Program-made: the position numbers and the translations under genes | Origin: a virus | Lineage: Duplodnaviria > Caudoviricetes | Direction: 5' to 3' (one strand) | IMG/VR virus record: IMGVR_UViG_3300020205_000903 | Span: 1-25,152 of that record | DNA length: 25,152 bases | Notes under the pieces: model-generated | Databases searched by the model: none | The model's input: only the letters and a program-made list of their open reading frames with translations | What the model was told of the DNA's origin: nothing | In this document: positions 1 to 25,152 of the stretch, in pieces | Layout: each line of letters starts with the position of its first letter | Numbering within the stretch: the first letter of the stretch is position 1

Positions 1-79
1 TCTGATCTGCACCCACTATCAGAGAATCTGCTGCGATCAATCCCCAGCCTTTACCTTGGATTCCGATAATGGTTGTCAT
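1..79 (-). CDS. N-terminal fragment of a proteasome beta-subunit/HslV-like Ntn hydrolase (runs off the window edge)
   Basis: Manual translation from ATG at 79: MTTIIGIQGKGWGLIAADSLIVGADQ. This fits the Thr1 'TTIxG...AAD' signature. AAGGA SD-like sequence upstream; starts 2 nt after the stop of 82..354. Not in the ORF track. Confidence 0.7.
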   Translation of the reverse strand, partial: MTTIIGIQGKGWGLIAADSLIVGADQ

Positions 80-81
80 GC

Positions 82-354
82 TCAGTCCTTAAACGAGTTG
101 GTGGTCGAGTCGAATGCCTTACCGGCTATGTTGCTTACTTCGACTGCCCCACGAATATCCTTCATGTTTGTTGTCGCTGGTTCGATACCTTGACTGATTG
201 CAGACTGGTATGCATTTAACTCTGCATCCCACTTCTTCTGAGGCATCATCTTGGAACTGTTAGCATCACCTGTATTAACTTGTAGACCTGATTGCTTCAG
301 GCACTCGCCCCAGTTTTCATGATCCTGAGTAGGACATCCAGTTCTACATCCCAT
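82..354 (-). CDS. Hypothetical protein, 90 aa, with N-terminal CxxxC/HxxxxxC possible metal-binding motif
   Basis: ORF track; TAATG coupling with 354..665; operon position. Confidence 0.75.
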   Translation of the reverse strand: MGCRTGCPTQDHENWGECLKQSGLQVNTGDANSSKMMPQKKWDAELNAYQSAISQGIEPATTNMKDIRGAVEVSNIAGKAFDSTTNSFKD

Positions 355-665
355 TAAACTATCTCCACTAAAAATCCGTTATGGGCTATGTTCGAATCAG
401 AGTCGGCTTGAGCCTGAGTTCTGATTGCGAAGCCTTGTGCTACAAGAATATCCTTTGTGGCTTCGTTCACTATGTGACCTCGCCCACCAAGGAATACATA
501 ATCGTAATCTCTTAATTCATCTTCTGTGACTGCTCGAGCCAAAGACAATTCACCATCGTTGATAAGCACGGCTACCCCTCGTTGGGATACAACTCTACGC
601 CACCACTTGTCAGCCAATGGATAACCTTCCATCACCTGCGGTGGGTAAAATGTGTATGTTGCCAT
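354..665 (-). CDS. Hypothetical virion-module protein, 103 aa
   Basis: ORF track; AAGGAG SD upstream of the ATG; directly follows the capsid gene. Confidence 0.8.
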   Translation of the reverse strand: MATYTFYPPQVMEGYPLADKWWRRVVSQRGVAVLINDGELSLARAVTEDELRDYDYVFLGGRGHIVNEATKDILVAQGFAIRTQAQADSDSNIAHNGFLVEIV

Positions 666-684
666 GATTCTCCTTGTTAATAGA

Positions 685-712
685 GAGGGAGGCAGGTTGC
701 CCTGCCCCCCTC
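685..712 (-). terminator. Stem-loop downstream of the capsid gene (probable leaky intrinsic terminator)
   Basis: Minus strand GAGGGGGGCAGG-GCAA-CCTGCCTCCCTC: 12-bp stem with one G.U pair and a GNRA loop, then a weak U-tract (TCTATT). Confidence 0.7.
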
Positions 713-725
713 AACTAATGACCTA

Positions 726-1649
726 CTAGAGGCTAGATCCGCCTGATTCCAAACGAACAACTGCTTCATCTCGGAAGATGCCCCAGCCGCCGAAGTACTT
801 CCAGCCAAGTGCTGACTTACGGCGAAGGATGTCGATCTGAGGTGCTACGACTGTTTGCACATCGTAAACATTAGCCTCAAGAAGAGCTTCCTTGCCAACT
901 GCAACTGCTGAATAAACAGTAGCTGAAGATGCACCTGAAGTGGTTGATGGAACACGAGAAGTCTGAACAACTTGGAAGCCTTCAAGAACACCAATGGTGC
1001 CTGTCAATAGGTTTCCTACATTGTCAGTTGTGTACTTGTGGATGTCCACAAATCCGCCTGCACCAGTCTCGGCACGAAGGTCGAAAGCTTGGCGTGGGTG
1101 GATGAACAATGTGTAAAGGTCACCAACACGAGGTTGAGCGTTTGACTCAAGAAGTGTTGTCTGTGCCTTACGAAGCATTGTTGTTGATAGAACATCTGTA
1201 GCTGTAAGAGTAGCTGTAGATGTACGGCTTCCACCGTACTTAACTACTGATCCAGATGTTAGTGCTGTTGCAACTAACTTATCCAATGTATCTGCTGCGT
1301 TGAAAGCAAGTGCATCACCGATCATAGTGTCGATAGAAGAGAATGAAGCCATATTGACCTTCTCTGTCTGCTCAACAGCATTACCGTATTCAGTAACAGT
1401 TACTGAAATCTGTGATGGGTTTGCTAGTGCAAGAGGTGTTACATCGGTTGTTTCTGTTAAAGCTGTGGTTGCTGCTGCTAGGTTTGCATAAACTGCAAAC
1501 TTAAGAGAAGTTCCCGGGTTGGTGAGTGCTACTGGTCGTAGGTCTGCGACTGAACGCATGACAGGAAGTGAGCGGAGTGCAGCTCTTACATATGTGTCAT
1601 ATGCATTGACTACGAGGTTTGCTACACCAGAGATTTGAGTGGTTGCCAT
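726..1649 (-). CDS. Major capsid protein (N4-gp56-like family, HK97 fold)
   Basis: 307 aa; motifs TEYGNAV, IHPRQAFDL and C-terminal GWKYFGGWGIFRDEAVVRLE; follows an acidic scaffold-like gene and precedes a terminator. Confidence 0.85.
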   Translation of the reverse strand: MATTQISGVANLVVNAYDTYVRAALRSLPVMRSVADLRPVALTNPGTSLKFAVYANLAAATTALTETTDVTPLALANPSQISVTVTEYGNAVEQTEKVNMASFSSIDTMIGDALAFNAADTLDKLVATALTSGSVVKYGGSRTSTATLTATDVLSTTMLRKAQTTLLESNAQPRVGDLYTLFIHPRQAFDLRAETGAGGFVDIHKYTTDNVGNLLTGTIGVLEGFQVVQTSRVPSTTSGASSATVYSAVAVGKEALLEANVYDVQTVVAPQIDILRRKSALGWKYFGGWGIFRDEAVVRLESGGSSL

Positions 1650-1670
1650 TTACGGCACCGCCTTTCTGGG

Positions 1671-2144
1671 TTAGTACCCAGCCTTACCAAGATCTGCAAA
1701 TAATTGCTTTAATGCATCAGGCCCCTTTGCGGAAGCCTCATCCATCTGGGCTTGAATCATCTGTTCACGATCAGCACTAATGCCGCTGTCTACAGTTGAT
1801 TGAGCCTTTTTGTAACTGTCTACAAAACCTTCTGGTATTGCTGAGTTTGTTTGGTTGGTTTGTGACACACCGAATACATCTCCGTATTCTGTGAGCCATG
1901 ACGACAACGAATCCTCCGTGAGGTCGATGTCCTGCGGAATGAAAGCCGAAATCTTCGGATTCACTCCTCGAGCTGTAAGGACTTCTGAGATAGTTCTCTC
2001 TCGTTTTTCTTTACGCAAATTTGAAAGCTCTTCCTGAATTTCCTTCAGTTGCTTCTCTTTTGCCTTATTGGCCTTGCGTAGTTGTCCGAGAACATCATTC
2101 GAATCAAGTTCGAATTCATCCTCTTCCAGTTCGTAATTGGACAT
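1671..2144 (-). CDS. Capsid scaffolding protein
   Basis: Acidic N-terminus, coiled coil (LRKANKAKEKQLKEIQEELSNLRKEKR), immediately upstream of the capsid gene; GGGAG SD. Confidence 0.7.
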   Translation of the reverse strand: MSNYELEEDEFELDSNDVLGQLRKANKAKEKQLKEIQEELSNLRKEKRERTISEVLTARGVNPKISAFIPQDIDLTEDSLSSWLTEYGDVFGVSQTNQTNSAIPEGFVDSYKKAQSTVDSGISADREQMIQAQMDEASAKGPDALKQLFADLGKAGY

Positions 2145-2149
2145 TTGTC

Positions 2150-2299
2150 CTACTCCCTTTTCATGTTAGTCGCTGGCCGCAATGCAATCGGGGAAATGCA
2201 TTGGCTCCAACTTCCGGGTTTATACTCATCTCAAGTTCCGGCATTTCTAGAGATGGAGTGGGTGTCCGGGTCTCGAACCCGGATGATTGCCAATCACCC
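2150..2299 (-). ncRNA. Structured RNA leader with a tRNA-like (T-arm plus acceptor-like stem) element upstream of scaffold/capsid
   Basis: GGGTG...TCCGGG-TTCGAGA-CCCGGA-CACCC (2260-2299) followed by two more hairpins (2224-2259 and 2172-2211) that fill the intergenic gap. Confidence 0.6.
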
Positions 2300-2305
2300 T
2301 GTTAC

Positions 2306-3880
2306 TTAAACTGTTTTAGTTCTTAGTGCCTTAGATCCAAGACCGCTTGTGCCACCGAATGCTGCTGCACCTGTTGCCTTGATTCGTGCTGCTTGTGCTT
2401 GTGCTTGGACATCTCCACCGAACTCGGCAGCGATTGCTTCCTTGGCTCCGAAGTTCTCACCATAGATAGCAGCAAGGTTTCCGGTTGTCTGAAGTTCTTG
2501 CTGAACCTGTGAATACTTCTGGCGTTGTGATCCATAGCCAAGAGATCCTGCACCGTAGGCCTGAGCCATCTGTGCTTGCTCTGCTGTTAGACCTTCGATA
2601 AGAGCTGCTGCTGTATTCATGTTCTTACCAGCAATCTGCTCAAGGATTCCCTGACCCTTTGTTGGGTCAATCATGTATGCAGTAAGGGCTTCGTCACCGA
2701 TACCGTATAGATCCTTAAGTTGCTTACGAACATTGGAATCTGTGCCTGTAGTGACAAAGTCACGATACGCCTGAATGATGTTTGCAACATCGACATTGGT
2801 GAGGTTGTTCTTTAGGAATGATTGGAAGTCTGTAGTTTGATCGTAGAAACCTGTTGGCATATTGTATGAAGTCAATACCTTCTGGTATTCATCTTCCATT
2901 CCAACGATTGTTTTCTCATCCAACGCCTTGTATCCGGCATTAAGACGAGCTTCATTGACCTTGCCAAAGCGTTCGTAGTAAGACTTAGTGTTAATCAACT
3001 GAAGGTAGAAACCTTCTGAAGTTGTAGGGATCTCATCAAATACTTTGCCAAATCGATCTACGCCTTTGCCAGCAAAGATTGCTGCAATGTCGTCACCAAC
3101 ATCCTTAATACCCATTGAAGTAAACTTCTCACGGATAACATCAAATGCTGACTTACGCTGGGCTGCAACCTGTTCTGCTTTAGCAGTCTCAAGTTGCTTC
3201 TTTTGTGCATCAAGCATCTTTTGAAATTCTGCATTTTGTGCAGCAATAGCCTTTTGAATAGCAGCATTGACATCTTCAGGTGTCATACCTGCTGCTTGTT
3301 CTGGAGCAGGAACTGTGTCCTTAGTTCCATCATCATATTCAGTAATCTGAACACGAGCTGCACCAGATCCTGAATAATACTGACGAACTATCTTTTTGCC
3401 AGTTTGGGTCTTTGTTCCAATAACCTTTGTAGTTCCATCGCTATATGTAACAGTAAAGGTTCCATCACCATTATCTACTCGAGAAACCTCAGTCACTCCA
3501 GCAGGTGGATTGTCTCCACTACCGTCTACAGGTTTTGCATTAGGATCATTAACGATTTTTCCGGTTGGATCTAATGTTGTTCCAGAAGCCGCAAGGATTC
3601 CTTGGAGTGTGGTTGTATCAACTCCACTTGTTGGGCCAATAGGAACAGCACCTGTTCCTAAACCTGCATTGGCACCGGATACGGTTGGGCCATAAGGATT
3701 GGTTGATGTCTTCGGTTCTGTAATAAGAACTTTTGTTCCGCTATAAAGAACTGTTTGTCCTGCATCTGCACGAGCTTTAAGAACCGGGTTGTCAGCAAGA
3801 ATCTGTGCAACAGTAGTGCCTTGGGCTTTTGCAATACCTGATAAGGTATCGCCCTTTTTAACTGGTACTTTTTCTGCCAT
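2306..3880 (-). CDS. LysM-domain putative internal virion/ejection protein, 524 aa
   Basis: N-terminal VKKGDTLSGIAKAQGTTVAQILADNP is a LysM motif; low-complexity linker; helical Ala/Gln-rich C-terminus; TAATG coupling. Confidence 0.75.
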   Translation of the reverse strand: MAEKVPVKKGDTLSGIAKAQGTTVAQILADNPVLKARADAGQTVLYSGTKVLITEPKTSTNPYGPTVSGANAGLGTGAVPIGPTSGVDTTTLQGILAASGTTLDPTGKIVNDPNAKPVDGSGDNPPAGVTEVSRVDNGDGTFTVTYSDGTTKVIGTKTQTGKKIVRQYYSGSGAARVQITEYDDGTKDTVPAPEQAAGMTPEDVNAAIQKAIAAQNAEFQKMLDAQKKQLETAKAEQVAAQRKSAFDVIREKFTSMGIKDVGDDIAAIFAGKGVDRFGKVFDEIPTTSEGFYLQLINTKSYYERFGKVNEARLNAGYKALDEKTIVGMEDEYQKVLTSYNMPTGFYDQTTDFQSFLKNNLTNVDVANIIQAYRDFVTTGTDSNVRKQLKDLYGIGDEALTAYMIDPTKGQGILEQIAGKNMNTAAALIEGLTAEQAQMAQAYGAGSLGYGSQRQKYSQVQQELQTTGNLAAIYGENFGAKEAIAAEFGGDVQAQAQAARIKATGAAAFGGTSGLGSKALRTKTV

Positions 3881-5697
3881 TATGGAATCACTCCGAATCT
3901 CGAGCCGACATCAAGTAAGATGCTGTCAGCCTTAGCTCTTGCGTTGGCTGTGTATTGCCAACGGCTGTCTTTGTATAGGTCTTGCTCGAACTGCCACAAT
4001 GGAGTAACTGTTGACGATGTCTTGTCTCCGACAGTTGTTGTTGAACCAATCATTGCTTTACGAACCGTTGCATCCTCTAGATCTAGTGAACCTTCTGGCA
4101 CCTCAAGGATACGAGAGATTGCACCGATGTAAGGGCTTGCAATAGATAGTGGGGATTCTCCATTGAGGATACGATCACGGAATGCTGGGAAGAGTTTGAC
4201 TGCTTCCTGACGAAGGTTCTCATCGATCTGTTCGTTAGATGTATCACCAAGGAAAACATTCTTAGCAAGGTTATCTGCTGCTGAGGCAGTAAGGGCTAAC
4301 CCAAACTGACGATACTTAGTAGTAACCATAATCTTGTTAGCGTTAATCTGTTGCTGGACTTTAGGCTGAGATAGATACTGGTCAGTCCGGCGAAGTTTCT
4401 TCTCGAAGTCGCTGATGTTAGATGAACTAATAAGAAGTGTCTGGAATTGCTTATCATCTATCTTGAATGCAGATGATGCTATTTCTAGGTTCTTACGATA
4501 GATCTCAATGTAGTCAGCCGCTGCCTGAGCAAAGGTATTTCCTGCACGGATAGAGTTAGCCACATCTGGCTTGACTGTATCCAACTGGAACTGAGCAATA
4601 GTCTTTAGACCAATGTCATACTTGATTTCATCCATGCTCTTGACTTTGGCAAGGTATTGATCTCTATAAGTATCTTTAGTTGCCTGATCTAACTTGAGAC
4701 CATTGGCTAATTCTGCTGCACCAATAAGTGCATAAGTTCTTTGATTGACATCTTTAGCCCAAGCAGTTCCTGAAAGGTATGCTTCAACATTGGCAGCAGA
4801 TTCGCCAACTCTTGCCATGCTTTCGAGCTTCTTATAGATGTCTGGGTAGTTGGCCTTGAAGTAATCAATAAGATACTTGCTGCCATACTCACCAAGCTTT
4901 GATTGTTGTTCCGGTGTCAAAGCATTTGGATCTACAAGGATTCCACCTTGGTAAGTTTTACCATTAGCAGTTCCTGTATAAGGCTTGCCATTCTTTAGAT
5001 AAGGTTTTTCTGTAGTTCCAGTTCCGGTGAATTTATCTCCACCACCTGTTCCACCTGTATTGCCTCCGGTATTACCTCCGGTGTTGCCACCTGTATTACC
5101 ACCCTTGTTACCACCCTTGTTACCACCTGCTTGATCTGCAACAGTTTCACTACCAACTACACTAGCTTGCGATGCTGAACCTTTTGCTGTGTATGGTTCT
5201 GGATCAATGTTATTTGGAATTCCATCGCCATCAGAATCCACTACAGTTCCAGTAGCCGTTCCACCTGCTTCTGGTGATGGAGTTGTTCCAACTGTTACTT
5301 TGCCAGTCTTTGTATCCAACTTAGCAGTATTCTTTGTAAGACCAGTTACTTCTTTAAGAAGTGTATTCTGTTGTTCTACTGCTTGGTTGTAAAGTTTTTC
5401 TAAACGCTTAAGTTCTTTTTCGTCACCAAAAGTTGCTGTATTTGATGCAATGTTTCTAACGATACGGTTAATACCAAACAATGAATCAGCAATAGATTGC
5501 TCAAGTGATTGAATGCGATCATTCTTTTGGCTAACTACAAACTTGACTGCTTGCTCGTATTGAGTTGCTGCCTTTCGGGCGGCATTGGCCTTAGCAGCAG
5601 CTTCTGATTCTGCTTTAGACTTAGCGGCTCGTGCCTTCTCCGCTTGGAGAAGTGCATCAATATCAATAGTGCCTTTAGGCTTTACTTGCTCTGCCAT
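3880..5697 (-). CDS. Putative internal virion protein, 605 aa, with GGN(K/T) repeats and a DxDxDG Ca-binding-like motif
   Basis: ORF track; coiled-coil N-terminus; DSDGDGIPNNIDPEP; TAATG coupling at both ends. Confidence 0.7.
   Translation of the reverse strand: MAEQVKPKGTIDIDALLQAEKARAAKSKAESEAAAKANAARKAATQYEQAVKFVVSQKNDRIQSLEQSIADSLFGINRIVRNIASNTATFGDEKELKRLEKLYNQAVEQQNTLLKEVTGLTKNTAKLDTKTGKVTVGTTPSPEAGGTATGTVVDSDGDGIPNNIDPEPYTAKGSASQASVVGSETVADQAGGNKGGNKGGNTGGNTGGNTGGNTGGTGGGDKFTGTGTTEKPYLKNGKPYTGTANGKTYQGGILVDPNALTPEQQSKLGEYGSKYLIDYFKANYPDIYKKLESMARVGESAANVEAYLSGTAWAKDVNQRTYALIGAAELANGLKLDQATKDTYRDQYLAKVKSMDEIKYDIGLKTIAQFQLDTVKPDVANSIRAGNTFAQAAADYIEIYRKNLEIASSAFKIDDKQFQTLLISSSNISDFEKKLRRTDQYLSQPKVQQQINANKIMVTTKYRQFGLALTASAADNLAKNVFLGDTSNEQIDENLRQEAVKLFPAFRDRILNGESPLSIASPYIGAISRILEVPEGSLDLEDATVRKAMIGSTTTVGDKTSSTVTPLWQFEQDLYKDSRWQYTANARAKADSILLDVGSRFGVIP
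5051..5127. repeat. In-frame 12-nt tandem repeat (~6 copies) encoding GGNK/GGNT
   Basis: ccacctgtattg cctccggtatta cctccggtgttg ccacctgtatta ccacccttgtta ccacccttgtta ccacc. Confidence 0.85.
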
Positions 5698-6488
5698 TAT
5701 CGGACACCTGCAATCTTCGCTATAACATCGCCGTATGAATTAAGAGTCTTATTAACTGCTTCTGTCTCAAGCTCTGGGTTAGCCATAATTGCTTGTTCAA
5801 CAACTTGACCTTTGCCTGCCATTGATAGGCCTCCAGTTGTTGTAGTTGAGTATTGACCCGGTGCTGTCTGTGTCTGTGTTGTGATTGAAGGGTTTGCCTT
5901 CTCAGCAGATGTGAGAGTTTGAAGCAACTGATTATATTCAGCATCACGAGGATCACGACCAAGTTTTGCACGAAGTGCATTCTGCACGATTGCTTGTGCT
6001 TCTTCCTTAGTTGAGATACTTGAGACTCTCTGTGTGGTTGTTCTTGGTTCTCCACCACCAGATCCAATGGCTGCTAATTTCTCTTGCCATGTTCGGCCAC
6101 CATCAGCATTGGCTTCACCCAATAGTTTCTTAAATGCATCTGTGTCAGCCTTGCCCCAATAGGCGGTCTGGAAATCAGACTTAGCAAGTTGGCCACCTTG
6201 AATCAAAAGAGCTTTAACTTGGTTCTGATCTGATAAAGATTTAATCTGTTCTCCAAGAATCTGGTAAACCTGAAGGTCTGAAACTTGATATAGGGCAGAA
6301 TAAATTTTGCCAGTTACATCTGTTTTCTTACCAGTCTTTGGATCTGTAAAGACAACACCCGGGCGGAATACGCCAGTTCCCTGTGCAGGGTATGAGTTGC
6401 CACCACCTACAGATGGGGCAGCATAAGGATTAGTTCCTGATGTTTTCTCTAAGGAATCATCAATTCCATTTTTGTTTAGATCAACCAT
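5697..6488 (-). CDS. Putative internal virion protein, 263 aa
   Basis: ORF track; TAATG coupling; Thr/Gly-rich segments; begins with DLNKNGIDD. Confidence 0.7.
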   Translation of the reverse strand: MVDLNKNGIDDSLEKTSGTNPYAAPSVGGGNSYPAQGTGVFRPGVVFTDPKTGKKTDVTGKIYSALYQVSDLQVYQILGEQIKSLSDQNQVKALLIQGGQLAKSDFQTAYWGKADTDAFKKLLGEANADGGRTWQEKLAAIGSGGGEPRTTTQRVSSISTKEEAQAIVQNALRAKLGRDPRDAEYNQLLQTLTSAEKANPSITTQTQTAPGQYSTTTTGGLSMAGKGQVVEQAIMANPELETEAVNKTLNSYGDVIAKIAGVR

Positions 6489-9400
6489 TAGTTATTTCCT
6501 GTCTCTGTTGCAAATACACGCCAGTACATTACAGAGAAATCTGGGTGTTCGGAGATTATCTGGTAAGCAGTTTGGTCTAGCCATTGTGCTACATTTTCTA
6601 CAGCTTTACCTGTAAGTGTCTTGTATCCTGCTTCTGCCACAGAATTCAATGCTGACTCACGAGCCTGTAAGAACTTAGCCAAGCCTTTACCTGATTCAGT
6701 TTCAGCAAACTTAGGGTTGCTAAGAGCCTGAGTTACCTCCTTGACAAGTGTCTCACGAGGAACACCTGCTGCACGGAAGTCTGGCTGTCCACCGAAGTCA
6801 TCATCCATTGCTGCCTTACGAGTCATGTAGACCTGATGGGCTTGCTTTGGATCTGCACCTTGCTGGACAGCGATGGCTTCATCGCTTTGTAACTTAGCCT
6901 TACGAGCCGTGTATACATAACGAGCCGCTTCCATCTGCATTTCGGCAGGTGATAACTTAAATCGTTGTCCACGCTGTTCTTGCCATTTAGCAAACTCTTG
7001 TGAGTATTGTCCACCGGGGAAGAAGAGGGCAAACGCATTCGAATACGCATTGGCATCCTTGCGGTTGTTCTGGTAGAAATTCCAAGCTTCATCAGTAGGT
7101 GTAATACCACCACGAGATCCAGATACCAAAGCAAAGAGTGCCGACTCACCATACTTGTCAGCCCACTTGGCTACAGCAATTTCGTAACTGTCTGGGTTGT
7201 TTGCACGGATCTGTAAGAAGTCATTGAACATAAGAGCCTGAACATGAAGTTCACCCTCTTTATCTTTAGCAAGAATCTGAGGTGCAATAGATCCGGGAGC
7301 CACATTCTGTGTGATACCACGCCATAAGGCGAGGACTCGGTTGACTCTACCTGCATCTTCAAGAAGCTTTGCTTGTGCTTCTCCACCAAGTGGGAAGTCT
7401 CCATAGTTGCCAGTTGATGCAAGGTATGTCATCAATGGGCGAAGAGTAGAAACACTCTTCTCCTCAAAGGAGTTGATACCTAAACCGTAAAGAACTCTCT
7501 GGGCCCAAGCAGGTGTAAATGACTCGACAATTCCAGTTTTACCTGAAGGGGCTCCGAATGGATAGATCACATCTCTAAGTTGATCTGCTGCCCATCCTTC
7601 TTGACTTTGAATTAGTCGACCTAATGAGAGCTGAATAGCAGGGCCTACACCCGGTAGCAATTCATTGCTGAATGCAAGGTTCAAAGATGGAATCGAAAGT
7701 GATGTTGGCATCGATGGAACTGCTTCACCGGTTGCTGTTGAAAGCATCCAGCCAAGTGCATTACCGGCTAGAGGAATAACCATACGAGGATCGCCATAGG
7801 TTGGATCCTTGTAGATAAATCCTTGGCTTGGATCATTCCAGTTCTGACCAGTCCATTCGTAAATGACACCAGTCTCTGGATGAGTCAAGAATTCAAAAGC
7901 GTTAGCAGCCTTGTAAGTACGAGCCTTGCCTTGTAGGCGGAAAGTGTTGGCTACATCTGTGCCAATCAACTTACTCCATGTAGCAATGGTGTTACCCCAC
8001 GCTGCTGCGAAGGGAGCCACTAGACGAGCTGCAACTGCATACTGCTTCTGTCGCATTGCATCGTAATAAAGTTTTTGTAGTTTGTTAGCAGCAAAGTTAT
8101 TTGCGATTGTATGCATATCATCGGCAGCAAGTCCTCGATCATCGAGTGTCTTGATTGCTTCACGCATACGAACTAATGCTGGGTTTTCAAACCCTGCCTT
8201 AAGTCCAAAGACTTTGATACCACGAAGTTCCTTCTCTGCGATAGCAAGGATCTTAGTAGCCTCATCCTTAGTCATAAGGTTTAGGTTCTCTGCAACACCA
8301 TTCCAGTATTGCTGCTTAAACTCTGGGCCAAGTGCTGCTCGCTTTTCAATCGATGCAGAGACTTGGAAGAACTTAGATGCTGCACGATCCCATTGACCCT
8401 TGAAGGATGCAACGGCACGAACATCATCTGTTGGAAGCTTAAGTTGACCGATAGCCTTTGAGATGTCTGTTGAATCAACATATCCCTTTAGGATATTGGC
8501 AAGCCATACATCCTTTGATTGAGTTCCCTTTGGATTGAATCCTGGGGTTCTCTTGCCATCGACTGCAACCATTGCTTTACCAGCAATAAAATCACGAAGT
8601 TCTTGACGGCCACCAGATAGGTTATCGACACCTTCTGTAACTACCTTGAAGTAATTCTCCATAGCCTGACGAGCAATAGCCTCATCAGCATCAAGCATCA
8701 ATGCACGATTGAGTTCATCAACCTTGGCAATCTGTGTACGAAGCAAGACTCCCTGTTGTGTCTCAAACATAAAGTCAACAATGAACTTCTCGTAATCACG
8801 AGATAAATCCATGCCCTGTGCTTGCTTCTTAGCAATGAAAGCTTCTGCCTCTTTGAACCAAGGAGTAATCTTTCCGTTAGCACCCTTGATGCCACCATCA
8901 AGACCACCAGCTACAAGTCGAGCCATCGCTGATTCACGGAACTGAAGGATTGCTCCAGCCCATGCACGATTGAATCCTCGTTCTGCTGGTGTAATAAAAC
9001 GCATACCGGTAGGCAAGATCTGTGAAAGACCACGAGTGCCTTGACCCATACCAACACCGATTGAACGAGACATCATTACGGCAAACTTATCTGCATCGGC
9101 AAGTGCTGCTGACTTAAAGCCGATTGCATCCATCTCTTCAACTGCTTTGTTGAAGTTTGTGCCAAAGACTGTGTTATCAAAGCGAGACCAACGAGTAGCA
9201 AACTTAGCAATGGCATTACCCTCTGGGTTAGCCATCATCATTGCAGCAAACTGCAATGGGTGATTGAACAAGGTTGTAGATCCACCAAGGAATGAACGAA
9301 CCTGCATATCACCGACATTTCGTAGGATGTATGAAACACGACCTACGAGAACTGTCTGCTTAAAGAATGAATCGAATAGATCAGTAGTTACTGTTCTGAG

Positions 9401-12397
9401 TTGCTGTGCATTCTGTGACTGGGAGAAGAGGTTTCTGGTCTTTCCTGTGAGCTGACGGATTGAGTCGATGTCTGGCCACTTAACAAAATTTGCAAGTTGA
9501 GAGTCAATGAGTGGATCCAGTTGTGTGAACTTCTGGGTCTTTCCAGCGACCTTAAATTCTCGTGTGCCGATGTCCTTGCCAGCAACCTGTGCCAAGAACT
9601 TTCGGTTAGCATCTGCTTCCTTCTTAAATACTCGAGCCGCATCGTTAAGCATACGGATTTGTTCTTCTGTTAGGTTAGGAGCTTTCTCCTTAACCAAAGA
9701 CTTAAGCGTGTCAATGAATACATTGAAGCGTTCAGTCGAGGTTGTAGCCGCCATCATTGCCTTAATGGATGTCTTCTGTAATTCAGGAGATGCTTTAAGG
9801 AATGGCAAAGTGTCATTCATTTCCTTGACCAATGTATCTACATCGTCTAGGTGAACAAGATTTCTAGTAGGTGCAAACCTTGTAAAAGGTGCAGTTACTT
9901 TATTACTTCTCAAGAACATTCTTGCTTCGTTCTCTGCATTGAGCAGGAAGTTAGCAAAACCTTCATGGTGTAACTTCAATGAGTTAGGTGCATAGAAGCT
10001 TGACTGGAATTGGATTGCACGAGATTGAACTGCAAGTCCGACTCGTGTTCCACGAGATAGTTCTAGCCCAACTTCACCGGCAAGTAAACCCATTACTTCT
10101 TTTTCAGAAGTAGCAGCAGCCAAACGCTTGGCTAGGTCAACTGTGATGTTGCCATTCATTGCTCGCCATAGATCATCGTATTGTTCTGGGCCATAGTGGA
10201 GAGCAATAAACTTTGCAGCGTTCTGACCCATCGGGCCAAAGAATGCTTTAGCAGCTTGTTGGTAATCAAGGATTTGCTTACCACCTATGGTCATAAGACC
10301 AAACTCTGCTTCCATTGCTAGTGCCTTACGGCCTCTGGCTTCTTCAAGAAGGATACGAGCTTCATCATCAGACTTAACTCGATCTTGAACATACTTAAGA
10401 TTGTTTCTCCAAGCGGCCTCTGCTTTATCAAGTTCCTTTTGGACACCTTTTGTAACCTTACCCATTTCGGCAAGTTCTTTGTTTACATTGGCAAGTTGTT
10501 CCATGACTGTAAGGCGAGGTGCTGCTGCACCTTCGACTAACCCTGTAACCTGCTGAGTAATTGCACCCTTGGTTGTAAGTGCTTGAACACCAAGATCATT
10601 GATGTCAGGTGAGTTAATAGCATCAGCCTTAAAGCGACCAAAGTCAGAAATCTTTGCATCGAATGGATCTACTGTCCGTGGGAAGTAAGCGTATCCACCA
10701 CCACCCATACCACGAGTAGCACCAACATTTTCAAAGCCTTGGATACCGGCTCTTTCGTATGCTAAAAATAGTTGTTCTACAAGTCCAGCCTTTTGTGCTG
10801 AAGCAATAAGTTCTGCGTGTGTTGCACCGGGTGTATCGATTACATCTAGAACACCTTGCAATTTAGATTCTTGAATACCAGCAGCAGTTCCAACATCAAT
10901 AAGGTTAGAACCGATCTCGTTAGATACACGAGTTGCTTGTGGTGAATCTCCAGCCTTGATAAGAGCTGTCCACTTGATAAGGCGTGGCTTCTGCTTTGCT
11001 GCTACACGAACTACAGCATCTACTCCATTGCGAATACCTTGAGTGGATGCACGATCACCCTTCTTAAGGGCTGCTTCTTCAAGTGTATGAATAAGTCCGG
11101 GAGCCAACTGCTCTTGCTCGAGAAGTGTTTCTCCTGCACGAACTACTTCATCGAAACCTTTAGCATCGAGAATACTTTGAACCTCTGCTGCACGACCAGC
11201 AGTATTGAGTTCAATACGGTGAGCCATAAGGTCTTCAGCCTTACGAGCTTGTCCAACGAGTTGACCCTTTGTATCGGTTGCAGTCTTAAGACCTGCAATT
11301 AAAGTGTCACGCTGTTGACGGAGTTGACCGTATTCTGCATCTAATAAATCTGCTTCAGACTTTGATTTGTAATAAGTCTGGTATGTGTTATCTACCTTTT
11401 CGGCGATAGTGTTTAGATCATCTTGGTGTTTGATGATGTCTGCTTCAAGCATATTGATGTCGCCTGCTGCTGCTCGTGCTTCTGCACGAACCTTTGTAAC
11501 ATCACCCATAATGTCTTCAACATCACGAGCCACAGCCTTGATCGGTGCTGCCTTCGCTTCTGCTGCACGAGCTGCGGCCTTTGGCCCAACACGAAGTGTT
11601 ACGCCAACCTTTCCAGCTTCTTTACCGATCTTAAGTAAACCTACACCGGGAACATAAGTGAGTGGGTCTGCTGCAAGATTAAGAACGAATCCTGAAATGG
11701 CTTGGAATGTACGAGCTGCTTTAGTCTCTGGGTTATCGAATAGTGCTTGTGTAAGTCCACTTGAATAAGTCCAAGGAACTCCACCCTTCATCGTAGGGCC
11801 AGCAGCAATCTTTGCATTAAGTAATGCTTTACCTACCGCAGAGTTTTGATCTGCACCAAGAAAACCAGTACCTACATCAATCTTGCCTGTTTTGAAAAGG
11901 TTGATAAGAGCTTGTCCTGTTTGAGTCTCATCAAAAGTATTAAGGCCACCCTTGCCAGATACACCGTTACGAACGGTGGCTTCTAGCATTTCAAATGGTG
12001 TTGATAAAAGCATGAAAGCAGTACGAGTAAGTGGTGCTAAGAAGTCAGCAGGTGAACCCTTCTTTGCAGAGTTCTGCTCTTTTAACTTAGCAGCAGCAGC
12101 AATGGCTGCATTACGCTGTGCATCAATCAATGCTGATCCATCAAGTGTGGTCATTGCATTAGCAGTATTACCACCAATAACAGCACCAGACTTTGTAAGA
12201 CCCATGACCGTGCCAACAGATGCAGCAGGGTAGGCCTTAGCCATAGCAGCTAACTGCTTGGCAAAATCAGGACTTAAATACTTAGATTGCTGGGCCTGTA
12301 TGTATGTATCATAAGCTGCTGTTCCCTCTTGAGGGATTGAACTTAGCGATGCACCGAGACTACCAGCACCAAATGTGCCTCCGGTTTTTCCTGCCAT
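6488..12397 (-). CDS. Very large putative internal virion/DNA-ejection protein, 1969 aa
   Basis: Long Ala-rich, mostly helical ORF in the structural operon. Its size and context resemble podophage ejection proteins; function is inferred. Confidence 0.65.
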   Translation of the reverse strand: MAGKTGGTFGAGSLGASLSSIPQEGTAAYDTYIQAQQSKYLSPDFAKQLAAMAKAYPAASVGTVMGLTKSGAVIGGNTANAMTTLDGSALIDAQRNAAIAAAAKLKEQNSAKKGSPADFLAPLTRTAFMLLSTPFEMLEATVRNGVSGKGGLNTFDETQTGQALINLFKTGKIDVGTGFLGADQNSAVGKALLNAKIAAGPTMKGGVPWTYSSGLTQALFDNPETKAARTFQAISGFVLNLAADPLTYVPGVGLLKIGKEAGKVGVTLRVGPKAAARAAEAKAAPIKAVARDVEDIMGDVTKVRAEARAAAGDINMLEADIIKHQDDLNTIAEKVDNTYQTYYKSKSEADLLDAEYGQLRQQRDTLIAGLKTATDTKGQLVGQARKAEDLMAHRIELNTAGRAAEVQSILDAKGFDEVVRAGETLLEQEQLAPGLIHTLEEAALKKGDRASTQGIRNGVDAVVRVAAKQKPRLIKWTALIKAGDSPQATRVSNEIGSNLIDVGTAAGIQESKLQGVLDVIDTPGATHAELIASAQKAGLVEQLFLAYERAGIQGFENVGATRGMGGGGYAYFPRTVDPFDAKISDFGRFKADAINSPDINDLGVQALTTKGAITQQVTGLVEGAAAPRLTVMEQLANVNKELAEMGKVTKGVQKELDKAEAAWRNNLKYVQDRVKSDDEARILLEEARGRKALAMEAEFGLMTIGGKQILDYQQAAKAFFGPMGQNAAKFIALHYGPEQYDDLWRAMNGNITVDLAKRLAAATSEKEVMGLLAGEVGLELSRGTRVGLAVQSRAIQFQSSFYAPNSLKLHHEGFANFLLNAENEARMFLRSNKVTAPFTRFAPTRNLVHLDDVDTLVKEMNDTLPFLKASPELQKTSIKAMMAATTSTERFNVFIDTLKSLVKEKAPNLTEEQIRMLNDAARVFKKEADANRKFLAQVAGKDIGTREFKVAGKTQKFTQLDPLIDSQLANFVKWPDIDSIRQLTGKTRNLFSQSQNAQQLRTVTTDLFDSFFKQTVLVGRVSYILRNVGDMQVRSFLGGSTTLFNHPLQFAAMMMANPEGNAIAKFATRWSRFDNTVFGTNFNKAVEEMDAIGFKSAALADADKFAVMMSRSIGVGMGQGTRGLSQILPTGMRFITPAERGFNRAWAGAILQFRESAMARLVAGGLDGGIKGANGKITPWFKEAEAFIAKKQAQGMDLSRDYEKFIVDFMFETQQGVLLRTQIAKVDELNRALMLDADEAIARQAMENYFKVVTEGVDNLSGGRQELRDFIAGKAMVAVDGKRTPGFNPKGTQSKDVWLANILKGYVDSTDISKAIGQLKLPTDDVRAVASFKGQWDRAASKFFQVSASIEKRAALGPEFKQQYWNGVAENLNLMTKDEATKILAIAEKELRGIKVFGLKAGFENPALVRMREAIKTLDDRGLAADDMHTIANNFAANKLQKLYYDAMRQKQYAVAARLVAPFAAAWGNTIATWSKLIGTDVANTFRLQGKARTYKAANAFEFLTHPETGVIYEWTGQNWNDPSQGFIYKDPTYGDPRMVIPLAGNALGWMLSTATGEAVPSMPTSLSIPSLNLAFSNELLPGVGPAIQLSLGRLIQSQEGWAADQLRDVIYPFGAPSGKTGIVESFTPAWAQRVLYGLGINSFEEKSVSTLRPLMTYLASTGNYGDFPLGGEAQAKLLEDAGRVNRVLALWRGITQNVAPGSIAPQILAKDKEGELHVQALMFNDFLQIRANNPDSYEIAVAKWADKYGESALFALVSGSRGGITPTDEAWNFYQNNRKDANAYSNAFALFFPGGQYSQEFAKWQEQRGQRFKLSPAEMQMEAARYVYTARKAKLQSDEAIAVQQGADPKQAHQVYMTRKAAMDDDFGGQPDFRAAGVPRETLVKEVTQALSNPKFAETESGKGLAKFLQARESALNSVAEAGYKTLTGKAVENVAQWLDQTAYQIISEHPDFSVMYWRVFATETGNN

Positions 12398-12780
12398 TAA
12401 CGCTTCTCATAATCTAATCTTTGACCTAATCGAACCAAGTCTGGATCTGGATATAGGGCAATAAGTTGACGGACTAGCGTGGCAGTTTCATCGGGTGCAG
12501 ATGGTGGAATAGGTAATACTTCATTACCCGGGCCAGCACCAAAACCTGCACCGAATGTAATCTCTTGATCTACATTTGGATTAGGTGTTGCAAAGTTTCT
12601 GCTTGGCATAGCAGGTGCTGCGATCATAGGGCCCATTCCCCCACCCATTGCACCTGTTTCAGTTGCTGCTAATGGAACTCCGGGAGCTGTCTGTAGTTGT
12701 GTGAGTTCTGTGTTCTCACCGTATGCTCCACCGGTAATGGATTGTGCTGCCTGCCTACCAATGTATGGGCCTTCAGCCAT
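12397..12780 (-). CDS. Hypothetical Pro/Gly-rich virion protein (start revised to ATG 12780, MAEGPYIG)
   Basis: GGAGG SD upstream of ATG 12780, overlapping the end of the upstream gene; ITFGAGFGAGPG motif. Confidence 0.7.
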   Translation of the reverse strand: MAEGPYIGRQAAQSITGGAYGENTELTQLQTAPGVPLAATETGAMGGGMGPMIAAPAMPSRNFATPNPNVDQEITFGAGFGAGPGNEVLPIPPSAPDETATLVRQLIALYPDPDLVRLGQRLDYEKR

Positions 12781-13012
12781 CTTTAGCCTCCATTTTTTCA
12801 ATGTCTTTGGTCATCTTCTCCCACATATACTGTTTCTTTGCTTCGTTAACAGAATGTGAATGTATAACTTTTGTTATCAATGAGAAGAAATCTGCGAATG
12901 AATAACTTATCTTGTATAGTAAATCTGCTACTGCGTAAACAAAATCTATTTTCTTTGCAGGGCGAGCCAATACGAACATATCATCGAGTTCATCGAAGTT
13001 ATCTTCTGACAT
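12773..13012 (-). CDS. Hypothetical protein, 79 aa
   Basis: ORF track; GGAAGGGTG SD-like sequence; operon position. Confidence 0.7.
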   Translation of the reverse strand: MSEDNFDELDDMFVLARPAKKIDFVYAVADLLYKISYSFADFFSLITKVIHSHSVNEAKKQYMWEKMTKDIEKMEAKDG

Positions 13013-13032
13013 TGGCTCACCCTTCCAAGAAT

Positions 13033-13179
13033 TTACTTAGCTTTCTTTCCTGCTGCTGATGCTGACTTTCCGACATCTCCAAGCTTTTGCATTCCTGCTT
13101 TGCCTTTTGGTTTGCCAGTTGCCATAGTAGGGCCCTTAACTAATGCTGGGGCTACTGCACCTTTTTTTGTTCCGAACAT
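13033..13179 (-). CDS. Small basic Lys/Gly/Ala-rich protein, 48 aa (not in ORF track)
   Basis: GGAGGTG SD then ATG; MFGTKKGAVAPALVKGPTMATGKPKGKAGMQKLGDVGKSASAAGKKAK; fills the gap after the portal gene. Confidence 0.75.
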   Translation of the reverse strand: MFGTKKGAVAPALVKGPTMATGKPKGKAGMQKLGDVGKSASAAGKKAK

Positions 13180-13199
13180 ATTGCACCTCCAGATGCGTT

Positions 13200-14954
13200 T
13201 TAAGCTGCCCCAGTTAGGGAAGCTAAAAGATCAGCCATCGGTGGGGTTCCACCTTGTGCTAGATCAGTTCTACGAGAAAACTGGCCGGGGCCAGATACCA
13301 TTTGGGAACCGGCAGCCGGGGCCGCTCCCGGAATCCCCATAGGGGATTGCGAAGCACCGGGGGCCATCGCAGTCGCTGCCGGTTGTTCTACTGGAGCAAA
13401 CGCTTTAGCAACGATTGACTCCAATGCTTGACCTTTTGCTCGACCTTCAATGATGTCGGCGAGCCTCTTAACAGCTTCTGTTGGATCCCCACCCTGAGTA
13501 GCAAGCATTGGGATTGCGTTTGCGTATTGTGCTACTGCGGTTCTTAATGAGTCACGAAGTTCTTCGATGTCAATTCGTTGCTCTTCTTGAGTAACATTGA
13601 TTGAGAACGGAAGATTGCGGCGGAGGAAGTCACGAGAAATCAACTTATCTCCACGAAGTTGCAATCCAAAGATTGCAGCACGGTTAGGATCTAGTCCTGC
13701 CATGAGGCCATACTGGACATCTACTGTGTAATCACCGTTGATGTCTTTCGATGGTGTGTATTTTAATTCGTATGGTGTTCCATCATCGGATCCACGAATA
13801 GTTTTCTGGTTTGAACCAAAGACTTGCTCATCTACACAGAATGCAATACCGATAAGGTTTACAAAGAAGCGAGCAAAGACTGCCTGTGCTGCCTTGATCT
13901 GTGAATCAAAGCCACCCATAAGAGCTTGAACGCCACGACCTGTGACAATAGATGCATCGATCTGACCTGTTCGGCCTTCCGGATAGCGAGAACCCATACG
14001 GAGTTCACGCTCAAGTGCCTGTGATTCAGCAAAGACTCCGTTAGGAAGTTCGATTGGAACTCTACGGATTCTTTCAGGTGTGTTAGATCGAAGCAAAGCA
14101 TCTGGCCCAAGGGTAAATTCTTGGACATCTGGTGGGATAGCGATAGGTGCATTGACTGACTTCTTCGCTGCTTCAAGCTGAAGGAGTGCAAATCGAGCCT
14201 TAGCCATCTGAACTGGTAGGACATCATCGAACTGACCACGAGTTTGACCATCAACTGTTGGTCGTTCTGCTACATCTACAAGGATTTTACCTAGAAGATT
14301 GGGAGTATTAGATAGGATTAAGTTATCTAACTCCGGTAAAAAGATCATATCTTGATACTTATCATGGTAGCGAACCATGGAAATCGTAGACTTCATACGA
14401 TACTTACTGTTGATCTGAGCCTTATACTCTGGATACTGGGCAGATAGTGACTCTGAATCAGACATAATGATCTGAGCCATAGAGGTTACTGAGCCAAAGC
14501 GATCCTTTTCAAAGTAAAGACCAAAGGGATTAAGCATACGAATGCGTGGATTGTTAGTGTCAAAGTCAATCTCCACCATACCTGCTGCAAAGCCATAGGT
14601 GTAATACCAGTCTGCTGCCTGATACATCTGAAGTTGTAGATCAGACTTGTTGGCATAGTGGTTGGCAATGCGTGTACGAGTTTCAGCTTTTCTACGAGCT
14701 GCATCGGAAGTCATGTTGGATGAGGCACAGTTAATTGCTGGAAGAGGGGCAGTTACCTCGGCAAGGTCACGAGCTGCAATGTCAACCATGTTAGCGATGA
14801 GTGGCTTCGGATACTCATCAGAGAATTGACCGAAGAATACATCTTGCATACGACCTTGACGGACAGCAAGAACATCTGACATACGGCGGTCACGATCCAT
14901 GTTGCGTGTTTTAAGGCGTTCAACCTTAGCTGCAACTTCTTGAACTGAAAGCAT
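13200..14954 (-). CDS. Portal protein (start revised to ATG 14954, MLSVQEVAAK)
   Basis: ~584 aa directly after the terminase; AAGGAG SD; Pro/Ala/Gly-rich C-terminal tail typical of podophage-type portals. Confidence 0.8.
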   Translation of the reverse strand: MLSVQEVAAKVERLKTRNMDRDRRMSDVLAVRQGRMQDVFFGQFSDEYPKPLIANMVDIAARDLAEVTAPLPAINCASSNMTSDAARRKAETRTRIANHYANKSDLQLQMYQAADWYYTYGFAAGMVEIDFDTNNPRIRMLNPFGLYFEKDRFGSVTSMAQIIMSDSESLSAQYPEYKAQINSKYRMKSTISMVRYHDKYQDMIFLPELDNLILSNTPNLLGKILVDVAERPTVDGQTRGQFDDVLPVQMAKARFALLQLEAAKKSVNAPIAIPPDVQEFTLGPDALLRSNTPERIRRVPIELPNGVFAESQALERELRMGSRYPEGRTGQIDASIVTGRGVQALMGGFDSQIKAAQAVFARFFVNLIGIAFCVDEQVFGSNQKTIRGSDDGTPYELKYTPSKDINGDYTVDVQYGLMAGLDPNRAAIFGLQLRGDKLISRDFLRRNLPFSINVTQEEQRIDIEELRDSLRTAVAQYANAIPMLATQGGDPTEAVKRLADIIEGRAKGQALESIVAKAFAPVEQPAATAMAPGASQSPMGIPGAAPAAGSQMVSGPGQFSRRTDLAQGGTPPMADLLASLTGAA

Positions 14955-14962
14955 TTTTCTCC

Positions 14963-16816
14963 TTATGCCAAACGGCGATCTGCGGCCCACTCATCAAGGT
15001 TGATGACCTGTCGCTTTTCGGCATCTGCTCGGGTGAGGAATTCATTATGTACAAACTTTCCGCCATACTCACCAAACTGGCAGATCTCTCTTGCTCTAAT
15101 CTCACAGAACCAGAGGGCCATAACAAGGTCTGTCTTGTTCTTAGTCTCTGGCGACCATGTAACTAACTGATCAATAAGTAAGCGGATGCCTTCGTGTCGA
15201 TCTGAAGGTAAGTGCATCAAGTTATCTCGATGGTGCTTACCATTGGATTCAACGCTACCAAATAGGGTAGCCATTGCAGCGACACCAAATCCAACATCCC
15301 ACTTATTTCTAGATGTAGTGTGTTCCCTAAGAAGCACACCACGACTTGCTAACCATTGCCGTAAATTCTCATCCTGTGTCAGATAACCCTGAAAGGCGTT
15401 TCGTTCAACCATCCATTCCGATGGTTTGTACTTTTCCGTAAATGTAGTGATGAGATCACGGATGGCTTGCGGTGACGGTTTAGTTATAGTTGCAGCATCG
15501 AGGATATATCTTTTCTTTCTCCTACGATCTACAGCTACGACAACTGCCGCCGTATCACCAACGATTGCTGGGTCAAGCCCGGCGATGATGGTGAGACCTT
15601 CTACTGTCTCGGGATGTCCGGGGTTGCCCGGAACGATTGGCCCGATCATTCTCATTCTGTCGATAGAACCTTTAACGCAAGTCATGTTGAAGGTTGAGTC
15701 TTCATCAACATCTGCTTGCTGGTAAACCATCGACCAAGTCTTTGGGTCTAATGCACTTCTACGCATGGATAGATACTTGCCATCCCAGCGTGGGTATAGA
15801 CCGTCTTCGTCTGCCTCTTCATCGCTACCCTGCCAAGGGCGGTCTGATTTAGGCCAAAGTGTTTTCCAGTCCTTCTGATCTTCTGCAAACTCTAGGACTG
15901 CTGGCATCGCCAGATATGTCCAAGGTGATTTACCTGTTGGGTATCTCTCACCGTTACGGAGTTCTCTATAGAGGTCAATGGAATCTACTCGAGTTCCAAG
16001 GACTAAAAGCTTGCCGGTAGGCCCGAGTCGAGTTAGGACTTCCTGTTGAATCCATCGAATCTGTTTTTCGTATTCGTGAGAGTTCGACATAGTCACACAG
16101 TCGTCTAGGATAATCAGGTCTGCTCTCGCACCGTATACCTGTCCTCCGATACCGATTGCTTGAATCGTAGGATCCTTCTGGTCTGAGTCACGCAGTTCGT
16201 CTCCGAGGTAGACTTGCGTGGCTTGCCATGTGGCTGACTTAGACTTGAAACCTGAGCCAGCAGCGTAAGCTAGTTGTAGCTTCTGCCACGATGGGTGAGT
16301 CAAACGCTGTTTAATAGCGTAGATAAATTCTGTTGCCTTCTGCTGTGACTTCGAGACAATCATGATACGGATGTTGGGATCCATGCAGATCCGATATACC
16401 GGATAGTCAATCGAGGTAGTCATGGACTTGGCGTGTTCTGGGGGCACATTGACCAGCACATACTGTGGTCGACCCTTTTCATATTGCATCGAGTCATGCA
16501 TCCACTCAGGGTCATTACCTTCAAGAAGGTTGATGATATTCATCTGATGTGGGAATGTGTCTGCTTCTAGATACTCCTTGCGGAAAGTACGGAAATCCAT
16601 CTCAAGGGATTCCTCAGACTGGATACGGCCATGCTTTGATCTAGCGGCACGAACCTTGTCTACTGTCTCCTTGAATTCTTTATCCGTGGAACGGTAGTAA
16701 TCCCAAAGCTTTGCTGATCTGCCGACCTGCCTCATGGCATCTTCGACTGTGCAGCCTTCAGTAATCAACCGGATTACTTTTGCTTTGATCTTAGCGGTCT
16801 CTTCTTGCTTACTCAT
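14963..16816 (-). CDS. terL: Terminase large subunit with an N-terminal HTH-like extension (start revised to ATG 16816, MSKQEE)
   Basis: Walker A variant VPPEHAKS, Walker B LIILDD, coupling motif GTR, RNase H-like nuclease motifs GLDPA and DLVMALW; GAGGAG SD. Confidence 0.92.
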   Translation of the reverse strand: MSKQEETAKIKAKVIRLITEGCTVEDAMRQVGRSAKLWDYYRSTDKEFKETVDKVRAARSKHGRIQSEESLEMDFRTFRKEYLEADTFPHQMNIINLLEGNDPEWMHDSMQYEKGRPQYVLVNVPPEHAKSMTTSIDYPVYRICMDPNIRIMIVSKSQQKATEFIYAIKQRLTHPSWQKLQLAYAAGSGFKSKSATWQATQVYLGDELRDSDQKDPTIQAIGIGGQVYGARADLIILDDCVTMSNSHEYEKQIRWIQQEVLTRLGPTGKLLVLGTRVDSIDLYRELRNGERYPTGKSPWTYLAMPAVLEFAEDQKDWKTLWPKSDRPWQGSDEEADEDGLYPRWDGKYLSMRRSALDPKTWSMVYQQADVDEDSTFNMTCVKGSIDRMRMIGPIVPGNPGHPETVEGLTIIAGLDPAIVGDTAAVVVAVDRRRKKRYILDAATITKPSPQAIRDLITTFTEKYKPSEWMVERNAFQGYLTQDENLRQWLASRGVLLREHTTSRNKWDVGFGVAAMATLFGSVESNGKHHRDNLMHLPSDRHEGIRLLIDQLVTWSPETKNKTDLVMALWFCEIRAREICQFGEYGGKFVHNEFLTRADAEKRQVINLDEWAADRRLA

Positions 16817-16825
16817 ATCTCTCCT

Positions 16826-16842
16826 CGCCAGCTTCGCTGGCG
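16826..16842 (-). promoter_or_regulatory. Perfect hairpin CGCCAGC-GAA-GCTGGCG abutting the terL Shine-Dalgarno
   Basis: 7-bp inverted repeat read directly; it ends where the AGGAG SD begins. Confidence 0.5.
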
Positions 16843-17048
16843 TGGTCGCCAAAGATTTTTCATTGGGTTTAGGGGTTCTGAAAAAGAACAGACTACTGGG
16901 CATTTACTAGGGGCTTTTAGATCGCCTTCGTTCGCTAGGGCTCACTCCGGCTCCCTAGAGCCGGGTAGTCGTCTAATTACTTTAGCAAGTAATTATCCTC
17001 CTACTATATATAAGCCGGGATAAATAGGTTTTATCCCACACTATGCCC

Positions 17049-17064
17049 TGTGATTTGTATCACA
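17049..17064. promoter_or_regulatory. Crp/GlxR-family binding site
   Basis: TGTGA-TTTGTA-TCACA is an exact match to TGTGA-N6-TCACA and lies in the divergent intergenic region. Confidence 0.65.
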
Positions 17065-17212
17065 TACTAGCCATTGTGTGTAAAAGTCCTGTTCAGAGCC
17101 TATTTCGCAGCTTAGATCCTATCAAAAATTTTTATTTGGGTACATATATACAGGGGCCCCAGCCCTATAAAGCACTCGGGTCAATTTAGCCCCCCTGCGT
17201 GTCTGACCCCCC

Positions 17213-17240
17213 TATGCCGATAACAGACATTATGTAAAGT
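17213..17240 (+). other. dif-like XerC/XerD recombination site
   Basis: TATGCCGATAA-CAGACA-TTATGTAAAGT: 11-6-11 layout with inner ATAA/TTAT; the right arm matches the E. coli XerD arm TTATGTTAAAT at 9 of 11 positions. Confidence 0.75.
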
Positions 17241-17333
17241 AGCTTTTACGGCGTGTCGGGGAGACTCGAGGCAGGGCAGACCCTCGGCAACTAGGCCTCT
17301 TTCAATGTTCGCCGTCTAAGTAATCGCCTAATA

Positions 17334-17467
17334 CTTGGGGCATTACTTGGCAGGGCTTGGCAGGTAATCGAGGGGGCAAGGCTTGGGGAATCGGCAGGGA
17401 ATCGGGCAGACCTTGGCAGACCTCGAGGCCTTGGGGTCTTGGGTCTTGGGTCTTGGCCTTGGGTCTT
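17334..17467 (+). repeat. G-rich short-repeat array (CTTGG and GGCAG units; GGGTCTT heptamer x4)
   Basis: GGGTCTT at 17434, 17441, 17448 and 17461; about ten CTTGG and several GGCAG copies, all on one strand. Confidence 0.75.
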
Positions 17468-17548
17468 GAATCTCTGGTATCTCTGAAAGCCTTGTAAATC
17501 ACTCACTTTCGAGAGGGATAAATACCGGCAACACGATCTCGGGAATGG

Positions 17549-17577
17549 TTGAACTCTTGCAGCTCTGGCCTTACCCT
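17549..17577 (+). promoter_or_regulatory. Putative housekeeping-sigma early promoter
   Basis: TTGAAC-17 bp-TACCCT; the predicted start (~17583) coincides with the beginning of the leader hairpin at 17582-17606. Confidence 0.45.
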
Positions 17578-17581
17578 TAGC

Positions 17582-17619
17582 GAGTGGGGGAATCTCTTCC
17601 CCACTCATTACCTACAGAA
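17582..17619 (+). promoter_or_regulatory. Leader cassette 1: hairpin plus ACCTACAGAA start-associated motif
   Basis: GAGTGGGG/CCCCACTC stem, then ACCTACAGAA (17610-17619), GAGG and ATG 17631. Confidence 0.65.
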
Positions 17620-17630
17620 TGAGGCTATAG

Positions 17631-18110
17631 ATGGACATCAAGACCGATTTACCTACTCACCTCGAGGCCAAGAATGCCCTCGATTCTCTTCTCAATTCAT
17701 TCCAAGATTCTCGAATGCTTGAAGAGGTAGCAATAAAGACCGCCACGATTGGAATCTCCGAGAGTGTGCAGATTCGAGACTATGCACTCGGGGCGATTGG
17801 AATCTGTTTAGATTCCGAGGATTCTCTTGCATTCATTACGGCGATTCAATTACTCGGGCAAGATTCGGCAGGACTCGAGGCGATTCGAGGGGCGTATCTT
17901 TACGAGTTGGGGCAGATTGAAGAGGCCAACAAGGCACTCGATAAGGCTCTCGAGTTAGTGAATGGCCACTCTCTCTCCTTGCTTCTCCGCCGAGTTATGT
18001 CGGCAGGTTGGCCACCTGCTTCATTCGCTTCAATGCGTAATCAGTTGCACGGCAAGGTCGAGGCAGGTCTGAAAGACCTCGAAGGGGTGTGTGTGAATGA
18101 AAGTAAGTAA
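17631..18110 (+). CDS. DUF4192-like (TPR-like helical) protein, 159 aa
   Basis: QIRDYALG...YELGQIEEANKALDKAL...HSLSLLLRRVMSAGWPP resembles the C-terminal pattern of actinobacterial DUF4192. Confidence 0.6.
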   Translation: MDIKTDLPTHLEAKNALDSLLNSFQDSRMLEEVAIKTATIGISESVQIRDYALGAIGICLDSEDSLAFITAIQLLGQDSAGLEAIRGAYLYELGQIEEANKALDKALELVNGHSLSLLLRRVMSAGWPPASFASMRNQLHGKVEAGLKDLEGVCVNESK

Positions 18111-18237
18111 TCCGTTTATTACTCTCCTCGATTCTGAAAGTGGCGAGGTCTTAGTCTTCGCCCCTCTTTCCAAGACTCGAATGAATGCCTTAGTGAAGGC
18201 ATACTCGAAGGCAGGTATCGAGGCCGTAATCGCTTAG
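18097..18237 (+). CDS. Hypothetical microprotein, 46 aa (not in ORF track)
   Basis: AAGGGGTG SD; MKVSNPFITLLDSESGEVLVFAPLSKTRMNALVKAYSKAGIEAVIA; ends just before a hairpin. Confidence 0.65.
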   Translation: MKVSNPFITLLDSESGEVLVFAPLSKTRMNALVKAYSKAGIEAVIA

Positions 18238-18249
18238 GCCGTAAAGTGG

Positions 18250-18280
18250 GGGCAAGGCTTTCGGGTCTTGCCCTTGCTTT
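18250..18280 (+). terminator. UUCG-loop hairpin, probable intrinsic terminator or processing site
   Basis: GGGCAAGGCT-TTCG-GGTCTTGCCC followed by TTGCTTT. Confidence 0.6.
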
Positions 18281-18320
18281 ATGTCTAAGGGAATCCCCTA
18301 GACATTCACCACCTACAGAA
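18281..18320 (+). promoter_or_regulatory. Leader cassette 2: hairpin plus ACCTACAGAA
   Basis: ATGTCTAAGGG-AAT-CCCCTAGACAT stem, ACCTACAGAA (18311-18320), AGG and ATG 18330. Confidence 0.65.
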
Positions 18321-18329
18321 AGGCAATAA

Positions 18330-18662
18330 ATGAACACAGAAACCAAGACCCCGAAGAGCGTGGGGTCGTTAGCGTGGAGTGCAGATTCTGCCCCCACTTA
18401 TTGCGAGTCAATCGAATCCCTTTATTCTTGGTCTAGTAATTACCAAGACTTTAGGCCGTTTAGAATGTTCTTAGATCTTGTTGGACATTCTGCCGAGAAT
18501 CTCGGCTCACCTCTTGCAGATTGGAAAGACCCAAGCGAGTCAATGGGTTATGTCGAGTTGGGTAAATTGGGCGAGGCCTTGGCCGAGTGGTCTAATCGCC
18601 CTGAAGATTGTGCAGCTTTTGTCTCCGAGATTCTCGAGGTAGAGAGTGAGTTCGGTCTATGA
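18330..18662 (+). CDS. Hypothetical acidic protein, 110 aa
   Basis: ORF track; GAAAGG SD; ATGA overlap with the next gene. Confidence 0.75.
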   Translation: MNTETKTPKSVGSLAWSADSAPTYCESIESLYSWSSNYQDFRPFRMFLDLVGHSAENLGSPLADWKDPSESMGYVELGKLGEALAEWSNRPEDCAAFVSEILEVESEFGL

Positions 18663-18826
18663 AACTCAATAAAAGAGGCGAGATAGTTCTCGCCGTATCG
18701 CTTGGAATAAATGCTCTATTAGTTGCCGGACTTTTACTGTGGGGAATTGACCACTTGAACTGGGTCGGCGATAGATACTGCTTCAAGAGTTCTATCGAGT
18801 GCTACTTTCCAGAAGAAGGGCGGTAA
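18659..18826 (+). CDS. Single-TM membrane microprotein, 55 aa, with a C-terminal Cys pair (not in ORF track)
   Basis: MKLNKRGEIVLAVSLGINALLVAGLLLWGIDHLNWVGDRYCFKSSIECYFPEEGR; ATGA coupling. Confidence 0.7.
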   Translation: MKLNKRGEIVLAVSLGINALLVAGLLLWGIDHLNWVGDRYCFKSSIECYFPEEGR

Positions 18827-18830
18827 TTAG

Positions 18831-18977
18831 ATGCCTGTTATGTGTGAAGAATGCAAATGCTCTAATTGGTTATGCAACAACTGTGGCGACTACTCGAATG
18901 ATTGCGGTTGCGAGTGCTGTAAATGCGAATGCCAAAAGCGTTCAAGCGGTAAAGACATCAGCGAGGGAGATAAATAA
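18831..18977 (+). CDS. Metallothionein-like Cys-rich microprotein, 48 aa with 11 Cys (not in ORF track)
   Basis: MPVMCEECKCSNWLCNNCGDYSNDCGCECCKCECQKRSSGKDISEGDK; AAGGGCGG SD; abuts both neighbours. Confidence 0.65.
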   Translation: MPVMCEECKCSNWLCNNCGDYSNDCGCECCKCECQKRSSGKDISEGDK

Positions 18978-19088
18978 ATGCCAACGATTCCAACCAAGGC
19001 TAAGTGCCCCGAGTGTTCTCGGGTCTTTGACCTGCTAGATGATAACGATTCACAAGAGTGGGCTTATGGCCACGATTGCGAGGTGTAA
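18978..19088 (+). CDS. CxxC...HxC zinc-finger microprotein, 36 aa (not in ORF track)
   Basis: MPTIPTKAKCPECSRVFDLLDDNDSQEWAYGHDCEV; GAGGGAG SD. Confidence 0.7.
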   Translation: MPTIPTKAKCPECSRVFDLLDDNDSQEWAYGHDCEV

Positions 19089-19090
19089 TT

Positions 19091-19189
19091 GTGGTGATGA
19101 CTATTCACGCAGGTGATTGCTCAACCGAGTGCCCGATTTGTGTGGCGAATTGTGATTGCAATAAGTGCAGAGAGGGGGTGATTCAATGA
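19091..19189 (+). CDS. Cys-rich microprotein, 32 aa with 6 Cys and 1 His (not in ORF track)
   Basis: GAGGTG SD, GTG start (or ATG 19097): MVMTIHAGDCSTECPICVANCDCNKCREGVIQ; ATGA overlap with the next gene. Confidence 0.6.
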   Translation: MVMTIHAGDCSTECPICVANCDCNKCREGVIQ

Positions 19190-19353
19190 CAGTTCATAAG
19201 ACTTGGGTCGTAATTTATTCAAGCGACCCACTCGCTAACCACGATCTAGCAACAAGGCTCGAAGGCCTTGAGTGGTGGATTACCGATAGACATAACGCTG
19301 AAGAAAGCAAGACAGCGACCAAGATGATTGACCTTACGCAGCTAAAAGATTAG
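19186..19353 (+). CDS. Hypothetical protein, 55 aa (start revised to ATG 19186)
   Basis: GAGGGGGTG SD; ATGA coupling. Confidence 0.7.
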   Translation: MTVHKTWVVIYSSDPLANHDLATRLEGLEWWITDRHNAEESKTATKMIDLTQLKD

Positions 19354-19359
19354 CGACCT

Positions 19360-19423
19360 ATAGGGCAGGGGATTTATTCCCTGCCTTATGGGGTGTTCAT
19401 CTGAACATCAACAACCTACGGAA
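19360..19423 (+). promoter_or_regulatory. Leader cassette 3: two hairpins plus ACCTACGGAA
   Basis: ATAGGGCAGGGGA-TTTA-TTCCCTGCCTTAT, then GGTGTTCA/TGAACATC, then ACCTACGGAA (19414-19423) and ATG 19434. Confidence 0.6.
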
Positions 19424-19433
19424 AGATAGATAA

Positions 19434-19850
19434 ATGAAAGAGTTCGAGATACTAACAAGCGAAGAATGGGAGTATTCAAGAAGTGTTACCTTTATTATTG
19501 AAGGCGAGACTTATCAACTTGATACTTTCATAGGTAAGCACAGTTGTGAGAATCAACTATGGAAAGACGGCAAGAAGATTGAAGTTCCCGAGTCTTGGAT
19601 TGACGAAGGCGAAGAGTCTTGGGACTTTATGTGTGAGATTGACTACGCTGGATACGATTTAGAAGTCAAGCGTTATCTACTTGCTAATAAAAAAGAAGAG
19701 AACGAAAAGAGCTTCGACTGGCTATGCACTAAGGTCTTAGAGATTCTGCCTAATGCAACCTTTGGCCAAGATAATGACGGCCAAGTAATTATCTACACCG
19801 ATCTAACAGAAGATGAGACTGGCACACTCAAGAAGTTAGAGGTGGAGTAA
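19434..19850 (+). CDS. Hypothetical acidic protein, 138 aa
   Basis: ORF track; TAATG coupling with the next gene. Confidence 0.75.
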   Translation: MKEFEILTSEEWEYSRSVTFIIEGETYQLDTFIGKHSCENQLWKDGKKIEVPESWIDEGEESWDFMCEIDYAGYDLEVKRYLLANKKEENEKSFDWLCTKVLEILPNATFGQDNDGQVIIYTDLTEDETGTLKKLEVE

Positions 19851-20074
19851 TGACTACTCAAGACCCAATGTTCGCCCCTTACTACTCAACCGACTTGGAC
19901 ATTCCGATTGTCCAAATCTATGCGAAGAATAAACATCACGCTGAGGCAATTATCAACGAGTTCATAGATAAAATCGCTGAGATTATGTCGGACAAGATTC
20001 GCTGGAATGAATGTGATTGGCGGATTGAAGAGAATGTCTATGACGAAACCAAGGGTGAATGGGTGGTCTCATAA
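19850..20074 (+). CDS. Hypothetical protein, 74 aa
   Basis: ORF track; GAGGTGGAG SD; TAATG coupling at both ends. Confidence 0.75.
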   Translation: MTTQDPMFAPYYSTDLDIPIVQIYAKNKHHAEAIINEFIDKIAEIMSDKIRWNECDWRIEENVYDETKGEWVVS

Positions 20075-20253
20075 TGAGATACACAATTACCTTGGAATTC
20101 ATAACAGATAGAGAACTTGATAGAAACGAGTTCGATACACTCACCGATTCTTTACTCTTACAGATTGAAGAACCTGTCAATCGTGCTGGTAATGATGAGG
20201 AATACACAACCCGAGAAGGCAAGATTGCAGGGTGGTTCAATGAAAAACTCTGA
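20074..20253 (+). CDS. Hypothetical protein, 59 aa (start revised to ATG 20074)
   Basis: TAATG coupling; GGGTGG SD-like sequence. Confidence 0.7.
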   Translation: MRYTITLEFITDRELDRNEFDTLTDSLLLQIEEPVNRAGNDEEYTTREGKIAGWFNEKL

Positions 20254-20482
20254 GAAGGAGTATTGCGATAGGTGTAAGGTTGAAGAGAATCACCTATCGG
20301 ACATTGAATGCTTGGCTTACGAGAGTGAGTCAATCTCGTGGGGTGAGTTAGCAGAACTAACTCATAAGACTCAGGTAATGAGGTTTGGATTCTGTATGTG
20401 TGAAGATAATGAGGGCAACAAGAACCCTTACTCAGACTGTCCAGAACCAAGAGTCCGAGTGCTAAGAGAGGTGGAGTTATGA
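20240..20482 (+). CDS. Cys/His-containing hypothetical protein, 80 aa (start revised to ATG 20240)
   Basis: MKNSEKEYCDRCKVEENH...C...H...FCMCED...PYSDCP; AGGGTGG SD. Confidence 0.7.
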   Translation: MKNSEKEYCDRCKVEENHLSDIECLAYESESISWGELAELTHKTQVMRFGFCMCEDNEGNKNPYSDCPEPRVRVLREVEL

Positions 20483-20616
20483 CTACTGGCCTAGCCTGTG
20501 TTCCCTCTGAAGAGTGGGTATGGACTGACTGCGACATCAAGGGTCACGAAGAGGGTTGCTTTATGGCAACCTGCCCTGCGTGTGGCACTACCGATAGAGA
20601 TTGCGAGTATAAGTGA
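20479..20616 (+). CDS. Cys-rich microprotein, 45 aa with 6 Cys and 1 His (not in ORF track)
   Basis: MTTGLACVPSEEWVWTDCDIKGHEEGCFMATCPACGTTDRDCEYK; GAGGTGGAG SD; ATGA and TGATG overlaps. Confidence 0.7.
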   Translation: MTTGLACVPSEEWVWTDCDIKGHEEGCFMATCPACGTTDRDCEYK

Positions 20617-20759
20617 TGAGAGATTATGAACTTATCGAGGCTATCGAGAAGGTGGTCGCTACTGATGGCGAAGAAATGACTGACGGCGAGTGCTTGGATC
20701 AAGTAATCGAGTTAGTCAATGAATACAAGAGCTTCAATTTCGAGAGTAAGGGGGTCTAA
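20616..20759 (+). CDS. Acidic microprotein, 47 aa (not in ORF track)
   Basis: MRDYELIEAIEKVVATDGEEMTDGECLDQVIELVNEYKSFNFESKGV; TGATG coupling. Confidence 0.7.
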   Translation: MRDYELIEAIEKVVATDGEEMTDGECLDQVIELVNEYKSFNFESKGV

Positions 20760-20888
20760 TTGGTAGGCTTTGTCCTAGTCATACTCTTATTCTTCACTCT
20801 CCCTGTAGGGATAGCAGAGAATCAACCGCTACTAATAGCGATACCGATACTGGGGCTGGTAACAGCCCTACTGTGGAAGGAGAAGTAA
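20760..20888 (+). CDS. Two-TM membrane microprotein, 42 aa, TTG start (not in ORF track)
   Basis: AAGGGGG SD; MVGFVLVILLFFTLPVGIAENQPLLIAIPILGLVTALLWKEK; TAATG coupling to the Rpf-like gene. Confidence 0.6.
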   Translation: MVGFVLVILLFFTLPVGIAENQPLLIAIPILGLVTALLWKEK

Positions 20889-21292
20889 TGCATCACCGAT
20901 TCATAATCGGACTGGTGGCTTTGGGGTTGGCGATTTCGCTGACCCCAAACGCCCCAATCCACCTCGAAGTAAAACCTGTAGAGGTAATCCCAAAAGTCGT
21001 GGAGATTCCGGATTTATCTTTGGATCAACTACCTTTATCGTGGCAAAAATTGGCTATGTGTGAATCCTCTGGTCGAGTCAATGCTGTCAGCGGCAAACGC
21101 AAACAGTTCCAAGGGCTATTCCAGATCGAGTATCCCCGGACTTGGGTTGCACATGGTGGCAGCAGCGGCAAACCACCCAAGGATTCCACCATACTTGAGC
21201 AGTTCTATGTAGCTCTTCACATCTATGTTGATCGAGGCTCTAAGCCTTGGCCTTACTGTGGCAAATTCCTAAAGGAAGACTACGGCAAGTAA
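20888..21292 (+). CDS. Resuscitation-promoting factor (Rpf)-like lytic transglycosylase with an N-terminal signal/anchor
   Basis: WQKLAMCESSG...GLFQI...TWVAHGG...EQ...WPYC follows the Rpf domain pattern with the catalytic Glu and both Cys; hydrophobic N-terminus; AAGGAG SD before ATG 20888. Confidence 0.85.
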   Translation: MHHRFIIGLVALGLAISLTPNAPIHLEVKPVEVIPKVVEIPDLSLDQLPLSWQKLAMCESSGRVNAVSGKRKQFQGLFQIEYPRTWVAHGGSSGKPPKDSTILEQFYVALHIYVDRGSKPWPYCGKFLKEDYGK

Positions 21293-21293
21293 C

Positions 21294-21321
21294 TTGACAA
21301 TGCCGACAGCGGCATTAAACT
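21294..21321 (+). promoter_or_regulatory. Near-consensus sigma70-type promoter with a palindromic spacer
   Basis: TTGACA-16 bp-TAAACT; the spacer carries the inverted repeat AATGCCG-ACAG-CGGCATT (21299-21316). Confidence 0.65.
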
Positions 21322-21327
21322 AAAACC

Positions 21328-21372
21328 ACTAAGACCCCTCCGGACTGTAGGCCGTGAGGGGCTTAGTCTTTT
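21328..21372 (+). ncRNA. Putative ~45-nt hairpin small RNA that is also the bidirectional terminator between the converging operons
   Basis: ACTAAG-A-CCCCTC-CGG-[ACTGTAGG]-CCG-T-GAGGGG-CTTAGT-CTTTT; begins 7 nt after the -10 box; the loop is complementary to CCTACAG. Confidence 0.55.
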
Positions 21373-21555
21373 CTAACCTCTTGGATTTTCTACTGAGTAG
21401 AAACCAGTAGCCTTGAACACCGTAGGTGTTGGACTCCATACTCGAGTCATCATCAAGCCACAGTCACACTTAGGTGGTGCTTCTTCTTCTGTCATCTTGC
21501 GTTCGATCTCTACTTTGACAGCACAGTTAGTGCAACTGTATTCATATGTTGCCAT
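21373..21555 (-). CDS. FmdB-family zinc-ribbon protein
   Basis: MATYEYSCTNC...PKCDCG..MTRVWS...FKATGFYS pattern. Confidence 0.85.
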   Translation of the reverse strand: MATYEYSCTNCAVKVEIERKMTEEEAPPKCDCGLMMTRVWSPTPTVFKATGFYSVENPRG

Positions 21556-22216
21556 CTGTATCCCTTATCTGTTCACCAATAAACTTTGTATATGCAGGTG
21601 GTATTGATTCCTTTAATGCTTGCCACTTCAGCCAGTCAATCCCCATTGCATCTCTTGCCTCTTCAATACTTGTGGCAACACGACCACCATACACATACTT
21701 ACCTGTGCTTTTATCTACACCTTGAGGCTGGTCTCCCATTGCACCATACACACCTACTGGTTTGCCCTGTTCTTTGTGATTACAGGGCAAGGTATGTAAC
21801 TCCACATTACTCTCGAAAATTCTGTGTCGTCTAACCTTCAGCCCAAATGATGATCCGCATAGGGTTATGCCATCCATTGGTGCATCGGGAACATTCTCCA
21901 TAACATAGATACCACCCCACTCAATCAATGCTTCTCGTGTTGCAGCTACTAGATCTGGCTTTGATGTCTCGTTACCTTGTGCCTTCATCAAGTGCCTTGC
22001 TCTGGTAAATACCTGACAAGGTGGGCTGGCATGGATAACATCAAACCGAGACAGGAACTCTTTGTCCTTTAGTATCTCCATGGCATCTCCTGTTATCTGC
22101 TCGAAGGGATACTCAGCACGATGTTTTATATCAACGCCGGTTACTTCATAACCTGCTTGGTGATACCCCATTGAGGCACCACCTCCACCACAGAACAAGT
22201 CCAGTAATTTAGCCAT
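21542..22216 (-). CDS. C5 DNA cytosine methyltransferase (compact phage type)
   Basis: Motif I LDLFCGGGG, motif IV SPPCQ, motif VI ENV, motif VIII RRHR, motif X-like ESIPP. Confidence 0.88.
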   Translation of the reverse strand: MAKLLDLFCGGGGASMGYHQAGYEVTGVDIKHRAEYPFEQITGDAMEILKDKEFLSRFDVIHASPPCQVFTRARHLMKAQGNETSKPDLVAATREALIEWGGIYVMENVPDAPMDGITLCGSSFGLKVRRHRIFESNVELHTLPCNHKEQGKPVGVYGAMGDQPQGVDKSTGKYVYGGRVATSIEEARDAMGIDWLKWQALKESIPPAYTKFIGEQIRDTDGNI

Positions 22217-22692
22217 TAGTTATTGTAACTCCCTCTGAATTTTCTTAGGTTCTCTTCTGGTACGCAATAGATCTCTGGTCTCTTCCAGTCAGGTTTGTCC
22301 AACCACTCCGGGTTCTTAGCTTCTGCACCCATGATCCAACCAATCAGCTCGTAGTTAGGCATACCACCTCTAACCAATACAAACTTCACATCATCCTTTG
22401 CATCAGGTCTAACAAGTAACCTGCCTTGCTCGTGCTTCGTATACTTAACATCAATGTTCGGTTCAATATCTACACCACCTTGACCGAAGGCACCGCCCCA
22501 GTAGACACCAAGATACTTAGCTACTGCTATCTCAGCACCGGCACCATCAACATCAAGAAGGATTCTCTGCCATGCATCCATGTCCTGTAGTCCACGCATC
22601 TGTTGGTTCTTCATTGTAGATACATAGCGTTCAATCGCTGTGTTAGCAGCGAGAACTACTTCGTATCTCTCAAGTATTATCTTTAGACCCAA
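22216..22692 (-). CDS. Hypothetical protein, possible PD-(D/E)xK nuclease-like fold
   Basis: GAGAEIAVAKYL...VD...IDVK pattern; coupled to neighbouring genes. Confidence 0.55.
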   Translation of the reverse strand: MGLKIILERYEVVLAANTAIERYVSTMKNQQMRGLQDMDAWQRILLDVDGAGAEIAVAKYLGVYWGGAFGQGGVDIEPNIDVKYTKHEQGRLLVRPDAKDDVKFVLVRGGMPNYELIGWIMGAEAKNPEWLDKPDWKRPEIYCVPEENLRKFRGSYNN

Positions 22693-23339
22693 GGGGTTGG
22701 CCCTCCTAAATGATCGATGATCTTTCTTAGTGAGCCTTGTATCTTTCTATCTACTGTTGAATCACTTATGCCCATCTCTTCTGCTATCTCGGATAGAGTC
22801 ATTGGGTTATTGGAATACCTATTGCGTAACATCACCTGCTCATCTGCCTGTAGCAGATCTATTGCAGATCTAATATCAATTACTACAGCCAAGATATTGC
22901 CACCCTCACTTGGAACTGATGGCTTGCGTGGGGTGCCATCATCTACCTTGTCAACCATTACTGCACCGTATGAATCAAACTCAAATGCAACTGGCAACAT
23001 CTTGGCTATCGTTATCGTGTCGTAGAAGAACTCATCGCCGGTTGAATAGCCCAGCTTTGCGGCCTTCTCTTTGCGAGAATACTTCTCAATAGTCCTGCGG
23101 AATCGTGCCATGATCCGTCTTGCTACCCACTTAGTCTCATCCTTGCTTACCTCATAAGCCTCATCTAACATTTTCGCTAAGTGAGGTCGCTTAAGAACAT
23201 AGACTCGAAGCTCTTGAATGAGATCTTCTTTCTCTACATAGCCAGCAAATCTGCGATGGATGTGTGATGCAGATATATGCAACAGATCTTCGAGATGTTC
23301 TGCGGATCTATCTAAGCGATCATAGTCAGCAGAACTCAC
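22683..23339 (-). CDS. Phage sigma-70-like factor (region 4 HTH)
   Basis: EDLIQE region-2-like segment; C-terminal MTLSEIAEEMGISDSTVDRKIQGSLRKI HTH; GTGA coupling. Confidence 0.75.
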   Translation of the reverse strand: MSSADYDRLDRSAEHLEDLLHISASHIHRRFAGYVEKEDLIQELRVYVLKRPHLAKMLDEAYEVSKDETKWVARRIMARFRRTIEKYSRKEKAAKLGYSTGDEFFYDTITIAKMLPVAFEFDSYGAVMVDKVDDGTPRKPSVPSEGGNILAVVIDIRSAIDLLQADEQVMLRNRYSNNPMTLSEIAEEMGISDSTVDRKIQGSLRKIIDHLGGPTPWV

Positions 23340-23437
23340 TCATCATCCTCGAGTTCTACTATCGCATCCATTACAAACTTGGCAACGAATGCCATCAATG
23401 TAATTACAAGAATTGCTAATAAAAAAAATTTCCTCAC
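23336..23437 (-). CDS. Single-TM microprotein, 33 aa (not in ORF track)
   Basis: MRKFFLLAILVITLMAFVAKFVMDAIVELEDDE; GTGA overlaps at both ends exactly bridge the gap. Confidence 0.7.
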   Translation of the reverse strand: MRKFFLLAILVITLMAFVAKFVMDAIVELEDDE

Positions 23438-23874
23438 TTGTTCTCCGGCCATGTGCCACGAGTAACCATCATGGCAATGATGCAATAGTTAGCCAGATCC
23501 TTGAATGAATCCTCAATGGATTCGTGCTGTGGTGCATGACCAGATGCTAGTAAGTTCTTAAGTCTTTCAAACTTGTCACCCATACGAACCATCAACCCAT
23601 TGATAGGGCCACCGTATGCATTGTTGATATTGCCCGGGCCGTAGTCTCTTTGCTTAGAGATCAGTAGATTGCCAAGCTCATCGATAACATCCCATGAGTC
23701 AGCAACGAACTGATTCATCACCGGGTCTGCGGTAGTTGAACTACTATCTCGAGGGCCAAAGGCTGACTTGGGTCTGGCTTTAGGCTTAGGATTTTTAGGC
23801 CCAAGCTTTCCAGTAAGTCTTTCAAACTCTGCATCGTCATTGGATCTACGGATTCCATCCTCATACACGCTCAT
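23434..23874 (-). CDS. DUF1599 / nucleotide-modification-associated domain 1 protein
   Basis: KQRDYGPGNI...RMGDKFERLKNL...ESIEDSFKDLANYCII pattern. Confidence 0.8.
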   Translation of the reverse strand: MSVYEDGIRRSNDDAEFERLTGKLGPKNPKPKARPKSAFGPRDSSSTTADPVMNQFVADSWDVIDELGNLLISKQRDYGPGNINNAYGGPINGLMVRMGDKFERLKNLLASGHAPQHESIEDSFKDLANYCIIAMMVTRGTWPENK

Positions 23875-24511
23875 CTATTCCTAATCTCCTTCGTAGCCCA
23901 TCTAAACCCTCATCTAATACTATAGAGTTTACATCACTTCCGAGTGGAAGAGGTATCAACTCTGCGTGTTCGACCTCTTGTAATACTTTCTCTGCAAGTT
24001 CCATTCCCGGATTGCTTCCATCTTTTTTATCATCGTTATCGGCCAAGACAAGGACTCTTCGATAGCCACCAAATAATCTATTGAAGTGTGGTCGCCAAGC
24101 TTTAACACCCGGCACTCCAACTGAAGGCAAGAGTTGACTTGCAATGACTGCATCCAACTCTCCCTCGCAAATTGCAATGGTATCCGAAGGCTTTTGTAGA
24201 TCAACTGCGTTGAACAATCTTGCTGGTTGATGCATTGGTGCCATGTATCTAGGCCCCGGAAGTTCATCGATCCTTCGGAACTTGAAACCTGCAACGCCAT
24301 TGACGACTCTGTATGGTATGGATAACCATCCAATGAATTGGACATGGCTCGGATCACAGTCGACTGGTACGCTTCCCAGCAGATGCTCGCTTGCCAGCTC
24401 CTGACTGAACCCCCGACCTTTTAGGTAAGAGACTGTCTCCTCGTTTATCTTTTTGTGATATGTCGTAGCCAAATCGTTTAGCAATGTCAGACGCTCTATC
24501 GAAAGCAACAC
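23861..24511 (-). CDS. DNA primase, catalytic TOPRIM part
   Basis: YLKGRG, IPY, KFRR, ICEGELDA, GVPGV and LADND motifs. Confidence 0.88.
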   Translation of the reverse strand: MLLSIERLTLLNDLATTYHKKINEETVSYLKGRGFSQELASEHLLGSVPVDCDPSHVQFIGWLSIPYRVVNGVAGFKFRRIDELPGPRYMAPMHQPARLFNAVDLQKPSDTIAICEGELDAVIASQLLPSVGVPGVKAWRPHFNRLFGGYRRVLVLADNDDKKDGSNPGMELAEKVLQEVEHAELIPLPLGSDVNSIVLDEGLDGLRRRLGIDERV

Positions 24512-24734
24512 GAAAATCCACCCCTTCTTTCCACATTAGTAATGAGTATGCATCTCCACCTATGCCACAGGTGTGGCAGAAGTAGAGTCCTGCTTTCTCT
24601 CCGTCTGTACTCATAACAGCAGACCTTCGAGTGTCGTTATGAAAGCAACATCTAACAGGCTTTGAATAACCTTCTCTTACTTCACCGCCATAGTGTTCGA
24701 CCACAGCCTTGAGAAGCTCTGGGTCGGCGGCCAT
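24354..24734 (-). CDS. DNA primase zinc-binding (CHC2) part
   Basis: CCFHND...S...YFCHTCGIGGDAYSLLMWKEGVDF; overlaps the TOPRIM ORF by 158 nt. Confidence 0.88.
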   Translation of the reverse strand: MAADPELLKAVVEHYGGEVREGYSKPVRCCFHNDTRRSAVMSTDGEKAGLYFCHTCGIGGDAYSLLMWKEGVDFRVAFDRASDIAKRFGYDISQKDKRGDSLLPKRSGVQSGAGKRASAGKRTSRL

Positions 24735-24925
24735 TAGTAAGTCTTTCTTACTGGCTTCTTCTTCTGTGTTCGTTCTAACTGCTTGAGATAGGAGTTGTAT
24801 TCTTCAATACGCTTCTCCATTTTCTTCTGTTCTAACCTTGCATCGAAGGTGTAATACAAGTGTTCTAAGAAGTGATACAAAGCAACACCTGCGATTACGA
24901 TCAATACCCCTGCTACTGTTTCCAT
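24734..24925 (-). CDS. Small single-TM membrane protein, 63 aa
   Basis: GGAGG SD; hydrophobic N-terminus and basic tail; TAATG coupling. Confidence 0.75.
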   Translation of the reverse strand: METVAGVLIVIAGVALYHFLEHLYYTFDARLEQKKMEKRIEEYNSYLKQLERTQKKKPVRKTY

Positions 24926-25152
24926 TTTAATACCTCCGTAAATGTATCTAACTCCATGATTACAAACGACTTACCTATGCCATGCTGTCTACGCTTAGCA
25001 ATAACGATTGGTATCGCTGGTGTAGATTTTCTTTTCTTTATCCAGTTCTTTACTTCAATACTTGCTTCCTCTACCCATGGCCCAAGCTTGAATGACTTCT
25101 CATTCTTTGCCTCGACTACGATAAAACTTTGGATGTCCGGTGCCCATAACCA
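24913..25152 (-). CDS. C-terminal part of a Holliday junction resolvase (PD-(D/E)xK type), truncated by the window edge
   Basis: Manual translation: WLWAPDIQSFIVVEAKNEKSFKLGPWVEEA...PIVIAKRRQHGIGKSFVIMELDTFTEVLKWKQ. ExK motif and KRR pattern; replication-module context. Confidence 0.7.
   Translation of the reverse strand, partial: WLWAPDIQSFIVVEAKNEKSFKLGPWVEEASIEVKNWIKKRKSTPAIPIVIAKRRQHGIGKSFVIMELDTFTEVLKWKQ

Follow-up and report, generated by a model that had tools for sequence, protein, structure and literature searches.

Apart from integration, the known exploitation of host Xer recombinases is the resolution of plasmid dimers. Phage P1 circularises its terminally redundant DNA through Cre/loxP. 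To our knowledge, the circularisation of phages with short terminal repeats and without a polymerase or ligase of their own is mostly assumed. The Xer hijackers known so far integrate (PMC5357621, PMC2731167, bioRxiv 10.1101/633727). Xer recombination at dif normally requires septal FtsK (PMC9226527), and in the mycobacterial Xer-cise method host XerCD excises directly repeated dif copies (bioRxiv 10.1101/758037, PMC4789726). A search of full-text literature, subscription journals and bioRxiv supplements being outside its scope, found no description of dif sites in terminal repeats of tailed phages. The site analysed here is real and selected and would represent a new form of Xer exploitation with a putative function. 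New are the actinobacterial podovirus clade carrying it, the polymorphism in inversion and presence or absence, and the host-wide spacer contrast.

The window, i.e. the whole stretch of 25,152 nucleotides that was analysed (IMG/VR virus record IMGVR_UViG_3300020205_000903), contains the dif-like site TATGCCGATAA CAGACA TTATGTAAAGT at 17213-17240, 28 bp with an inner ATAA/TTAT dyad (Table 1). The exact 11-6-11 dif layout claimed in the preliminary description is present, and its match of the right arm to the E. coli K-12 XerD arm (9/11) was reproduced by eye. About 1e-6 occurrences of the exact 18-base actinobacterial pattern are expected in the window from base composition. The core pattern matched nowhere else in the window, even with one mismatch allowed; such a loose core is not rare by chance, being present in 21 of 100 shuffled sequences. 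The site is intergenic, about 400 bp upstream of the start of the terminase large subunit gene, in the largest non-coding gap (814 bp), which extends to the divergent small ORFs. No sigma-70 promoter overlapping it was found.

Table 1. Features around the dif-like site, in positions of the window
Feature	Position	Strand	Remarks
Terminase large subunit	14963..16816	-	PHROG 38, E 3e-65; first gene after the predicted repeat
Conserved terminus motif	17132..17190	-	Common to cluster BF and phage E7 (Planktophila); terminase probably recognises or cuts here
Predicted 187-bp direct terminal repeat	17143..17329	.	From BF repeat-end homology and contig ends; once in the assembly, predicted twice in virion DNA
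XerC-type arm (TATGCCGATAA)	17213..17223	+	Core GCCGATAA invariant in 36/36 distinct clade contexts
6-bp central region CAGACA	17224..17229	+	Varies within the clade; C at its first position sets it apart from host sites
XerD-type arm (TTATGTAAAGT)	17230..17240	+	Identical to the Planktophila/Nanopelagicaceae arm; mean conservation 0.91
GGCAG-rich short repeat zone	17330..17470	+	Just outside the predicted repeat; in relatives clustered GGGCAGGG (KOPS-like) pointing into the genome
First gene of divergent small-ORF (early-type) operon	17631..18110	+	Weak TPR/DUF4192 similarity

Judged by its sequence, the phage site is an actinobacterial-type dif, as the suggested comparison with actinobacterial sites showed. 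The pattern GCCGATAA-N6-TTATGTNAAGT gave 120 loci in 3 of the 64 parts of a species-genome collection, 113 of them in records with Actinomycetota titles. It was present in 250 out of 301 genomes of the order Nanopelagicales, nearly always once, and the reversed-pattern control gave 0; this order was examined as the one containing a Planktophila MAG. The dif of closed host chromosomes lies about half-way along (648 kb of 1348 kb in G027, 614 kb of 1223 kb in G034). The phage arms match those of four Nanopelagicales/Planktophila-type contigs at 9-10/11 (XerC-type) and 11/11 (XerD-type) and those of four Mycobacterium contigs at 9-11/11 and 10/11. The closeness to the mycobacterial dif, stated previously, holds for the arms; the spacer is identical to those of both groups of contigs at only 3-4 of 6 positions. 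The dif of Frankia alni, given as CACGCCGATAATGCACATTATGTCAAGT by Kono et al. (PMC3025954), shares 9/11 and 10/11 arm positions with the phage site.

Terminase and portal are 50% identical to those of the cultured Planktophila phages E7 and F5, and 43-44% identical to those of the Streptomyces cluster BF podoviruses (Beephvirinae). Gene order, terminase (43-50%), portal (43-50%) and terminus motif are common to the window phage, cluster BF (PMC9753666) and E7/F5 (PMC10202952); unlike the window phage, FlowerPower and Immanuel3 (both BF) and E7 have no dif-like site. E7 and F5 lyse their host (PMC10202952), and some BF relatives are reported to form plaques with turbid halos (PMC9753666). Most of the sequencing runs containing the DNA are metagenomes from freshwater or lakes. 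Taken together, the kinship with lytic Planktophila phages and these runs make a host among the Nanopelagicales likely. No cultured relative of the DNA surrounding the site was found by blastn.

No PHROGs match to recombinase families was obtained among the 31 window proteins. Tyrosine and serine recombinases (PF00589, PF00239) were found in 0 of 5 relatives with an estimated completeness of 93-100%, and PF02899 in 0 of 2 phage genomes, in agreement with the earlier statement that no recombinase is in view. The closed relative G403 (40,174 bp, terminase 98% identical) encodes WhiB, a sigma factor, helicase, primase, resolvase and a Cas4-like nuclease. A Pfam scan of 46 G403 proteins, the head and virion genes being covered via their window homologues (PHROGs), found no DNA polymerase, ligase, Rep, repressor or partition family. 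An alternative in-frame start of the terminase gene lies upstream at 16903. The N-terminus of this protein has a weak similarity to a small-subunit-like HTH (PHROG 4102), and no separate small subunit gene was seen. Two hairpins upstream of the terminase (16930-17040) are conserved, with relatives showing compensating changes in them, and may be regulatory or packaging signals. An Rpf-type transglycosylase-like protein (20885-21292, + strand; PF06737 in the G403 homologue) is conserved across the clade and could act on the walls of dormant hosts. The ORF at 17631 was ruled out as a gene tracking dif, being present both with and without the site.

Variation of the site was followed in two sets. 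A dif-independent anchor gave 72 IMG/VR loci, of which 12 were dropped as unrelated sequence; of the remaining 60 clade contigs, counted with redundancy included, 31 had the site in the same orientation, 21 had it exactly inverted and 8 lacked it. The metagenome set (57 of 64 parts scanned, 120 loci, 76 dropped as unrelated) comprises partly the same contigs, and its 44 clade loci showed the same orientation 24 times, inversion 14 times and absence 6 times. The preliminary description had regarded absence from related phages as counterevidence; the site is in fact found in most close relatives. In inverted alleles the inversion comprises exactly the 28 bp between homologous flanks, and the 8 absent alleles hold unrelated sequence at this position. 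When mapped on a tree built from 41 terminase fragments, inversion of the site requires at least 4 changes and absence 2. The sister rows L298 and L325 have opposite orientations, and the sister of the window (L338) is without dif. Recombination between phages could be the source of part of this pattern. None of the relatives scored at a terminase identity of 50-60% has the site, and neither do E7 and two BF phages, so that it is a lineage-specific addition. Near-palindromic spacers (TAGCTA, TATGCA, CATGCA) are frequent in the inverted alleles L296, L300, L420 and L491, which may relate to the origin of the inversion.

Purifying selection acts on the arms and not on the spacer. Over 36 distinct contexts, conservation was 1.00 for the XerC core and 0.91 for the XerD arm, 0.73 for the spacer and 0.72/0.66 for the flanks, and the spacer length of 6 bp was constant in every site scored. 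The first spacer base is C in 31 of the 36 contexts, a state found in none of 401 host-order genomes and in 4 out of 120 loci of the wide genome sample. When the 14 distinct clade spacers are compared with the 150 host matches listed, one (TATACA, L418) is the same as a host spacer. The XerC-side half mismatches the hosts in most alleles; the XerD-side half (ACA) fits them in the window allele and not in several inverted alleles. Central-region variants of mycobacterial dif are reported to recombine with themselves and not with the wild-type site (bioRxiv 10.1101/758037). Use of the spacer for identification of the host, as proposed earlier, has to be rejected, because it differs between phages with 99% identical terminase and is mostly unlike all host spacers.

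The position of the site relative to the genome ends can be derived from cluster BF. FlowerPower and Immanuel3 have terminal repeats of 253 and 275 bp ending 370-400 bp before the terminase, and 253-bp repeats are described for the Streptomyces podoviruses of this cluster (PMC9753666). The BF genome order, from the repeat via the terminase to leftward small genes at the end, corresponds to the window layout read across 17143-17329. The BF repeat-end motif aligns with 17132-17190 and with phage E7, in a loose alignment of 42% mean column identity that put the repeat edge near 17144. Three contigs from different samples begin exactly at 17143; one of the three (L001/L281) helped to make the edge prediction, and the other two (L313, L451) were found afterwards. 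Two further contigs (L306, L342) end at 17329. The ends at both positions fall within conserved motifs and not at variant positions. They represent 3 of 17 (17143) and 2 of 10 (17329) contig ends in the gap, most of which lie elsewhere, and the null for such pile-ups is non-uniform, since contig ends also coincide at 16965 (2) and 17007/8 (2). This evidence on the terminus comes from assembled contigs, with L069 excluded as a spurious end. Contigs of 4 runs over 16300-18300 had only phage variants among the loose ends listed and gave no terminus signal; a depth rise near the site was rejected as such a signal because it sums related strains. The dif site very probably lies inside a terminal repeat, and virion DNA would carry a copy at each end in direct repetition.

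Our main reading, with a probability of roughly 0.5, is that host XerCD recombines the two terminal dif copies and thereby circularises or concatemerises the genome as an accessory route. In virion DNA, a dif site would lie about 70-90 bp from either end, the two being identical, in direct repetition and separated by 40 kb. Host XerC and XerD, as the identity of the arms suggests, would bind these copies, synapse the ends and exchange strands, resulting in a circle with one repeat or in head-to-tail concatemers. As both copies stem from one repeat and share spacer and orientation, either orientation would work and the spacer would be free to drift, and drift away from the host's spacer would prevent recombination between the phage and the chromosomal dif. 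The model would explain the central position, the free orientation, the free spacer and the non-host first base. It is also consistent with two XerC/D-type genes in 3 out of 3 host-order genomes examined, one of them about 14 kb from dif, and with such genes in 0/5 phages. Since about 1/8 of the relatives lack the site, the XerCD route is likely accessory; the ends of dif-less relatives may be joined via homologous recombination or via exonuclease and annealing across the repeat.

Several points argue against end joining. The site is dispensable, as 8 of the 60 IMG/VR contigs do without it, among them L338, the sister of the window, and an identical repeat of 187 bp is joinable without Xer. 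Its position in the largest non-coding gap could reflect free space. Furthermore, septal FtsK is normally needed, and the DUF3653 activator (PF12375) was found in 0 of 5 phage genomes. We take this family to be linked to XafT.

A possible answer to the need for FtsK comes from KOPS-like words. Of all 8-mers in the 400 bp beyond the site, the E. coli KOPS GGGCAGGG (PMC3384302) occurs most often, clustered just outside the repeat edge (including L280-L351); in 42 contexts, 79 copies point into the genome versus 8, with about 2 expected. In hosts, GGGNAGGG is polarised toward dif (8:0 and 9:2). The window itself has only GGCAGGG, at 17270, 17349 and 17393, and GGGCAGGG is not exact there. As the words belong to a wider GGCAG repeat family, are present in 3 of 5 dif-less contexts and are inexact in the window, the cluster is treated as a lead. 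A link to the inverted state (15/15 vs 10/22) was rejected since it follows the phylogeny. The BF phage Immanuel3 has one KOPS-like word in its repeat in the same orientation. In a far-reaching version of the end-joining model, which we consider speculative and unlikely, lytic tailed phages of several phyla acquired terminal-repeat dif sites independently and thereby hijack the whole FtsK-XerCD system of the host. FtsK would load on the KOPS cluster just inside the early-gene end and travel along the 40-kb genome to the far-end dif; XerD would be activated and the ends sealed. This would amount to circularisation free of a phage recombinase and ligase, with a private spacer shielding the host chromosome.

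Free spacer and orientation are equally expected if the site serves to separate dimers or catenanes, formed by circular phage DNA during replication, into monomers, possibly in a plasmid-like carrier state, its location in the repeat being incidental. Near-identical sites on actinobacterial plasmids fit this explanation, as does a phage that relies on the host polymerase and has a helicase, primase, resolvase and Cas4-like nuclease without any DNA polymerase found. We nevertheless regard it as rather unlikely, because a partition, Rep or repressor family is lacking in the closed relative G403 and because it leaves unexplained why unrelated phages place the site in terminal repeats.

The same freedom of spacer and orientation is also expected of a binding-only role, in which a XerC/XerD pair near each end forms a cap or roadblock to host nucleases, FtsK or SMC-type complexes without strand exchange. 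The proximity to both predicted ends and the conserved arms next to a spacer about as variable as the flanks are in line with such a role, and XerD of B. subtilis is reported to release SMC at the terminus (PMC11898615). The conserved spacer length, as recombination needs it, makes binding without exchange unlikely, although cooperative binding may need the same length.

The preliminary description had proposed that the circularised phage integrates at the host dif through XerCD, i.e. that the site is an IMEX-type attP of an integrase-free temperate phage. The lack of an own recombinase in 5 near-complete genomes, the fit of the XerD-side ACA of the window allele to hosts, the host spacer of the allele in L418 and the turbid-haloed plaques of some BF relatives speak for this. 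However, host DNA was found beside the site in 0 of 44 metagenome clade loci, all with phage sequence on both sides, and in 0 of 60 IMG/VR loci, the sets overlapping. These negatives hold at the assembly level, where junctions of abundant phages are rarely assembled and IMG/VR trims host flanks. Related prophages flanked by dif, which had been suggested as a check, were found neither in 401 host-order genomes, where a terminase search gave 4 weak or distant matches (the best at 48% on a contig without dif), nor at 150 host dif loci, which had no adjoining phage proteins except for one 36% match to an Rpf domain. Two dif matches each in G002, G005 and G187 were rejected as attL/attR, being strain duplicates. 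Known attP sites are described as keeping central homology on the active side, often with a degenerate XerD arm (PMC5357621), whereas both phage arms are canonical and most alleles mismatch on the XerC side. Considering also that G403 has no repressor or partition gene and that E7, of the closest cultured phages with a Nanopelagicales host, is lytic, integration and a temperate lifestyle are quite improbable. Thus, the actinobacterial dif, its conservation and the missing integrase remain of the earlier interpretation, with the resolution of circular multimers as a rival to the main reading; integration and the host-identifying spacer do not remain, and the context of a predicted terminal repeat had been missed.

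A decoy function, in which replicated copies titrate host XerCD and block chromosome segregation and division to the advantage of the phage, would go with canonical arms in any orientation and with any spacer; it is very unlikely, as there is one copy per genome unit where repetition would be expected and a terminal-repeat location would be unnecessary. A neutral relic of a single capture from a host chromosome, suggested by the close relatives without site, is hardly credible given arms that stayed invariant while spacer and flanks diverged and that were kept through inversion and across 86-99% terminase identity.

Unrelated phages place dif in terminal repeats or near the terminase, a convergence that speaks for the end-joining reading. 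The E. coli dif matches 359 phage records; the Vequintavirus HdK5 (MK373780) carries perfect E. coli arms around the non-host spacer TGGGTA in both copies of its 459-bp terminal repeat. Five distant phages (L028, L071, L038, L018/L055, L002/L009; terminase 25-36% identical) have a complete dif of the actinobacterial type at 0.5-1.9 kb from the terminase match, several adjoining terminus-like motifs by eye; L057 was left out of this count, its terminase match running toward the site. No PF00589 domain was found in the partial records of these five. Further dif-like matches are intergenic in Bacillus phage Jayan (L519:708-732, 1.1 kb upstream of the terminase) and in Punavirus 673R5 (L517:3001-3023). 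A 31.7-kb viral contig has three tandem dif-pattern matches at 29-bp spacing (L036:3001-3083), and a 47-kb viral contig (L648/L674) has a dif-like site at both ends, which may reflect an overlap in the assembly or an element flanked by dif. Leptolyngbya phage Lbo-JY46 was rejected as a carrier, as it matches the XerD arm only.

If the main reading is true, a tailed phage that is linear and apparently lytic would put host Xer to a third use, the joining of its ends. The clade most likely infects the most abundant freshwater bacteria and provides a natural experiment, with two orientations, many spacers and absence of the site in phages that are otherwise nearly identical. As cultured E. coli phages have the same layout, xer and ftsK mutants offer a direct way to test the idea. 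A dif-like site in a phage contig should be taken neither as evidence of lysogeny nor as a basis for spacer-based host prediction.

Chromosomal dif sites of Actinomycetota have the 11-6-11 layout in common with the phage site, but are located at the replication terminus, whereas the phage site has a spacer starting with C and is predicted to occur twice, once at each end of linear DNA. IMEX attP sites (CTXphi, VGJphi, TLCphi, GGI, gokushoviruses) resemble it in that a recombinase-free element carries a host Xer site (PMC5357621). These elements are described as filamentous, small ssDNA or islands; they integrate at dif, and their spacers retain partial homology (PMC5357621). The window phage, in contrast, is a tailed dsDNA phage whose site has both arms canonical, a spacer unlike the host's and either orientation, and for which no junction was found. 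Plasmid Xer sites (cer, psi, actinobacterial dif-like sites) recombine with themselves, and their spacer may differ from the host's as it does in the phage; the phage site differs in having no identified accessory-protein region and in belonging to a virion-forming element with linear ends. HdK5 is like the window phage in its perfect host arms, its non-host spacer, the central position of the site in a short terminal repeat and its membership of a lytic group, but it is an unrelated 139-kb E. coli myophage in which a role of dif is likewise putative. The nearest mechanistic analogue is Cre/loxP of P1, where a tyrosine-recombinase site duplicated at the ends of the injected linear DNA closes the circle. 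P1 is a temperate plasmid-phage with its own recombinase, whereas the window phage is proposed to use the host enzyme on a short exact repeat.

Follow-up and report, generated by a model that had tools for sequence, protein, structure and literature searches.

In phages that use the host polymerase for their early genes, the shut-off of these genes is usually credited to proteins. Among phage RNAs that act by pairing, the c4 RNA of P1 and P7 is a trans-acting RNA whose short loop sequences pair around the ribosome-binding site and block translation in a phage-specific manner (PMC12197685). P22 sar, lambda OOP, and BTP1 STnc6030 likewise repress phage mRNAs by pairing, and STnc6030 leads to superinfection exclusion (PMC12197685). 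In cluster K phages, which are temperate and have a protein repressor, genes preceded by an intergenic gap carry a phage-specific motif, the start-associated sequence (SAS), at their SD, one copy being reversed, and whether the partner of SAS is an RNA or a protein is left open in the accounts available (PMC3203893, PMC11373665, PMC12699233).

The candidate RNA described here works like a c4 RNA, that is, by a known mode of action, and is not a c4 family member, since neither Rfam nor the type of target (early genes) places it in the c4/CI antisense RNA family of P1, P7, and P4. In a temperate, repressor-encoding phage, c4 RNA acts on a single antirepressor mRNA, whereas the RNAs studied here (45 to 67 nt) match three to five early leaders, carry the seed in the terminator loop in the case of the window, have no Rfam match, and come from phages in which no integrase or HTH_3 repressor was found. 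In contrast to sar, OOP, and STnc6030, which lie opposite a single target with long complementarity, the RNA is encoded 1.9 to 3.7 kb from its targets and has a seed of 7 nt. The layout resembles that of SAS (a motif at the SD and one reverse copy) without sequence homology: the 13-bp SAS consensus, as given in PMC3203893, is absent before the starts, where the leaders read ACCTAC[AG]GAA.

The window, which is the whole stretch of 25,152 nt analyzed, is a 25-kb part of the ~40-kb genome of a WhiB-carrying freshwater actinophage. WhiB is encoded in 5/5 complete or near-complete relatives (40 to 48 kb), and phage integrase and HTH_3 repressor gave zero matches in the same five genomes. By terminase, the nearest cultured phages are the Planktophila phages E7 and F5 (49%) and the Streptomyces podoviruses of cluster BF (42 to 44%), so the host is likely a freshwater actinobacterium, presumably of the order Nanopelagicales. 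The likeness to these phages extends to gene order, WhiB, and a sigma factor (PMC10202952, PMC13097060, PMC9753666), and they are described as lysing their host (PMC10202952) or as devoid of integrase and repressor (PMC13097060). BLASTN against annotated phages returned a short methylase piece only, tblastn with the Rpf protein returned nothing from them, and the search for prophages in GTDB species genomes yielded two weak, unrelated matches.

The terminase, portal, and major capsid genes occupy the minus strand of the window. The early region (17631..21292, plus strand) is made up of small genes in three translationally coupled units, with a targeted leader at the head of each, and is closed by an Rpf-like transglycosylase gene (20873-21292, plus strand; stop at 21290-21292). 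Convergent to it runs a minus-strand replication operon encoding a zinc ribbon, a methylase, a sigma factor, and a primase, the final gene of which is the zinc-ribbon gene (21373..21555, minus strand). A likely early promoter, TTGAAC-17-TACCCT (17549..17577, plus strand), was read from the sequence; orthologous leaders have an NAnnnT box in the corresponding position, and the 5′ hairpin of leader 1 would mark the start of the early transcript. Several other features of this region were observed. At 17049-17064, ~150 bp before the terminase start, is a perfect TGTGA-N6-TCACA palindrome, which we take to be of the CRP/GlxR-type consensus; it is retained in most loci of the main and sister clades and also in E7/F5, and possibly places late or early transcription under host cAMP control. 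Short tandem GGGTCTT repeats (17433-17473) lie between a dif-like site and the early promoter, near the expected genome end. Gene callers overlook a 32-aa Cys-rich ORF (19091-19189), which fills the sole other apparent gap of the early region, and a conserved 42-aa membrane gene with a TTG start (20760-20888) ahead of the Rpf gene.

The putative RNA gene occupies the gap between the Rpf-like stop and the zinc-ribbon stop (minus strand, 21373-21375), and the latter abuts the U-tail of the RNA. The near-consensus promoter that the earlier note had reported here as having no ORF to drive was located where claimed: a predicted host sigma-A-type promoter, TTGACA-16-TAAACT (21294..21321, plus strand; -35 at 21294-21299, -10 at 21316-21321), with no ORF downstream of it in the gap. 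It is the top one of four promoter-like sites in 15000-25152 (10/12), a match that carries little weight alone because the scan yields fewer sites than shuffles do. The interrupted 15-bp hairpin with a U-tail, from which an RNA of ~45 nt had been predicted, was confirmed in its coordinates and fold (21328-21367; 15 pairs; -23.2 kcal/mol; z -3.3; tail CTTTTCT). The predicted product is a small RNA of 45 to 47 nt (21328..21374, plus strand), a single hairpin doubling as its own intrinsic terminator; a predicted promoter and intrinsic terminator without an ORF are as expected of a trans-acting base-pairing small RNA. Its 8-nt loop, ACTGTAGG (21344-21351), contains the seed CUGUAGG (21345..21351, plus strand), the complement of the leader motif. 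Matches of the CCTACAG-type 7-mer are not rare (~5 expected on both strands, 8 seen); the chance that its exact complement falls in a given 8-nt loop is ~1e-4. A second CTGTAGG, at 20803, was rejected, being coding sequence of the small membrane gene in which a wobble base varies. Rfam gave zero matches at E<=1 in 16800-21700 and none at gathering score in nine related loci. In one RNA run (n = 1, 6% of words, contigs without ends or strand), a contig from one relative spans the RNA element, and no discrete transcript was seen. The promoter spacer (21299-21316) is itself palindromic, AATGCCG-N4-CGGCATT, and resembles the phage's own dif-like site; many relatives retain its AGCG core, even where the -35 box is lost, and the palindrome is a possible operator timing the RNA.

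The leader motifs were confirmed at the positions given in the earlier note, with CCTACAG at 17611 and 18312 and the variant CCTACGG, tolerated through a G.U pair, at 19415. Target 1 (17611..17617, plus strand) lies at -20 to -14 of gene 17631-18110 (159 aa, with a TPR-like hint), target 2 (18312..18318, plus strand) at -18 to -12 of gene 18330-18662 (110 aa; no result in the function search), and target 3 (19415..19421, plus strand) at -19 to -13 of gene 19434-19850 (138 aa; no family found). The 10-mer ACCTAC[AG]GAA occurs three times in the window, each time ahead of one of these starts, and within the early block a true intergenic leader is confined to the three genes that bear the motif, all other genes overlapping their neighbors. 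Since the actinobacterial 16S tail ends in CCUUUCU in 5/5 genomes (two of them confirmed as 16S ends), the SD of the leaders is AGAAAG(G), which the seed target abuts or overlaps; target 2 extends over the initial AG of the SD AGAAAGG. The earlier claim that the targets lie unpaired between a hairpin and the SD thus holds in part: they are open relative to the rest of the early transcript, ranking at the 88th to 99th percentile of its 7-mers, and are not clear of the SD. In folding predictions they are fully unpaired only 17 to 68% of the time, a weak 3-bp CCU/AGG hairpin competing with the open state. Ahead of each internal early leader (18248-18298 and 19358-19406) we observed a long GC-rich hairpin followed by a short one, structures that are kept across relatives, show no promoter by eye, and are possible processing sites or partial terminators.

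To follow the element across relatives, loci were collected with the Rpf protein; the best 80 of 91 were taken, and with one incomplete locus dropped, 79 loci plus the window gave a set of 80. In this set (from the best 80 of 91), 22 distinct RNAs of 45 to 67 nt fall into nine types, the window RNA is identical in 16 loci, and the entire element, a -10 box followed by a hairpin RNA that ends in a terminator, closes the early region at its distal end in 80/80 loci. A TAnnnT -10 box stands 5 to 8 nt before the first hairpin in all 80 (from the best 80 of 91); this count was 67/80 at first, and the 13 type A3 loci joined it once the start of their hairpin was placed 2 nt farther downstream. A TG extension of the -10 box was found in 49/80 and a -35 box of at least 5/6 in 31/80 of these loci (best 80 of 91). 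In 31 loci (best 80 of 91), five different stems carry the loop ACUGUAGG without change, and the loop ACUCUAGG occurs in three loci, whose leaders read CCUAGAG. The stem changes in a compensatory fashion, 6/13 pairs differing on both sides in a small alignment of five rows, two of which are shifted against the rest in the outer stem. In the two-hairpin RNAs, a loop presents CUUGAUCC, and the linker contains CUCUAGG. The type A3 RNAs (L060-L079) have an additional hairpin at the 5′ end, its 8-nt loop being semi-conserved (AAUAGACA, ACUAGACA, AAUAGAAA).

Co-variation of loop and leader motif in related phages, which the earlier note had proposed to look for, was clearly positive. RNAs with the loop ACUGUAGG go with leaders carrying CCUACAG, and those with ACUCUAGG go with CCUAGAG; three of the latter (L035, L037, L045) have nearly the same scaffold as L055 and L059 and differ in the loop G/C, and all orthologous leaders follow. 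The two-hairpin RNAs go with leaders of the form CCUAG-N(3-8)-GGAUCAA, which span the SD on both sides. Insertions and deletions are tracked by the two-part RNAs as well (L005, L010, L039): a 2-nt deletion (L005, L009) is matched by the leader CCUAGUG, the loop UUGAUUCC (L010) by the leader GGAAUCAA, and the loop UCUGAUCC with the linker CUCGGU (L038, L039, L052) by the leader GGAUCAGA. In L006 and L012 the leaders fit the linker, and the loop pairs by G.U or partially only.

For the counts, leaders were called blind to the motif as gaps of at least 70 nt, with false calls retained. CCTAC[AG]G was present in 46/79 candidate unit leaders of the 31 ACUGUAGG loci and in 0/84 of the 49 other loci, and it preceded coupled genes of the A types in only 4/136 cases; GGATCAA was present in 34/50 leaders of type B1 and in 0/79 of the A types. 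The single-base table read 55/3 versus 3/46, its six misfits being upstream coding sequence or doubtful calls and no unit leaders, and its P value overstates the case because the loci are kin, so that such co-variation counts are not independent. Leader type equaled RNA type in 65 of the 67 loci with a leader motif (of 80; best 80 of 91), the leader patterns for this comparison having been written post hoc with the data already seen. In three complete genomes, 3/57, 3/59, and 2/57 genes had a seed match within 30 nt of the called start, all in early leaders, and the third early leader of the genome G003 was missed by the gene caller.

Binding was also estimated with our own simplified helix-plus-accessibility model. 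The window RNA was predicted to bind its own leaders 1, 2, and 3 at -8.3, -8.0, and -6.8 kcal/mol, versus 0, 0, and -2.4 kcal/mol for a one-base variant, and the medians for coupled genes were 0 to -2 kcal/mol. The energy matrix showed no cross-reaction between A and non-A types; the CUAGG types partly cross-reacted, and in the B2, B4, and D rows, which are related CUAGG types, the own RNA was not the top binder. An extension of the type A duplex into the SD by stem invasion was considered and rejected, as the best predicted duplex remained the 7-bp seed.

The Rpf gene sits between the targets and the RNA, and on its tree the RNA type switches 10 times (minimum, 8). L005 and L009 belong to the starred Rpf clade with the window, yet they carry another RNA type and other leaders, and linkage alone therefore does not explain the match. 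The match between RNA and leaders is kept across recombination and not inherited as one block.

The sister clade (terminase identity, 55 to 60%) also has RNAs at this place; their CU-rich loops number one or two, and they are accompanied by an extended -10-like box. Its loops CCCUUCCA, UAGUCCUUUC, UGUCCUUUCG, and ACCCUUUCC match the leaders UGGAAGGG, GAAAGGACUA, CGAAAGGACA, and GGAAAGGGU of their own genomes. Among the 21 of 41 loci that have both parts, a Watson-Crick run of at least 7 was found in 36/78 leaders versus 42/235 coupled genes, and the own RNA did better than other types in 57 leaders and worse in 20. Four sister-clade loci have a terminator only at the RNA position; in one of them, L224, the leader TGGAAGGGG is kept, and no matching loop was found. 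E7/F5 carry GACAGGAG ahead of genes on both strands and showed no complementary loop and no dif-like site, and a short motif search did not find the system in FlowerPower.

A conserved single-stranded seed complementary to distant initiation regions, with compensatory change, is the signature of a trans-acting sRNA, and the element is very probably a phage small-RNA gene whose product pairs in trans with the early leaders. The plus-strand RNA with a seed directed at all three early unit leaders, as the earlier note had it, is borne out by the co-variation, the kept promoter, and the compensatory stem. Co-variation alone does not prove base pairing, and the motif could instead be a protein site, either a DNA operator or an RNA site, CCUACAG, displayed by the loop of the terminator that serves the replication operon on the minus strand, with the co-variation recording a shift in protein specificity. 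The hairpin is predicted to fold equally well on the minus strand, where the zinc-ribbon stop abuts it. Against this stand the plus-strand promoter in 80/80 loci (best 80 of 91), the fact that the other 15 loci sharing the window RNA do not conserve its U-run on the minus strand, and the two-hairpin types (B), which finish in a cUUCGg terminator on the plus strand; owing to the last two points, the plus strand is likely the working strand. The two target halves are spaced 3 to 8 nt apart, leader pairing admits bulges and G.U pairs as RNA duplexes do, and the motifs differ so strongly between types that equally dissimilar proteins would be required. A protein site is accordingly quite improbable, and the minus-strand protein decoy, which the earlier note had kept as its alternative, is disfavored by the conserved promoter and the U-run that is not kept. 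The position between convergent genes, the stable fold on both strands, and the sister-clade loci with a terminator alone would also suit a mere bidirectional terminator, its match to the leaders being due to chance or shared ancestry. The loop, however, is fixed while stems vary, its changes are tracked by two to five leaders in many lineages, and the promoter is conserved; this explanation, largely refuted by the co-variation, has the slightest chance of all. Nor does pairing by itself settle the sign of the effect: the RNA might activate or stabilize the leaders by opening the CCU/AGG hairpin over the SD or by shielding a processed 5′ end. That 3-bp hairpin can join CCU to AGG of the SD in the window, and the SDs of targeted leaders are weaker (-5.6 to -7.9) than those of most coupled genes, but the hairpin is marginal and absent from many leaders, and the duplex covers the SD core in B1-B5 and the sister clade. 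Activation is thus very unlikely, and repression is favored because the duplex covers the SD in most types (the two-part types and the sister clade).

As to what repression would serve, we lean, on balance, toward delayed early-gene shut-off in lytic growth by a translation block. A lytic setting agrees with the five complete relatives, in which integrase and HTH_3 gave no match, and with the nearest cultured phages described above. The host sigma-A RNA polymerase would transcribe the RNA, whose loop would pair with CCUAC(A/G)G at the SD and exclude the 30S subunit, and the whole unit would fall silent because the downstream genes are coupled by stop-start overlaps. A delay would arise because the RNA gene lies ~3.7 kb behind the early promoter and the RNA must accumulate. 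In T7, the early genome end enters first. With the same order of entry here, the RNA gene would arrive after its targets and act as a timer. FlowerPower has its genome ends between the terminase and oppositely read small genes, and 253-bp terminal repeats are described for it (PMC9753666). As a side effect, an infected cell may block later phages of the same seed type. Some observations weigh against such a shut-off. The seed is 7 nt long, and seven pairs in an 8-nt loop are sterically tight; the own RNA is not always the best binder (B2, B4, and D rows); the cultured relatives E7/F5 do without the RNA, and the L224 leader lacks a matching loop; the timing is inferred; and a dif-like site, for which a purely lytic phage has no obvious need, is found in 31/34 main-clade loci.

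This site (17216..17243) lies between the terminase and the early genes and was recognized by its match, with three mismatches, to a single-copy chromosomal 25-mer in 4/301 actinobacterial genomes; its arms are presumably the XerC and XerD arms. It occurs in 31/34 main-clade loci that span the gap and in 0/31 other loci (some contigs were fetched twice), and its arms are fixed around at least seven different spacers in either orientation. The earlier note had fitted the RNA to a dif-based, repressor-less carrier state. The main rival to lytic shut-off, with which it is compatible and not mutually exclusive, builds on that idea: through the same RNA and pairing, the main job would be immunity, silencing early genes in a repressor-less carrier, as an episome or dif-integrated, and excluding superinfecting phages that share its seed type, so that seed types would be immunity groups as for P1 and P7. 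In favor of this, close relatives have nine RNA types, which have been repeatedly exchanged; the host-type promoter would work in a carrier; most main-clade loci have the dif-like site; no protein repressor was found; and c4 provides a precedent (PMC12197685). On the other side, the RNA occurs without the dif-like site in three main-clade loci (L017, L018, L057) and in the whole sister clade and is therefore independent of it. Host DNA was joined at dif in 0/17 metagenome hits, phage DNA lying on both sides in 17/17 (one over only 39 nt; a small sample), and no prophage was found in the GTDB species genomes. The site looks functional, and the variation of its spacer and orientation fits dimer resolution better than integration. 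Moreover, one seed is kept at Rpf identities down to 60%, which is slow for an arms race, and cross-reaction is predicted among the CUAGG types. A link of the RNA with a dif-based carrier state was therefore not upheld, no integrase or repressor having been found either, and immunity as the main job is doubtful, while lytic shut-off remains the reading that we prefer. Rather doubtful too, and a shade more so, is a broader proposal in which the RNA is the RNA-only master switch for all early units, the exchangeable seed defines immunity groups with dif-resolved episomes as carriers, and the same principle explains SAS.

The cluster K genomes bear on that last point. In Adephagia, a hairpin predicted for the mRNA strand between genes 92 and 93 (L263 33655-33712) holds the sole reverse SAS in its loop; this gap region is conserved in 182 cluster K records, and SgtBeansprout also has the reverse SAS in the loop. 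Co-variation was negative there: the exact complement is missing in 3/4 further phages, and the loop has drifted in Hammy, Phrank, and Bryler, with Hammy and Bryler retaining 15 and 14 canonical SAS despite the drift. The link between the window RNA and the cluster K SAS is a weak lead. No description of this RNA was met in the literature, in which subscription journals were thinly covered, and the words "small RNA" and "antisense" do not occur in the text of PMC10202952 as available. A set of 8,495 candidate structured RNAs from IMG/VR is given in PMC10690425; three supplement files of that paper do not contain the seed strings, and the hairpin may be included unnamed in its alignment archives.

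The natural compensatory changes across many lineages point to a 45-nt RNA that would control the whole early regulon of abundant lake actinophages. Their hosts belong to the Actinobacteria, to our knowledge a phylum without Hfq. The natural cognate and noncognate RNA-leader pairs make up a ready test set and might double as a minimal orthogonal translation switch in actinobacteria. For the cluster K SAS, whose role is stated as unknown in the part of PMC11373665 available, the RNA offers an idea, though co-variation in that cluster was negative. If true, the broader proposal would mean an RNA-only early program, without a protein repressor, in a widespread group of freshwater actinophages.
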